NCBI RefSeq assembly: GCF_048403405.1
Contig: NZ_CP183129.1
Reading direction: 5' to 3' (one strand)
Source: Escherichia coli
Lineage (GTDB): Bacteria > Pseudomonadota > Gammaproteobacteria > Enterobacterales > Enterobacteriaceae
DNA length: 64,000 nt
Positions 1 to 64,000 of the stretch are shown one piece after another. Under the pieces are notes generated by a model. That model saw only the letters and a list, made by a program, of their open reading frames with translations, was not told where the DNA came from and searched no databases. The position numbers and the translations under genes were made by a program. Numbering within the stretch: position 1 is the stretch's first letter; every line of letters begins with the position of its first letter.

Positions 1-91
1 ACCTCCGCTGTATTAATTTAGTTACCCGCATCATTAATGAGCCTGCCCTGAAAAGTTAACGACAGGCTCCTGAAAAGGAGTGTTTTTTTTC

Positions 92-1199
<1,108 letters not shown>

Positions 1200-1200
<1 letters not shown>

Positions 1201-1559
1201 TGAAACGAATTGCGTTTGTTTTTTCTACTGCGCCTCATGGTACAGCTGCAGGCCGGGAAGGTTTAGATGCTTTACTGGCAACTTCCGCATTAACTGACGA
1301 TCTGGCTGTCTTCTTTATAGCTGATGGCGTTTTTCAGCTGCTGCCAGGACAAAAGCCCGATGCAGTGCTGGCGCGTGATTACATTGCTACTTTTAAATTG
1401 TTGGGTCTGTACGACATTGAACAGTGCTGGGTTTGTGCGGCTTCACTGCGCGAACGCGGGTTAGATCCGCAGACACCCTTTGTTGTCGAAGCCACGCCGC
1501 TCGAAGCAGATGCCTTACGCCGCGAACTCGCCAACTACGATGTTATTTTGAGGTTTTGA
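1200..1559 (+). CDS. tusC: sulfurtransferase complex subunit TusC
   Basis: 119 aa; start overlaps tusD stop (translational coupling). Confidence 0.9.
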
Positions 1560-1566
1560 GGCGTTT

Positions 1567-1854
1567 ATGTTGCACACATTACATCGTTCACCCTGGCTGA
1601 CGGATTTTGCTGCGCTGCTGCGTCTGCTCAGTGAAGGCGACGAACTGCTGTTATTGCAAGATGGTGTAACTGCCGCAGTTGACGGTAACCGCTACCTTGA
1701 AAGTCTGCGTAATGCCCCCATTAAGGTCTATGCCCTGAACGAAGACCTTATTGCCCGCGGTTTGACTGGTCAAATTTCGAACGATATCATTCTCATTGAC
1801 TATACTGATTTCGTCAGACTTACGGTTAAGCACTCCAGCCAGATGGCCTGGTGA
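1567..1854 (+). CDS. tusB: sulfurtransferase complex subunit TusB
   Basis: 95 aa; third gene of tusDCB cluster. Confidence 0.9.
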
Positions 1855-1875
1855 TGGCGGGATCGTTGTATATTT

Positions 1876-2354
<479 letters not shown>

Positions 2355-2435
2355 TGGTTCTCCGTTAAGTAAGGCCAAACGTTTTAACTTAAATGTCAAA
2401 CTAAACTCGTAGAGTTTTGGACAATCCTGAATTAA

Positions 2436-2921
<486 letters not shown>

Positions 2922-3005
2922 TCCCTTCGGAGTTTTAGTCACCAGGCGGGCGCTTCCAGTAAGCAGCCCGCTTTGGGCTACTTAAATTGAACGCCTAAAA
3001 GATAA

Positions 3006-5132
<2,127 letters not shown>

Positions 5133-5145
5133 GCCTAAGGGTTAA

Positions 5146-6387
<1,242 letters not shown>

Positions 6388-6411
6388 TTACACGTTAATT
6401 AGTTTCGAATT

Positions 6412-6438
6412 AAAAAGGGCGCTTCGGCGCCCTTTTTG
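6412..6438 (+). terminator. rho-independent terminator after tufA
   Basis: aaaaagggcgcttcggcgcccttttt perfect GC stem followed by T-run. Confidence 0.85.
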
Positions 6439-6569
6439 CTGCCCGTAATTTGAGCTCGAAATATTTAGTCGTAATTTCACTCGCTGAACTATGGCGCAAA
6501 TAAAACTGTGCTATTGTAATCATAACCATTCTCATTTACACTTTGCGCAGAATTTGAACGGGAGCAATC

Positions 6570-6764
6570 ATGTACGTTTGTTTGTGTAATGGTGTAAGTG
6601 ACAAAAAAATTCGCCAGGCAGTCCGTCAGTTTCATCCGCAATCTTTCCAACAATTGCGTAAGTTTATTCCTGTGGGAAATCAATGCGGTAAGTGCATTCG
6701 CGCCGCGCGCGAAGTGATGCAGGACGAGTTGATGCAGATGCCAGAATTTAAAGAGATTGCCTGA
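6570..6764 (+). CDS. bfd: bacterioferritin-associated ferredoxin
   Basis: 64 aa MYVCLCNGVSDKKIRQAV... with Cys ligands for [2Fe-2S]. Confidence 0.93.
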   Translation: MYVCLCNGVSDKKIRQAVRQFHPQSFQQLRKFIPVGNQCGKCIRAAREVMQDELMQMPEFKEIA

Positions 6765-6836
6765 AGCCCACGCTTATTTTTTGACATCCCGCTAGCCCCA
6801 TCTACGCTCTAATAGTGGAAGCGGAGGGACTATAAA

Positions 6837-7313
6837 ATGAAAGGTGATGTTAAAATCATAAATTATCTCAATAAACTATTGGGAAATGAGCTTGTCGCAA
6901 TCAATCAGTATTTTCTCCATGCCCGGATGTTTAAAAACTGGGGCCTGATGCGTCTCAATGACGTCGAATACCATGAATCTATCGATGAGATGAAACACGC
7001 TGATAAATATATCGAGCGTATTTTGTTTTTAGAAGGAATCCCCAACTTACAGGATTTAGGCAAACTGGGGATTGGTGAAGATGTCGAGGAGATGCTGCAA
7101 TCCGACCTGCGATTAGAACTGGAAGGCGCTAAGGATCTCCGTGAGGCTATCGCGTATGCCGACAGCGTTCATGACTATGTTAGCCGTGATATGATGATCG
7201 AGATCCTTGCCGATGAAGAAGGTCATATTGACTGGCTCGAAACTGAGCTGGATCTCATCGGTAAAATCGGTCTACAAAATTACCTGCAATCACAAATAAA
7301 AGTTAAAGATTAA
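6837..7313 (+). CDS. bfr: bacterioferritin
   Basis: 158 aa [37 protein letters not shown]... Confidence 0.96.
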
Positions 7314-7777
7314 CGGCCTGCCAGCAAACTATCCCAGCCTACAACGAAACCCGCAGCCGCCAGAAATGGCCCAAACGGCAGCGGGTTTTTTAATGACTCT
7401 TTTCCTCTCATGAGCAGACCAATAACTACGGCTCCGCAAGCGAATGAGGCAGCAAGGAAAACCAGTCGTGGCAAGAAGGTCCATGTATGCCAGGCACCAA
7501 GGGCGGCGAGAAACTTCACATCACCATAGCCTAATCCTTCTTTATGACGCAGTATGCGATACCCCCAGTAAATGACAGCGAATGTGCCGTAACCAATAAT
7601 CGCCCCCCATAACGCATCGGCTAAACCGTCAGGATTACAAACCTGATAGAACAAAAGACCTGACCAGAGTAACGGGCACGTAAATCTGTCAGGTAACAAG
7701 CCATGCTTTGCATCCCAGAAAAAAAGTAGGGCTGATAAACAAGCGTACAAAATCAGAAAGGGAAGGGTAGCGTCCAT
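7310..7777 (-). CDS. prepilin (type IV leader) peptidase A24 family, apparently N-terminally truncated (GspO/HofD-like remnant)
   Basis: 155 aa with the C-terminal A24 membrane domain motifs ([33 protein letters not shown]) but lacking the N-terminal Cys-rich domain; full-length homologs are ~225 aa. Confidence 0.6.
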
Positions 7778-7939
7778 AAAACATCCTCTGTAATTGGAGT
7801 ATCACCATCGAATAACTCCGGATGCTCAGCAACAGAGAAATCGCTGATTTGTTAACCTGGTTCCGGTGAAAAACGCTATCTTCACAACTTTACAAATTTC
7901 GTGGAATACAGCTCGCAATCTGCGCGTTGCGATTAATTT

Positions 7940-8467
<528 letters not shown>

Positions 8468-8487
8468 TCAGGTCATTGAGCGATTGA

Positions 8488-10883
<2,396 letters not shown>

Positions 10884-10896
10884 TTTTAGAGGATAA

Positions 10897-11178
<282 letters not shown>

Positions 11179-11183
11179 GGTAG

Positions 11184-13112
<1,929 letters not shown>

Positions 13113-13140
13113 TACAGTACGCTCTCTCGATACGAATAAA

Positions 13141-13168
13141 CGGCTCAGAAATGAGCCGTTTATTTTTC
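13141..13168 (+). terminator. S10 operon terminator
   Basis: cggctcagaaatgagccg hairpin followed by tttattttt. Confidence 0.8.
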
Positions 13169-13169
13169 T

Positions 13170-14526
<1,357 letters not shown>

Positions 14527-14537
14527 GGTAGGGTTAC

Positions 14538-14846
<309 letters not shown>

Positions 14847-14873
14847 TTGTCACCAATTGAATCACGGGAGTAA

Positions 14874-16181
<1,308 letters not shown>

Positions 16182-16186
16182 GGTAG

Positions 16187-17320
<1,134 letters not shown>

Positions 17321-17327
17321 GTAGCAG

Positions 17328-18807
<1,480 letters not shown>

Positions 18808-18809
18808 TT

Positions 18810-19310
<501 letters not shown>

Positions 19311-19323
19311 TCGGGGTGATTGA

Positions 19324-20370
<1,047 letters not shown>

Positions 20371-20395
20371 AGCTTAGTACCAAAGAGAGGACACA

Positions 20396-21385
20396 ATGCA
20401 GGGTTCTGTGACAGAGTTTCTAAAACCGCGCCTGGTTGATATCGAGCAAGTGAGTTCGACGCACGCCAAGGTGACCCTTGAGCCTTTAGAGCGTGGCTTT
20501 GGCCATACTCTGGGTAACGCACTGCGCCGTATTCTGCTCTCATCGATGCCGGGTTGCGCGGTGACCGAGGTTGAGATTGATGGTGTACTACATGAGTACA
20601 GCACCAAAGAAGGCGTTCAGGAAGATATCCTGGAAATCCTGCTCAACCTGAAAGGGCTGGCGGTGAGAGTTCAGGGCAAAGATGAAGTTATTCTTACCTT
20701 GAATAAATCTGGCATTGGCCCTGTGACTGCAGCCGATATCACCCACGACGGTGATGTCGAAATCGTCAAGCCGCAGCACGTGATCTGCCACCTGACCGAT
20801 GAGAACGCGTCTATTAGCATGCGTATCAAAGTTCAGCGCGGTCGTGGTTATGTGCCGGCTTCTACCCGAATTCATTCGGAAGAAGATGAGCGCCCAATCG
20901 GCCGTCTGCTGGTCGACGCATGCTACAGCCCTGTGGAGCGTATTGCCTACAATGTTGAAGCAGCGCGTGTAGAACAGCGTACCGACCTGGACAAGCTGGT
21001 CATCGAAATGGAAACCAACGGCACAATCGATCCTGAAGAGGCGATTCGTCGTGCGGCAACCATTCTGGCTGAACAACTGGAAGCTTTCGTTGATTTACGT
21101 GATGTACGTCAGCCTGAAGTGAAAGAAGAGAAACCAGAGTTCGATCCGATCCTGCTGCGCCCTGTTGACGATCTGGAATTGACTGTCCGCTCTGCTAACT
21201 GCCTTAAAGCAGAAGCTATCCACTATATCGGTGATCTGGTACAGCGTACCGAGGTTGAGCTCCTTAAAACGCCTAACCTTGGTAAAAAATCTCTTACTGA
21301 GATTAAAGACGTGCTGGCTTCCCGTGGACTGTCTCTGGGCATGCGCCTGGAAAACTGGCCACCGGCAAGCATCGCTGACGAGTAA
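20396..21385 (+). CDS. rpoA: DNA-directed RNA polymerase subunit alpha
   Basis: 329 aa [53 protein letters not shown]... Confidence 0.98.
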
Positions 21386-21401
21386 CCGGATCACAGGTTA
21401 A

Positions 21402-21809
<408 letters not shown>

Positions 21810-21822
21810 TCTGAAGCAACGT

Positions 21823-21849
21823 AAAAAAACCCGCCCCGGCGGGTTTTTT
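21823..21849 (+). terminator. alpha operon rho-independent terminator
   Basis: aaaaaaacccgccccggcgggttttttt: GC hairpin flanked by A-run and T-run. Confidence 0.9.
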
Positions 21850-21915
21850 TATACCCGTAGTATCCCCACTTATCTACAATAGCTGTACTCTTTTTGTTCA
21901 TCCCCTGGAGTATTT

Positions 21916-22284
21916 ATGTGGTTACTTGACCAGTGGGCAGAGCGTCATATTACTGAGGCACAATCCAAAGGTGAGTTTGATAATCTTCCGGGAAGTGGCG
22001 AGCCATTGATTCTGGATGATGATTCACACGTGCCACCGGAATTACGTGCGGGGTATCGCTTGCTGAAGAATGCCGGTTGCTTACCGCCAGAACTTGAGCA
22101 GCGGAGGGAAGCAATACAGCTTCTGGATATCCTCAAAGGTATCCGTCATGATGATCCGCAATATAAAGAGGTTAGTCGTCGATTGTCATTACTGGAATTG
22201 AAGCTGCGACAAGCTGGATTGAGTACCGATTTTTTACGCGGCGATTATGCTGACAAGTTGTTGGACAAAATCAACGATAACTAG
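21916..22284 (+). CDS. yhdN: DUF1992-family protein YhdN
   Basis: 122 aa; conserved position between rplQ and zntR. Confidence 0.8.
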   Translation: MWLLDQWAERHITEAQSKGEFDNLPGSGEPLILDDDSHVPPELRAGYRLLKNAGCLPPELEQRREAIQLLDILKGIRHDDPQYKEVSRRLSLLELKLRQAGLSTDFLRGDYADKLLDKINDN

Positions 22285-22294
22285 TGGAGTATGT

Positions 22295-22720
22295 ATGTAT
22301 CGCATTGGTGAGCTGGCAAAAATGGCAGAAGTAACACCCGACACGATTCGTTATTACGAAAAGCAGCAGATGATGGAGCATGAAGTGCGCACCGAAGGTG
22401 GGTTTCGCCTGTATACCGAAAGCGCTCTCCAGCGATTGAAATTTATCCGCCATGCCAGACAACTTGGTTTTAGTCTGGAGTCGATCCGCGAGTTGCTGTC
22501 GATCCGTATCGATCCTGAACACCATACTTGTCAGGAGTCAAAAGGCATTGTGCAGGAAAGATTGCAGGAAGTCGAAGCACGGATAGCCGAGTTGCAGAGT
22601 ATGCAGCGTTCCTTGCAACGCCTTAACGATGCCTGTTGTGGGACCGCCCATAGCAGTGTTTATTGCTCGATTCTTGAAGCTCTTGAACAAGGAGCGAGTG
22701 GCGTTAAGAGTGGCTGTTGA
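22295..22720 (+). CDS. zntR: MerR-family Zn(II)-responsive transcriptional regulator ZntR
   Basis: 141 aa from internal Met MYRIGELAKMAEVTPDTIRYYEKQQMM... with MerR HTH and C-terminal Cys cluster. Confidence 0.92.
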   Translation: MYRIGELAKMAEVTPDTIRYYEKQQMMEHEVRTEGGFRLYTESALQRLKFIRHARQLGFSLESIRELLSIRIDPEHHTCQESKGIVQERLQEVEARIAELQSMQRSLQRLNDACCGTAHSSVYCSILEALEQGASGVKSGC

Positions 22721-22775
22721 TTTTTTGCACTGACAGGATTACACTCGCGCCGTTAAATAACCAACTGGAGTTTTT

Positions 22776-22994
22776 ATGAGCCGATATCAGCATACTAAAG
22801 GGCAGATAAGGGATAATGCGATAGAAGCATTACTACATGATCCCTTATTCCGACAGCGAGTAGAGAAAAATAAGAAAGGGAAAGGCAGTTACATGCGAAA
22901 AGGAAAACATGGCAATCGGGGGAACTGGGAGGCCAGTGGCAAGAAAGTAAATCACTTTTTTACCACTGGCCTTCTGCTTTCAGGCGTTTGTTAA
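22776..22994 (+). CDS. arfA: alternative ribosome-rescue factor ArfA
   Basis: 72 aa [46 protein letters not shown]...; 3' end overlaps mscL stop convergently. Confidence 0.9.
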
Positions 22995-23401
22995 GAGCGG
23001 TTATTCTGCTCTTTCAGCAAATCACGAATTTCTGTCAGTAATACTTCTTCTTTAGTTGGTGCTGGTGCGGCTGCTGGTTCTTCTTTTTTCCGATTCAGTT
23101 TGTTGATTAGCTTAATCGCCATAAAGATGGCAAAGGCCACAATCAGAAAATCAAAGACGTTTTGAATGAAGACACCGTAATGCATCACAACAGCAGGGAT
23201 ATCCCCCTGCGCATCGCGTAGCGTGACAGCAAACTGTTTAAAGTCGATCCCGCCAATTAATAAGCCCAGAGGTGGCATGATGATATCGGCAACCAGTGAA
23301 GATACAATCTTCCCGAATGCCGCACCGATAATGACACCCACCGCCAAATCCACCACGTTCCCGCGCATCGCAAATTCGCGAAATTCTTTAATAATGCTCA
23401 T
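22991..23401 (-). CDS. mscL: large-conductance mechanosensitive channel MscL
   Basis: 136 aa [46 protein letters not shown]... Confidence 0.97.
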
Positions 23402-23530
23402 GTTATTCTCCCTATGAAGCCGACAACCATAAGTCTAACAAATGTTAAGCCATTTTCCTGCCAGGAATGAATTTAATTAATCCTTGATAATCAAAGGGAA
23501 ATAATAAGGCGTCATTAGACGCCTTATTAA

Positions 23531-24907
23531 TTACAAGAAGAAAGGGCTTGGCTGGAAGAGTCTTTCGACGTCGGTAATAAACTTTTTATCTGTGAGGAAC
23601 ATAATTACGTGATCGCCTTGCTCAATGCGCAGATTGTCATTGGCAATCATCACGTCGTTTCCACGTACCACCGCTCCAATAATCGTTCCTGGCGGTAGCT
23701 TGATTTCATCAATGACTCTGCCGACAACGCGTGAGGTACTTTCATCACCGTGAGCAACGGCTTCAATAGCTTCTGCTACGCCGCGGCGCAATGAGGAAAC
23801 ACCAACAATATCTGCTTTTCGCACATGGCTAAGCAACGCGGAAATCGTTGCTTGTTGCGGTGAAATCGCAATATCGATCACGCTCCCCTGAACCAGATCC
23901 ACATAAGCGCGACGCTGGATCAATACCATCACCTTTTTCGCACCCATACGTTTGGCGAGCATGGCTGACATGATATTGGCCTCGTCATCGTTGGTGACGG
24001 CAATAAACAGATCAACTTGATCGATATGTTCTTCGGCCAGCAGTTCTTGATCCGACGCATCACCAAAAAAGACGATCGTATTCTGCAACTTTTCCGCCAG
24101 TTCGGCAGCGCGTTGCTGATTACGTTCGATGAGTTTAACGCTGTAATCTTTTTCCAGACGACGCGCCAGCCCTGCACCGATATTACCGCCACCAACCAGC
24201 ATGATCCGCTTATACGGTTTTTCCAGTCGCTGTAATTCACTCATCACCGCGCGGATATGCTGTGAAGCGGCAATAAAGAACACTTCATCACCAGCTTCAA
24301 CAATGGTCGAACCTTGCGGACGAATGGGGCGATCGTGGCGGAAAATTGCTGCCACACGAGTATCGATATGTGGCATATGTTCGCGCATGGTCGAAAGTGC
24401 ATTACCAATCAGCGGGCCGCCATAATAGGCTTTAACCACAGCGAGGCTGACTTTACCCTCAGCGAAGTTCACCACCTGCAATGCGCCGGGATACTCAATC
24501 AGTCGGTAAATATTATCGATAACCAACTGCTCTGGTGCGATCAGATGATCAATCGGTACAGCATCTGAATGAAATAGCTTATCGGCATCGCGCACGTAGT
24601 CTGGTGAGCGGATACGAGCGATGCGATTAGGGGTGTTGAAAAGTGAGTAGGCTACCTGGCAGGCAACCATATTGGTTTCATCTGAACTGGTTACAGCAAC
24701 CAGCATATCGGCGTCGTCGGCACCTGCCTCCCGCAATACGCGTGGATGAGAGCCATGCCCCTGCACGACTCGCAGGTCAAATTTATCCTGCAAGGTCCGC
24801 AGACGCTCACCGTTGGTATCGACAACAGTAATATCGTTGTTCTCGCCAACCAGGTTTTCCGCCAGTGTGCCGCCAACCTGGCCGGCACCCAGAATGATAA
24901 TTTTCAT
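23531..24907 (-). CDS. trkA: Trk potassium uptake system NAD-binding protein TrkA
   Basis: 458 aa with two Rossmann GxGxxG motifs ([16 protein letters not shown]..., [13 protein letters not shown]...). Confidence 0.97.
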
Positions 24908-24928
24908 CAGTCGCGACCCGTTATCTCA

Positions 24929-26218
24929 TCACTTTTTGATTAGCTTAGCGTAAAAGAAGCCGTCGCCCTCTTCGGCACCAGGCAGATTTTGCTTACCCGG
25001 TTGTTCTGGTGTTCCTGTTTCGCAAAGTTCGGCATCAGCGGTACGTTGCAAAAAGGCTTTAATCTGCAGGCTATTCTCTTCCGGTAACACCGAACAGGTG
25101 GCATAGACCAGGGTTCCACCGGATTTTAAATGCGGCCAAATGGCGTCGAGAATTTCAGACTGCAATTGCGCGAGTTCCGGGATATCGCGATCGCGACGTA
25201 ACCATTTAATATCCGGATGGCGACGAATCACACCGGTTGCTGAACAAGGCGCATCTAATAAAATGCGATCAAACTGTTGCTCGCCACACCATTGGGAAGG
25301 GTAGCGGCCATCACCTTGTTTCACGGTCGCCTTCATACCAAGGCGTTTTAAATTGTCGTAAACGCGAGAGAGGCGCTGTTCGTCAATATCAACCGCAACA
25401 ACCTGCGCTTCTGGTGCCACCTCAAGGATATGCGTTGTTTTACCGCCGGGGGCGGCACAAAGATCCAAAATGTGTTCACCGTTTTGTGGCGCAAGCCAGC
25501 TCATGCAACCTTGTGCTGATGCATCCTGAACGGTAACCCATCCGTCTTCAAAACCAGGTAGCGCATGAACAGGTGCAGGTGTTTCCAGCCGTACAGCATC
25601 AGGGTAATCCGCATGCGGGAAACCTTTCATTCCTGCTTCATCCAGCAATGCAAGCCAGCTGTCGCGGGAATGATGCGTACGATTAACGCGCAGCCACATT
25701 GGCGGACGCTGGTTATTGGCTTCGACGATGGATTGCCACTGCTCTGGATACGCTTTTTGCAGACGCTTCAGCAACCAGGAAGGATGCAGATAACGTGCAT
25801 CACTGGCATTAAACTCGGCTAATAACTCTTCTTGCTGACGCTGGAACTGGCGTAATACACCGTTTATCAACCCTTTAAGTTGCGGGCGCTTAATTGCGAT
25901 AGCGCCTTCAACCGTTTCAGCCAGCGCAGCATGAGGTGGTATGCGGGTATAAAGCAGTTGATACAAACCAACCATAATCAGGTAATGCACAGTGCGCTGT
26001 TTGCCGGTCATCGGACGGGCCATTAACTTATTAATCAGCCAGTCTAACTGTGAAAGCGTACGCAGTACGCCAAAGCACAACTCTTGAAGAAGTGCTTTGT
26101 CTTTATCGGAAACTTTTTGCTGGAGCGGTGGCAGAATGTTGCTTAATGATTGCCCTTGCTCGACGACTTGTTCAACGGCCTGGGCCGCCATGCTACGTAA
26201 ATTACGTTGTTTTTTCAT
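24929..26218 (-). CDS. rsmB: 16S rRNA m5C967 methyltransferase RsmB
   Basis: ORF 24929-26239; start placed at internal Met [25 protein letters not shown]... giving 429 aa; SAM-MTase motifs. Confidence 0.93.
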
Positions 26219-26263
26219 AAGTATAAAAATGCCCGGCAAGACCGGGCTTAGAAGAGTGGACTA

Positions 26264-27211
26264 TCAGACCAGACGGTTGCCCGGAACAAACCATTCCCGA
26301 CGAGAGTTCAGGAGGTCTTGCGCGCTCATCGCTTTCTTACCCGCAGGTTGTAACGAGAGCAGGTTCAGGATGCCATCACCAGTCGCAACCTGAATGCCTT
26401 GTTTGTTGGCTTCAAGGATCGTTCCTGGTGCAGCGTTGGTTGTCGTATCAATGACCGATGCTTTCCAGACTTTAACCGGCTGTCCTTCAATTTCCAGCCA
26501 GCTCATTGGCCATGGATTGAAAGCGCGAATGCAGCGTTCAAGCTGTGCTGCCGAAAGTGACCAGTCAATACGCGCTTCTTCTTTACTCAACTTTTCGGCG
26601 TAAGTGACAAGAGTTTCGTCCTGAACTTCTGGTTTCGCCGTGCCGTCTGCCAATTGTTTCAACGTGGTGATAAGCCCTTGTGGGCCAAGCTCTGCCAGCT
26701 TGTCGTACAGCGTACCACTGGTATCTTCTGCAGTAATCGGGCAGGAGAGCTTATAGAGCATGTCACCGGTGTCTAAACCAACATCCATTTGCATAATGGT
26801 CACACCAGTTTCTGCATCACCCGCCCATAGTGAGCGTTGGATTGGTGCAGCACCGCGCCAGCGTGGCAGCAGTGAACCATGAACGTTGATACAGCCAAGA
26901 CGCGGCATCTCCAGCACTGCTTTAGGCAGAATTAAGCCATAGGCGACGACAACCATAACATCAGCCTGTAGATCGGCGACCAGTTGCTGGTTTTCTTGTG
27001 GACGCAGGGAAACCGGTTGAAAAACGGGCAGACCTTTTTCCTCAGCCAGAACTTTAACCGGGCTGGGCATCAGTTTTTTACCGCGTCCTGCTGGTCGGTC
27101 TGGCTGGGTGAACACGCCAACGACGTTATGACCAGAAGACAACAGCGCGTCGAGATGACGCGCTGCAAAGTCAGGTGTACCCGCAAAAATAATACGTAGT
27201 GATTCTGACAC
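26264..27211 (-). CDS. fmt: methionyl-tRNA formyltransferase
   Basis: 315 aa [46 protein letters not shown]... Confidence 0.97.
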
Positions 27212-27225
27212 GTTAGTTCTTATCC

Positions 27226-27735
27226 TTAAGCCCGGGCTTTCAGACGATCCAGTTTTTCAACTTTCTGACGAATACGTTGTTGTTTCAGCGGTGACAGATA
27301 ATCCATAAACAGTTTGCCGACCAGGTGATCCATCTCATGCTGAATACAGATGGCTAACAGACCGTCTGCTTCCAGTTCAAATGGTTTACCGTCGCGGTCC
27401 AGGGCGCGAATTTTAACTTTCTCTGCGCGTGGCACTAAAGCACGTTGTTCAGGGATCGACAGGCAACCTTCTTCAATGCCTGTTTCGCCGCTTTTTTCTA
27501 AAAGCTCCGGATTGATTAACACCAGCCGTTCGTCACGGTTTTCCGAAACATCAATAACAATGATACGTTGATGGATATCAACCTGGGTTGCCGCCAGGCC
27601 AATACCTTCTTCTGCGTACATCGTCTCGAACATATCATCGACGATACGCTGAATTTCTGCATTCACTTCTTCTACCGGTTTAGCAACTTTGCGAAGCCGC
27701 TCGTCCGGAATATGTAACACTTGCAAAACTGACAT
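27226..27735 (-). CDS. def: peptide deformylase
   Basis: 169 aa with [14 protein letters not shown] and HEMDH metal-binding motifs. Confidence 0.98.
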
Positions 27736-27864
27736 AAATCTCCAGAGATGTGTTCAGGAGTTAGAAAGATTATTTCTTCTATTCTAGACAAATCCCCCTC
27801 TGATTGACAGCATCACTGACCAATCGCAAAGATTGCTAAGGCTGCTTATGGCAGGGAGATAAGG

Positions 27865-28989
27865 ATGGTCGATACAGAAATTTGGCTGCGTTTAATGAGC
27901 ATCAGCAGCTTGTACGGCGATGATATGGTCCGTATAGCTCACTGGCTGGCAAAACAGTCGTATATTGATGCGGTTGTATTGCAGCAAACAGGGCTTACAT
28001 TGCGGCAGGCACAACGCTTTCTTTCATTTCCGCGAAAGAGTATCGAAAGCTCACTTTGTTGGTTGGAGCAACCCAACCATCATTTAATCCCTGCGGACAG
28101 CGAATTTTATCCTCCTCAACTTCTTGCGACGACAGATTACCCCGGCGCACTGTTTGTTGAAGGAGAACTGCACGCGCTGCATTCATTTCAGCTTGCCGTA
28201 GTGGGGAGTCGGGCGCATTCATGGTATGGCGAGCGATGGGGACGATTATTTTGCGAAACTCTGGCGACGCGTGGAGTGACAATTACGAGTGGACTGGCGC
28301 GTGGAATCGATGGTGTGGCGCATAAAGCGGCCTTACAGGTAAATGGCGTCAGCATTGCTGTATTAGGGAATGGACTTAATACCATTCATCCGCGTCGCCA
28401 TGCCCGACTGGCTACCAGTTTGCTTGAACATGGTGGGGCTCTTGTCTCGGAATTTCCCCTCGATGTTCCTCCCCTTGCTTACAATTTCCCACGAAGAAAT
28501 CGCATTATCAGTGGTCTAAGTAAAGGTGTACTGGTGGTGGAAGCGGCTTTGCGCAGTGGTTCGCTGGTGACAGCACGTTGTGCGCTTGAGCAGGGACGTG
28601 AAGTTTTTGCCTTGCCGGGTCCATTAGGGAATCCGGGAAGCGAAGGGCCTCACTGGTTAATAAAACAAGGTGCGATTCTTGTGACGGAACCGGAAGAAAT
28701 TCTGGAAAACTTGCAATTTGGATTGCACTGGTTGCCAGACGCCCCTGAAAATTCATTTTATTCACCAGATCAGGAAGACGTGGCATTGCCATTTCCTGAG
28801 CTCCTGGCTAACGTAGGAGATGAGGTAACACCTGTTGACGTCGTCGCTGAACGTGCCGGCCAACCTGTGCCAGAGGTAGTAACTCAACTACTCGAACTGG
28901 AGTTAGCAGGATGGATCGCAGCTGTACCCGGCGGCTATGTCCGATTGAGGAGGGCATGCCATGTTCGACGTACTAATGTATTTGTTTGA
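27865..28989 (+). CDS. dprA: DNA processing protein DprA (Smf)
   Basis: 374 aa with Rossmann-like DprA core; divergent from def-fmt as in E. coli. Confidence 0.92.
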
Positions 28990-29434
28990 AACCTATATTC
29001 ACACAGAAGCTGAGTTGCGTGTGGATCAAGACAAACTTGAACAGGATCTTACCGACGCAGGATTTGATCGAGAAGATATCTACAATGCCCTGCTTTGGCT
29101 GGAAAAGCTTGCGGATTATCAGGAAGGACTGGCAGAACCGATGCAACTGGCCTCTGATCCACTCTCCATGCGTATTTATACCCCTGAAGAGTGTGAAAGG
29201 CTGGATGCCAGCTGTCGTGGTTTTCTGCTTTTCCTTGAGCAAATTCAGGTGCTTAACCTTGAAACCCGTGAAATGGTGATAGAGCGAGTGCTCGCGCTGG
29301 ATACCGCAGAGTTCGACCTGGAAGACCTGAAATGGGTAATCCTGATGGTGTTGTTCAATATTCCGGGCTGCGAAAATGCGTACCAGCAAATGGAAGAATT
29401 ACTCTTTGAAGTGAATGAAGGTATGCTGCATTAA
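28961..29434 (+). CDS. smg: Smg protein (DUF494)
   Basis: 157 aa [35 protein letters not shown]... Confidence 0.9.
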
Positions 29435-29462
29435 TCATTTCTTTAATTCAGCATAAGTTGTT

Positions 29463-30005
29463 ATGGCAAAATCAGCACTGTTCACGGTGCGTAATAATGA
29501 GTCCTGCCCAAAGTGCGGGGCTGAACTGGTTATTCGATCCGGGAAACACGGTCCGTTTCTTGGATGCTCACAGTATCCGGCGTGTGACTACGTCCGTCCT
29601 CTGAAATCTTCAGCGGATGGACATATCGTCAAAGTTCTGGAGGGGCAGGTTTGCCCTGCATGTGGCGCAAATCTGGTATTACGCCAGGGACGCTTTGGTA
29701 TGTTTATTGGTTGCAGTAACTACCCTGAATGCGAACATACCGAACTTATCGATAAACCGGACGAAACAGCAATTACATGCCCCCAATGCCGGACGGGCCA
29801 TCTGGTCCAGCGCCGCTCCCGTTATGGCAAAACGTTTCACTCCTGTGATCGCTACCCGGAGTGTCAATTTGCCATTAACTTCAAACCCATAGCTGGAGAA
29901 TGCCCTGAGTGTCATTATCCGCTACTCATCGAAAAGAAAACCGCGCAGGGTGTAAAACACTTTTGTGCCAGTAAACAATGTGGAAAGCCGGTTTCGGCGG
30001 AATAA
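29463..30005 (+). CDS. yrdD: topoisomerase-type C4 zinc-finger DNA-binding protein YrdD
   Basis: 180 aa with repeated CPxCG...C motifs (four zinc-ribbon units). Confidence 0.88.
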
Positions 30006-30009
30006 TAAC

Positions 30010-30528
30010 GTGAATAATAACCTGCAAGGAGACGCTATCGCAGCTGCGATAGATGTTCTCAATGAAGAACGTGTCATCGCCTATCCAACGGAAGCCGTTT
30101 TCGGTGTTGGGTGTGATCCTGATAGCGAAATAGCAGTGATGAGACTGTTGGAGTTAAAACAGCGTCCGGTTGATAAGGGGCTGATTTTAATCGCAGCAAA
30201 TTACGAGCAGCTTAAACCCTATATTGATGACACCATGCTGACTGATGCGCAGCGTGAAACCATTTTTTCCCGCTGGCCAGGTCCTGTCACCTTTGTCTTT
30301 CCCGCGCCTGCGACAACACCGCGCTGGTTGACGGGCCGCTTTGATTCGCTTGCTGTACGAGTCACCGACCATCCGTTGGTGGTTGCTTTGTGCCAGGCTT
30401 ATGGTAAACCGCTGGTTTCTACCAGTGCCAACTTGAGTGGATTGCCACCTTGTCGAACAGTAGACGAAGTTCGCGCACAATTTGGCGCGGCGTTCCCGGT
30501 TGTGCCTGGTGAAACGGGGGGCGTTTAA
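30010..30528 (+). CDS. tsaC: tRNA threonylcarbamoyladenosine biosynthesis protein TsaC (YrdC), C-terminus apparently truncated by a frameshift in a G-run
   Basis: GTG start giving [39 protein letters not shown]...; ORF stops after GETGGV, while the +1 frame continues with a plausible 18-aa tail ending at 30578 just before the aroE start. Confidence 0.85.
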
Positions 30529-30585
30529 ATCCTTCAGAAATCCGCGATGCCCTGACGGGTGAACTGTTTCGACAGGGGTAACATA

Positions 30586-31404
30586 ATGGAAACCTATGCT
30601 GTTTTTGGTAATCCGATAGCCCACAGCAAATCGCCATTCATTCATCAGCAATTTGCTCAGCAACTGAATATTGAACATCCCTATGGGCGCGTGTTGGCAC
30701 CCATCAATGATTTCATCAACACACTGAACGCTTTCTTTAGTGCTGGTGGTAAAGGTGCGAATGTGACGGTACCTTTTAAAGAAGAGGCTTTTGCCAGAGC
30801 GGATGAGCTTACTGAACGGGCAGCGTTGGCTGGTGCTGTTAATACCCTCAAGCGGTTAGAAGATGGACGCCTGCTGGGTGACAATACCGATGGTATAGGT
30901 TTGTTAAGCGATCTGGAACGTCTGTCTTTTATCCGTCCTGGTTTACGTATTCTGCTCATTGGCGCTGGTGGAGCATCTCGCGGCGTACTACTGCCACTCC
31001 TTTCCCTGGACTGTGCGGTGACAATCACTAATCGGACGGTATCTCGCGCAGAAGAGTTGACTAAATTGTTTGCGCACACTGGCAGTATTCAGGCGTTGGG
31101 TATGGACGAACTGGAAGGTCATGAGTTTGATCTCATTATTAATGCAACATCCAGTGGCATCAGTGGTGATATTCCGGCGATCCCGTCATCGCTCATTCAT
31201 CCTGGCATTTATTGCTATGACATGTTCTATCAGAAAGGAAAAACTCCTTTTCTGGCATGGTGTGAGCAGCGAGGCTCAAAGCGTAATGCTGATGGTTTAG
31301 GAATGCTGGTGGCACAGGCGGCTCATGCCTTCCTTCTTTGGCATGGCGTTCTGCCTGATGTAGAACCGGTCATCAAACTATTGCAACAGGAGTTGTCAGC
31401 GTGA
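30586..31404 (+). CDS. aroE: shikimate dehydrogenase
   Basis: 272 aa from internal Met [35 protein letters not shown]... Confidence 0.97.
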
Positions 31405-31658
31405 ATCAGGCCATCCAGTTTCCGGATAGGGAAGAGTGGGACGAGAATAAAAAATGTGTATGTTTTCCCGCTCTCGTGAATGGTATGCAACTGACATGCG
31501 CGATCTCTGGCGAGAGTCTGGCGTATCGCTTTACTGGAGATACGCCAGAACAGTGGTTAGCGAGTTTTCGTCAGCATCGCTGGGACCTGGAAGAAGAAGC
31601 GGAAAACTTAATTCAGGAACAAAGTGAAGATGATCAAGGCTGGGTCTGGTTACTCTGA
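31401..31658 (+). CDS. yrdB: DUF1488-family protein YrdB
   Basis: 85 aa; start overlaps aroE stop. Confidence 0.85.
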
Positions 31659-32188
31659 TCCAGATATTCGTCCTTCCATTTCACGTAATTATTCGCGGAA
31701 TAGCGTAACCCAGCCTTCTCTTCATCACTTAACGGGCGGATCTGTTTGACGGGGCTACCGAGATACAGATATCCGCTCTCCAGCCGTTTATTTTGTGGGA
31801 CCAAGCTACCCGCACCAATCATCACATCATCTTCTACTATTGCGCCATCAAGTAAAATTGAGCCCATCCCAACCAAAACTCGATTGCCAATGGTGCAGCC
31901 GTGGAGCATCACCTTGTGACCAACAGTGACATCTTCGCCAATGGTTAATGGGTTGCCATCTGGGTTGTACGAGGATTTATGAGTGACATGCAACATACTG
32001 CCATCCTGGATATTGGTGCGTGCTCCGATCTGTACATAATGTACATCTCCACGAATAACAACGAGCGGCCAGATCCCCACATCATCAGCCAGACGAACGT
32101 CACCAATCACGACGCTGCTATCGTCGATCATTACGCGCTGACCGATTTGTGGAAAAAGATCGCGGTATGGGCGTAAAACATCAGACAT
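31634..32188 (-). CDS. yrdA: gamma-carbonic-anhydrase-like hexapeptide-repeat protein YrdA
   Basis: ORF 31634-32515 is over-extended into the rrn promoter; start placed at internal Met MSDVLRPYRDLFPQIGQRVMIDDSSVVIGDVRLADDVGIW... giving 184 aa. Confidence 0.9.
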   Translation of the reverse strand: MSDVLRPYRDLFPQIGQRVMIDDSSVVIGDVRLADDVGIWPLVVIRGDVHYVQIGARTNIQDGSMLHVTHKSSYNPDGNPLTIGEDVTVGHKVMLHGCTIGNRVLVGMGSILLDGAIVEDDVMIGAGSLVPQNKRLESGYLYLGSPVKQIRPLSDEEKAGLRYSANNYVKWKDEYLDQSNQTQP

Positions 32189-32299
32189 AATTACCTCAGC
32201 AATAAATGATTTACTAATGACTTTGGGTGCATTATTGGCCTTGTGCAAGTCTTTTAGCATGCAAAAAAGCACCGTTTTGTGTGCGAATGCAGCAAAAAG

Positions 32300-32540
32300 G
32301 GTGAAAAAGCAACAAACAGAAAAAAAGATCAAAAAAGTACTTGTGCAAAAAATTGGGATCCCTATAATGCGCCTCCGTTGAGACGACAACGTGAAACACT
32401 TCACAAGATGGTCGTAACAACAAAGAGAAAAAATCCTGAAATTCAGGGTTGACTCTGAAAGAGGAAAGCGTAATATACGCCACCTCGCGACAGTGAGCTG
32501 AAAGCCGCGTCGCAAATGCTCTTTAACAATTTATCAGACA
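32300..32540 (+). promoter_or_regulatory. rRNA operon tandem promoters P1 and P2 with UP element and boxA antiterminator
   Basis: A-rich UP tract, then ttgtgc-N17-tataat (P1, ~32341-32368), ttgact-N16-taatat (P2, 32449-32476), and boxA-like tgctctttaacaatttatca at ~32518. Confidence 0.85.
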
Positions 32541-32660
32541 ATCTGTGTGGGCACTCGAAGATACGGATTCTTAACGTCGCAAGACGAAAATTGAATACCA
32601 AGTCTCAAGAGTGAACACGTAATTCATTACGAAGTTTAATTCTTTGAGCATCAAACTTTT

Positions 32661-34202
<1,542 letters not shown>

Positions 34203-34270
34203 CCTTAAAGAACTGTACTTTGCAGTGCTCACACAGATTGTCTGATGAAAATGAGCAGTAAAACCTCTAC

Positions 34271-34347
<77 letters not shown>

Positions 34348-34389
34348 AATTTGCACCGCAAATTTGAAGAGGTTTTAACTACATGTTAT

Positions 34390-34465
34390 GGGGCTATAGC
34401 TCAGCTGGGAGAGCGCCTGCTTTGCACGCAGGAGGTCTGCGGTTCGATCCCGCATAGCTCCACCA
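34390..34465 (+). tRNA. alaU: tRNA-Ala (TGC)
   Basis: ggggctatagctcagctgggagagcgcctgctttgcacgcaggaggtctgcggttcgatcccgcatagctccacca. Confidence 0.97.
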
Positions 34466-34648
34466 TCTCTGTAGTGATTAAATAAAAAATACTTCAGAGT
34501 GTACCTGCAAAGGTTCACTGCGAAGTTTTGCTCTTTAAAAATCTGGATCAAGCTGAAAATTGAAACACTGAACAACGAAAGTTGTTCGTGAGTCTCTCAA
34601 ATTTTCGCAACACGATGATGAATCGAAAGAAACATCTTCGGGTTGTGA

Positions 34649-37550
<2,902 letters not shown>

Positions 37551-37642
37551 ACAACGCCGAAGATGTTTTGGCGGATGAGAGAAGATTTTCAGCCTGATAC
37601 AGATTAACTCAGAACGCAGAAGCGGTCTGATGAAACAGAATT

Positions 37643-37762
37643 TGCCTGGCGGCCGTAGCGCGGTGGTCCCACCTGACCCCATGCCGAACTCAGAAGTGAA
37701 ACGCCGTAGCGCCGATGGTAGTGTGGGGTCTCCCCATGCGAGAGTAGGGAACTGCCAGGCAT
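37643..37762 (+). rRNA. rrfD: 5S ribosomal RNA
   Basis: tgcctggcggccgtagcgcggtggtcccacctgaccccatgccgaactcagaagtgaaacgccgtagcgccgatggtagtgtggggtctccccatgcgagagtagggaactgccaggcat. Confidence 0.97.
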
Positions 37763-37774
37763 CAAATTTAGCGT

Positions 37775-37850
37775 GCTGATATGGCTCAGTTGGTAGAGCG
37801 CACCCTTGGTAAGGGTGAGGTCCCCAGTTCGACTCTGGGTATCAGCACCA
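37775..37850 (+). tRNA. thrV: tRNA-Thr (GGT)
   Basis: gctgatatggctcagttggtagagcgcacccttggtaagggtgaggtccccagttcgactctgggtatcagcacca between the two 5S genes. Confidence 0.97.
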
Positions 37851-37887
37851 CTTTTTAGGTTAAAGTTCGGCAGATTAGAAAAGAATT

Positions 37888-38007
37888 TGTCTGGCGGCAG
37901 TAGCGCGGTGGTCCCACCTGACCCCATGCCGAACTCAGAAGTGAAACGCCGTAGCGCCGATGGTAGTGTGGGGTCTCCCCATGCGAGAGTAGGGAACTGC
38001 CAGACAT
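37888..38007 (+). rRNA. rrfF: 5S ribosomal RNA (second copy)
   Basis: Near-identical to the first 5S with tgtctggcggcag... variant start; a duplicated 5S is the hallmark of the rrnD operon. Confidence 0.96.
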
Positions 38008-38012
38008 CAAAT

Positions 38013-38054
38013 AAAACAAAAGGCTCAGTCGGAAGACTGGGCCTTTTGTTTTAT
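38013..38054 (+). terminator. rrn operon terminator
   Basis: aaaacaaaaggctcagtcggaagactgggccttttgtttt hairpin with flanking A/T runs. Confidence 0.85.
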
Positions 38055-38185
38055 CTGTTGTTTGTCGGTGAACACTCTCCCGAGTAGGACAAATCCGCCG
38101 GGAGCGGATTTGAACTTTGCGAAGCAACGGCCCGGAGGGTGGCGGGCAGGACGCCCGCCATAAACTGCCAGACATCAAATCAAGC

Positions 38186-38220
38186 GAAAGGCCATCCGAA
38201 AGGATGGCCTTTTTGCTTTT
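38186..38220. terminator. bidirectional terminator between rrn operon and yhdZ
   Basis: gaaaggccatccgaaaggatggcctttttgctttt; perfect hairpin with T-run, and A-run on the opposite strand. Confidence 0.8.
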
Positions 38221-38235
38221 CGAACTAACATTCAA

Positions 38236-38994
38236 TTAATGGATCACCTGCGATAAAAATGCCCTCGTACGCTCTGATTTAGGATGCGCAAAAAACTCAT
38301 CCGGTGCAGCTTGTTCCACTATCTCCCCACGATCCATAAAAATCACCCTGTCAGCGACGGTTCGTGCAAACCCCATCTCATGTGTTACACACAACATTGT
38401 CATACCCGACTGCGCCAGCCCAATCATCGTATCCAGCACTTCTTTCACCATCTCCGGATCGAGCGCCGACGTAGGTTCATCAAATAGCATGATCTTTGGT
38501 TTCATACAAAGTGAACGTGCTATGGCAACGCGTTGCTGCTGACCACCCGAAATCTGTCCGGGAAACTTCTGGGCATGTTCGGCAATTCTCACCCGCTCAA
38601 GGTAATGCATCGCCAGAGCTTCAGCCTCTTTTTTAGGCATCTTGCGTACCCAAATCGGTGCCAGGGTACAGTTCTGTAGAACGGTCAGATGAGGGAAGAG
38701 ATTGAAATGCTGAAAGACCATTCCCACTTCCTGCCTGACGCGCTCAATATTGCGGATATCTTCATTAAGTTCGATGCCATCCACCACGATCCGTCCCTGT
38801 TGATGTTCTTCCAGATGATTAATACAACGAATGGTTGTCGATTTACCGGAACCAGAAGGGCCACACAGAACGATCCGTTCTCCCGGTTGCACGGTTAAAT
38901 TTATATTTTTCAAAACATGGAATTGTCCATACCATTTATTGACGTTTTCCAGCGTAATCATCGCGTTAGCAGGTTGCAGTAAAATTTGGCTCAT
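38236..38994 (-). CDS. yhdZ: amino-acid ABC transporter ATP-binding protein
   Basis: 252 aa; Walker [10 protein letters not shown], signature [15 protein letters not shown], Walker [12 protein letters not shown]. Confidence 0.95.
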
Positions 38995-39001
38995 AGTGTC
39001 C

Positions 39002-40108
39002 TCAATGCGGTGTACGCCCGGTGTTAAAACGTTTTTCCAGATGTTGGCTATAACGTGACATGCTGAAACAGAAGATCCAGTAGATCAGCGCGGCGAAAAC
39101 ATACCCTTCCGTCGACATACCCAACCAGGCGGGATCAACGGTTGCCTGCTGAACGCTACTGAAAAGATCGAACAACCCGATGATGATCACCAGGCTGGTA
39201 TCTTTGAAAAGTGCGATGATGGTATTTACCAGCCCAGGAATCACCAGCTTCAACGCCTGTGGCAGAATAACCAGCCCCTGGGTTTTCCAGTAACCCAACG
39301 CCAGCGACTCTGCCGCTTCATATTGCCCTTTAGGCAGCGCCTGTAATCCGCCTCGCACGACTTCCGCAACATATGCTGACTGAAACAGGATCACGCCAAC
39401 CAGCGCGCGGATCAATTTGTCGATACTGGTGCCTTCTGCCATAAACAACGGCAGCATGACCGAAGACATAAACAGAACGGTAATCAGCGGTACACCGCGC
39501 CAGAACTCGATAAAAATGACCGATAAGATACGCACAATCGGCATATGGGAGCGGCGACCTAACGCCAGTAAGATCCCCCACGGCAGCGCCCCCGCAATCC
39601 CAACTGATGCAATAATTAAAGTTAGCGTCAGCCCGCCCCATTGCCGGGTTTCAACCCGCTCAAGACCAAGAAACCCGCCATACATCAGCCACCAGACAAT
39701 CAGTGGGTAAATCACCGCCCATACCGCAATATAGCGACCGCGATGCGGGAGTATTTTCCAGAACATTGGTGCGATCGACACAAGCCCAATCAGTAATGCG
39801 AGGTTAATTCGCCAGCGTTGGTCGTGTGGGTAAAGCCCATACATAAACTGACCAAATCGTTCGTGGATGAAGACCCAACAGGCACCGGCTTTTGTGCAGT
39901 CGGTACGCGTTGAGCCAACCCAGTTAGCCTGCAAAAATGCCCAGTTCAGCAACGGTGGAATCAGTTCCCACATCAACCATATGCAGCCAATAGTCAGCAG
40001 GCTATTGCTCCAGCTGGAGAACAGATTTTTTCGCACCCACACCATCGCGCGGCTTGAGTTATGGCTCGCCGGGCGCGGGGGATGAGACAGCAATACTTTT
40101 GTCATCAT
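39002..40108 (-). CDS. yhdY: amino-acid ABC transporter permease
   Basis: 368 aa polytopic membrane protein with EAA-type loop; operon position. Confidence 0.93.
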
Positions 40109-40114
40109 GACTCC

Positions 40115-41296
40115 TTAGCGTTCAACGATCGCGATGCGGCGGTTATAGATATTCATCAACAGCGAGATAGTCAGGCTGATAATCAGATAGACCGACATGG
40201 TCATGGCTATCGTCTCGATGGCTTGCCCCGTCTGGTTCAGCACGGTGCCAGCAAACAGCGAAACCATATCCGGATAGCCAATCGCGGCGGCAAGAGAGGA
40301 GTTTTTGACGATGTTGAGATACTGGCTGGTTAACGGCGGAATAATCACTCGCAGTGCCTGGGGAATAATGACCTGGCGTAGCGTAACCGGGTTGGGTAAT
40401 CCCAGTGACCGTGCCGCTTCATGTTGACCATAAGGCACTGCCTGGATCCCAGCGCGGATAATCTCGGCGATAAATGCAGAGGTATAAACCGAAAGCGCCA
40501 GCGTTAAGGCTGCCAGTTCAGGAATTAAAACCATCCCGCCACGGAAGTTGAAGCCTCGTAGGGCTGGAACATCCCAGTGTAGTGCTGCGCCAAAAAGCCA
40601 TTGCGCCAGTAAAGGCAAACCTATGATCAACATAACGGCGACCGGCCAGGTTCGGCGCAATTGTCCGGTCTTTATCTGGTACGTTTTATTAAAACGGAAT
40701 AGTCCAACAGAAATGGCTATAGCAATAACAACAGTCACGATAAACGCAATAAATCCGTCTCCCAGCTGCGGTGACGGAATATAAAGCCCACGATTGCTCA
40801 AAAAGGCCAGATCAAACGCGCTCACAGCCTGGCGTGGTCCGGGTAAATTGCGCAACACGGCAAAGTACCAGAAGAAGATTTGCAGCAGCGGCGGAATATT
40901 ACGGAAGATCTCAATATAAATTGTGGAAAGCTTTCGTAGCAGCCAGTTATCCGAAAGTCGCGCCAGACCGATAAAGAAGCCCAGAACAGAAGCGAATACA
41001 ATACACAATGCAGAAACCAGTAGCGTATTGAGTAAGCCAACAATGAAAACGCGTCTGTAGGTATCACCCTGCTGGTAATCGATCAAATGCTGGACAATAC
41101 CGAAGCCAGCGCCGCGATCCAGAAAGGCAAAACCTGAAGTAATGCCACGATTACTGAGATTCGTCACAGTGTTGTGAAATAGCCAACCAACAATGCCAAC
41201 AACAGCAACAACGGCAAGGATCTGGAATAACCAGGCGCGAACCGTAGGGTTGGCAAAGGAGAGTGAGCCTTTAACGGTTGAGCGGCGATGAGACAT
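40115..41296 (-). CDS. yhdX: amino-acid ABC transporter permease
   Basis: ORF 40115-41314; start at internal Met MSHRRSTVKGSLSFANPTVRAWLFQILAVVAV... Confidence 0.92.
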   Translation of the reverse strand: MSHRRSTVKGSLSFANPTVRAWLFQILAVVAVVGIVGWLFHNTVTNLSNRGITSGFAFLDRGAGFGIVQHLIDYQQGDTYRRVFIVGLLNTLLVSALCIVFASVLGFFIGLARLSDNWLLRKLSTIYIEIFRNIPPLLQIFFWYFAVLRNLPGPRQAVSAFDLAFLSNRGLYIPSPQLGDGFIAFIVTVVIAIAISVGLFRFNKTYQIKTGQLRRTWPVAVMLIIGLPLLAQWLFGAALHWDVPALRGFNFRGGMVLIPELAALTLALSVYTSAFIAEIIRAGIQAVPYGQHEAARSLGLPNPVTLRQVIIPQALRVIIPPLTSQYLNIVKNSSLAAAIGYPDMVSLFAGTVLNQTGQAIETIAMTMSVYLIISLTISLLMNIYNRRIAIVER

Positions 41297-41363
41297 AGAA
41301 ACCTCGGAAAGCATAACGCTGAAGAGAGCGCCGCCGTAGCGACGCTCGTTACCTCACACCGAC

Positions 41364-42389
41364 TTAACGCACGGGCGGCGCGTACTGAATTCCGCCGTTA
41401 TTCCAGAGATTATTTTGCCCACGTTTAATTTTCAGCGGGCTTTCTGAACCTACGTTACGCTCAAAAATTTCCGAGTAGTTACCCACCTGTTTGATGATGT
41501 TGTAAGCCCATTTATTATCCAGCTTCAGATCCTTGCCGTAATCGCCCTCTTTACCCAGCAGATGTGCCATATCGGGCGTTGCTGGATTAGCCGCTTTTTC
41601 ATCGACGTTTTGCGAGTTAACGCCCATCTCTTCAGCATTCAGCATGGCGAAAAGCGTCCAGCGTACAATTGAGAACCATTCATCATCGCCACGACGAACT
41701 ACCGGCCCAAGCGGTTCTTTAGAGATAACTTCCGGTAAGACAATCCATTCAGCTGGGTTGCTTAATTTGATGCGCAGGGCATACAGTTGTGATTGATCCG
41801 AGGCTAGCGTATCGCAGCGACCAGATTCCAGTGCCTTCGCTGATTCGTCAGAGCGATCGAAAGTCACTGGTGTGTACTTCATATTGTTTGCCTTAAAGTA
41901 ATCGGCAACGTTGAGTTCGGTATCAGTACCCGCCTGAATACAGACGGTAGCGCCATCCAGTTCTTTCGCGCTTTTTAGTCCCGCTTTATCGTGAGTCAGG
42001 AAGCCAATGCCGTCGTAATAAGTGACGCCGGTAAATGCCATTCCCATCCCGGCATCGCGAGATGAAGTCCAGGTCGTATTACGGGAGAGCAAATCCACCT
42101 CCCCTGACTGTAAAGCCGTGAAGCGTTCTTTTGCAGTGAGCGGGGTATATTTCACTTTCGTGTCGTCACCAAATACAGCTGCCGCAACACCACGACAAAC
42201 ATCTACATCAATACCTGAAAACTTACCGTCAGCATCGGCATAAGAGAACCCAGGTAATCCATCACTGATCCCGCATTGCACAAAACCTTTTTTCTGTACG
42301 GCATCAAGCGTCGCGCCAGCATGCGCCTGATTTGCAACGGCAAGCAGCACGCTGGCGGCAGCCAGTGTGGCTATCATCATCTTTTTCAT
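41364..42389 (-). CDS. yhdW: amino-acid ABC transporter periplasmic substrate-binding protein
   Basis: 341 aa with N-terminal signal peptide MKKMMIATLAAASVLLAVANQAHA. Confidence 0.93.
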   Translation of the reverse strand: MKKMMIATLAAASVLLAVANQAHAGATLDAVQKKGFVQCGISDGLPGFSYADADGKFSGIDVDVCRGVAAAVFGDDTKVKYTPLTAKERFTALQSGEVDLLSRNTTWTSSRDAGMGMAFTGVTYYDGIGFLTHDKAGLKSAKELDGATVCIQAGTDTELNVADYFKANNMKYTPVTFDRSDESAKALESGRCDTLASDQSQLYALRIKLSNPAEWIVLPEVISKEPLGPVVRRGDDEWFSIVRWTLFAMLNAEEMGVNSQNVDEKAANPATPDMAHLLGKEGDYGKDLKLDNKWAYNIIKQVGNYSEIFERNVGSESPLKIKRGQNNLWNNGGIQYAPPVR

Positions 42390-42819
42390 AATGCTTCCTG
42401 TGAGGCGAAAATTATCGTTATAGGACGTTTGGGAAACGTCTTTTACCTGTCTGTGGCCATCCTCTTATAAGCAAAAGTAGTGCCAGTTTTTGCGCACGAT
42501 TTCGCGTCGCAATAAGCTGAGTGTAGACAGGAAATAATAAAAACAGCGCCCCGCAATGGTGCGAAAATGAAACATGCGCCACATTTTGGCGCAAAATATT
42601 TACGCGTTTTTTACTAAGCAGAATAATGATTGTTAGCGTGAGTATAATTCTGGTGTGAAGTGTGAAAATTAAATTGATGCGTTATTTCGAAAGCAGCGAA
42701 ATAACGCGATATAACATGCTAAATCAGCAGGGAATTAGCCAGCAGAATATAGCAATATTTTATCTTATGGTGAGATACTGTATCGTTAAACAGAGCGCGG
42801 TACTCCGCGCTCTGTTCAG

Positions 42820-43041
42820 TTATTTCGACAGCGCGATGATCCCCATCGTCAGGCCAGCTACAGCTGCTGCCCCGCCAGCAATAGCCCCAGCCGTTTCCCA
42901 GTTATCCTGAGTCGTGCCTTTCATACAGGTATTAGTGTGAACCAGTCGACCCTGATCGTCATAAACCGGAACGCAGGGCGAATCGTGAGCACAGCCCGCC
43001 AGCAATGCGGTGAGCAATGCCACAGGAATTAATCTTTTCAT
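42820..43041 (-). CDS. yhdV: small lipoprotein YhdV
   Basis: 73 aa with lipobox LLAGC and Gly/Ala-rich C-terminal helix. Confidence 0.85.
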   Translation of the reverse strand: MKRLIPVALLTALLAGCAHDSPCVPVYDDQGRLVHTNTCMKGTTQDNWETAGAIAGGAAAVAGLTMGIIALSK

Positions 43042-43293
43042 GGTGTTACCTCAGTAATAAACGCTAACGCTTAATAAGTTAACTCTCTTATTAACGAGCT
43101 GAATGCCATTTTATCACTGGAGGTTATAAATCTTGCGGAATGAATAATGACAAATTATGTGAATTGTAAAAATAGTGAAGGGAGCGGGAACTATAGAAAG
43201 TTTTTAAAAAGTGAGTAGAGGAATATCTTATTAATTTTTATGGGTTTCACTGGAAATAATAAAGACACCCGAAAGTGCCTTTATGTTTCTGAT

Positions 43294-46200
43294 TTATCCT
43301 TTAAAGCAACGGCGGATCACCACAAAGAACACCGGCACGAAGAAGATTGCCAGCAACGTTGCAGAAACCATCCCGCCCATTACCCCGATACCCACTGCGT
43401 TCTGCGCGCCACTGCCGGCACCGTTACTGATAGCTAGCGGTAATACGCCGAGAATAAAGGCGAGAGAGGTCATCAGGATAGGACGCAGGCGCATACGTAC
43501 TGCCATCAGTGTCGCTTCAACAACACCTTTACCCTCTTTCTCCATGAGATCTTTAGCGAACTCAACAATCAAAATAGCGTTTTTAGCCGACAAGCCAATT
43601 GTCGTTAGCAAGCCCACCATAAAGTAGACGTCATTTTTTTGATTAAAGAGTGTCGCCGCCAGTAGCACGCCGACAATCCCTAACGGCACGACCAACATAA
43701 CCGAGACAGGAATTGACCAGCTTTCATAGAGTGCAGCAAGGCACAGGAAAACAACCACAAAGGAAATTGCTACCAGAGCGGGAGCCTGGTTTCCCGATAA
43801 GCGTTCCTGATATGACATACCCGTCCAGTCATAATCAATGCCAGCTGGTAATTGTGATGCAAGGTTTTCCATCAACGCCATGGCATCGCCGGAACTGGTT
43901 CCTGGCGCGGCTTCCCCCTGAATCTCCATTGACGGCAGACCGTTGTAGCGCTCCAGTCGCGGAGAGCCATACACCCAATGTGCAGTGGTAAAGGCCGAGA
44001 ATGGCACCATTTCGCCGTTGGCGCTGCGGACATAAAGTTTATCGACATCTTCTGGCAGCATACGGAATTTGGCATCCGCCTGAACATACACCTTTTTCAC
44101 GCGACCACGGTCAATGAAGTCGTTAACGTAAGTCCCACCCAACGCCGTTGAAATGGTCTGATTGATGTCAGAAAGTGAAACACCTAATGCCTGCGCCTTT
44201 TCCTGGTCAACTTCCAGTTTAAACTGCGCGGTGTCTTCCAGACCATTAGGACGCACGCTGACTAAGCTGGCAGGATGTTGCGCCGCCATACCAAGCAACT
44301 GGTTACGGGCCTGGGTTAGGGCATCGTGACCCAGCCCAGCCTGATCAATTAACTCAAAGTCGAAACCCGTTGCCGTGCCCAGTTCAACAATGGCTGGCAT
44401 ATTGAATGGAATGACAAAACCGTCGCGGATCTTGCCCAATTCCATTTTGGCGCGATGGATTACCGCTTCCGCACTGTTTTCGTCACCACTACGCTCTTCC
44501 CACGGTTTCAGACTGACGAAGGCCATACCGGCGTTTTGTGCCTGGCCGCTGAAGCTAAAACCGTTAACCGTAAAGACACTTTCAACGTTCGCTTTTTCGT
44601 TTTTCAGATAGTAATCCGTCACTTGATCCAACACTTTTTGCGTCCGCTCTTGCGTCGCGCCAGCGGGTAACTGAATCATGGTCAGAAAGACACCCTGATC
44701 CTCTTCAGGTAAGAAGGAAGACGGAAGGCGTAAAAACAACACCACCATTCCTGCAACAATCAGCGCATAGATCAGTAAATATCGTCCTGTGGAACCGAGG
44801 ATTTTGCCGACGCTGTTGGTGTAGTGGTTAACGCTATGATCGAAGGTGGTATTAAACCAGCCGAAGAAACTGCCCTTATTTTCGTGATGCTCAGCAGAGA
44901 CGGGTTTAAGCAGCGTTGCACATAACGCAGGGGTAAGAATCAATGCCACCAGAACAGAAAGCGCCATTGCCGAAACGATGGTGATAGAGAACTGGCGATA
45001 AATTGCCCCAGTAGAACCGCCGAAGAATGCCATCGGAATAAATACCGCTGACAGCACCATCGCGATACCCACCAGTGCGCCCTGAATTTGCGACATTGAT
45101 TTTTCCGTCGCTTCTTTTGGCGGGAGCTTATCCTCCATCATCACGCGCTCGACGTTCTCCACCACCACTATCGCATCATCGACGAGCAGCCCGATGGCAA
45201 GCACCATCCCGAACATCGTTAGTGTGTTGATGGAGTAACCAAAAGCGGCGAGGATGGCAAACGTCCCTAACAACACTACGGGTACCGCAATGGTGGGGAT
45301 CAGCGTTGCTCGCATATTCTGCAAGAACAGATACATCACCAGGAACACCAGCATAATGGCTTCGAACAGCGTTTTTACCACTTCGTGAATAGAAAGCTGG
45401 ACGAATGGTGTGGTGTCATAAGGGTAGAGAACCTTCATTCCCTGCGGGAAGAATGGCTGTAATTCCGCCAGTTTTGCCTTAATGGCTTTCGCGGTATCGA
45501 GAGCATTCGCGCCGGTTGCCAGCTTAATACCCAGGCCCGCCGCCGGTTTACCGTTGATGCGAGCGATAACGTTATAGTTTTCACCGCCAAGTTCAACCCG
45601 TGCGACATCTTTCAGGCGTACCACCGAGCCGTCACTGTTTACGCGCAAGGTCACTTTGCCGAATTCTTCCGGATTTTTTAACCGCGTCTGAGCAATAATC
45701 GAGGCGTTCAACTGTTGCCCTGGTAACGCTGGCGTTCCGCCCAACTGTCCGGCAGCGATCTGATCGTTCTGTACCTTCAACTGGTTAATCACATCAACCG
45801 GCGTCAGTTTGTATTTGTTTAGCAGATCGGCGTCCAACCAGATACGCATCGCATACTGTGCGCCGAAAAGTTGTACGTCACCGACGCCATTCAGACGGCT
45901 AAGCGTATCTTTAACGTTAGAGGCCACATAGTCCGAGATATCGTCCTGTGTGGTGCCTGGGTTATCAGAGACAAAGCCCGCCACCATCAAATAGCTGCTA
46001 CTGGACTTTTCAACACTGATCCCCTGCTGCTGTACCTCCTGCGGCAGCAACGGCGTGGCGAGCTGGAGTTTGTTCTGCACCTGCACTTGCGCGATATCTG
46101 GATCGGTCCCGGACTGGAAGGTAAGGGTAATTGTCACGCTACCGGCGGAATCGCTGGTGGAGGACATATACATCAGGTTATCGATACCATTCATATTCTG

Positions 46201-46398
46201 TTCGATAACCTGCGTCACCGTATCCTGCACAGTCTGCGCATCAGCGCCCGGATAGTTTGCCGAAACAGAAACTGCAGGCGGCGCAATGGTTGGGTATTGG
46301 GCGACGGGCAATTGTAGGATCGCCAGTACACCCGCCATCATCAGAATAATGGCCAGCACCCATGCAAATATCGGTCGTCGAATAAAAAAGTTTGCCAT
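43294..46398 (-). CDS. acrF: RND multidrug efflux pump inner-membrane transporter AcrF
   Basis: 1034 aa [52 protein letters not shown]... (AcrB-family). Confidence 0.96.
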
Positions 46399-46409
46399 GT
46401 CAGATTGCC

Positions 46410-56196: not shown

Positions 56197-56457
56197 ATGC
56201 CGATTCTGACGCATGAAATAAACAATTATTTTGATCAATTCGGACTTCATGATATTGCTTCAATGCCTACCACTCAGTACCGTCAGGCCCTTGCAAATGG
56301 TGGTTTACTGTGGATTGATCATCATGATTTTATTCGTAGCACGCTATCAGATGAAATCCTTGCAACAAATCAAGAGCAGGTTAATGTTTTGATTGAGCAT
56401 TTGCAGGTTTTAAGGAAAAAAATGCCACTACCTCCTAATTGGATGAGTGAGAAATGA
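56197..56457 (+). CDS. hypothetical protein
   Basis: 86 aa; AT-rich; convergent with the minus-strand cargo pair. Confidence 0.5.
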   Translation: MPILTHEINNYFDQFGLHDIASMPTTQYRQALANGGLLWIDHHDFIRSTLSDEILATNQEQVNVLIEHLQVLRKKMPLPPNWMSEK

Positions 56458-56491
56458 ATTATATGGCCTGGCTCTTTGCCAGGCCATATAC

Positions 56492-57001
56492 TCAAAGCAT
56501 TGTTAACAAGGCGGACGCACCAGCACCAACGAGACTGGCTACCGTACTATTATTTAGTAAATCCTTAAGCAAATTTTTTGCCTGAGGATCTTGTGATTGA
56601 GAAACTTTTTCAACAAGTTCAGTTATGCTGAGATTTACAATAAGATTGTTATGCTCACCGAGTTGAACCTGTGTACCGGATATGTTACCAATGTTAAATG
56701 TATTTTGGCTAGATTGTTTTGGTTTATGTTCATTAGCAGTCAGATTCTCGACTTTTAATGTAAGCATGTGAGGGTGATTAGTACCAACATTGAGTGTACC
56801 TCCTGGTAAAAATGACATATCAATTACTTTTAATATTATTTCCCCCTTCCCTAGTTTTTGAGTGATTTCATCTCCAATATTAATATCTGGTTCTTCAGTA
56901 TAAGGGATTAGCACTTTTTTTTCAGCTGAGTTTCTTTTCCCCTTGTATTCAACTCCTGCGATTGTGAATTTTTCTGGATATGCCATGACGTTAAGATCCA
57001 T
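56492..57001 (-). CDS. hypothetical cargo protein B (shared C-terminal module, hydrophobic C-terminal tail)
   Basis: 169 aa in markedly AT-rich DNA; C-terminus QNTFNIGNISGTQVQLGEHNNLIVNLSITELVEK...AKNLLKDLLNNSTVASLVGAGASALLTML parallels the C-terminus of the upstream gene. Confidence 0.7.
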   Translation of the reverse strand: MDLNVMAYPEKFTIAGVEYKGKRNSAEKKVLIPYTEEPDINIGDEITQKLGKGEIILKVIDMSFLPGGTLNVGTNHPHMLTLKVENLTANEHKPKQSSQNTFNIGNISGTQVQLGEHNNLIVNLSITELVEKVSQSQDPQAKNLLKDLLNNSTVASLVGAGASALLTML

Positions 57002-57030
57002 TATGTTGCTCCTCGTGATCGCTTTTGCGT

Positions 57031-57807
57031 TTAACTAGTAGATTTGAAAGTGTATTTTGTCTGTGTGTTAAGGTTTGATATTAGAGCTTCATAGTTTTCT
57101 TTACTCAGTAAGTTTTTTGAGTAGGCCTTCTTAAGAAGGTTTTTTGAGAGAGTAATAATTTCTTTTTCACCAGTTGATGCAATTTTTGAGAAGAACTCAG
57201 AGAGCTCTTGTATATTAATATTGTTATTTGTACCAAGTTGTACGTATTGGCTATTTACAGTAGCTATGTTGAATATGTTTTGTTTTGGATGCGTTTTTTT
57301 TAGCTTTTCAATTTCAGCATGTTCTATGATTTTTTGAGAGATACTTTCAATATAACCACTAACGTCTTTTTTTTCTGGGAAGGAAAACCCATCACCTCTT
57401 AATATTTTATCTGTTTCGGCCATTTCATAGTAAAGCCTGCGAATCATCACAAGTAATAGTAATTTAGCCTCCTCGATTGACTCCTCTATTGAGAATTGAC
57501 ATTCAATTGCTAACGCGGAGGTCTGCTCTAAAACAATTTCTGAGTTATTTTCAATGTAAGGATTGATAAAACCATTCCAAAAAATTTGAACGGGAGTACC
57601 TTTAAATGCCAAACCTTGATAGCATATTTCTGTTCCATCATATGCAGTAACTTTCATGGGGGGGCCTGCATTGAAAAATCGCCATCTATGAATCAGTTTG
57701 GTTAATCTTTCGTCAATCTCCCGAACTAATTTATAAGTCCTTTTGAACAATGGGGATGGTCGCATCCCAGGAACAGCAAGAATTTCTTTTGTCACTTGAA
57801 TCTCCAT
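57031..57807 (-). CDS. hypothetical cargo protein A (shared C-terminal module)
   Basis: 258 aa uninterrupted ORF in AT-rich DNA (unlikely by chance); 29 bp upstream of protein B on the same strand; C-terminus QNIFNIATVNSQYVQLGTNNNINIQELSEFF...SKNLLKKAY. Confidence 0.7.
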   Translation of the reverse strand: MEIQVTKEILAVPGMRPSPLFKRTYKLVREIDERLTKLIHRWRFFNAGPPMKVTAYDGTEICYQGLAFKGTPVQIFWNGFINPYIENNSEIVLEQTSALAIECQFSIEESIEEAKLLLLVMIRRLYYEMAETDKILRGDGFSFPEKKDVSGYIESISQKIIEHAEIEKLKKTHPKQNIFNIATVNSQYVQLGTNNNINIQELSEFFSKIASTGEKEIITLSKNLLKKAYSKNLLSKENYEALISNLNTQTKYTFKSTS

Positions 57808-58054
57808 AGTTTATCAGCATTTTTGTAAATTATTTGTGTGTTAACATTCAAGACTGTTCGTAACAAAAATACCTTATTTACATCAATTTTTTGATCCATA
57901 TCTTAAATAGTGGCACTCAGACGTGAGCCGCCACTGTTGCCGTCCGATCCCCTGCGCGATGCCGGGTTGATCTGCGAGATGCCGAGAGTGTCGGGCGGCG
58001 CTCCCTCCGTGTTGGTTTCACGTCCTGAATCTTAACCAATACGAGAAAACCTTC

Positions 58055-59224
58055 ATGAAGAAATTAATCGAGCTCCGCCAGCAAAAAAACGCCCTGAAAA
58101 ACCAGATGCGATCCCTGCTGGAAAAAGCCGACAGTGAAAACCGCAGCCTGAACGATGACGAGGGCAAACAGTTTGATGAACTGCGTGCAAAAGCTGATTC
58201 CCTCGATACAGACATTTCCCGCCTCGAGTCTGTGGCTGATGAAGAACGCAGCAAGCCAGGAACGGGCATCCAGAAAGTATCATCTGATGAATTGCGTAAC
58301 TACATCGTAACCGGAGATGTGCGATCTCTGTCCACCAGCACTGACAGCGGCAGGGATGGCGGATATACCGTAATTCCTGAGCTTGATCGCGAAGTCATGC
58401 GCCAGCTACAGGATGACAGTGTTATGCGCGTGATCGCGACCGTGAAGACTGCAAAATCAAATGAGTTTCAGAAACTGGTTTCCACTGGCGGCGCAACTGT
58501 AGGACGAGGCACAGAAGGCAGCGCACGCAGTGAAACCAACACCCCGAAAATTGAACGCGTAACCATCAAGCTGAACCCGATCTACGCCTACCCGAAAACC
58601 ACGCAGGAAATCCTAGATTTTTCAGAGGTGGATATTCTGGGCTGGTTATCCTCCGAAATTGCCGACACGTTCGCCAGCACCGAAGAGGATGATTTTGTTA
58701 ATGGCAACGGTAACGGCAAGCCGAAAGGCTTCATGGCTTACACCCGTGCGGCGACCAGTGACAAAACCCGCGCTTTTGGCACCATTGAAAAAATGGTAGC
58801 GGCAAGTGGAACCGCCATTACAGCGGACGAACTGATCGACATTCTCTACAAGCTGAAAGCGAAATACCGCAAAAATGCCGTCTGGGTGATGAACTCGGGC
58901 ACGGCAGGGACACTACAGAAGCTGAAAAATGAGAACGGCGATTATATCTGGCGCGACAGCCTTAAAGAAGGTGCGCCGGATATGTTGCTTGGTCGTCCTG
59001 TTTACTGCCTGGAGTCCATGCCGGACATCGGCGCAGGAAAAGCACCGCTAGCGGTTGGCGATTTCAGTCGTGGTTATTTCATCGTTGATCATGTAACAGG
59101 GATTCGCACCCGACCGGACAACATTACTGAACCCGGATTCTACAAGGTCCACACGGATAAATATCTGGGCGGTGGTGTGGTGGATTCAAACGCCATCAAA
59201 ATTCTGGAAATGAAAGCTGGCTAG
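58055..59224 (+). CDS. major capsid protein, HK97-fold, with N-terminal scaffolding (delta) domain
   Basis: 389 aa; N-terminal coiled-coil MKKLIELRQQKNALKNQMRSLLEKADSENRSL..., then HK97-family capsid body (GKPKGFMAYT..., LLGRPVYCLESMPD...). Confidence 0.88.
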   Translation: MKKLIELRQQKNALKNQMRSLLEKADSENRSLNDDEGKQFDELRAKADSLDTDISRLESVADEERSKPGTGIQKVSSDELRNYIVTGDVRSLSTSTDSGRDGGYTVIPELDREVMRQLQDDSVMRVIATVKTAKSNEFQKLVSTGGATVGRGTEGSARSETNTPKIERVTIKLNPIYAYPKTTQEILDFSEVDILGWLSSEIADTFASTEEDDFVNGNGNGKPKGFMAYTRAATSDKTRAFGTIEKMVAASGTAITADELIDILYKLKAKYRKNAVWVMNSGTAGTLQKLKNENGDYIWRDSLKEGAPDMLLGRPVYCLESMPDIGAGKAPLAVGDFSRGYFIVDHVTGIRTRPDNITEPGFYKVHTDKYLGGGVVDSNAIKILEMKAG

Positions 59225-59278
59225 TCATGAGTAAGGAGGAGGCTGCGGCCTCCTTTTTCAGCTTTATGGAGTACACCG

Positions 59279-59839
59279 ATGAAAAACACCGATTTTGAAA
59301 TCCGCACATCTGAACTGACCGCCAGCAATAAAAAGCTGGTGGGGTATGCCGTTCGCTGGAACAGCCTTTCAGAAATTATCTGGGACGAATTCCGCGAACA
59401 GTTCACGCCGGGGGCTTTTGCTGACTATCTGGCGGCGGGTAATGATGTGCGCTGCCTGTATGAGCATGACTATACCCAACTGCTGGGGCGCACCAAATCC
59501 GGCACTCTGGTACTGACTGAGGATAACACCGGGTTACGTTTTGAACTGACACCGCCGGATACCCAGCTTGGAAAAGATGTGCTTACGCTGGTGGAGCGTG
59601 GCGACATTACAGGAATGAGCTTTGGTTTTCGCGCATTATGCGAGGAGTGGAGTATCGCGCAAAAACCGTATTTGCGTACCGTAACCGCCGCTGAACTCCG
59701 TGAAATCACAATAACGTCGATGCCTGCTTATCCAGAATCTGGCGTGGAGATTGCCCACCGTTCGTTGTTTGCACAGCACCCTGAATTATGCCCGACAGGA
59801 AATAATCGTCATCGCTGGTCTGAGCTGGCGGGGTTGTGA
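59279..59839 (+). CDS. prohead maturation protease (HK97 family)
   Basis: 186 aa; KLVGYAVRWNS...FREQFTPGAF...LYEHD...LGRT...GTLVLTEDNTGLRFE...GMSFGF pattern typical of HK97-type prohead proteases. Confidence 0.85.
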   Translation: MKNTDFEIRTSELTASNKKLVGYAVRWNSLSEIIWDEFREQFTPGAFADYLAAGNDVRCLYEHDYTQLLGRTKSGTLVLTEDNTGLRFELTPPDTQLGKDVLTLVERGDITGMSFGFRALCEEWSIAQKPYLRTVTAAELREITITSMPAYPESGVEIAHRSLFAQHPELCPTGNNRHRWSELAGL

Positions 59840-59840
59840 T

Positions 59841-61055
59841 ATGTGGTGGCCTTTTAGTCGTAAAAAAAGCGAGCAGCGTAACCTGTCCATTGATGATTTT
59901 CTGGCGCTGTCCGGCGTACCGAATACCGGATCCGGAGAATATGTTTCTGCCGGGACGGCTGAATCATTGCCTGCAGTGATGAATGCGGTTTCTGTCATCG
60001 CTGAGGCGGTGGCCACGATGCCGTGTTATCTGTATCTGGTACGTAATGACAAGGGCAGGGAGGCGCGGGAATGGCTGGACAGTCACCCGGTAGATATTCT
60101 GCTGAATGAGCAGCCTAATTCGTGCCAGACACCTTACCAGTTTAAACGCACAATGATGCGTCACTGCCTGCTGAACGGTAACGCCTATGCGGTTATTGAG
60201 TGGGGGCAGGACGGGCAGCCAAAATCACTTCATCCTTATGCGCCGGGGTGTGTTGTACCGGAACGCACAGGCGCACACAAATACCGCTATACCATCACCG
60301 AACCCTATACAGGAACGGTGCGCACGTATTTACAGGAAGAAGTTCTGCATCTCCGCTATGCCTCGGATGATGGCTTTCTGGGGCGCTCCCCCGTCACGAT
60401 TTGCCGTGAGGCACTTGGGCTTGGCCTTGCTCAACAGCGCCACGGAGCCAGCATTATGAAAGATGGCATGATGGCGGCAGGGATTATCACGTCAGGCGAA
60501 TGGCTGGACGGCGTGAAAGGTAAACAGGCATTGGATGCTCTGGAACGCTACAAGGGGGCGAAAAATGCCGGAAAAACGCCAATCCTTGAAGGGGGCATGG
60601 ATTACAGGCAACTGGGAATGAGTAACCAGGATGCGGAATGGCTGGCCTCCCGTCGCTTCTCCATTGAAGACATCGCCCGCATGTTCAACGTATCGCCTAT
60701 TTTTCTGCAGGAATACAGCAACAGCACCTACAGCAATTTCAGCGAGGCAAGCCGCGCGTTTCTGACCATGACAATGCGCCCGTGGCTGGCGAACTTCGAA
60801 CAGCAAATCAAGGCCGCTTTGCTGGTGGCTTCTCCCGTACCTGGTACCCGTTATCTGGTTGAGTTTGATTCAGCCGATTTATTACGCGCCACACCCACCG
60901 AACGTTATGCCACGTATGAGAAAGGGATTAAGAACGGGATCATGAATCCGAACGAAGCCCGTGAGCGTGAGGGTATGCCGCCGCGTGAAGGTGGTGATGA
61001 GTTCAGCCAGGCATGGAAACAGACTGTGGAAATTAAAGGGAGAAAAGATGAGTGA
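59841..61055 (+). CDS. portal protein (HK97 family)
   Basis: ORF 59751-61055; start at Met 59841 directly after protease stop; ~404 aa with portal-like central region. Confidence 0.8.
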   Translation: MWWPFSRKKSEQRNLSIDDFLALSGVPNTGSGEYVSAGTAESLPAVMNAVSVIAEAVATMPCYLYLVRNDKGREAREWLDSHPVDILLNEQPNSCQTPYQFKRTMMRHCLLNGNAYAVIEWGQDGQPKSLHPYAPGCVVPERTGAHKYRYTITEPYTGTVRTYLQEEVLHLRYASDDGFLGRSPVTICREALGLGLAQQRHGASIMKDGMMAAGIITSGEWLDGVKGKQALDALERYKGAKNAGKTPILEGGMDYRQLGMSNQDAEWLASRRFSIEDIARMFNVSPIFLQEYSNSTYSNFSEASRAFLTMTMRPWLANFEQQIKAALLVASPVPGTRYLVEFDSADLLRATPTERYATYEKGIKNGIMNPNEAREREGMPPREGGDEFSQAWKQTVEIKGRKDE

Positions 61056-61350
61056 AGCCAGAATTACACCTGATGAAGTCAGGGCACATCTTCGACTTGA
61101 TGATGATTTATCCGGTGAAGGCGAACTTCTGAAAATGTATACCGATGCGGCGCTGGAAGCCTGCCAGAAGCATATCGGGAAACGTTTTGAAGACGGGCTG
61201 GAATTTACCCCGGCAATGCGTGTTGGTTGCCTGATGTACATCGCTTTCCTGTACGAGAACCGGGAAGCGGTTTCACCAGTGGAGCACTCGGAACTGCCTA
61301 TGGCTATTTCTGCGCTCTGGTCAGTTTATCGTGACGTAGGGGTGTACTGA
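61048..61350 (+). CDS. head-tail connector (gp6-like) protein
   Basis: ORF 60961-61350; start at MSEARITPDEVRAHLRLDDDLSGEGELLKMYTDAALEACQKHIGKRFE... overlapping portal stop; ~100 aa. Confidence 0.7.
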   Translation: MSEARITPDEVRAHLRLDDDLSGEGELLKMYTDAALEACQKHIGKRFEDGLEFTPAMRVGCLMYIAFLYENREAVSPVEHSELPMAISALWSVYRDVGVY

Positions 61351-61790
61351 TGCCGTGGCAACCATTAAGGCGATGCACTGAGCCTGGCTGTAATAAGCGC
61401 GTGAAGTCCGGCAAGTGTGAAGAGCACAGGCGGGCTGCATGGCGTGCAGAGGATGCCAGACGGGGACACCGCCGCGCGCGCGGGTATTCCCGACAGTGGG
61501 ACAAATACCGCGCCCTGTACCTGAGCAAAAACCCGTTATGCGTGCGTTGTCTGGCTAAGGGGATTTATACGCCAGCTCTTGTGGTGGATCACATCATTCC
61601 CATCAATGGCGGCGGTGATGTTCTCTTCTGGCCTGAGTGGAATCACCAGGCATTGTGCCAGACGTGCCACAACCGTAAGACGACACGGGAAGATCCAGCC
61701 ACGAAAGCAAACCGTAAAGCGGGCATGTATCACGAGCAGGAAGAACGGGCGGCACACCGTAACGACTGGATGTATGGCGATGATGACTGA
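61350..61790 (+). CDS. HNH endonuclease (terminase-associated)
   Basis: 146 aa; Cys-rich with HNH core (VVDHIIPINGGGD...NHQALCQTCHNRKT); sits immediately upstream of terS as in cos-packaging HK97-like phages. Confidence 0.85.
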   Translation: MPWQPLRRCTEPGCNKRVKSGKCEEHRRAAWRAEDARRGHRRARGYSRQWDKYRALYLSKNPLCVRCLAKGIYTPALVVDHIIPINGGGDVLFWPEWNHQALCQTCHNRKTTREDPATKANRKAGMYHEQEERAAHRNDWMYGDDD

Positions 61791-62078
61791 ACAGGAGCAA
61801 ACCAGGCTGATACGTGGACTGATAAGGCAGCGTGACACATGGAAGACACAGGAGACAGAGCACAAAGCCAACAGGACAGGGCGCACAAAACTCACCACAG
61901 CGAAGCGATTAACCGACCGTGACCGCGAGGTCATGGAATGTTTTCGCAATCGCTGGTGAGGCCGTCAGAGGGGGTGGGGGTGGTTTTCAGGACGAAACCG
62001 TCCCTGCCGGACACCGACCGCCCCCTCAAATTTTTGTGCACGGTAATTTTTTTGAAAATAATTGGGCGAAAAAAGAAC

Positions 62079-62435
62079 ATGGCAAGACCACCAAAAGCCC
62101 CCGCTTACCTGGATGAAATCGCGGTCAGGCAGTGGAAGGAAAAATCGCGCCAGCTTTCCGGGCGGGAAGACCTTACCCCCGCCGACTGGAGCAATCTGGA
62201 ACTGTATTGTGTTAACTACTCCATATACCGCAAAGCCGTCGAAGACCTTGCGACGCGCGGGTTCAGCATTGTTAACAGTCAGGGCAGCGAGAGCAGAAAC
62301 CCCGCACTGAGCGCAAAGGCTGACGCAGAAAGAATAATGATCAAAATGGCTTCTTTGCTGGGTTTTGACCCGGTAAGCCGTCGCAGAAATCCACCGGAAA
62401 CAGAGGAAGAGGACGAACTTGACCGCCTGGCATGA
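62079..62435 (+). CDS. terS: terminase small subunit (P27-like)
   Basis: ORF 61938-62435; start at MARPPKAPAYLDEIAVRQWKEKSRQLSGREDLTPADWSNLELYCVNYSIYRKAVEDL... Confidence 0.8.
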   Translation: MARPPKAPAYLDEIAVRQWKEKSRQLSGREDLTPADWSNLELYCVNYSIYRKAVEDLATRGFSIVNSQGSESRNPALSAKADAERIMIKMASLLGFDPVSRRRNPPETEEEDELDRLA

Positions 62436-64000
62436 GTACGCAGAAGGCGTAAAAAACGGCAAAATTACGGCCTGTAAACGACTGAAACAGGCCGTTAAAC
62501 GGTATTTTTCTGACCTTGAAAACTCCCTTTACACGTTCGATCCGGAGGTCGTGGAGCGGTTTATTGCCTTTTCCCGGGTGTGTCCGCACGTAAAAGGCGC
62601 AATGCGCGGTAGTCCCATTGAACTGGAGCCGTGGCAGCAGTTCGCCTTTGCCTGCATCCTGGGCTTTAAGGTTAAGGCCACCGGACGGCGCAAATACACC
62701 AGCGCATTCATTGAAGTACCGCGAAAAAATGCCAAATCCACGGTCGCCGCTATCCTGGCTAACTGGTTTCTGGTTATGGAAAACGGGCAGCAGGATATTT
62801 ACACCGCCGCCGTGAGTCGTGATCAGGCGCGGATCGTGTTTGATGATGCGCGTCAGATGTGCCTTTTATCCCGACCGTTACGAAAGCGGGTAAATATTCA
62901 GGCACACAAGGTGATACACCCGAAAACTAACAGCCTGTTAAAGCCACTGGCAGCAAAAGCGGCAACCATTGAAGGTACAAATCCGAGTCTTGCCATTGTG
63001 GATGAATATCACCTGCACCCTGACAACGGGGTTTATTCCGCACTTGAGCTGGGGATGGGGGCGCGTCCGGAGGGGCTGTTATTTGCCATCACCACATCGG
63101 GGAGCAACGTTGTTTCAGCCTGTAAACAACACTATGACTATTGCTGTCAGATACTGGATGGTGAAGAGATGAACGAATCCATGTTCGTTCTGATTTACGA
63201 GCTGGATGATGAAAGCGAGGTTGACGATCCGGCCATGTGGATAAAGGCGAATCCAAATATCGATGTTTCCGTCGATCGTGAAAAACTGGCCTCAACCATC
63301 CAGAAAGCGCGGGGTATTCCGTCGCAGTGGGTGGAAATGCTCACCAAGCGATTCAATATCTGGTGTCAGGGGGCTACGCCGTGGATGGGTAACGGTGCAT
63401 GGGCGGAGTGCGCCGGAACGTTCGCGGAGGCGGATTTATACGGGCAGGAGTGCTACGCGGGACTGGACTTATCATCAACCAGCGATATTTCCAGCGTGTG
63501 CTATGCCTTTCCGGTCGGTAAAAAGATTATGCTGGTTTCCCGTCACTATCTGCCGGAATTTCAGCTACAGAACCCCGCCAATAAAAACCGCGCCATCTAT
63601 CGCCAGTGGGTAAAGGCGGGCTGGATACGCACAACACCGGGTGACTGCATTGATTATGACCGTATCCGTGATGACATCATGGCGGATGCAGAGAATTTCA
63701 ATATCAGGCTGGTGGGCTTCGATACATGGAACGCCACGCACCTGAGGACGCAGCTACAGGGGGCAGGATTTGAGGTGGAGCCGTTCCCGCAAACATACCT
63801 TCGTTTCAGTCCGGCGGCGAAATCGTTCGAAGTTTTTGTTAACCGGAAGGTGATTGTGCATCGTGGTGATCCGGTGCTGGCCTGGTCAATGAGTAATGTT
63901 GTGATGCAGAGTGACGCGAACGCCAATATCAAGCCGAACAAGAAAAAATCATCCAACAAGATAGACCCGAGCGTTGCGGCGCTGATGGCGTTTGGCACAT
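62419..64000 (+). CDS. terL: terminase large subunit (partial; runs off window end)
   Basis: Open frame from a TTG at 62419 to the window end with no stop (hence absent from the ORF track); hand translation TAWHEYAEGVKNGKITACKRLKQAVKRYFSDL...AILANWFLVMENGQQDIYTAAVSRDQAR...LAIVDEYHLHPDNG shows terminase ATPase features. Confidence 0.75.
   Translation, partial: MTAWHEYAEGVKNGKITACKRLKQAVKRYFSDLENSLYTFDPEVVERFIAFSRVCPHVKGAMRGSPIELEPWQQFAFACILGFKVKATGRRKYTSAFIEVPRKNAKSTVAAILANWFLVMENGQQDIYTAAVSRDQARIVFDDARQMCLLSRPLRKRVNIQAHKVIHPKTNSLLKPLAAKAATIEGTNPSLAIVDEYHLHPDNGVYSALELGMGARPEGLLFAITTSGSNVVSACKQHYDYCCQILDGEEMNESMFVLIYELDDESEVDDPAMWIKANPNIDVSVDREKLASTIQKARGIPSQWVEMLTKRFNIWCQGATPWMGNGAWAECAGTFAEADLYGQECYAGLDLSSTSDISSVCYAFPVGKKIMLVSRHYLPEFQLQNPANKNRAIYRQWVKAGWIRTTPGDCIDYDRIRDDIMADAENFNIRLVGFDTWNATHLRTQLQGAGFEVEPFPQTYLRFSPAAKSFEVFVNRKVIVHRGDPVLAWSMSNVVMQSDANANIKPNKKKSSNKIDPSVAALMAFGT

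Follow-up and report, generated by a model that had tools for sequence, protein, structure and literature searches.

Apparent truncation of tsaC in an Escherichia coli genome: a probable one-base undercount of a G-run in the assembly

Results

The tsaC gene of the window, a 64,000-nt stretch of the E. coli chromosome (assembly GCF_048403405.1, contig NZ_CP183129.1), looks truncated by a frameshift. This truncation is most likely an assembly artefact, a one-base undercount of a run of seven G's (G7), with the gene intact in the organism; we put the probability of this reading at almost nine in ten. A sequencing error is strongly favoured on the basis of the distribution of alleles among genomes, the co-occurrence of two deletions, the grouping of carriers by project, the platform on which two of the carriers were sequenced and how well the lost tail is conserved.

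The tsaC locus

The genes in this part of the window are arranged in the order dprA-smg-yrdD-tsaC-aroE-yrdB beside an rRNA operon. The tsaC frame reads ...VVPGETGGV and is then interrupted by a stop codon, whereas the native C-terminus is encoded in another frame that ends immediately upstream of aroE (Table 1). When one G is inserted, the product is a protein of 190 aa. It exactly matches a catalogued E. coli TsaC sequence and can be aligned over its full length with the solved structures of E. coli TsaC/YrdC, 2MX1 and 1HRU. Reference genomes have GGGGGGG at the run, and their remaining bases are identical to those of the window over the aligned stretch of 120 nt. The tail 3' of the shift shows no decay at all. 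The pattern is that of a homopolymer artefact: the change is a single nucleotide within the run, the nearest relatives have the longer run, and the downstream frame is whole.

Most of the original prediction thus stands. The gene is tsaC, its frame ends after ...PGETGGV at position 30528, a coherent 18-residue tail continues in the other frame up to the start of aroE, one nucleotide is missing from the G-run, and the suggested alignment with reference tsaC genes reveals G7 and, over the 120 nt aligned, no other difference. The run had been placed at about 30515-30520, which is off by one. The prediction left open whether the truncation was a sequencing error or a tolerated loss of the C-terminus. 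The former is strongly favoured, as the six-G allele (G6) is rare, occurs in unrelated lineages, is grouped by project, is accompanied by a second homopolymer deletion and has two Nanopore-only carriers; the latter is disfavoured by the conservation of the tail.

Upstream of the G-run, at a distance of 7 nt, lies a CCTGG sequence, the Dcm methylation motif. Nanopore base-calling is known to suffer from methylated motifs. One possibility, a speculation from the local sequence, is that this motif contributes to context-specific Nanopore miscalling of the run.

Table 1. Features of the tsaC locus and of the second homopolymer deletion (positions in the window)
Feature	Coordinates	Strand	Comment
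tsaC, frame as written	30010..30528	+	GTG start at 30010; 171 native codons and Val; premature TAA at 30526-30528 (172 codons)
CCTGG, Dcm motif	30505..30509
G6 homopolymer	30516..30521	+	One G short of G7, found in 5014 complete E. coli genomes and the nearest relative
Native C-terminal tail of TsaC, shifted frame	30525..30581	+	18 residues and TAA (30579-30581, 4 nt before the aroE ATG); intact; sequence as in 2MX1/1HRU
tsaC, full extent	30010..30581	+	190 codons with the seventh G put back; same span in the RefSeq annotation of other E. coli genomes
aroE, downstream gene	30586..31404	+	ATG start 4 nt past the native tsaC stop
T5 instead of T6	13163..13167	+	T-tract after a terminator-like hairpin, AAACGGCTCA-gaaa-TGAGCCGTTT, between rpsQ and rplN

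Alleles of the G-run in E. coli genomes

Alleles were counted by short exact queries across the run (an exact 70-mer for G7) in 5426 complete RefSeq genomes of E. coli. G7 is present in 5014 genomes, G6 in 51 and G8 in 1, so that the ratio of G6 to G8 is 51:1; the remaining genomes, without an exact match, differ by SNPs in the flanks. RefSeq labels the G6 allele in other genomes as a pseudogene, "tsaC, frameshifted". The G6 carriers do not form a clade. Their genomes are from 4.5 to 5.5 Mb in size and belong to K-12-sized strains, including a derivative of DH5alpha, and to APEC, ETEC and one O145 strain. At the same time, the carriers cluster in accession series representing individual sequencing projects.

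The length variants G6, G7 and G8 are thus all present in the databases, as could be the case if the run were a phase-variable contingency tract switching tsaC between ON (G7) and OFF (G6). We consider this extremely improbable: the gene is essential, the tract is short, and the variants are strongly deletion-biased, track project and platform and are joined by a deletion in another homopolymer.

Another explanation is a genuine and very recent replication slippage from G7 to G6, with the TsaC(1-171)+V product either keeping enough activity or being tolerated at the price of slow growth. A run of seven G's is a plausible site for such events, and the allele recurs in 51 complete genomes, one of which (TUM24769) comes from a hybrid, Illumina-polished workflow. 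However, the close relatives of the carriers have G7, so each case would be a separate very recent event, and the ratio of 51:1 fits deletion-biased base-calling. Judging from mutation-accumulation work, slippage at 7-nt runs in repair-proficient E. coli is far too slow for such events to be seen in about 1% of genomes. This explanation is unlikely.

The surroundings of tsaC were considered in several carriers. In CUVET16-321 and CRE444, no CDS other than tsaC is frameshifted within +/-20 kb, and longer A/T runs, of 7-8 nt, are spared. These two assemblies are thus not of poor quality overall, and the error has to be specific to the site. In TUM24769 there is one more frameshifted CDS within about +/-20 kb, the gene of an amino-acid ABC transporter binding protein, which we take to be the known K-12 pseudogene yhdW. 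The local pseudogene load was also tried as a gauge of assembly quality in these three genomes. It proved non-discriminating, tsaC being the sole unexpected frameshift each time.

The nearest relative and the second deletion

The nearest complete genome is that of strain MS 69-1, which carries G7 at the tsaC run and in which tsaC is annotated as intact. Over about 59.3 kb (47,350 and 11,923 aligned bases), the window differs from MS 69-1 by two SNPs, at positions 13353 and 57564, and by the loss of one nucleotide in each of two homopolymers, the G-run of tsaC (G7 to G6) and a T-run at 13163 (T6 to T5). Such a 1:1 ratio of homopolymer deletions to SNPs is unusual for the divergence of close E. 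coli relatives and resembles residual consensus errors. The SNP at 13353 is synonymous in rplN, GGT in the window and GGG in MS 69-1, and splits a G6 run of the relative. The only larger difference between the window and MS 69-1 is an indel of 4.7 kb.

The T5 allele is rare as well, with exact matches in 79 of 5425 genomes. Among the matches listed, at least 22 of 40 G6 carriers are also found among 60 T5 carriers, compared with about 0.4-0.7 expected of two independent events (hypergeometric P~1e-34). The G6/T5 carriers form groups by accession series or project: CUVET16 (four genomes), CRE (four), UID/UCPROB (six), CP1272-1273xx (four), B1.H1/A1.S1 (three) and the 2013C/2014C strains (three). 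Most of the other carriers come from the same projects as the double carriers. Strain CRE444 is only 98.7% identical to MS 69-1. Yet it has exactly these two deletions and, leaving aside the rRNA operon, no further homopolymer change over 37 kb. The T6 run is hit, whereas neighbouring A/T runs of 7-8 nt are spared. Being rare and shared by the assemblies with G6, the T5 at 13163-13167 is probably a second base-calling error.

Shared ancestry cannot explain the double deletion, because MS 69-1, the closest relative of the window, has neither of them. A mutator strain deficient in mismatch repair was considered as a source of both deletions and rejected: unrelated strains are affected at the very same two sites, and longer runs nearby are untouched. 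On the other hand, a context-dependent base-calling error specific to a platform or pipeline accounts for the paired deletions where both ancestry and mutators fail. The co-occurrence with an unrelated T-run deletion and the association with specific projects also speak against replication slippage at tsaC, as they would not be expected from biology.

Sequencing platforms of the carriers

[quoted passage not shown] Systematic short-deletion errors of nanopore data have been described (PMC11927395). A literature search on Nanopore-frameshifted pseudogenes in E. coli yielded nothing useful, and of six carrier names looked up in the literature for their platform, two gave a result. The exception is TUM24769, the DH5alpha derivative (NZ_CP188169.1, tsaC at 17527-18098), which has G6, lacks the T5 deletion and was assembled by a hybrid workflow from Illumina and Nanopore R10.4.1 reads. 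It is the one documented G6 carrier that is not Nanopore-only. Apart from this hybrid assembly, the G6 allele shows recurrence in unrelated lineages, grouping by project or platform, and a companion homopolymer deletion.

Conservation of the lost tail

Both versions of the product match the Sua5_yciO_yrdC domain (PF01300), the ORF as truncated with E = 1.1e-44 and, once repaired, with 3.7e-46. However, residues 16-190 of the repaired protein cover positions 2-178 of the 178 in the profile, whereas the truncated protein stops at position 149. The domain is thus incomplete in the frame as written, where profile positions 150-178, including S176 and R188, are missing.

The conservation of the tail was analyzed in an alignment of 118 proteins, each representing a cluster formed at 50% identity; they are 40-66% identical and 176-200 aa long. 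All but one of them (117) reach E. coli position 188 or beyond. TsaC orthologues therefore do not end where the frame of the window ends, which disfavours a tolerated truncation. The tail positions conserved are P175 (in 98 of 118 proteins), S/T176 (114), I178 (109), D180 (91), T/S183 (105) and R188 (115). S/T176 and R188 are about as conserved as the catalytic residues K50, R52, S139 and N141 (116-117 of 118). The shifted-frame tail of the window retains P175, S176, I178, D180, T183, G184 and R188.

The KxR...SxN tetrad (K50, R52, S139, N141) is present in the ORF of the window and kept in the truncated product. It separates TsaC from the paralogue YciO, in which it is absent. The retention of this ATP-binding tetrad is consistent with a real truncation by slippage, as is the report that the last approximately 20 residues of the E. 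coli protein form a flexible arm affected by ATP binding. On the other hand, the lost tail holds the near-invariant S/T176 and R188. In Pa-Sua5, T33, S181 and R195 bind threonine and are part of the set of residues reported to be required for TC-AMP synthesis in yeast Sua5. Judging from the numbering offset and the conservation, S181 and R195 of Pa-Sua5 would correspond to S176 and R188 of the E. coli protein. A phmmer search of PDB chains with the C-terminal 59 residues of TsaC reached no Sua5 chain, and only MTH1692 was found, with the PS motif aligned.

The gene yrdC/tsaC is essential in E. coli (PMC4615747). The tail being near-invariant at S/T176 and R188, and tsaC essential, a genuine loss of the C-terminus should be severely deleterious, which in turn argues that tsaC is intact in the cell and weakens the case for replication slippage.

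It could also be suggested that G6 is real and that full-length TsaC is nonetheless made during expression, either through a -1 slip of tRNA-Gly in the ribosome on G GGG GGC or through slippage in transcription. Indeed, the heptamer formally fits X XXY YYZ, and a P-site slip by -1, from GGG at 30517-30519 to 30516-30518, re-pairs perfectly and regenerates the exact wild-type ...TGGRLNPSE. However, the gene is in a single frame in more than 98% of genomes (5014 in frame and 51 shifted), and thus there is no conserved frameshift. For the 78 nt downstream, the predicted fold (MFE -14.8 kcal/mol, z = +0.25) is no more stable than those of shuffled sequences, leaving no stimulatory structure there. 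G GGG GGC is, to our knowledge, not one of the heptamers that work efficiently in E. coli, and a run of six G's is too short for efficient slippage of RNA polymerase. The evidence for an artefact applies equally here. Such recoding is very improbable.

The truncated product in a wider protein collection

In the index of a protein collection, the exact 172-aa product occurs on 221 blocks, compared with 12,538 for the full-length allele. Blocks below 20 kb account for 86% of the truncated and 36% of the full-length occurrences (odds ratio 11, P~1e-53). On contigs of 2-20 kb, 3-5% of the occurrences are truncated, compared with 0.5% on contigs of 20-50 kb and 0.9% above 1 Mb; among the 2349 blocks with contigs of 50 kb-1 Mb, the truncated allele was not found (0/2349). 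The 20-50 kb class includes 24 blocks with the truncated allele. This dependence on contig size would be expected if the allele stemmed from long-read data, with complete long-read genomes on the one hand and noisy reads broken up by k-mer assembly on the other.

An integrase-led island in the same window

A separate observation concerns positions 49975-~62600 of the window, between yhdJ and fis, occupied by an integrase-led island. It encodes a DNA primase, an HK97-type major capsid protein, a prohead protease, a portal protein, a head-tail connector, an HNH endonuclease and the small and large terminase subunits. No tail genes are annotated within the island. By its gene content, it looks like a capsid-forming phage satellite (PICI-like element). 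The region 44000-64000 is rare: of the 5426 complete E. coli genomes, just 18 have at least 80% of it. The 4.7-kb segment absent from MS 69-1 (47351-52077) includes the 5' end of acrE, acrS, yhdJ, the integrase of the island and the next ORF. In MS 69-1, acrE is annotated as partial, which indicates either a deletion in that strain or an assembly difference.

Discussion

The most probable reading is that the tsaC of this organism would be an ordinary intact gene of 190 codons, encoding L-threonylcarbamoyladenylate synthase (type 1 TsaC). G7 would have been called as G6 by a systematic, context-specific homopolymer undercall in a long-read consensus without full short-read correction. Undercalls of this kind are typical of Oxford Nanopore-type consensus and less often of PacBio. 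The same assembly would also have undercalled the T6 run 17 kb upstream, and we infer that the window itself comes from an assembly made by such a long-read route.

The repaired product of the window, at 190 aa, shares about 98% identity with the protein of strain K-12 for which the E. coli TsaC structures were solved (YrdC; 1HRU, 2MX1; PF01300). The gene order yrdD-tsaC-aroE-yrdB and the tetrad K50-x-R52 / S139-x-N141 are common to both; the window as written differs in that its frame ends at residue 171 and V. The Sua5/TsaC2 proteins (Pa-Sua5, 6F87; St-Sua5, 2EQA) have a homologous, TsaC-like catalytic domain, whereas the E. coli protein is single-domain, with neither the linker nor the SUA5 domain. 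The allele resembles the long-read homopolymer undercalls that NCBI PGAP annotates as "frameshifted" pseudogenes in having a single-base deletion in a run, an intact downstream frame, recurrence and grouping by project. Unlike them, the error in the window is site-specific and not purely length-driven.

Several points go against an artefact. These are the hybrid assembly of TUM24769, the 24 blocks with contigs of 20-50 kb, the longer runs that are spared, and the nature of G7 as a genuine slippage hotspot. There is a small chance that some E. coli isolates, perhaps this one among them, really carry G6. A universally conserved enzyme of t6A tRNA modification would then do without its last 19 residues, Arg188 included, or be rescued by low-level -1 slippage. 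If so, the G7 tract would be a weak point of an essential gene, hit by mutation again and again.

The pair of deletions, in the G-run of tsaC and in the T-run at 13163, is a quality flag, marking a consensus of long reads in which some site-specific homopolymer errors are left. Any further frameshift by one base in the same assembly is to be distrusted until checked. This spurious tsaC pseudogene is present in about 1% of "complete" RefSeq genomes of E. coli, and such pseudogenes could mislead analyses of pseudogenes, essential genes and pan-genomes. For the biology of this genome the frameshift has little meaning, and its tsaC should be treated as intact.

What the first reader, a model, noticed from the sequence alone, without database searches (positions are those of the whole stretch)
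56492..57807. AT-rich two-gene cargo cassette with a shared C-terminal module inside the satellite: candidate undescribed accessory/anti-phage system
Two co-directional minus-strand genes (258 aa and 169 aa, 29 bp apart) lie in DNA far more AT-rich than the rest of the island, between the replication origin and the capsid operon, where satellites and PICIs usually carry accessory or defence cargo. The two proteins have unrelated N-terminal regions but an alignable C-terminal module (A: KQNIFNIATVNSQYVQLGTNNNINIQELSEFF...SKNLLKK; B: QNTFNIGNISGTQVQLGEHNNLIVNLSITELVEK...AKNLLKD). Protein B ends in a hydrophobic Gly/Ala-rich tail (STVASLVGAGASALLTML) that could be membrane-inserting. I recognise no NTPase, nuclease, protease or toxin-antitoxin motif, so the function is unassigned.
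Basis: partly seen in the sequence, partly recalled or inferred. Interest (0 to 1): 0.85.

Follow-up and report, generated by a model that had tools for sequence, protein, structure and literature searches.

The report
RHIM-like death-module pair in phage satellite
Two unannotated genes carried as optional cargo by an E. coli phage satellite share a C-terminal module whose conserved core looks like the RHIM amyloid motif of animal necroptosis followed by a greasy tail, so they are a strong candidate for a new polymerisation-triggered anti-phage suicide system.

Summary
Two co-directional minus-strand genes (A 57031-57795/57807; B 56492-57001), 29 bp apart, lie in 33-39% GC DNA between the origin iterons and the capsid operon of a capsid-forming PICI in E. 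coli. They form one transcription unit. The slot is variable: of 107 genomes with a >=95% identical capsid gene, 19 carry A+B; in four islands inspected it held B alone (two) or nothing (two). The C-terminal similarity is real homology. A ~70-aa module sits at the extreme C-terminus of 123 cluster representatives, fused to about 20 unrelated N-terminal regions. No Pfam, NCBIfam or PADLOC family matches A or B. The module's conserved core is RHIM-like: the strict (V/I)Q(V/I/L/C)G..N pattern occurs in 56/86 members (0.1 expected by chance), and one member matches Pfam RHIM exactly there (E 2e-5). Two helices and a marginally hydrophobic Gly/Ala tail follow. B is the constant element, found alone in satellites and next to AbiJ- or BstA-type genes. 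A keeps a hydrophobic tail only where B is absent. Best model, unproven: an abortive-infection module in which sensing triggers motif polymerisation and membrane damage, with tail-less A signalling through B. It is a new variant of amyloid-signalling defence (Bab/Agp).

The parts
57031..57795 (-). Gene A (WP_000159505). 254 aa from GTG 57795; the alternative ATG at 57807 gives 258 aa. The stop codon is 57031-57033.
   Evidence: ORF list; RefSeq annotation; most homologues start MTKEIL, and a GGAG lies 7 nt upstream of the GTG. 24 homologous clusters were found.
57292..57795 (-). A N-terminal domain (about aa 1-168): long-helix bundle with a beta-hairpin and many invariant residues (W38, D53-G54, E98-C99, R120, E127, D129, G134, G136). 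Proposed sensor or binding domain.
57205..57279 (-). A RHIM-like motif (about aa 173-197: NIFNIATVNSQYVQLGTNNNINIQE), with core tetrad VQLG followed by xxN.
   Evidence: AF2 pLDDT is below 50 here.
57034..57204 (-). A C-terminal helices with a degraded, polar tail (...SKNLLSKENYEALISNLNTQTKYTFKSTS). This is homologous to B's helices and tail, but the hydrophobicity has been lost (best 17-mer +14.4).
56492..57001 (-). Gene B (WP_000365446), 169 aa. It matches phrog_5789 over its full length and is the constant element of the cassette.
   Evidence: E=6e-69; 181 clusters with E<=0.001, about 168 aa, mostly Gammaproteobacteria.
56708..57001 (-). B N-terminal beta-barrel domain (aa 1-98). Its closest folds are phage neck proteins (head-closure, stopper, adaptor), with PilZ-like and split barrels close behind. 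Proposed sensor.
56630..56704 (-). B RHIM-like motif (aa 100-124: QNTFNIGNISGTQVQLGEHNNLIVN). It has the F-x-I first strand, flanking glycines, core tetrad VQLG and xxN.
   Evidence: Pfam RHIM matches the same alignment columns in member P0262 (E 2e-5). AF2 pLDDT is below 50.
56549..56629 (-). B helical linker (aa 125-151: ...SITELVEKVSQSQDPQAKNLLKDLLNN), two short helices.
   Evidence: AF2 helices 126-135 and 139-150; D138, A141, K142, L145 and N151 are invariant.
56495..56548 (-). B hydrophobic Gly/Ala tail (aa 152-169: STVASLVGAGASALLTML). Proposed membrane-inserting effector helix.
   Evidence: G159 and G161 are invariant; AF2 helix 152-168; Hessa-type sum +1.7, family mean +1.8.
57009..57012 (-). 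GGAG ribosome-binding site 7 nt upstream of B's ATG, within a 29-bp A-B spacer that has no terminator.
   Evidence: Sequence read; no terminator-like site lies between the genes.
56460..56490 (-). Intrinsic-terminator hairpin (13-bp stem, 7 G-C pairs, then a T-rich run) directly after B's stop codon. It also faces the convergent 86-aa ORF.
57808..57910 (-). Upstream region of the cassette (putative promoter). 57821-57910 is shared with the B-only island of SMS-3-5 but not with empty-slot islands, whose similarity starts at 57910.
   Evidence: blastn boundaries. The simple consensus scan found no sigma-70 match on the minus strand here, so the promoter is inferred only.

Best explanation
The cassette is optional cargo in the immune hotspot of a capsid-forming PICI. 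It encodes two members of an unannotated protein superfamily. The superfamily is defined by a ~70-aa C-terminal module: a RHIM-like beta motif (F-N-I...G..V-Q-[ILV]-G-x-x-N), then two short helices, then a marginally hydrophobic Gly/Ala tail. My proposed mechanism is as follows. The variable N-terminal domain is a sensor for a phage-derived cue. Sensing releases or clusters the RHIM-like motif, which polymerises in a templated, amyloid-type way. Polymerisation lines up many C-terminal tails, which insert into and damage the inner membrane, so the infected cell dies before phage release (abortive infection). B is a complete sensor-effector unit. A is a second sensor that has lost its own tail and acts by seeding B through the shared motif, which widens what the locus can detect. 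Shown here: the anatomy, the homology of the module, its modular spread, the RHIM-type sequence pattern, the variable-cargo status, the conserved A-to-B order, and the complementary pattern of tails. Inferred: the anti-phage role, polymerisation, membrane action, and cross-talk from A to B.
For: Cargo status. The slot is empty, B-only, A-only or A+B in otherwise related islands. 19 genomes carry A+B, against 107 with a >=95% identical capsid gene. The DNA is AT-rich. The literature calls this region an expected immune-system site.

Defence context of relatives. Neighbours include AbiJ/Abi_C (E 2.6e-15) and PDC-S60 (E 2e-30), and BstA with YoeB/Phd. One relative sits at the Rz-terminase moron site of a lambdoid phage.

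Module. 123 representatives were found, always with the module at the extreme C-terminus and with about 20 N-terminal groups unrelated by BLAST.

RHIM-like core. G17 and N20 are invariant, and N5, I6 and Q15 are >=90% conserved. The strict published tetrad plus xxN occurs in 56/86 members, against 0.135 expected after shuffling; VQVG and VQIG are commonest and IQIG occurs 7 times (tetrad definition from 10.64898/2026.02.19.706818). RHIM is the only Pfam family hit recurrently (4/86 at E<=1e-3). P0262 matches RHIM model positions 2-19 of 22 at E 2e-5, on the same alignment columns as the A and B motifs. The motif region is rich in N, S, I, G, V and Q and has AF2 pLDDT below 50 in both monomer models.

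Coupling of A and B. The A-to-B order is kept down to 49% identity of A, across different replication modules. The pair is a single transcription unit. A has a B-grade hydrophobic tail (+1.5 and +1.9) in the two satellite slots that lack B (L020, L015), and a degraded tail (+4 to +15) in the loci where B is present or inferred from shared contigs.

Precedent. Adjacent E. coli genes that share an amyloid motif form an Abi system, Bab/Agp (10.1101/2024.11.07.622273).
Against: There is no functional data of any kind. The window's A and B give no Pfam RHIM hit, even at E<=10. The module profile finds no RIPK chain among PDB sequences at E<=10; its top hits are chance SDR loops. The loop between the first strand and the tetrad is 2 residues longer than in RIPK1 or RIPK3. 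Unlike every described amyloid-signalling pair, the motif is internal in both proteins and the whole 70-aa module is homologous, so sharing it may reflect common descent rather than signalling. Cognate A/B motifs are only marginally more alike than non-cognate ones (36.5% vs 32.9%, p about 0.025, n=8), a difference that shared ancestry could explain, and five of those eight pairings were inferred from equal contig lengths rather than read. The tail is only marginally hydrophobic (+1.7), so it could be a buried helix of a soluble bundle. The tail-complementarity rule rests on few loci (2 A-only satellite slots against 8 A+B loci), and P0214, which lacks B, has an intermediate tail (+6.4). B's neck-protein-like fold has no sequence support.
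Confidence: 0.4

Rival explanations
1. A and B are two independent single-gene cargo units of the same superfamily that simply sit in tandem. Each works, or has decayed, on its own, and there is no cross-talk. A's polar tail may mean that A is a decaying or differently acting paralogue.
For: B is autonomous in most contexts. A-type proteins with an intact tail also stand alone. Hotspots often stack unrelated systems. Cognate motif matching is weak.
Against: The A-to-B order and the short spacer are conserved down to 49% identity of A, in different genera and with different replication modules. The pair is a single operon with one terminator. A's N-domain and motif remain strongly conserved (45 invariant columns), so A is under selection even without a tail. 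Tail loss in A correlates with the presence of B.
Confidence: 0.2
2. The proteins are non-lethal, membrane-anchored factors for superinfection exclusion or helper interference. The tail is a constitutive anchor and the conserved N/Q/G motif is an ordinary oligomerisation strand, not an amyloid switch. The N-terminal domains bind and block phage components; for example, B's neck-protein-like barrel could cap phage heads.
For: The tail is C-terminal, as in a tail-anchor. B's N-domain is closest in fold to head-closure, stopper and adaptor proteins. Satellites commonly interfere with helper assembly (established knowledge). The RHIM signal is weak for the window proteins themselves.
Against: The tail is only marginally hydrophobic, which is weak for a constitutive anchor. 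B also occurs in chromosomal islands with no satellite or phage genes nearby. The motif, not the tail, is the most conserved element, and it fits the RHIM tetrad far beyond chance. The neck-like fold has no sequence support, and PilZ-like or split barrels score nearly as well.
Confidence: 0.2
3. A is a negative regulator of B. It would be a tail-less decoy that caps or sequesters B's motif, as viral RHIM proteins block RIPK3. This would keep B silent in the lysogen or during the satellite's own induction. It is a toxin/antitoxin-like arrangement.
For: The order, with the tail-less partner upstream and the effector downstream, resembles antitoxin-toxin operons. The two proteins share an interaction motif. 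Viral RHIM decoys are an established precedent (cited).
Against: B is found without A in most genomes (56 of 75 E. coli genomes with B-like DNA, and many other taxa), so it needs no antidote. A-type proteins with intact tails exist alone, which implies that A's N-domain normally drives an effector rather than restraining one.
Confidence: 0.12
4. A and B are core structural or regulatory components of the satellite life cycle, for example head completion, packaging control or lysis.
For: The genes lie next to the capsid operon. B's N-domain has a neck-protein-like fold. This island has one connector gene fewer than CEA106S-type islands.
Against: Islands with 97.5-98.9% identical capsid genes lack both genes. 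The genes are on the opposite strand, in AT-rich DNA. B occurs outside satellites. Only 3 of 50,697 phage records encode a B homologue.
Confidence: 0.03

Closest known systems
Bab/Agp amyloid-signalling Abi system of E. coli ECOR25 (BASS11 motif; Ibarlosa et al., bioRxiv 10.1101/2024.11.07.622273)
   Same: Both consist of two adjacent E. coli genes on a mobile element or defence hotspot, whose products share a short N/Q/G/aliphatic motif. In both, one partner carries a hydrophobic helix thought to attack the membrane. The proposed logic is the same: a sensor seeds an effector by templating.
   Different: Here there is no Bell/'Babybell' domain and no TPR-GreA/B-C-PIN sensor. The motif is internal in both proteins rather than at the C-terminus of the effector and the N-terminus of the sensor. 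The hydrophobic helix is C-terminal, about 30 aa after the motif, rather than N-terminal. B combines sensor, motif and effector in one 169-aa chain. From the residues cited in the paper (I87-G-S-V90, Q92, D99, N100), the spacing of BASS11 differs.
RHIM (PF12721) of RIPK1, RIPK3, ZBP1, TRIF and viral M45/ICP6, and the RHIM-like BASS3 and fungal PP motifs
   Same: The core tetrad (V/I)-Q-(V/I/L/C)-G is followed by an Asn-containing turn (xxN here; G461-D462-N463 in RIPK3). An upstream aromatic/aliphatic-x-Ile strand is present (F-N-I here, against Y531-x-I533 in RIPK1 and V450-x-I452 in RIPK3). Glycines flank the central strand. One superfamily member matches the Pfam model over positions 2-19 of 22 at E 2e-5.
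   Different: The loop before the tetrad is 2 residues longer. The window's A and B do not reach any Pfam RHIM score. No kinase, Bell/HeLo or NLR partner is present. BASS3 was reported in multicellular Actinobacteria and Cyanobacteria, with NLR/Bell architectures rare or absent in Proteobacteria (10.1101/2020.01.06.895854). Amyloid formation is untested here.
Defence proteins that kill through a transmembrane effector (for example the TM effectors of CBASS, Pycsar and retrons); established knowledge, not tested here
   Same: Both have a variable sensor or signalling part coupled to a short hydrophobic effector. Both are encoded on mobile elements and defence islands.
   Different: There is no nucleotide-signal domain and no PADLOC match. 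The hydrophobic segment is a single marginal Gly/Ala helix at the very C-terminus, preceded by a polymerisation-type motif.
Accessory immune cargo of PICIs and cf-PICIs (the variable regions flanking the packaging operon)
   Same: The cassette sits at the same position, directly upstream of and divergent from the capsid operon, and shows presence/absence polymorphism among near-identical islands.
   Different: The genes match none of the catalogued systems available here. B also occurs outside satellites.

Membership tests
RHIM / RHIM-like amyloid motif (PF12721) | Core tetrad (V/I)-Q-(V/I/L/C)-G (definition from 10.64898/2026.02.19.706818) | tested here: met
   A and B both have VQLG followed by xxN. 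56/86 superfamily representatives meet the strict pattern, against 0.135 expected after shuffling.
RHIM / RHIM-like amyloid motif (PF12721) | Significant match to the Pfam RHIM profile | tested here: inconclusive
   The window's A and B give no hit even at E<=10. Among relatives, 4/86 hit at E<=1e-3. P0262 matches at E 2e-5 over model positions 2-19 of 22, on the same alignment columns. The module profile finds no RIPK chain in the PDB.
RHIM / RHIM-like amyloid motif (PF12721) | Upstream aliphatic pair (Y/V-x-I) and glycines flanking the central strand | tested here: inconclusive
   F-N-I and G...G are present and conserved (N5 and I6 >=90%), but the spacing to the tetrad is 2 residues longer than in RIPK1 or RIPK3 (positions).
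RHIM / RHIM-like amyloid motif (PF12721) | Forms cross-beta fibrils and heteromeric assemblies | not testable with these tools
   The only indirect evidence is AF2 monomer pLDDT below 50 over the motif and its N/S/I/G/V/Q-rich composition.
Amyloid-signalling gene pairs (fungal FASS, bacterial BASS1-11, Bab/Agp) | Adjacent genes whose products share a short motif | tested here: met
   A and B are 29 bp apart and share the motif. The pairing is conserved in at least 3 sequenced loci, plus 5 inferred from shared contigs.
Amyloid-signalling gene pairs (fungal FASS, bacterial BASS1-11, Bab/Agp) | Motif at the C-terminus of the effector and the N-terminus of the sensor | tested here: not met
   The motif is internal in both proteins, about 45-60 residues from the C-terminus, and the whole ~70-aa module is homologous.
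Amyloid-signalling gene pairs (fungal FASS, bacterial BASS1-11, Bab/Agp) | Effector with a Bell/HeLo/Hell-type domain; sensor an NLR (NB-ARC/NACHT) or TGP protein | tested here: not met
   No Pfam or PADLOC hit. A folds as a generic helical bundle and B as a beta-barrel.
Amyloid-signalling gene pairs (fungal FASS, bacterial BASS1-11, Bab/Agp) | Cognate motifs more alike than non-cognate ones | tested here: inconclusive
   36.5% vs 32.9% identity, permutation p about 0.025, n=8. The result is confounded by shared ancestry, and five of the eight pairings were inferred from equal contig lengths.
cf-PICI variable (immune) hotspot cargo | Sits in the variable region flanking the packaging operon, with presence/absence polymorphism among related islands | tested here: met
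   literature statement.
cf-PICI variable (immune) hotspot cargo | Confers anti-phage protection | not testable with these tools
   The accessions were not found in the literature searched or in the DefensePredictor supplements.
Catalogued defence systems (PADLOC-DB v2) | HMM match to a system component | tested here: not met
   No families matched A, B or 10 other superfamily members.
Phage head-closure / stopper / adaptor proteins | Sequence or profile similarity, and a position inside the packaging operon | tested here: not met
Type II toxin-antitoxin pair | The toxin requires its cognate antitoxin, so the genes occur obligatorily together | tested here: not met
   B occurs without A in most genomes and taxa.

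The most novel reading that the evidence does not exclude
A and B are a bacterial RHIM-type functional-amyloid death system compressed into two small proteins. B's neck-protein-like barrel docks on assembling phage heads or connectors, whose symmetry nucleates the RHIM-like motif. The growing fibril lines up the Gly/Ala tails into a membrane lesion. A, which has lost its tail, is a second sensor that cross-seeds B, as RIPK1 does RIPK3 or NWD2 does HET-S. This would place the necroptosis-type RHIM switch in Enterobacteria and their phage satellites, as a portable ~70-aa module attached to about 20 kinds of sensor.
Probability: 0.22. Interest if true: 0.9.

Novelty: new variant of a known kind. 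Interest (0 to 1): 0.74.

Why it matters
If the model holds, it matters in three ways.

1. It would extend amyloid-type immune signalling. So far this is known in bacteria from one experimentally studied E. coli pair (Bab/Agp) and from NLR/Bell pairs of filamentous bacteria. The extension would be to a compact, widespread, modular family in Gammaproteobacteria and their satellites, built on a motif that matches the RHIM core of animal necroptosis.

2. It would give a ~70-aa "polymerise-and-puncture" module. The about 20 alternative N-terminal domains attached to it would then form a ready catalogue of small phage sensors.

3. The natural series of slot states (A alone with a tail, A without a tail plus B, B alone) is a genetic experiment on how a sensor becomes dependent on a partner effector.

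More practically, the result adds a candidate defence family that current annotation tools miss, and it fills a slot of cf-PICIs that the literature only "expects" to hold immune systems.

Tried and rejected
**Family libraries.** PADLOC, NCBIfam and Pfam gave nothing for A, B or the 86-aa ORF. PHROGs gave only unknown-function families.

**B's N-domain.**
- Homology to head-closure or connector proteins is rejected at the sequence level.
- The Foldseek search of BFVD was uninformative.
- I found no RxxxR motif on reading the sequence, which argues against PilZ; this rests on my recollection of the PilZ signature.

**RHIM membership.** The module profile against PDB sequences finds no RIPK chain and only chance SDR loops. 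I therefore describe the motif as RHIM-like, not as a RHIM family member.

**BASS11.** I could not align to it, because its sequence is not in the held text and no supplements are held.

**Literature.**
- Searching for the accessions and for phrog_5789 found nothing.
- The DefensePredictor supplements do not list these proteins.
- The Fillol-Salom 2022 Cell paper is not held.

**Other readings considered.**
- A toxin-antitoxin reading is rejected because B is usually alone.
- A structural-component reading is rejected because near-identical islands lack the genes.
- The consensus scan found no sigma-70 promoter on the minus strand upstream of A, so the promoter remains unassigned.
Full report
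**1. What is there**

The window is E. coli chromosome. An island of roughly 14 kb between yhdJ and fis has the layout of a capsid-forming PICI: integrase, HTH/AlpA-type regulator, Icd-like protein, DUF4222, a primase, and then HK97-type capsid, protease, portal, connector, HNH, TerS and TerL.

Right after the primase, the 33% GC stretch 55824-56048 carries five direct and four inverted copies of ACTGTTCACC.

A conserved 86-aa ORF follows (56197-56457, +; phrog_1957). After it, on the minus strand, come B (56492-57001, 169 aa) and A (57031-57807, 258 aa), exactly as described. RefSeq starts A at GTG 57795, giving 254 aa. Most homologues begin MTKEIL, and a GGAG lies 7 nt upstream of that GTG, so I take it as the likelier start.

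GC is 0.33-0.39 across the cassette, against 0.50-0.56 on either side.

The 29-bp spacer holds a GGAG for B and no terminator. A 13-bp-stem hairpin terminator follows B's stop codon (56490-56460). A-B is therefore a single transcription unit that converges on the 86-aa ORF.

**2. Is it variable cargo?**

Yes. The capsid gene is >=95% identical in 107 of 5,426 complete E. coli genomes, but the whole cassette occurs in only 19.

| Island | State of the slot |
|---|---|
| KSC9, CEA106S (capsid 97.5-98.9% identical) | no gene between the small core ORF and the capsid gene |
| SMS-3-5, KFu015 | B-type gene alone |
| Another E. coli cf-PICI type | B alone (65% identity) |
| Metagenomic islands L020, L015 | A-type gene alone |

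DNA shared with the empty-slot islands starts at 57910. Similarity to the B-only SMS-3-5 island starts at 57821, so the same upstream region appears to serve A-B here and B alone there.

The cf-PICI literature describes the regions before and after the packaging operon as variable and "expected to encode immune systems" (10.1101/2025.02.11.637232).

**3. The shared module is true homology and defines a superfamily**

Pairwise BLASTP gives E=1e-6 over 76 residues.

B matches phrog_5789 over its full length (E=6e-69). A matches only positions 89-150 of that profile.

Family B is large (181 clusters with E<=0.001) and very uniform in length, about 168 aa. It is spread across Enterobacterales, Shewanella, Aeromonas, Alteromonas and Marinomonas, and includes one Thermodesulfobacteriota MAG. 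Family A is small, with 24 clusters.

The A-family alignment shows a gradient. P0141 and P0187 end in ...LLENSTVASLVGAGASALLGLL, the complete B-type C-terminus. The window's A ends in a polar ...SKNLLSKENYEALISNLNTQTKYTFKSTS.

I built a profile of the module alone (A3) and searched it exhaustively against 1.84 billion cluster representatives. It found 123 proteins at E<=1e-3. Apart from two long repeat proteins, the module is at the extreme C-terminus in every one.

The regions upstream of the module fall into about 20 groups with no BLAST similarity to each other. There are 34 with a B-type beta domain, 5 with an A-type helical domain, a Zn-ribbon-like one, and several other helical or beta types.

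No member tested matches PADLOC. A and B match nothing in Pfam or NCBIfam.

**4. Anatomy of the module**

The order is as follows:
- a conserved beta-type motif: xxTFNIGsvSGxqVQ[IVL]GxxNxxxxNi
- a helix: i.eLvekia.S
- a D..AK turn
- a helix: s.Lk.LLeN
- the tail: sTVasiiGAGasaLlgLL

The only invariant module positions are G17 and N20. N5, I6 and Q15 are >=90% conserved. So the motif, not the tail, is the most constrained part.

AF2 models have a mean pLDDT of about 70.
- **B:** a confident beta-barrel (residues 10-86), a low-confidence stretch (pLDDT below 50) over the motif, and three helices (126-135, 139-150, 152-168).
- **A:** a long-helix bundle with a hairpin, then the same low-confidence motif and three helices.

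The family mean is +1.8. That is marginal for spontaneous membrane insertion.

**5. The motif is RHIM-like**

I scanned module sequences individually against Pfam. RHIM (PF12721) was the only family hit recurrently: 4 of 86 members at E<=1e-3 and 7 at E<=0.1.

Member P0262 matches RHIM model positions 2-19 of 22 at residues 106-123 (PVININNSQGIQIGDNNV), with E 2e-5 and 24.4 bits. In the superfamily alignment these residues occupy the same columns as B's FNIGNISGTQVQLGEHNN and A's FNIATVNSQYVQLGTNNN.

A published deep-mutagenesis study gives the RHIM core tetrad as (V/I)-Q-(V/I/L/C)-G (10.64898/2026.02.19.706818). It also gives the key residues: Y531, I533 and I539-Q-I-G542 in RIPK1, and V450, I452, S456, G457, V458-Q-V-G461, D462 and N463 in RIPK3.

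The strict tetrad followed by xxN occurs in 56 of 86 representatives, against 0.135 expected after shuffling. That includes 34/36 of family B and 6/22 of family A. Both window proteins carry VQLG. The commonest tetrads are VQVG (RIPK3's own) and VQIG, and IQIG (RIPK1's) occurs 7 times.

The upstream F-N-I corresponds to Y/V-x-I, but the intervening loop is two residues longer.

Two results count against simple membership. The window proteins do not hit Pfam RHIM at all. The module profile retrieves no RIPK chain from PDB sequences. I therefore call the motif RHIM-like, and I treat amyloid behaviour as inference.

**6. How A and B relate**

The A-to-B order, with a short spacer, is kept in the same slot for A homologues at 59% identity (Yersinia-type island, L017) and at 49% (L016). 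Those islands have different replication modules.

Tail hydrophobicity is complementary between A and B.
- In the two cf-PICI slots where A stands alone, A's tail is as hydrophobic as B's (+1.5 and +1.9). These are L020, followed by the phrog_1957-type ORF and a primase, and L015, followed directly by a primase 81% identical to the window's.
- In the loci where B is present or inferred from shared contigs, A's best 17-mer scores +4.0 to +15. The window's A scores +14.4.

So each locus keeps at least one hydrophobic tail, while A's N-domain and motif stay strongly conserved (45 invariant columns). This is what one would expect if tail-less A acts through B.

The sample is small. P0214, which is not in a satellite and has no B, has an intermediate tail (+6.4).

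Cognate A/B motifs are only slightly more alike than non-cognate ones (36.5% vs 32.9%, p about 0.025, n=8). Shared ancestry could produce that, and five of the eight pairings were inferred from equal contig lengths, so the test is inconclusive.

**7. Context of relatives**
- In Aeromonas-type contigs, B directly follows an Abi_C protein that matches AbiJ (E 2.6e-15).
- In Shewanella, B follows a PDC-S60-like protein (E 2e-30) and precedes a small protein containing RNNLFHG.
- A helical-N-domain member, P0162, lies beside a BstA-type gene (KilA-N + BstA_C) and a YoeB/Phd pair.
- In a lambdoid phage, a B-like gene sits between Rz and HNH/TerS, a classic moron site.
- Only 3 of 50,697 phage records encode a B homologue, so it is not a standard phage structural gene.
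- B-like DNA occurs in 75 of 5,426 E. coli genomes: 19 with A+B and 56 with divergent B only.

**8. N-terminal domains**

Profile comparison with a cf-PICI head-closure protein and with this island's connector gives no signal. PDB sequence search and BFVD add nothing. The idea that B senses phage neck assembly is attractive, but it is only a lead.

A's N-domain has no informative structural or sequence match.

**9. Mechanism proposed, and comparison with what is known**

The closest described system is Bab/Agp of E. coli ECOR25. There, two adjacent genes share the BASS11 amyloid motif. Phage T5 infection makes Agp convert Bab, which then relocalises to the cell periphery, and the cell dies (10.1101/2024.11.07.622273).

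BASS3 motifs in filamentous bacteria are RHIM-like and pair NLRs with Bell-domain effectors (10.1101/2020.01.06.895854).

The cassette shares the hallmark of adjacent genes with a common N/Q/G/aliphatic motif and one hydrophobic effector helix. It fails the other defining features:
- The motif is internal, not terminal.
- There is no Bell/HeLo domain.
- There is no NLR or TGP sensor.
- The whole 70-aa module, not just the motif, is homologous.

I therefore do not file the pair under BASS or RHIM. I propose that it works like them: a sensor domain, then exposure or clustering of the RHIM-like motif, then templated polymerisation, then an array of Gly/Ala tails, then membrane damage (Abi). B would be a self-contained unit, and A a tail-less co-sensor that seeds B.

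| Claim | Confidence |
|---|---|
| Cargo of a conflict/defence type | about 0.65 |
| Polymerisation switch | about 0.4 |
| A-to-B cross-talk | about 0.3 |
| Full model | 0.4 |

The rivals are independent tandem units, non-lethal membrane-anchored exclusion or interference, A as a decoy inhibitor, and a structural role. They are weighed in the rival-explanations section.

**10. Verdict**

The finding is a previously unannotated, modular superfamily with a RHIM-like core, sitting in a satellite immune hotspot.

I rate it a new variant of a known kind, amyloid-signalling or membrane-effector Abi. Interest is high because a specialist would not expect a RHIM-type tetrad module to be widespread in Enterobacteria, and because the hypothesis can be tested directly with a handful of constructs.

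Noticed in passing
window 55824-56048: Five direct and four inverted copies of ACTGTTCACC lie in 33% GC DNA directly downstream of the primase gene. They are probably the satellite's replication-origin iterons.
   Followed up: partly
window 56197-56457 (+): An 86-aa ORF (phrog_1957, unknown function) is a conserved core gene bordering the cargo slot in several cf-PICI types (43-57% identity in L017, L020 and L002). It converges on gene B and shares the hairpin terminator 56460-56490.
   Followed up: partly
window 61048-61350 versus L013 8507-8845: This island has a single connector gene between portal and HNH. The CEA106S-type island, whose capsid gene is 97.5% identical, carries an extra 'head closure' gene. 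This fits the reported swapping of adaptor and connector genes among cf-PICIs.
   Followed up: no
window 52333-53379 (+): This 348-aa ORF is probably an artefactual extension. RefSeq annotates only the Icd-like gene at its 3' end (53176-53379) and a YlcI/YnfO gene on the opposite strand (52674-52979).
   Followed up: no
L006 6655-7494 and 8667-9146 (Shewanella algae): The B homologue is flanked by a PDC-S60-like protein (PADLOC E 2e-30) and by a 159-aa protein containing RNNLFHG, which may be a HEPN-type Rx4H motif. The locus may be a small uncharacterised defence island.
   Followed up: partly
L021 2678-5271 and L022 1319-3912: A module-bearing protein with a different N-terminal beta domain (P0150) lies directly downstream of a Cpn10 (GroES) gene and a 551-aa gene that may be GroEL. 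This context is not obviously defence-related.
   Followed up: no
L026 (GenBank PQ569648, Klebsiella phage P12620-1, 97.5-106 kb): The end of this 106-kb 'phage' record has gene sizes and orientations like a cf-PICI segment: three minus-strand genes sized like capsid, protease and portal, a plus-strand B homologue, and a 2.1-kb minus-strand gene in the primase position. All five are annotated only as hypothetical. The record may be a chimeric assembly or hold co-packaged satellite DNA.
   Followed up: no
L025 3980-4486 (Escherichia phage vB_EcoM-689R6): A divergent B homologue (33% identity) sits between the lysis gene Rz and the HNH/TerS genes of a lambdoid phage, a typical moron or defence insertion site.
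   Followed up: partly

Follow-up and report, generated by a model that had tools for sequence, protein, structure and literature searches.

A Candidate Leader RNA with Covarying Hairpins Precedes the Packaging Operon in One Lineage of cf-PICIs

Introduction

Attenuator leaders alternate between the pairings 1:2 and 3:4 on the one hand and 2:3 on the other, and the rpoS leader sequesters a ribosome-binding site (RBS) that is opened by anti-antisense pairing. The c4 RNA of P1 and P7 and the CI RNA of P4 are leader-encoded antisense (immunity) RNAs whose complementary target lies on the same leader transcript, upstream of the RBS. Stem-loops at the very 5′ terminus stabilize E. coli mRNAs such as ompA. 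Antiterminator RNAs of the put type work by way of the β′ zinc-binding domain of RNA polymerase. HK022 putL is about 70 nt long and forms two stem-loops just downstream of PL (PMC9378689), and the AlpA protein of Pseudomonas aeruginosa, a Q-like antiterminator, has a binding element of its own, GGGACG (PMC9371919).

The element described here lies in a satellite of the cf-PICI type. Such islands are recognized by a packaging module of their own, the lack of tail and lysis genes, and a size of 10–18 kb, and their packaging operon is flanked on both sides by variable regions (10.1101/2025.02.11.637232). AlpA is required for their induction (10.1101/2025.02.11.637232 and other cf-PICI literature). 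We found no description of a promoter or leader of the packaging operon in the cf-PICI literature examined, including 10.1101/2025.02.11.637232, and a literature search for the exact leader sequences returned no relevant paper. Here we present a candidate for a new, undescribed family of cis-regulatory leader RNA, specific to one cf-PICI lineage, and compare it with the systems above, each of which it resembles in some respects and departs from in others.

Results

The window, by which we mean the whole 64,000-nt stretch of Escherichia coli DNA that was analyzed (contig NZ_CP183129.1 of assembly GCF_048403405.1), contains an island with the gene order int, alpA, P4-type primase, AT-rich cargo, and then capsid, protease, portal, connector, HNH, TerS, and TerL. 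An identical island is annotated in RefSeq for E. coli D8, where it spans ∼14.3 kb between yhdJ and fis; E. coli MS6198 and MS 69-1 also carry it. The early half of the D8 island encodes a tyrosine integrase, a hypothetical protein, an HTH regulator, a YlcI/YnfO-family protein, an Icd-like protein, two small ORFs, and a DNA primase. The later half comprises three hypothetical cargo genes followed by the major capsid protein, an HK97 prohead protease, a portal, a head-tail connector, an HNH endonuclease, a small ORF, a P27-family TerS, and TerL; all packaging genes are thus present in the annotation, and tail and lysis genes are absent from it. The HTH protein of the island matches the Pfam family PF05930 (Phage_AlpA, E = 1.4e-14), and the primase is a 610-aa protein of the P4 type. 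With an integrase, alpA, and a replication module, packaging genes of its own, a size in the expected range, and neither tail nor lysis genes, the island has the makeup of a cf-PICI. P. aeruginosa AlpA is a larger protein, which we take to be unrelated in sequence to the island AlpA. The capsid gene heads the packaging operon, and the protease, portal, connector, HNH, TerS, and TerL genes run from there to the end of the window.

Several other parts of the window can be described briefly. The cargo (56197–57807, 35% GC) consists of three ORFs, one of 86 aa on the plus strand and two of 169 and 258 aa on the minus strand, none of which has a match in Pfam or PADLOC. They fill the variable slot in which cf-PICIs are said to carry defense genes; in other E. 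coli islands the same slot holds a PerC-family regulator, a ProQ/FinO-family protein, an SSB, or a DUF3775 protein. A 13-bp GC-containing hairpin at 56460–56490 (TATATGGCCTGGC...GCCAGGCCATATA), between the convergent cargo ORFs, resembles a bidirectional terminator and accounts for a weak Rfam match to AbsR25. Just 3′ of the primase gene, at 55897–55986, eight copies of a TGTTCAC(C) iteron occur in both orientations and give a spurious microRNA-like hairpin match in Rfam. We take this octamer to be the alpha-protein-binding iteron of P4 ori/crr, and by analogy the cluster is probably the replication origin of the island; other iterons seen in related islands are GTAGACA, GTGGAGA, and GTAGATA. 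The promoter region before the Icd-like/primase operon (53000–53080) contains repeated GTAAGAC/GTCTTAC/GTTACTTAC motifs around TTGACA and TATAAAT-like hexamers, and is a likely operator of the early operon. Upstream of the island lies ordinary chromosome, including a complete rRNA operon at 32661–38005 (16S, two tRNAs, 23S, 5S, tRNA, and a second 5S) and an Alpha_RBS element at 18875–18986.

The DNA between cargo and capsid gene carries the following features upstream of the GC-rich block.

57808–58054, intergenic interval between the minus-strand 258-aa ORF (57031–57807) and the capsid ATG at 58055
57821–57837, plus strand, invariant 17-mer box TTTTGTAAATTATTTGT, the upstream edge of the conserved module
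57838–57876, plus strand, variable spacer, form A: degenerate TGTTC-type direct repeats at 10–11-nt spacing, reading GTGTGTTAACATTCAAGACTGTTCGTAAC... in the window
57877–57882, plus strand, −35-like hexamer TTTACA (promoter scan, 9/12 matches, 16-nt spacer)
57899–57904, plus strand, −10-like hexamer TATCTT (promoter scan), with a putative transcription start at 57910 ± 1
58055–59224, plus strand, HK97-type major capsid gene (ORF list and RefSeq annotation of the identical D8 island)

The initial annotation had drawn attention to an abrupt change from AT-rich to GC-rich DNA ahead of the capsid gene, and the change is indeed pronounced. GC content is 23.5% in 57808–57909 and 65.8% in 57910–58020, with 69.8% in 57938–58000, as compared with 51% for the capsid gene and 35% for the cargo. 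The step at 57910, which amounts to +0.46 between adjacent 100-nt windows, is the largest of the whole 64,000 nt. Both strings that the annotation had quoted from the GC-rich DNA were located, ccgccactgttgccgtccgatcccctgcgcgatgccggg at 57929–57967 and gtcgggcggcgctccctccg at 57991–58010. Its suggestion that the step may mark a recombination junction is not quite borne out by the alignment of related islands: divergence of the cargo begins at ∼57820, not at 57910, and the conserved module extends ∼90 nt further upstream, to the box at 57821–57837. Because cargo divergence starts to the left of the box, we read the composition switch as the boundary between promoter and transcript, with the start site a predicted one, rather than as a recombination junction.

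The 60 nt upstream of HP1, the first leader hairpin, were aligned from 19 genera. The motifs TTT(A/T)C, at the −35 position, and T-A-T-x-T-T each lie at a fixed distance from HP1. The TTT of the −35 element is invariant across the 19 genera and TTTaC is conserved in form A, and in the −10 element T-12, A-11, T-10, T-8, and T-7 show little or no variation among genera. Since the two elements keep their distance from HP1, the predicted start at 57910 ± 1 coincides with the first base of HP1 and with the composition step. TTTACA-16-TATCTT, conserved in relatives, is by pattern match a predicted σ70-like promoter. A late promoter, which the initial annotation had offered as one possible reading of the GC-rich block, is only partly right: a conserved σ70-like −35/−10 pair exists, but it sits in the AT-rich DNA upstream. 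Because the block itself begins at the predicted +1, it would be transcribed leader and not promoter, and we assign it as the 5′ leader of the cf-PICI packaging-operon mRNA, with both start site and promoter predicted.

The box at the upstream edge is identical in five E. coli islands with differing upstream cargo. Of 109 distinct upstream regions drawn from many genera, 90 have it 87–88 nt ahead of HP1. No second copy of the box or of TCACGTCT was found elsewhere in the island beyond chance. In Xenorhabdus islands that have no GC block, a close variant of the box (TTTTGTAAATATTT) is likewise found ahead of the capsid gene. On the minus strand the box reads ACAAATAATTTACAAAA, which is −10-like and −35-like, and judging by this pattern it could also serve a divergent cargo promoter.

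Between box and promoter the sequence exists in two divergent forms, and only for this reason did BLAST lose 57838–57909. Form A (52 unique sequences) has about three TGTTCG/TGTTCC repeats at helical spacing, and these TGTTC repeats resemble the ori iteron TGTTCACC. Form B (37 unique sequences) has GTTTAC/GATTAC repeats and then a terminator-like GC hairpin CCCCTGTCTCTGACGGGGG-TTTTCTTT (e.g., at about 3800–3858 of locus L075, and in L005) that abuts the promoter, its T-run occupying the −35 position. The forms track neither AlpA, primase, nor integrase clusters, nor the ori iteron type. Two candidate regulators were rejected on such grounds: AlpA binding to the upstream direct repeats, as forms A and B do not follow AlpA clusters, and a primase or iteron-binding protein at the capsid promoter, as the same upstream forms occur in islands with the iterons GTAGACA, GTGGAGA, and CCTCTAC.

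Of 5,426 complete E. coli genomes, 164 carry the block from 57910 to the ATG at ≥90% identity, at 187 places in all. Among the matches listed, every full-length one lies where a “phage major capsid protein” gene starts; those partial matches in E. coli genomes that were examined are likewise cf-PICI leaders. The AT-rich sequence to the left of the block is common to only 22 of the 164 genomes, and a more divergent leader type occurs in roughly 20 further genomes. With the capsid protein as query, 80 loci were obtained from one genome per species; scanning IMG/VR for the HP1 core contributed another 120, and together these yielded about 90 distinct leaders. From these loci we recognize a module of ∼235 nt that is conserved ahead of the capsid gene in some 15 genera of Enterobacterales and that consists, in order, of the invariant 17-mer box, the σ70-like promoter, and three RNA hairpins beginning at the predicted +1. 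The distance from the HP1 start to the capsid ATG is 118–144 nt in every distinct leader. The architecture is present in Enterobacter, Pluralibacter, Phytobacter, Citrobacter, Kosakonia, Erwinia, Pantoea, Pectobacterium, Rosenbergiella, Serratia, Hafnia, Yersinia, Intestinirhabdus, Winslowiella, and one Xenorhabdus. Most Xenorhabdus and Photorhabdus lack it, as do Gilliamella, Frischella, and the Pasteurellaceae; in these the capsid gene is preceded by a short AT-rich leader or by an ORF. Because the related Xenorhabdus islands that lack the block carry a short AT-rich leader, we regard the block, on this comparison, as a discrete regulatory add-on.

A covariance model built from the MAFFT alignment of 34 leaders described below gives exactly one hit at each related locus, and every one of these is on the capsid strand. 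The capsid proteins across these genera are only 65–76% identical, while HP1 is nearly invariant. One could suppose that the block does nothing and is a recombination scar, a coding remnant, or a REP/ERIC-like dispersed repeat that is GC-rich by chance, and the region is indeed a mosaic in which promoter-spacer forms, HP1 types, and HP2 types occur in differing combinations. A functionless block is hardly credible, however, when its position and architecture are conserved over about 15 genera with compensatory changes, when each locus has one copy, and when no copy is found elsewhere in genomes outside cf-PICIs.

Known types of element were also considered. A 41-codon ORF that opens at the GTG of HP1 has variable stops and a variable frame relative to the ATG and is not coding. 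A cos site was rejected on the packaged 16.5-kb cf-PICI-like genome LR881103, which starts 22 nt upstream of terS and has its HP1 match internally, at 12126–12179. A REP/ERIC-type dispersed repeat was rejected on copy number and location, with one copy per locus, at the start of the capsid gene among the matches listed. No tRNA or tmRNA-like gene was found. Rfam 15 gave no match inside 57900–58054 even at E ≤ 10, none at gathering score in the island, and none in the main-type leader of L005.

Two decayed leader copies were seen. At about 976–1100 of L145 (IMGVR_UViG_2878873491_000003), HP1 and HP2 are fused to a fragment of a primase C-terminus and adjoin a P2-like integrase/repressor region, and in L182 the capsid ATG is mutated to ATA. 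Both are remnants of degraded islands.

The leader in the window is divided as follows.

57910–57934, plus strand, HP1, the 5′-terminal hairpin GUGGC-A-CUCA-GACG-UGAG-CC-GCCAC, almost invariant in sequence
57938–58000, plus strand, HP2, with a 12-bp base stem (57938–57949 with 57989–58000) and a variable interior
58001–58012, plus strand, linker (CUCCCUCCGUGU), pyrimidine-rich and predicted to be single-stranded
58013–58051, plus strand, HP3, with the 5′ arm UGGUUUCACGU at 58013–58023, a variable loop, and the 3′ arm ACGAGAAAACC at 58041–58051

The evidence for an RNA structure comes from 34 diverse leaders that were aligned with MAFFT on sequence only and scored at 31 proposed pairs. Standard pairs fill 94.4% of the cells in these 31 pairs, compared with 35–47% when the 3′ partners are slid by 1–3 columns. 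Compensatory double changes occur in 14 pairs (HP1, 3 of 9; HP2, 11 of 12; HP3, 0 of 10), and the observed pairing and covariation values were reached by none of 500 shuffles. The same picture was obtained with 84 distinct aligned leaders. The stems contain 73 G-U/U-G and only 19 A-C/C-A combinations, an excess that favors an RNA of the plus strand over a DNA cruciform or an RNA of the other strand. Folded as a single sequence, the window leader does modestly better than its shuffles, at z = −2.6 for the plus strand and z = −1.7 for the minus strand. Of the possibilities raised in the initial annotation, a structured RNA leader is thus the one that these data support well, through three hairpins, covariation, and a strand asymmetry toward the capsid strand; the folding and covariation analysis that it had called for finds the block both conserved and structured. 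With compensated pairs, on the sense strand, and before one gene family, the element classifies on alignment evidence as a structured cis-regulatory leader RNA.

The hairpins differ in how they are constrained. In HP1, 99.9% of cells are paired; by compensatory change, two outer pairs have gone from G-C to A-U and one inner pair from A-U to C-G. In HP2 the sequence varies freely and the pairing is kept: a closed hairpin folds in all 89 unique leaders, starting 0–3 nt past HP1, and all but one of the 12 base-stem pairs covary. The commonest HP2 subfamily is a three-way junction with two small hairpins that have GNRA-like loops, followed by AAAAA; within it, 93% of cells are paired and 10 pairs covary, two of them in P2b. 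The interior of HP2 in the window is a degenerate version of this junction, with a P2a-like hairpin at 57950–57966 and a P2b-like hairpin at 57972–57984. In nearly all leaders, HP2 and HP3 are separated by a C/U-rich tract of 13–20 nt, which most individual folds leave unpaired.

HP3 is paired in 97% of cells, with U-A to U-G as the only changes. Because no compensatory change is present, the HP3 helix is compatible with the alignment and not proven by it. Its 3′ arm, which is ACGGAAACC in most leaders and ACGAGAAAACC in the window, overlaps a weak SD-like GAG/GGA just before the ATG, and these are the sole SD-like bases there. In the E. coli-type leader of the window, an extra A weakens the canonical HP3, and the minimum-energy fold has a local hairpin, GUGUUGGUU / AACCAAUAC, instead.

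The leader might have no switching role at all. As a passive stabilizer or processing element, HP1 would shield the transcript from 5′-end-dependent decay by RppH and RNase E; HP2 would serve a structural purpose or act as an RNase III element. The absence of a 5′ single-stranded tail before HP1 at the predicted +1, the fixed distance between the −10 element and HP1, and the conservation of HP2 only as a stable helix would all fit. We nevertheless consider passive stabilization unlikely: a stabilizing hairpin needs no set sequence, whereas the loop, bulges, and stems of HP1 are invariant apart from compensatory changes, and the invariant HP3 arms and the complementarity described below would be left unexplained.

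An intrinsic terminator scan of 57900–58054 on the plus strand found none; HP1 is followed by UGUUGCC and HP2 by GCUCCCUCC. Another reading is processive antitermination of the put type, in which HP1 and HP2 would bind the elongating RNA polymerase and make it resist pausing and Rho-dependent or intrinsic termination over the ∼9-kb operon. Two adjacent stem-loops of about 90 nt directly 3′ of the promoter of a long operon have the layout reported for HK022 putL (PMC9378689), and a nearly invariant HP1 beside capsid proteins of 65–76% identity is expected if the partner is a conserved host machine. Leader antiterminator RNAs are also known in other mobile elements (PMC8191782, PMC11658703). The sequence and interior of HP2 are free to vary, though, while put function needs specific features of both stems (PMC9378689); no convincing intrinsic terminator was found within the packaging operon, no Rfam family matched, and neither the conservation of HP3 nor the complementarity and covariation between HP1 and HP3 would be explained. 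We therefore hold put-like antitermination to be improbable.

The complementarity between HP1 and HP3 involves two segments of the leader.

57920–57927, plus strand, segment 2 (GACGUGAG, also given as AGACGUGAGCC), the loop and 3′ half of HP1, complementary to segment 3
58017–58024, plus strand, segment 3 (UUCACGUC, also given as GGUUUCACGUC and GGUUUCACGUCU), part of the HP3 5′ arm, complementary to segment 2

The 2:3 pairing comprises 8 consecutive base pairs and is kept in 84 of 84 distinct leaders. Only one of the pairs varies, from U-A to G-C in six leaders of the Yersinia/Serratia type. That clade changes three positions together: an A in the HP1 5′ arm to C, a U in the HP1 3′ arm to G, and an A in the HP3 5′ arm to C (A57919C, U57924G, and A58020C in window positions). 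The triple change preserves the HP1 helix and the long-range helix alike. This 2:3 covariation is probably a single evolutionary event in one clade, as read from the alignment. Further HP1/HP3 variants were not found: IMG/VR, scanned with restricted IUPAC patterns, and one JGI metagenome scan gave only chance matches in unrelated GC-rich DNA. The duplex between HP1 and the HP3 region has an energy of −20 to −22 kcal/mol, which is reached by 0.4–6% of shuffles. With the 2:3 helix forced, the fold lies 3–10 kcal/mol above the minimum-energy one, so that the default is predicted to be HP1 plus HP3 with the ribosome-binding region paired, and a switch to the less stable fold would require a trigger. 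If segments 2 and 3 are each constrained by two partners, their invariance would be explained. The coordinated change in HP1 and HP3 suggests, from sequence comparison, an attenuator-like switch that frees the RBS.

The same bases could be read at the level of DNA. A regulator bound to inverted TCACGTC-type sites at +10 (in HP1) and about +108 (in HP3) would then repress or activate the promoter, and the hairpins would be by-products. The 7-mer TCACGTC does occur on opposite strands at both places, both copies become TCCCGTC in the Yersinia/Serratia type, and HP1 overlaps the start site, a typical position for an operator. We judge an operator very improbable, given that the distance between the sites varies by 26 bp without helical phasing and that HP1 is asymmetric, with an A bulge facing a CC bulge and a nonpalindromic GACG loop, so that it does not form a dyad. 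Only maintenance of the hairpin accounts for the A to C change in the HP1 5′ arm, HP2 has undergone massive compensatory evolution without sequence conservation, and the surplus of G-U over A-C combinations points to selection acting on the plus-strand RNA.

Discussion

We tentatively favor, at somewhat short of an even chance, the reading that the leader is an attenuator-like translational gate that acts in cis after transcription has started. In the default fold, segments 1:2 (HP1) and 3:4 (HP3) would be paired and the RBS occluded. Opening of HP1, for example by a factor acting on the invariant 5′ hairpin, would allow segment 2 (AGACGUGAGCC) to pair with segment 3 (GGUUUCACGUC), and this pairing would release segment 4, which contains the RBS. 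The single-stranded C/U linker may be a standby site for the 30S subunit. Capsid production would in this way be tied to induction of the satellite and not to promoter activity alone. Several observations weigh against the gate: the near-invariance of HP1 across genera would be just as well explained if a conserved host machine, for instance RNA polymerase, recognized it directly; HP3 lacks compensatory changes and the 2:3 covariation comes from one clade; the alternative fold is the less stable one; and in the leader of the window a different local hairpin makes up the minimum-energy fold.

A stronger version of the gate, which we find doubtful, is a true RNA switch or checkpoint in which an island-, helper-, or host-encoded protein or small RNA binds HP1, the 3′ half of HP1 is released to pair with the anti-RBS arm of HP3, and capsid translation is turned on. 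If it were true, the variants of HP1 and HP3 (main versus Yersinia/Serratia type) would represent specificity classes comparable to the immunity types of c4 RNA in P1 and P7, and satellites would use RNA to set the timing of their own morphogenesis or to insulate it, independently of transcription driven by AlpA.

Whichever mechanism applies, cf-PICIs make their own capsids and borrow only phage tails, and a probable promoter and a covarying leader RNA can now be located before the first packaging gene. The leader is carried by about 4% of complete E. coli genomes and by about 15 other Enterobacterales genera. It would offer a concrete and easily mutated control point for the timing of satellite capsid synthesis, and HP1 provides a compact marker for this cf-PICI lineage in genomes and viromes.

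Among known systems, the resemblance to HK022 putL and putR is one of position: as part of a cis-acting RNA, a pair of neighboring stem-loops comes immediately after the promoter of a long phage operon, and the sequence of one stem is under strong constraint (PMC9378689). HP1 and HP2, about 90 nt together, have the put layout, a likeness of layout only. Unlike put, the leader has an HP2 that is free to vary, adds an RBS-covering hairpin and the complementarity between HP1 and HP3, and has no evident terminators downstream. It also differs from the P. aeruginosa AlpA system, in that form A, the spacer form of the window, has no terminator. With the 5′ UTR hairpin of ompA it shares the placement of HP1 at the very 5′ end of the predicted transcript, but ompA-type hairpins are not sequence-specific and HP1 is.

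The c4 and CI RNAs offer a parallel in which a leader segment and its complementary target lie on one transcript, in a P4-like or satellite setting with an Icd-like protein, and in which specificity types differ by coordinated changes on both partners, as in the Yersinia/Serratia type, here at one covarying pair in one clade. The Rfam model for C4 antisense RNA has no match anywhere in the window. Unlike in c4 and CI, the target in the leader is the anti-RBS arm, so that pairing would activate and not repress. Attenuator and rpoS-type leaders likewise have four segments, of which the middle two pair either together or with the outer two, and a last helix that hides an expression signal. The leader departs from attenuators in having no leader peptide and in a last helix that hides an RBS and not a terminator. 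As modeled here, the leader would work most like attenuator-type or anti-antisense leaders.

What the first reader, a model, noticed from the sequence alone, without database searches (positions are those of the whole stretch)
58055..62435. Morphogenesis gene order is the reverse of the usual HK97-like layout
The order here is major capsid, protease, portal, connector, HNH, terS, terL, whereas HK97-like phages typically run terS-terL-portal-protease-capsid. With terL at the distal end this suggests a rearranged or independently assembled packaging module, consistent with satellite-specific biology.
Basis: partly seen in the sequence, partly recalled or inferred. Interest (0 to 1): 0.45.

Follow-up and report, generated by a model that had tools for sequence, protein, structure and literature searches.

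The report
Known gene order of cf-PICI satellite
The capsid-first, terminase-last gene order is real, but it is the published hallmark layout of capsid-forming phage satellites (cf-PICIs) of enterobacteria, and this window simply holds one more such island, so the finding is correct but ordinary.

Summary
All are on the + strand. terL lies outside the stated coordinates (62419 onward) and is cut by the window end.

The block is the right arm of a 15.3-kb island between yhdJ and fis. The island is bounded by a perfect 80-nt direct repeat. It carries integrase, AlpA, a D5-type primase and origin iterons, and no tail or lysis genes.

It is colinear with the prototype cf-PICI EcCIEDL933 (56-93% aa identity). 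The cf-PICI paper already states this exact order for proteobacterial cf-PICIs and contrasts it with the helper phage. All 80 IMG/VR relatives and three informative relatives at 40-45% capsid identity keep the order. Every true phage I checked is canonical.

"Reverse" is imprecise. HNH-terS-terL keeps the HK97 arrangement across a conserved cos-like site (61960-62078). In packaged DNA terS-terL would therefore sit at the left end. Only the head-gene block is truly re-ordered and relocated.

Verdict: interpretation supported, already known, low interest.

One side observation: this element lacks the head-closure (Hc1) gene that EcCIEDL933 carries.

The parts
49801..49880 (.). attL: left copy of a perfect 80-nt direct repeat. 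The right copy would lie about 15,285 bp downstream, at about 65086-65165, outside the window, overlapping the 3' end of fis.
   Evidence: Repeat D1 in the complete homologous locus L002 (2802-2881 and 18087-18166). The same 80-mer was found in the window at 49801.
50056..51279 (+). [quoted passage not shown]
   Evidence: Pfam Arm-DNA-bind_3, Phage_int_M and Phage_integrase. RefSeq annotation.
52103..52324 (+). AlpA-family regulator.
   Evidence: Pfam Phage_AlpA, E = 1.4e-14.
53995..55812 (+). Primase/replicase (D5_N, DUF5906, Pox_D5).
55806..56060 (.). Probable replication origin: at least 9 copies of the iteron ACTGTTCACC in both orientations, just downstream of the primase gene.
   Evidence: Function is inferred from the usual PICI layout.
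58055..59224 (+). HK97-fold major capsid protein (389 aa), first gene of the morphogenesis/packaging block.
   Evidence: Pfam Phage_capsid, E = 5e-71. 63% identical to the EcCIEDL933 capsid.
59279..59839 (+). Prohead serine protease.
   Evidence: Pfam Peptidase_S78, E = 7e-46. 62% identical to EcCIEDL933.
59841..61055 (+). Portal protein (404 aa from the annotated ATG).
   Evidence: Pfam Phage_portal, E = 2e-92. 81% identical to EcCIEDL933.
61048..61350 (+). Head-tail adaptor of the Ad1 / HK97 gp6 type (100 aa). It overlaps the portal stop codon, and no head-closure (Hc1) gene lies between them.
   Evidence: Pfam Phage_connect_1. PHROG 40 'head-tail adaptor Ad1', E = 2e-28. No tblastn match to EcCIEDL933 Hc1 anywhere in the window.
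61350..61790 (+). HNH endonuclease, the packaging accessory of HK97-type terminases.
   Evidence: Pfam HNH. PHROG 144. 84% identical to EcCIEDL933.
61774..61959 (+). Conserved 61-aa ORF of unknown function, the homologue of EcCIEDL933 gene 1792.
   Evidence: 75% identical to EcCIEDL933. PHROG 3173. The 1792 mutant was severely impaired in transfer.
61960..62078 (.). Probable cos region. It contains a conserved G-run/C-run dyad (61968-61977 and 62018-62027), the 23-nt motif GGGGTGGGGGTGGTTTTCAGGAC (61971-61993) and an A/T-rich block upstream of terS.
   Evidence: The motif is present in 76 of 80 IMG/VR relatives, EcCIEDL933 and vB_KppS-Ant. The block is conserved as far as Pasteurella Pmp8. The ends of two linear records fall inside it. 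The cleavage site itself was not determined.
62079..62435 (+). Small terminase, P27 family (118 aa).
   Evidence: Pfam Terminase_4. 88% identical to EcCIEDL933.
62419..64000 (+). Large terminase. It is cut by the window end, and the full gene ends at about 64080.
   Evidence: Pfam TerL_ATPase + TerL_nuclease on the window part and on the full gene from L001. 93% identical to EcCIEDL933.

Best explanation
The block is the late (capsid-formation and DNA-packaging) operon of a capsid-forming phage-inducible chromosomal island (cf-PICI) of the proteobacterial clade, integrated at the 3' end of fis. By homology to EcCIEDL933, a helper phage induces the island, which then excises and replicates from its own origin. 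It transcribes capsid, protease, portal and adaptor, which would build small T=4 HK97-fold heads. It also transcribes HNH, TerS and TerL, which would cut and package unit-length island DNA at a cos site between the 61-aa ORF and terS. The filled heads would then be joined to tails made by a helper phage. The capsid-protease-portal-connector-HNH-terS-terL order is the conserved, clade-defining layout of these satellites. Because cos lies inside the operon, the packaged DNA would read terS-terL ... capsid-protease-portal-adaptor-HNH. Shown here: gene identities, order, island borders, colinearity with the prototype, conservation of the order, and conservation of the cos-like block. Inferred, not shown for this element: induction, T=4 heads, the cos cleavage site and tail hijacking.
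For: Gene content is supported by Pfam and PHROGs. The island borders are an 80-nt perfect direct repeat 15,285 bp apart in a near-identical complete copy of the island (L002; the right copy falls outside the window), close to the 15.4 kb given for EcCIEDL933. No element ORF that was scanned matched a tail or lysis family, and no further gene is annotated in the island. The block is colinear with EcCIEDL933 at 56-93% aa identity for nine genes. [quoted passage not shown] The cfPICI core gene organisation is described as 'very conserved'. The same order holds in 80 of 80 IMG/VR relatives, in Pmp8, in a 16.5-kb Logan contig and in relatives at 40-45% capsid identity. For cos: the non-coding block is conserved, and the linear record vB_KppS-Ant starts at terS and ends after HNH and the small ORF. 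A 15.5-kb metagenome contig ends 21 nt after the motif and, by arithmetic, starts just upstream of terS. Cohesive cos ends are reported for cf-PICI DNA.
Against: There are no experimental data for this particular element. It lacks the head-closure (Hc1) gene, and in EcCIEDL933 every packaging gene tested, that one included, was required for transfer. It might therefore be defective or depend on the helper for that part. The cos position is inferred from conservation and record ends, and the two record ends do not coincide exactly. vB_KppS-Ant lacks about 60 nt of the block, so these ends may be assembly artefacts.
Confidence: 0.93

Rival explanations
1. The order only looks unusual because an integrated element is a circular permutation of the virion map. 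After excision and cutting at cos it would be an ordinary HK97 layout.
For: This is partly true. HNH-(cos)-terS-terL matches HK97, where HNH is the last gene and terS-terL the first. The linear record vB_KppS-Ant begins with terS-terL.
Against: The cyclic order on one strand is terL > capsid > protease > portal here, and terL > portal > protease > capsid in HK97 and ST64B. No rotation converts one into the other. In addition, the head genes are separated from terL by the whole integration, regulation and replication region.
Confidence: 0.05
2. It is a decayed HK97-like prophage that lost its tail, lysis and early genes and suffered rearrangements, and is not a functional satellite.
For: The island has no tail or lysis genes and no Hc1 gene. 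In strain MS 69-1 the left arm, with the integrase, is deleted.
Against: All ORFs are intact. The att repeats are perfect. The PICI-type int-alpA-primase-ori arm is present. The same 15-17 kb unit recurs in hundreds of genomes and as separate contigs of that size. The packaging block is joined to at least four integrase types, which implies continued mobility. It is colinear with an element shown to be a functional satellite.
Confidence: 0.04
3. It is a small autonomous phage, as relatives have been deposited (for example 'Escherichia phage vB_KppS-Ant' and 'Pasteurella phage Pmp8').
For: Such records exist in the phage collection, and some relatives carry a tape-measure-like ORF after terL.
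Against: The window element and the relatives examined contain no tail tube, baseplate, fibre, holin or endolysin genes. A 15-kb genome with heads only cannot form infectious particles by itself. EcCIEDL933 needs helper tails.
Confidence: 0.02

Closest known systems
EcCIEDL933, prototype capsid-forming PICI of E. coli O157:H7 (Alqurainy et al., bioRxiv 10.1101/2022.09.08.507074)
   Same: Both have an int-alpA-Icd-DUF4222-primase left arm and the same order capsid, protease, portal, connector, HNH, small ORF, terS (P27), terL, 93-aa ORF. Amino-acid identities are 63, 62, 81, 56, 84, 75, 88, 93 and 75%. Sizes are similar (15.3 vs 15.4 kb). The cos-like block is conserved.
   Different: The integration site differs (fis 3' end here; next to roxA/pepT on one side and phoQ on the other there). 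The integrase is 54% identical and the replicase differs (D5-type vs DUF927). Two different low-GC accessory genes lie upstream of the capsid gene. The window element has no head-closure (Hc1) gene between portal and adaptor.
vB_KppS-Ant (LR881103) and Pasteurella phage Pmp8 (OR544139), deposited as phages
   Same: They have the same gene order and satellite size (16.5 and 15.3 kb). Capsid identity is 76% and 61%, terL 83% and 70%.
   Different: Both carry Hc1. vB_KppS-Ant has a 765-aa ORF after terL. Both records are written in a different permutation or strand.
Phage HK97 and relatives (HK106, HK022, ST64B): HNH-dependent cos packaging and HK97-fold heads
   Same: The protein families are the same (capsid, S78 protease, portal, gp6 adaptor, HNH, terS, terL). 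HNH lies immediately upstream of cos and terS-terL immediately downstream.
   Different: The phage order is terS-terL-portal-protease-capsid-Ad1-Hc1-tail. Identities are low (HK97: portal 27%, HNH 36%, terL 28%, capsid not detected; ST64B: capsid 37%, terL 31%). The phage genomes are about 40 kb and carry tail, lysis and lysogeny modules.
cf-PICIs of Firmicutes (two groups, same paper)
   Same: They are satellites that encode their own heads and terminase.
   Different: According to the paper, one group starts the operon with portal-protease-capsid and the other with HNH-terS-terL. The capsid-first order is therefore specific to the proteobacterial clade.
Classical Gram-negative PICIs (EcCICFT073 type)
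   Same: They share the int-alpA-primase arm, and some carry a capsid homologue and terS. Several capsid relatives at 37-42% identity sit in such islands.
   Different: They have no portal, adaptor or terL and rely on helper heads.

Membership tests
cf-PICI (capsid-forming PICI, proteobacterial clade) | Island of about 10-18 kb with defined ends | tested here: met
   Perfect 80-nt direct repeats 15,285 bp apart. The size criterion is quoted.
cf-PICI (capsid-forming PICI, proteobacterial clade) | Integrase, regulation module (AlpA) and replication module | tested here: met
   Integrase and D5-type primase, Phage_AlpA, iterons downstream of the primase gene.
cf-PICI (capsid-forming PICI, proteobacterial clade) | Own capsid, prohead protease and portal genes | tested here: met
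   Pfam hits well above the curated cut-offs.
cf-PICI (capsid-forming PICI, proteobacterial clade) | [quoted passage not shown] | tested here: not met
   Only the gp6/Ad1-type gene is present. No homologue of the EcCIEDL933 Hc1-type gene is present anywhere in the window. SatelliteFinder accepts cfPICIs with 9 or 10 of 11 core components as Types C and B, so this does not exclude membership by that definition.
cf-PICI (capsid-forming PICI, proteobacterial clade) | HNH, terS and terL | tested here: met
   terL is cut by the window end but complete in near-identical DNA (L001; 1 mismatch in the 8001 bases shared with the window).
cf-PICI (capsid-forming PICI, proteobacterial clade) | Conserved order capsid-protease-portal-connectors, then hnh-terS-terL | tested here: met
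   Window map against the published statement and the EcCIEDL933 map.
cf-PICI (capsid-forming PICI, proteobacterial clade) | Packaging proteins 50-90% similar to EcCIEDL933 | tested here: met
   56-93% aa identity. The criterion is quoted.
cf-PICI (capsid-forming PICI, proteobacterial clade) | No lytic genes and no complete tail module | tested here: met
   No tail, holin or lysin family hit for any element ORF scanned, and nothing else is annotated in the island.
cf-PICI (capsid-forming PICI, proteobacterial clade) | Makes its own small capsids, packages only its own DNA, and needs helper tails for transfer | not testable with these tools
   Shown for EcCIEDL933 only. Inferred here by homology.
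Complete HK97-like temperate phage | Tail and lysis modules, order terS-terL-portal-protease-capsid, genome of about 40 kb | tested here: not met
   A 15.3-kb element with no tail or lysis genes and a different order.
Helper-embedded PICI (integrated in a prophage late gene) | att site inside a prophage late gene | tested here: not met
   The window element sits between yhdJ and fis. Close relatives L020, L032 and L035 do split a prophage terL.

The most novel reading that the evidence does not exclude
The order itself is known, but this island belongs to an Ad1-only (Hc1-less) neck variant. The variant carries its own type of adaptor gene. It occurs in roughly a quarter of E. coli genomes that have this capsid block, and it is joined to at least four integrase types. 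If functional, such cf-PICIs would either take the head-closure protein as well as the tail from the helper, or dock tails directly on Ad1. That would be a different division of labour from the one described for EcCIEDL933, where the adaptor and connector genes were each needed for transfer.
Probability: 0.25. Interest if true: 0.4.

Novelty: already known. Interest (0 to 1): 0.1.

Why it matters
The result confirms that a reader working from raw sequence alone can recognise a cf-PICI by its gene order. It gives one more annotated example, integrated at the 3' end of fis. It adds nothing to what is published about why the order differs from HK97.

Two practical points follow. First, terL 'at the far end' should not be read as a rearrangement, because cos lies inside the operon. 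Second, several database 'phages' (vB_KppS-Ant, Pmp8, part of P12620-1) are in fact cf-PICIs.

The Hc1-less neck variant is the only item that might repay experimental work. Published work indicates that the adaptor and connector proteins decide which phage tails, and therefore which hosts, a cf-PICI can use.

Tried and rejected
(1) Klebsiella phage P12620-1 (106 kb) looked like a large phage carrying the same order. Its last 15 kb reads terL > int > primase > capsid > protease > portal and then the record ends. The nearby baseplate genes are on the other strand, and the record has 67 unnamed features. I read it as a chimeric assembly that contains a permuted cf-PICI, not as a counter-example.

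(2) I tested whether the missing Hc1 gene is a simple deletion. It is not. The portal 3' end and the adaptor N-terminus also differ from Hc1-containing relatives with 99% identical capsids, and adaptor type tracks Hc1 presence. This is a cassette exchange.

(3) The search for homologous proteins listed only hits of 68% identity or more, so it said nothing about the zone between satellites and phages. I used the representative search and contig look-ups instead. Three of the 11 look-ups gave contigs too short to show order or context (L101, L103, L106).

(4) PADLOC and Pfam gave nothing for the two low-GC accessory ORFs, and only an unnamed PHROG matched.

(5) The promoter and terminator scans were at or near shuffled expectation and were not used.

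(6) The exact cos cleavage site could not be fixed, because the two informative record ends differ by about 20 nt and one record lacks about 60 nt of the block.

(7) I did not survey all 598 phage records that have a capsid match. Only records appearing in two searches, or fetched individually, were checked.
Full report
**What is in the sequence**

The ORF list and translations, Pfam and PHROGs give a co-directional + strand block:
- major capsid protein, 58055-59224
- S78 prohead protease, 59279-59839
- portal, 59841-61055
- gp6/Ad1-type head-tail adaptor, 61048-61350
- HNH endonuclease, 61350-61790
- a conserved 61-aa ORF, 61774-61959
- P27-family small terminase, 62079-62435
- large terminase, from 62419

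terL runs off the window end (its end would be at about 64080). That is why the ORF tool did not list it and why it falls outside the finding's coordinates. I verified it on the window part and on the complete gene in near-identical DNA of strain MS 69-1 (one mismatch in 8001 bases).

Its terS ORF starts too early: the homologues start at the ATG at 62079, and the extra 5' part covers a conserved non-coding block.

**Context**

The window is E. coli chromosome (acrF-acrE-acrS-yhdU-yhdJ on the left). In a complete homologous locus, an 80-nt perfect direct repeat brackets 15,285 bp between yhdJ and fis. The left copy is at window 49801-49880. The right copy, which overlaps the 3' end of fis, lies beyond the window.

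Inside the island are:
- a tyrosine integrase (50056-51279)
- an AlpA regulator (52103-52324)
- Icd-like and DUF4222 genes
- a D5-type primase (53995-55812)
- a cluster of ACTGTTCACC iterons just after the primase gene (55806-56060)
- two low-GC minus-strand ORFs of unknown function (56492-57795)
- the head/packaging block

No element ORF that was scanned matches a tail, holin or lysin family, and nothing else is annotated in the island.

**Identity of the element**

The island is colinear with EcCIEDL933, the prototype capsid-forming PICI, which I located in the EDL933 chromosome. Amino-acid identities are capsid 63%, protease 62%, portal 81%, adaptor 56%, HNH 84%, small ORF 75%, terS 88%, terL 93%, and the 93-aa ORF after terL 75%.

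The paper that defined cf-PICIs says three relevant things. EcCIEDL933's packaging module has a 'different genetic organisation' from helper phage HK106. [quoted passage not shown] The Firmicutes cf-PICIs use two other orders.

The same paper shows that mutating each packaging gene abolishes island transfer but not phage transfer, and that only helper tails are needed. A later preprint lists the same gene series among the recognition criteria and reports the T=4 HK97-fold capsid. SatelliteFinder describes the cfPICI core organisation as very conserved.

The finding is therefore a correct recognition of a published hallmark.

**Is the order conserved, and does any complete phage share it?**

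All 80 IMG/VR loci retrieved with the capsid keep capsid > protease > portal > (Hc1) > adaptor > HNH > (small ORF) > terS > terL. These loci are 76-100% identical in capsid and mostly sit on 12-18 kb contigs.

In the phage collection, the only records with capsid or terL identity of 60% or more are:
- satellite-sized records: vB_KppS-Ant 16.5 kb, Pmp8 15.3 kb, Pmp7 10.7 kb
- a 3.8-kb fragment
- the 106-kb P12620-1

Where both genes could be placed, all show the cf-PICI order. P12620-1 ends in a permuted cf-PICI (terL > int > primase > capsid > protease > portal), with baseplate genes on the other strand, so I treat it as a chimeric assembly.

The next-best capsid and terL matches, all true phages, are at most 37% identical. 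Every true phage I could place is canonical:
- HK97 and ST64B
- Streptococcus YS199, Javan255 and Javan181, where portal precedes capsid
- Vibrio K237, K234 and K232, where terL precedes capsid
- the prophage next to L020

To probe the gap between 37% and 60%, I ran a search against 50%-identity cluster representatives and looked up 11 capsid relatives at 37-45% identity. Three look-ups gave contigs too short to show order or context. The other eight gave:
- Three contexts with capsid > protease > portal and no tail genes. One also has HNH-terS but no terL. One has Ad1-Hc1-terS-terL.
- Four int/primase islands that carry only a capsid homologue, one of them with terS as well.
- One small int/primase/terS element with protease > capsid.

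None was a tailed phage. This was a sample and not an exhaustive survey.

**How 'reverse' is it?**

HK97 reads terS-terL-portal-protease-capsid-Ad1-Hc1-tail ... HNH, with cos between HNH (right end) and terS (left end). In the island, HNH-(small ORF)-terS-terL has the same relative order.

The 119-nt gap before terS holds a G-run/C-run dyad, the motif GGGGTGGGGGTGGTTTTCAGGAC and an A/T-rich block. The motif is found in 76 of 80 relatives, EcCIEDL933 and vB_KppS-Ant. The whole block is recognisable even in Pasteurella Pmp8, whose capsid is only 61% identical. HK97's right end has a comparable G-run and a GACCGCCGCC stretch.

Three observations point to cos lying here:
- The linear record vB_KppS-Ant begins 22 nt before terS and ends at the motif.
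- A 15.5-kb metagenome contig ends 21 nt after the motif and by arithmetic begins about 60 nt before terS.
- cf-PICI DNA is reported to have cohesive cos ends.

I infer that cos lies at 61960-62078. The packaged DNA would then read terS-terL-(variable slot)-att-int-...-primase-...-capsid-protease-portal-adaptor-HNH. terL at the 'distal end' is thus an effect of the integrated permutation.

What cannot be explained by permutation is the head block. On one strand the cyclic order is terL > capsid > protease > portal, against terL > portal > protease > capsid in phages. The head genes are also separated from terL by the whole non-structural region. In EcCIEDL933 and Pmp8 the two neck genes are swapped as well (Hc1 then Ad1, against Ad1 then Hc1 in HK97).

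Order reversal without strand inversion needs several independent events. This fits the low identity to phages and the published conclusion that cf-PICI capsid and terL clades are separate from phage clades.

**Mechanism**

Shown by sequence:
- an intact island with perfect att repeats
- an origin-like iteron array
- a tight co-directional operon (overlaps or gaps of at most 120 nt)
- a conserved cis block inside that operon

Inferred from EcCIEDL933:
- helper-triggered excision and replication
- assembly of T=4 heads from the island's capsid, protease and portal
- HNH/TerS/TerL-dependent cos packaging of the 15.3-kb unit
- release of tail-less heads that acquire helper tails through the neck proteins

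**Side observations**

*Neck cassette.* The island has no Hc1 (head-closure) gene. The portal and adaptor genes overlap, and no Hc1 homologue exists in the window. This is not a simple deletion. The adaptor is of a distinct type (56-62% identical to those of Hc1-containing islands), and adaptor type tracks Hc1 presence even among islands with capsids 97% or more identical. [quoted passage not shown]

Ad1-only variants are common and look mobile:
- They make up roughly a quarter of the E. coli genomes with this block. This is inferred from the evenly spaced rows and identity bands.
- They occur with at least four integrase types.
- They occur in the clades with 71-77% capsid identity.

Whether they borrow head closure from the helper is untested.

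*Relatives and records.*
- L020, L032 and L035 are cf-PICIs inserted into the terL gene of an HK97-like prophage. The two gene orders lie side by side there. A terminase site is among those reported for helper-embedded PICIs.
- Eight of 80 relatives carry a 1050-1135-aa tape-measure-like ORF directly after terL. Five more, plus vB_KppS-Ant, carry an unrelated 765-aa ORF in that slot.
- In strain MS 69-1 the island's left arm and the neighbouring yhdJ-acrS-5'acrE region are deleted.

**Verdict**

The feature is already known, so interest is low.

Noticed in passing
window 61048-61350 (junction with portal at 61048-61055): The island has only an Ad1-type adaptor and no head-closure (Hc1) gene, unlike EcCIEDL933, vB_KppS-Ant and Pmp8. 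The adaptor type co-varies with Hc1 presence, which indicates a cassette exchange and not a deletion. Ad1-only variants are frequent and are linked to at least four integrase types.
   Followed up: partly
window 56492-57001 and 57031-57795 (minus strand): Two low-GC (about 36%) ORFs of 169 and 254 aa lie between the replication and capsid modules. They share a C-terminal region (PHROG 5789, unknown function) and have no Pfam or PADLOC hit. They are followed by a strong bidirectional terminator-like hairpin at 56460-56490. They may be accessory or defence cargo.
   Followed up: partly
window 55806-56060: At least nine ACTGTTCACC iterons in both orientations lie directly downstream of the primase gene. 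This is probably the island's replication origin.
   Followed up: partly
window 61960-62078: A non-coding block is conserved across relatives with only 61-77% identical capsids. It comprises a G-run/C-run dyad, the motif GGGGTGGGGGTGGTTTTCAGGAC, and CAAATTTTT..GCACGG..TTTTTTTGAAAATAA. It is a probable cos site, and the ends of two linear records fall inside it.
   Followed up: partly
L020, L032 and L035 (for example L032:273-2696 and L020:16550-20867): A cf-PICI with a 98% identical capsid but a different integrase is inserted into the terL gene of an HK97-like prophage, at about residue 307-311 as aligned to the window TerL. The phage's portal-protease-capsid-Ad1-Hc1 genes follow in canonical order right after the satellite's terL.
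   Followed up: partly
L037:13574-16981 (also L039, L044, L047, L049, L052, L084); L003:2036-4333 (also L040, L043, L048, L051, L082): The slot after terL is variable. Eight of 80 relatives carry a 1050-1135-aa ORF there with tape-measure domains (TMP_3, Phage_HK97_TLTM, Tape_meas_lam_C). Others carry an unrelated 765-aa ORF with no Pfam hit. The window element has only a 93-aa ORF there. I did not establish whether the tape-measure ORF lies inside the island.
   Followed up: partly
L001 (E. coli MS 69-1), locus 7139-8325: In this strain the island's integrase and the next gene are deleted, together with yhdJ, yhdU, acrS and the 5' end of acrE. This leaves an immobile remnant with an intact packaging block.
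   Followed up: no
phage collection records LR881103, OR544139, OR544138, PQ569648: Records deposited as phages are cf-PICIs (vB_KppS-Ant, Pmp8, probably Pmp7) or contain one. The last 15 kb of the 106-kb P12620-1 record is a permuted cf-PICI joined to unrelated phage DNA.
   Followed up: partly
L094 (JGI 3300060879), 4919-13817: A relative at 45% capsid identity has int, HTH, capsid, protease, portal, HNH and terS in the same order. It has no adaptor and no terL, so it is a reduced version of the module.
   Followed up: no
window 52333-53379 and 61938-62078: The 348-aa ORF at 52333-53379 is probably spurious, because it overlaps the annotated YlcI-family gene on the other strand and the Icd-like gene. 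The long form of the terS ORF (start 61938) is also unlikely, because it runs through the conserved non-coding block.
   Followed up: partly

Follow-up and report, generated by a model that had tools for sequence, protein, structure and literature searches.

The capsid-forming PICIs (cf-PICIs) EcCIEDL933 and KpCIDSM30104 have been described in preprints (Alqurainy et al. 2022 preprint; He et al. 2025 preprint). Proteobacterial cf-PICIs are elements of 10-18 kb that carry integrase, regulation and replication modules together with packaging genes in the order capsid, protease, portal, connector(s), hnh, terS and terL, without tail or lysis genes. They are induced by a helper phage, on whose tails they depend. 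They package themselves with their own HNH protein, TerS and TerL, and the DNA of their particles re-anneals via cohesive ends, as reported for KpCIDSM30104. A location or a dissection of the cos site was not found in the accessible text of the two preprints.

Among phages, HK97 ends in 3' overhangs of 10 nt, and the site bound by its TerS, CTAACCCGATTTTTT, spans 15 bp at positions +15 to +29 (PMC11331095, PMC9410871). At this site HK97 TerS reads a G next to an A-tract, base reading being carried out by the N- and C-terminal helices of the protein, and the HK97 HNH protein gp74 stimulates cos cleavage. In the Burkholderia phage phi644-2, a 10-nt 3' overhang, 5'-CGCCCGCTTC-3', is present at the right end, and the same sequence is the cos of phiE125 (PMC2920897). 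In phiE125, phi1026b and phi644-2, cos is flanked by a terminal HNH gene and a terS of the P27 family.

The cos site of phage lambda consists of cosQ, cosN and cosB, that is, an upstream element, the nicking site and a small-terminase site beside the small-terminase gene. HNH-dependent cos packaging was reportedly described in 2014 by Quiles-Puchalt et al. in the S. aureus phages phiSLT and phi12 and the satellite SaPIbov5.

Here we examined a 64,000-nt stretch of Escherichia coli DNA, referred to as the window. The region from about 50056 to beyond 64000 is very probably a cf-PICI, and the 119-nt non-coding segment at 61960-62078 its cos site, of the type found in HK97 and phiE125.

Results

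An island with the gene order of cf-PICIs

The island is inserted between yhdJ and fis. E. coli 4621 carries an identical island of approximately 14.3 kb (int to the gene after terL) between the same two genes. The island in E. coli 4621 contains an integrase, regulators, a primase and two opposite-strand hypothetical genes, followed by a packaging module with capsid, HK97-family protease, portal, connector, HNH, a hypothetical gene, P27-family terS, terL and one more hypothetical gene. Neither tail nor lysis genes are annotated. The size, the modules, the order of the packaging genes and the annotated lack of tail and lysis genes in this identical island are those of the published cf-PICIs. 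The interval 61700-62150 was matched in 490 of 5,426 complete E. coli genomes, in every case on the chromosome, and 136 of the 490 were at least 95% identical over it. The island of the O157 type (EcCIEDL933) is approximately 84% identical over this interval and shares family and gene order with the island of the window, as does KpCIDSM30104.

The genes and elements considered below, with proposed roles marked as predicted, are as follows.

61350-61790, plus strand: HNH endonuclease gene (PF01844, E 8.7e-10; PHROG 144, E 5e-45), stop codon at 61788-90
61774-61959, plus strand: gene for a small basic protein of 61 aa (PGAP WP_001251187.1 in the identical E. coli island)
61968-61993, no strand: upstream conserved element, G-run GAGGGGGTGGGGGTGG followed by TTTTCAGGAC, unique in the window
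61994-62014, no strand: variable spacer, lineage-specific sequences of similar length
62015-62030, no strand: predicted cleavage site (cosN equivalent) CGACCGCCCCCTCAAA, from alignment to phage ends
62036-62061, no strand: predicted TerS-binding site (cosB equivalent) GTGCACGGTAATTTTTTTGAAAATAA, among the most conserved non-coding stretches (0.87-0.885)
62079-62435, plus strand: terS, small terminase of the P27 family, as annotated in the identical island
62425-64000, running past the end of the window, plus strand: terL, large terminase, as annotated in the identical island

The HNH product is 36% identical to HK97 gp74 (E 6e-17) and the terL product 28% identical to HK97 gp2 (E 6e-48). As for TerS, its 118 residues displayed no detectable sequence similarity to HK97 gp1 (161 aa), and a PDB sequence search with TerS gave no match. 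The two small terminases are of the same structural type, a link at the level of fold only, with a Foldseek match of TerS to gp1 that was not significant (E 0.39). TerS of phi644-2, a member of the P27 family, is 34% identical to that of the window. The gap between the HNH gene and terS measures 288 nt, of which 119 nt (61960-62078) are non-coding.

A conserved small gene overlapping the HNH stop codon

The initial annotation, made from the sequence of the window, had pointed to a possible ORF of 59-61 aa overlapping the HNH stop codon. This ORF turned out to be a real, conserved gene with a product of 61 aa. It is full-length in 118 of 123 loci, in lineages that differ at more than half of their residues. 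The median pairwise dN/dS was 0.30 and 99% of the pairs were below 1, which points to purifying selection. The ATG at 61783 is probably the conserved start; as it lies 5 nt upstream of the HNH stop codon, translational coupling to the HNH gene is suggested.

The product matches PHROG 3173 (E 4.8e-26), and all of its homologues, nearly all from Escherichia coli, are named 'hypothetical'. A search against Pfam gave no match, a PDB sequence search no informative match (best E 0.29) and a BFVD fold search no match (best E 4.4). The AF2 model consists of one long and one short helix (pLDDT 76.7). In a tblastn search against 50,697 phage records, one weak match was obtained.

The small ORF probably belongs to the packaging operon. 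In the packaging module of EcCIEDL933, mutating 'hypothetical gene 1792' severely reduces transfer. If gene 1792, for which the accessible text of the cf-PICI preprint gives no coordinates, is the small ORF, a phenotype for the latter already exists. Pasteurella cf-PICIs (Pmp8) keep the cos block without the small ORF, and the ORF is thus not essential to the cos site.

Similarity of the gap to phage genome-end junctions

An nhmmer profile was built from the cf-PICI gap and compared with phage junction sequences, with the database size set to 0.13 Mb. In each junction sequence, the sole match spanned the genome-end or record junction. The best match was that to the phi644-2 junction (E 3.7e-6), followed by ST64B (E 5.9e-4), whose record is circular with ends that have not been mapped, and a weak match to HK97 (E 0.024). 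HK97, phi644-2, ST64B and the window have a layout in common, in which a G-run is followed after approximately 40 nt by a C-rich tract that ends at the cut. After the cut come CAAATTTT-like bases, a CG-containing core, an A/T tract and terS. HK97 and phi644-2 agree exactly in two spacings: the right end comes 42 nt after the G-run ends, and the terS ATG comes 49 nt after the left end. The gap therefore resembles the phage genome-end cos sites in sequence (nhmmer) and in spacing, and as in those phages it lies between the HNH gene and terS, in an island whose TerL and HNH protein are homologous to HK97 gp2 and gp74.

The comparison with phi644-2 extends to individual elements. The G-run lies 42 nt ahead of the cut. 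The cohesive end CGCCCGCTTC, rich in C, can be aligned to CGACCGCCCC/CCGCCCCCTC of the window, and after it come CAAATTTT, ACGC-CG and an A/T tract. On the other hand, the Burkholderia phage is a siphovirus of full size (48.7 kb) in which the genes follow the usual order, cos is at the genome ends and the HNH gene comes last. Its distance from the G-run to terS is 7 nt shorter than in the window, its A/T block is GAAAAATGAAATTTAA whereas the window has T7-GAAAATAA, and the small ORF is not present between HNH and cos. The order in HK97 is likewise HNH, G-run, 42 nt, C-rich end, cut, G plus T7 tract and terS, and the G beside an A-tract in the HK97 TerS site may be compared with CGGTAATTTTTTT in the window. 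HK97 differs in having approximately 320 nt between HNH and cos, a stretch in which no PHROG 3173 homologue was noticed. The site sequences of HK97 and the window also differ, as mutually exclusive packaging of the satellite and an HK97-like helper would require.

These alignments were used to place the parts of the site. The segment CGACCGCCCCCTCAAA aligns to the right-end overhang CGCCCGCTTC of phi644-2 and to the right end CGCCGCCAAA of HK97. The spacing rules of HK97 and phi644-2 put the cut in the window at 62022 (42 nt) and at 62030 (49 nt), and in the profile alignment with phi644-2 the top-strand cut falls after 62024, immediately ahead of CTCAAATTTT. The estimates disagree by up to 8 nt. 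As they give 62022, 62024 and 62030, the top-strand cut is predicted to lie within 62022-62030, leaving a 3' overhang of approximately 10 nt within about 62015-62030. The C-rich tract, regarded earlier as part of the packaging signal, is probably the cleavage and overhang site itself. The segment GTGCACGGTAATTTTTTTGAAAATAA parallels the HK97 TerS minimal site CTAACCCGATTTTTT (+15 to +29) in its position and in its composition of a G plus a T7 tract. The G-run lies four helical turns upstream of the C-tract.

Conservation of the non-coding block

In the window, the motif GGGGTGGGGGNNNTTTTCAGGAC has a single occurrence where 0 are expected, and it was found in at least 120 IMG/VR contigs, which represent 85 distinct gap versions. 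In order to avoid selection on the motif, a second set of loci was anchored on the TerS protein, with one genome per species and TerS identities of 66-85%. The taxa in this set include Klebsiella, Pectobacterium, Citrobacter, Aeromonas, Xenorhabdus, Photorhabdus and Proteus, as well as Erwinia, Serratia, Yersinia, Hafnia, Gilliamella and several Pasteurellaceae. The same architecture was present upstream of terS in 78 of the 80 TerS-anchored loci. Majority-base fractions calculated from 78 unique TerS-anchored loci were as follows, in the coordinates of the window.

G-run GAGGGGGTGGGGGTGG: 0.79
TTTTCAGGAC, after the G-run: 0.75
spacer, 61994-62014: 0.71
C-run, 62015-62027: 0.84
AAATTTTT: 0.93
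GTGCACGGTA: 0.87
ATTTTTTTGAAAATAA (T7-GAAAATAA): 0.885
last 17 nt before the terS ATG: 0.66, the least conserved part of the gap
terS codon positions 1, 2 and 3: 0.84, 0.88 and 0.62

The block at 62015-62061, with fractions of 0.84-0.93, is thus constrained as strongly as the first and second codon positions of a protein-coding gene, and its conservation spans Enterobacterales, Pasteurellales, Orbales and Aeromonas. The upstream element at 61968-61993 (0.75-0.79) is also kept in cf-PICIs of many genera; a role as a cosQ-like or termination-side element is proposed for it by analogy and is speculative.

The sequence that follows the T-tract varies together with TerS. Where GAAAATA follows the T-tract, the TerS hairpin is SI(V/I)NSQGxESRN in each of the 155 classifiable loci, and where xAGCAGxA does, it is xVEGxRGAxTxN in each of 12. 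The co-varying patch is a beta-hairpin formed by residues 63-73, and not the helices that read bases in HK97. The codons for this hairpin are only about 200 nt away from the DNA motif, and linkage over this distance could by itself produce the association. Because linkage is possible and the hairpin is not the base-reading element of HK97, we regard the co-variation as no more than suggestive of the TerS site. If it is functional, placing CACAGCAGTAAG in the position of GAAAATAA would need a TerS with the hairpin xVEGxRGAxTxN.

Complementary tracts and folding

The initial annotation had also drawn attention to complementary G-rich and C-rich tracts in the gap. Both are present, the G-rich tract aGAGGGGGTGGGGGTGG at 61967-61984 and the C-rich tract GACCGCCCCCTCAAA at 62016-62030. 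Within them, GAGGGGGTGG (61968-77) and CCGCCCCCTC (62018-27), 40 nt apart, form an inverted repeat with 90% complementarity. By itself this repeat does not stand out, since 451 nt contain 12 comparable pairs, this one included. The RNA fold of the gap had an energy of -42.9 kcal/mol (z -2.65), with 1 of 200 shuffled sequences folding equally well, and the DNA fold a z of -1.96, with 10 of 200 shuffles equally good. The fold is thus better than that of shuffled sequences to a moderate degree only. The conservation of the gap, unlike the fold or the inverted repeat, is far beyond chance.

The tracts might form an RNA hairpin acting as an intrinsic terminator or attenuator between the head and HNH genes and terS-terL, lowering terminase expression, so that the region would be regulatory instead of, or besides, being a packaging site. 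The RNA fold does pair GAGGGGGTGG with CCGCCCCCTC, a T5 run begins 3 nt after the stem, and single-sequence folds of relatives usually pair both tracts. However, RNAalifold produced no consensus structure for the gap. In an alignment of 31 diverse sequences, 69.9% of the cells in the G/C stem were paired, compared with 68.9±0.7% after shuffling (a value at least as high in 41 of 500 shuffles), and the 3 compensatory pairs observed match the 3.0 expected. A conserved hairpin of the G and C tracts was rejected as a supported structure on these grounds. The tracts are complementary, but as they do not covary, a functional role of this complementarity did not gain support.

The hairpin also departs from a Rho-independent terminator, which has a compact G+C hairpin with a direct U-run and compensatory changes. 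Its stem encloses approximately 40 nt, AAA (TCCTTCAA in Xenorhabdus) separates the stem from the T-run, and the hairpin was absent from the output of a terminator scan. The Rfam 15 covariance models gave no match at E ≤ 1 in 61600-62200. Moreover, a terminator leaves unexplained both the sequence conservation of ACGCACGG-T7-GAAAATAA and the homology to phage genome-end junctions. We consider a terminator or attenuator unlikely. The best view of the G and C tracts is as two DNA elements, each conserved in its own right.

Ends of particle-derived records

The linear record vB_KppS-Ant (LR881103), originally described as a filamentous ssDNA phage, is an assembly from particles that had been propagated on K. 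pneumoniae DSM 30104. As it is more than 99% identical to a region of the genome of this host, its sequence identifies it as the cf-PICI of K. pneumoniae ATCC 13883 / DSM 30104; KpCIDSM30104 is its source. The linear ends of the record fall in the HNH-terS gap. The record is 100% identical to the ATCC 13883 chromosome over 2 kb on each side, and exactly 69 nt, GAACACGAGGGCGCCAGGCACCAC-CCGCCCCCTC-AAATTTTTTCGCACGGTGATTTTTTTGAAAATAAA, are missing. The missing segment begins right after TTTTCAGGAC and ends 22 nt before terS, with CCGCCCCCTC near its middle. A random break would fall inside a 119-nt gap of an element of approximately 16.6 kb with a chance of about 0.7%. Loss of a few tens of bases at each physical end is presumably common in short-read assemblies of linear molecules. 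If the gap is a cos site, the ends in K. pneumoniae ATCC 13883 are expected to lie approximately 10 nt apart on the two strands inside CCGCCCCCTCAAA.

A second particle-derived record, PQ569648, is a chimeric assembly of 106.5 kb; its cf-PICI segment begins at terS codon 2 and stops where the small ORF ends. These boundaries lend weak support. The ends of both records could be artefacts of assembly or editing. The metagenome contig L033 (15.5 kb) ends 21 nt after the motif GGGGTGGGGGNNNTTTTCAGGAC and is weaker support. Other IMG/VR contigs that seemed to end in the gap proved to be mostly storage-chunk boundaries or draft contig ends, L033 being the only one that truly ends there.

Packaging could alternatively proceed by a headful (pac) mechanism, or cos could lie elsewhere; in either case the conserved gap would do no more than provide terS with its promoter and translation-initiation region. 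For several small terminases the pac site that they bind lies in or near the terminase's own gene, and conserved sequence directly upstream of a gene may be regulatory. Against this, a promoter scan of the gap found no sigma-70-like match on the plus strand and a single match on the minus strand, and the 17 nt before the ATG are the least conserved in the gap (0.66). The DNA of cf-PICI particles re-anneals by cohesive ends, the set of terL, HNH and P27-type terS genes is that of phages with 3'-overhang cos ends, and vB_KppS-Ant, a virion-derived record, ends in the gap. We judge headful packaging, or a cos at another location, to be very unlikely. That the gap is conserved simply because near-identical islands have spread recently, with no function of its own, is more improbable still: cf-PICIs do move between species, are often nearly identical, and 136 of the 490 matching E. 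coli genomes are at least 95% identical here, but the TerS-anchored set spans TerS identities of 66-85% and several bacterial orders, and the block is as conserved as codon positions 1 and 2 and far above third positions and flanking non-coding bases.

Discussion

The junction homology, the common spacings, the conservation of the non-coding block and the ends of a sister cf-PICI record in the same gap bear out the earlier suggestion that the packaging signal lies between the HNH gene and terS, and computationally support the placement of cos there. The exact cut, the length and polarity of the overhang, the TerS site and any role of the G-run are inferred.

A packaging cycle may be proposed for the cos site in the gap. 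After induction and replication, TerS would bind close ahead of its own gene, at 62036-62061, which contains the G, the T7 tract and GAAAATAA. TerL, aided by the HNH protein, would nick the C-rich tract at about 62015-62030 in a staggered fashion, giving 3' cohesive ends of approximately 10 nt. Packaging would run rightwards from terS and terL around the element up to the next cos, and the linear genome would therefore start just before terS and end after the HNH gene and the small ORF. At the next cos, the G-run approximately 42 bp ahead of the cut may serve the termination side, an action proposed by analogy with lambda cosQ.

It is conceivable, if doubtful, that the PHROG 3173 protein is a hitherto unrecognised accessory factor of HNH-dependent terminases, for instance a cos-binding specificity subunit or one bridging TerS and HNH, which would help keep the packaging of satellite and helper mutually exclusive. 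On this view its target might be the conserved G-run located 42 bp ahead of the cut, or that G-run might be a cosQ-like termination signal.

The likeness to lambda cos lies in its tripartite logic and is an analogy only, as lambda has 12-nt 5' overhangs, an unrelated terminase family, no HNH protein and IHF sites. SaPIbov5 is likewise a satellite packaged via a cos that needs HNH, TerS and TerL, but it uses the cos and the terminase of its helper, whereas the cf-PICI has its own terminase, HNH protein and cos type. In EcCIEDL933 and KpCIDSM30104, as proposed for the island of the window, packaging relies on HNH, TerS and TerL encoded by the island itself, and the ends of the DNA are cohesive. 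A packaging site is to be expected for such a satellite, and the type to which this one is assigned, that of HK97 and phiE125, is known. What is new is the location of cos, not found in the accessible text of the cf-PICI preprints, together with the proposed division of the site into parts. The current picture of how cos sites work stays unchanged.

With the site located to approximately 60 bp, the predicted cut, the predicted TerS site and the G-run define a set of mutations and a minimal fragment. These may be of use in transduction tests, in delivery vectors based on cf-PICIs and in spotting the ends of packaged satellites in virome data. One cos architecture, made up of a G-run, 42 nt, a C-rich 3' overhang and an A/T-tract TerS site, would be common to HK97, the phiE125 group and satellites that span several orders of Gammaproteobacteria. 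The cf-PICIs cross species in their own capsids and with their own terminase, using the tails of helpers; as capsid and terminase are their own and the tails are borrowed, exclusive packaging must rest on a private cos site.

Particle-derived and metagenomic records

The particle-derived record vB_KppS-Ant (LR881103.1, locus L001), originally published as a filamentous ssDNA phage and the representative of a novel genus, is actually the capsid-forming PICI (cf-PICI) of Klebsiella pneumoniae DSM 30104/ATCC 13883. LR881103.1 was compared with its counterpart on the ATCC 13883 chromosome, and identity was 100% in the 2 kb on either side of the record ends.

L137, K. pneumoniae ATCC 13883, NZ_KN046818 3121347-3126697: chromosomal counterpart compared with LR881103.1

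The title of the LR881103.1 record reads 'Escherichia phage'. A cf-PICI-sized metagenomic contig of 15,518 bp (L033, IMGVR_UViG_3300022664_000095) has one end located 21 nt past the G-run motif and ~10 nt short of the C-tract. The record of Klebsiella phage P12620-1 (PQ569648.1; L129, L130 and L217 among the compared loci) is a 106.5-kb 'complete genome' whose final ~15.9 kb is a cf-PICI segment, which starts with terS codon 2 (~90.64 kb) and finishes, together with the record itself, where the small ORF ends. This segment abuts unrelated sequence, and PQ569648.1 looks like a chimeric assembly.

Opposite-strand ORFs within the island

Two minus-strand ORFs were found in the position that accessory cargo occupies in PICIs.

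56492-57001, minus strand: ORF of 169 aa, between the primase and capsid genes
57031-57807, minus strand: ORF of 258 aa, between the primase and capsid genes

Neither matched any entry in Pfam or PADLOC at E ≤ 0.01.

Variation of the predicted cos site and TerS

The TerS beta-hairpin occurs in two variants, and so does the DNA that directly follows the T7 tract on its 3' side; the two sets are perfectly associated (155/155 and 12/12). Outside the beta-hairpin, the TerS consensus is almost identical between the two variant groups.

62054-62061: DNA variant stretch just 3' of the T7 tract
62262-62303: TerS beta-hairpin, terS residues 62-75

Single Xenorhabdus genomes harbour 4-6 separate loci of this type with terS and a predicted cos site (L144-L210), as is the case in X. 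miraniensis, X. innexi, X. kozodoii, X. mauleonii and X. khoisanae. At the X. hominickii locus (L180, NZ_NJAI01000005), the G-run upstream of terS is enlarged to five tandem GGGGTA units; this array could be prone to slippage, and formation of a G-quadruplex there is conceivable.

Among the E. coli islands, the predicted overhang tract (62018-62027 and its equivalents in loci L007-L126) varies through C/T transitions, the versions found being CCGCCCCCTC, CCGCCTCCTC, CCGCCTCCCC and CTGCCCCCTC. On this basis, lineages that circulate together would have cohesive ends with 1-2 nt differences.

Follow-up and report, generated by a model that had tools for sequence, protein, structure and literature searches.

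Terminase genes of a capsid-forming island

The window, i.e. the whole stretch of 64,000 nt analysed here, is a piece of an Escherichia coli chromosome. It carries ribosomal-protein operons, an rRNA operon, acrEF, IS1 and yhdJ, and next to these an island whose end adjoins fis. The island, lying between yhdJ and fis, measures about 14.3 kb from int to its last ORF, and its genes are arranged in the order int, alpA, primase, capsid, protease, portal, connector, hnh, terS and terL. The left end encodes a tyrosine integrase (PF00589 and PF13356), an AlpA regulator (PF05930) and a D5-type primase (D5_N and Pox_D5). The head genes correspond to an HK97-fold capsid protein (PF05065), an S78 prohead protease (PF04586), a portal protein (PF04860) and a gp6-like connector (PF05135), which is the only head-tail connector identified in the island. 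The gene upstream of terS contains an HNH domain according to Pfam. Between yhdJ and fis, the RefSeq feature table lists no tail or lysis genes. Three hypothetical ORFs of the island had no Pfam or PADLOC match.

Judged from its gene content, the island is a capsid-forming PICI (cf-PICI), a phage satellite. The position of hnh, terS and terL after the capsid, protease, portal and connector genes is the order found in proteobacterial cf-PICIs (10.1101/2022.09.08.507074; PMC10085698). The prototype of these elements, EcCIEDL933, has been mobilised experimentally (10.1101/2022.09.08.507074), and its induction by a helper phage that also supplies the tails, and its packaging into small capsids encoded by the island, are described in the literature. 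The present island agrees with EcCIEDL933 in its gene set and gene order, including the hnh-terS-terL packaging module, in having no tail or lysis genes and in its size (10.1101/2022.09.08.507074; PMC10085698). The likeness between the two elements covers the core genes, the present island having its own location beside yhdJ and fis. The cf-PICI papers on EcCIEDL933 do not discuss the start codon of terL.

The two terminase genes are adjacent, with terS directly 5′ of terL (Table 1). TerS matched PF05119 (Terminase_4, P27) with 83.4 bits against a gathering cut-off of 24.7; its gene begins with the ATG at 62079 and ends with the TGA at 62433-62435, and the protein ends with ...EEEDELDRLA*. TerL contained a PF03354 ATPase domain (residues 71-242; E = 4.5e-26, 92.1 bits, gathering cut-off 23.7) and a PF20441 RNase H-like nuclease domain (residues 252-526; E = 1.8e-51, 175.5 bits, cut-off 24), and a Walker A-like motif, RKNAKST, is visible in the translation. 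HK97 gp2 (PDB 6Z6D), the large terminase of that phage, belongs to the same two-domain fold family of ATPase and nuclease (PF03354 and PF20441) and was aligned with query residues 46-541 (E = 2.3e-43). The full terL CDS occupies 6520-8181 of the fetched RefSeq locus, and its last base is equivalent to position 64080 of the window.

Table 1 Features of the terS/terL junction and their positions in the window.
Feature	Position	Strand	Evidence or remark
Small-subunit gene terS (P27 family; 118 aa)	62079-62435	+	PF05119, E = 1.6e-23; RefSeq CDS WP_001353110.1, identical coordinates
TAA closing the terL frame upstream	62374-62376	+	Sequence and translation
Purine tract AGAGGAAGAGGA, acidic TerS tail codons and terL Shine-Dalgarno sequence	62402-62413	+	Anti-SD duplex, conservation
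terL start codon TTG	62419-62421	+	RefSeq start; 28/28 TTG-type loci; ATG aligned in 57 other loci
terS/terL dual-coding overlap, 17 nt	62419-62435	+	terS ..L D R L A *; terL M T A W H E
Large-subunit gene terL (553 codons, 527 of them inside the window)	62419-64000, runs off the window end	+	Pfam, HK97 alignment, RefSeq
ATG overlapping the terS stop as ATGA	62432-62434	+	Out of frame: ATG AGT ACG CAG AAG GCG TAA
In-frame GTG, codon 45, rejected alternative start	62551-62553	+	GGAGG only 2 nt upstream

An earlier note on this DNA had pointed out that no in-frame ATG lies between the stop at 62374-62376 and the first terminase residues, and that TTG 62419 is the only start candidate. Both statements were confirmed by reading the sequence directly. 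The 14 codons that follow the TAA, AVAEIHRKQRKRTN, contain no ATG, GTG or TTG, and the TTG is directly followed by TAWHEYAEGVKNGKI..., which encodes TAWHEYAEGV, the conserved N-terminus of TerL. The stop codon of terS is made from terL codons 5 and 6 (CAT GAG); in all the TTG-type loci described below, the terS stop arises in the same manner from these two codons (NNT followed by GAN or AAN). Upstream of the TTG, a near-cognate ATC at 62389 is in frame, but it has no Shine-Dalgarno sequence and is not kept in relatives. The ATG at 62432, which overlaps the terS stop in the way expected of a coupled start, was rejected: it lies in the third frame, opens an ORF of six codons, has no Shine-Dalgarno sequence and is not conserved in relatives. 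This ATG is a decoy and not the terL start.

Position of the terL start among relatives

TTG 62419 is the start of WP_000127868.1 (553 aa) in the RefSeq/PGAP annotation. This protein, named 'terminase large subunit' (e.g. NZ_CP103479.1, 574189-575850), shows no difference from the gene in the window: its sequence is identical, it starts with TTG, and its gene overlaps a P27-family terS by 17 nt. The PGAP annotation is automatic and gives no reason for the start codon. The locus was found in 531 of 5,426 complete E. coli genomes, of which 527 cover at least 80% of the query. Seven independent complete genomes were 100% identical across the 2,101-nt query, and complete genomes that come from different laboratories and hosts share one and the same junction sequence. 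A TTG start with the 17-nt overlap was present in all nine of the DNA-closest records that we fetched (seven further E. coli loci and two from a phage collection), and remained unchanged in the seven E. coli loci at 78-94% identity. RefSeq calls the TTG start in eight of the eight fetched E. coli records, namely the 100%-identical one and the seven diverged ones. The depositor of vB_KppS-Ant, a genome obtained from an induced lysate, also annotates a TTG start with a 17-nt overlap, and a Klebsiella phage record has the TTG and the overlap as in the window. The phage collection search gave two near matches only, one of them probably a satellite genome and the other a doubtful 106-kb record, and no characterised phage with this terL was found in it.

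To place these loci among more distant relatives, we compared 88 loci, comprising 80 from contigs of one genome per species and the eight loci fetched from E. coli and phage records. The codon aligned with TerL residue 1 was TTG in 28 loci, ATG in 57 and another codon in three. Among the 80 species-level loci, 57 had ATG and 20 had TTG; the remaining three, all from Pasteurellaceae, were shifted and had their ATG at a distance of one to three codons. TTG loci belonged to Orbaceae and to Enterobacterales outside Morganellaceae, which form two deep clades on a neighbour-joining (NJ) tree, and ATG loci belonged to Morganellaceae and Pasteurellaceae. In about 120 homologues, gene calling had placed the N-terminus (M[TNS]xW..YA) at the aligned residue, as was the case for nearly all homologous proteins of Enterobacterales and Pasteurellaceae. 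In relatives, the stop that closes the terL frame upstream lies 1-45 codons before codon 1, commonly 8-27. The comparison with homologous terL starts, which the earlier note had proposed as a check, therefore gave the same protein position with either TTG or ATG. The predicted start position of TerL is thus conserved across the family, and the codon alone varies.

The TTG start with its 17-nt overlap, as described in the earlier note, is hence upheld by comparative evidence and by the RefSeq/PGAP annotation. The label "non-canonical" attached to it there was overstated, because TTG is a standard minority start codon of bacteria. The TTG at 62419 is a conserved and ordinary start that is already in RefSeq, and it leaves the understanding of terminases and satellites unchanged.

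The first part of TerL is maintained as protein sequence. Over codons 7-45, the entropies at codon positions 1, 2 and 3 were 0.64, 0.48 and 1.22 in the 88 loci, which is a coding periodicity, and residues Y7, A8, G14, C19, Q24, Y29, D32, L33, D41 and V45 were invariant among relatives of 68-100% identity. Since codons 7-45 are under protein-level selection, translation must begin upstream of codon 7, where TTG is the only NTG available. In an AlphaFold model, residues 1-90 had block-mean pLDDT values of 77-89, with a first helix from residue 3; this model is mediocre overall (mean pLDDT of 61, from a shallow alignment of 17 sequences) and was used for the N-terminal 90 residues only. Of the first 45 residues found here, about 30 have no counterpart in HK97 TerL, and the region beginning at the TTG is, on sequence grounds, a lineage-specific N-terminal extension. 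No protein-level or ribosome-profiling data on the TerL N-terminus or start codon were found in the cf-PICI literature searched. For cloning or expressing a cf-PICI TerL, the construct should begin at the TTG; the first 45 residues form this extension, which is conserved.

A start further downstream, at GTG 62551, GTG 62578 or ATG 62602, would give a TerL of about the HK97 length and leave the stretch before it untranslated. Such a start would agree with the HK97 alignment, which begins only at query residue 46, with the GGAGG near GTG 62551 (duplex of -8.9 kcal/mol) and with one GenBank record that annotates an internal ATG. We consider it very improbable, because the strong third-position variation and many invariant residues of codons 7-45 speak for their translation, each of the three starts would drop conserved residues, and residues 1-90 fold confidently in the model. 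GTG 62551 was specifically rejected on account of this selection, of the 2-nt spacing to the GGAGG and of the variation among relatives in the sequence that encodes the GGAGG. As to the GenBank record (PQ569648), its terL begins at an ATG that is codon 112, past the RKNAKST motif, and its terS is omitted. This start is a misannotation. A gene caller that overlooks the TTG yields a truncated terminase, as in PQ569648, and the main importance of the TTG start is for annotation quality.

Many chromosomal phage-like islands are defective, and the true start of terL could have been lost in a decaying remnant in which the gene is silent and the TTG incidental. This, too, is hardly probable. None of the cf-PICI core genes identified in the window is disrupted, and terL is a full-length ORF of 553 codons under purifying selection. 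The close TTG-type relative vB_KppS-Ant was deposited as the phage genome of an induced prophage. E. coli O157:H7 genomes contain a locus of 90% identity in which the TTG is retained. EcCIEDL933, the cf-PICI prototype, was mobilised in experiments (10.1101/2022.09.08.507074).

Dual coding of the start codon and ribosome binding

Read in the frame of terS, the junction is GAA CTT GAC CGC CTG GCA TGA (E L D R L A *), and the TTG is composed of positions 2 and 3 of the TerS leucine codon CTT and position 1 of the aspartate codon GAC. The bases TTG ACC GCC TGG thus take part in the TerS codons for L-D-R-L and at once form the TerL codons for M-T-A-W. In relatives, too, the TT of the TTG falls on the last two positions of a Leu/Ile codon that is conserved in TerS. 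An ATG at that site would change the TerS leucine to His, Asn, Asp or Tyr, and a GTG would change it to Arg, Ser, Gly or Cys. TTG is the sole start codon compatible with Leu or Ile in TerS. The terL start is therefore TTG and not ATG because the same bases encode a hydrophobic residue of TerS, and the junction is a tidy example of overlapping frames that dictate the choice of a start codon.

The coding of TerS is a partial confounder of TTG conservation, and only the third base of the Leu/Ile codon separates the two constraints. This base is otherwise free, as any CTN encodes Leu, and tests selection on the start codon itself. It was T in all 27 scorable TTG-type loci (CTT in 25 and ATT in two), against three of 59 loci with the terL start elsewhere, in which the codon was TTA (27), CTA (13), CTG (9) or others (Fisher's exact test: p = 2.5e-19, kinship among loci being ignored). 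After dereplication, the counts were 24 of 24 and 3 of 52 (p = 8e-17, again with kinship ignored). Neighbouring synonymous sites vary within the two TTG clades.

Within the purine tract of Table 1, the proximal GAGGA (62409-62413) stands 5 nt before the TTG. The anti-SD duplex at the TTG was calculated as -6.2 kcal/mol, the third best among the 26 NTG triplets of positions 62000-62700. GAGGA or AGGAGG was found 5-9 nt upstream of the TTG in 27 of 27 TTG-type loci; in ATG-type loci, GAGGA was absent within range or 15 nt away.

The late operon of the island is compact, with five of its seven junctions being tight (gaps of 1, -8, -1, -17 and -17 nt) and the other two measuring 54 and 119 nt; terL is the sole gene with a non-ATG start among its eight genes. 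Coupled late genes of phages are typically packed in this way. The terS/terL pair has the layout of a coupled pair, i.e. an overlap on the same strand, a TTG 14 nt before the terS stop and a Shine-Dalgarno sequence inside terS. No occluding RNA structure was predicted around the start (62380-62470; MFE of -17.1 kcal/mol, z = -0.31). A scan of 61300-62700 revealed no promoter-like site on the plus strand, neither between terS and terL nor elsewhere in this region, and the terminator scan of the same region gave weak terminator-like hits near shuffle expectation. There is no structure for terS translation to melt, and any coupling would therefore be one without a structural signature. Translational coupling of terL to terS is plausible, as it fits this anatomy. 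Given the good Shine-Dalgarno sequence, coupling may also be unnecessary, and that sequence alone might suffice.

Our main reading, to which we assign a probability of about 0.88, is that terL is translated from TTG 62419 with GAGGA as its Shine-Dalgarno sequence, and that the TTG is forced by the coding of TerS. According to this reading, the ribosome would be placed at the TTG by the GAGGA within the codons of the acidic TerS tail, ribosomes ending terS 14 nt downstream may help to load the TTG, and the weak TTG start may hold the amount of TerL below that of TerS.

A TerS-TerL fusion protein could instead be produced by a programmed +1 frameshift at CUU-G (62418-62421), in the manner of prfB and with the GAGGA as an upstream stimulator. 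The prfB frameshift site is AGGGGG-UAU-CUU-UGA-C, which GAGGA-CGAA-CUU-GAC resembles; the reading frame of terL, which is +1 with respect to that of terS, has 14 open codons before the TTG. A prfB-like slippery site, in which CUU precedes a stop or a slowly decoded codon, was nevertheless not found, because the next codon, GAC, is neither a stop nor rare, which leaves nothing to pause the ribosome. Re-pairing of the leucine tRNA from CUU to UUG would also be poor. The fusion frame is not open and conserved in relatives: many ATG-type loci of Pasteurellaceae have an in-frame stop 1-4 codons before the start, so a fusion is not a feature of the family. As a well-spaced Shine-Dalgarno sequence and a start codon account for the data without a frameshift, we regard the fusion as very improbable and initiation at the TTG as the better explanation.

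Overlap of terminase subunit genes on the same strand has long been known, for example for Nu1 and A of phage lambda. Nu1 (191-736) and A (711-2636) overlap by 26 nt, and the start and ribosome-binding site of A lie within the Nu1 coding region, as those of terL lie within terS here. The lambda gene A starts with ATG, and the lambda terminase proteins belong to other families than the present ones. What is added here is the dual-coding reason for the TTG, the misannotation of PQ569648 and the 10-nt relation to ATG-type junctions.

The 10-nt difference between the two junction types

A MAFFT alignment separated the two junction types by one clean gap of 10 nt, CGCCT[ATGAACGCAT]GG. The ATG type reads ...GACGARYTRGAYCGNCT[ATGAACGCAT]GGGAG..., and the TTG type reads ...GACGARCTTGACCGCCT, ten gap positions and GGCAT.... 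In ATG-start relatives, the junction is 10 nt longer, and the genes overlap by ATGA or not at all. The cf-PICI-like loci of Proteus, Xenorhabdus, Photorhabdus and Lonepinella have a homologous TerS tail (..EEDELDRL), a TerL N-terminus of MNAW..YA and the same start position. ATGA-type loci of these genera differ from the window by the additional 10 nt, by an ATG that overlaps the terS stop by 4 nt, and by a GAGGA located 15 nt upstream, which is too far for a Shine-Dalgarno role.

Homologues with an ATG that is missing here through an indel, which the earlier note had set as grounds for refutation, thus do exist in Morganellaceae and some Pasteurellaceae, but the 10-nt indel is an evolutionary one and not an error; in the protein, the ATG of the relatives and the TTG stand for one and the same residue, so the start position is confirmed rather than refuted. 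A sequencing or assembly indel concealing an ordinary ATG in this record, the alternative offered in the earlier note, would fit the 10 extra ATG-containing junction bases of these relatives and can be dismissed with near certainty, because independent genomes share the identical junction (100% over 2,101 nt in the seven genomes, in addition to the 527 genomes with at least 80% query coverage), at least 14 genera are fixed for the TTG form, which persists to about 70% TerL identity, and the terL ORF of 553 codons is intact.

When TTGACCGCCT was duplicated in silico, the result was a terS ending with ...DELDRL* and a TTGA overlap, which is the ATGA-type layout. This duplicated junction was identical in 31 of 41 nt to the junctions of Proteus, Xenorhabdus and Photorhabdus. 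For this reason, we favour a duplication, with the TTG form being the older one, over a deletion; the ATG form would then descend from the TTG form, with TTGACCGCCT duplicated in tandem. Parsimony on the NJ tree is ambiguous, as either direction of the 10-nt indel costs two changes.

These observations suggest a tentative model of a toggle between two modes of terL initiation, to which we would give slightly less than even odds. An overlapped terL would be locked to TTG by the TerS leucine and served by a good Shine-Dalgarno sequence, and the 10-nt duplication would free the start to become ATG, with coupling by ATGA. One step, the tandem duplication of TTGACCGCCT, would both part the two genes and put the Shine-Dalgarno sequence out of range, and initiation would afterwards rely on stop-start coupling at ATGA. 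If this model is true, related satellites set the TerL:TerS ratio in two different ways.

The satellite island and its surroundings

A capsid-forming phage-inducible chromosomal island (cf-PICI), a phage satellite of about 14.3 kb, takes up the entire right end of the window; it is inserted between yhdJ and fis and runs approximately 370 nt past the window end. Three of its ORFs were scanned against Pfam and PADLOC, and none (0/3) was matched. The two on the minus strand sit between the replication and capsid modules, a stretch that is a frequent place for accessory cargo in satellites. Just left of the insertion region, an IS1 transposase gene was also found.

Features of the cf-PICI and its left neighbourhood (window positions)
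Feature	Position	Strand	Size	Remark
IS1 transposase	47836-48533 (record 559605-560302)			between acrS and yhdU
cf-PICI	50056-64000			gene order int, AlpA, Icd-like, D5 primase, capsid, protease, portal, connector, HNH, terS, terL
Island ORF	51276-52013	plus	245 aa	no Pfam or PADLOC match
Island ORF	56492-57001	minus	169 aa	no Pfam or PADLOC match
Island ORF	57031-57795	minus	254 aa	no Pfam or PADLOC match
HNH-orf61 overlap	61774-61790		17 nt	same length as the terS-terL overlap; orf61 start is ATG
orf61	61774-61959		61 aa	no Pfam match
orf61-terS gap	61960-62078		119 nt	contains conserved block
Conserved block	61970-61993

A candidate packaging end upstream of terS

The block in the gap between orf61 and terS reads GGGGTGGGGG(N2-3)GTTTTCAGGAC and is kept in relatives whose identity is 78-100%. 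In vB_KppS-Ant, an induced-lysate phage genome carrying a close relative of the locus, the linear record has its last bases precisely at ...GTTTTCAGGAC and begins again 22 nt upstream of terS, which suggests a packaging (cos) end near window position 61993.

Start of terL in related loci

A few of the related loci in which terL begins with TTG (L028, L034, L060 and L077, from Pantoea, Hafnia, Serratia and Gilliamella) carry an additional in-frame ATG 2-5 codons 5' of the conserved TTG. This ATG arose from altered acidic-tail codons (GAGGAAGAC to GAGGATGAC or GATGAG), and the gene-called TerL of these loci is therefore 555-558 aa long.

A terS-terL pair of this island's type was also observed in the 106.5-kb "phage" record of Klebsiella phage P12620-1 (GenBank PQ569648; positions 3340-5001 of L003). 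In this record, terS is not annotated and the terL annotation begins at an internal ATG (codon 112), past the Walker A-like motif; the terL ORF that starts at the TTG is nevertheless intact, with 553 codons. Such a record could be a chimera, or it could carry a satellite.
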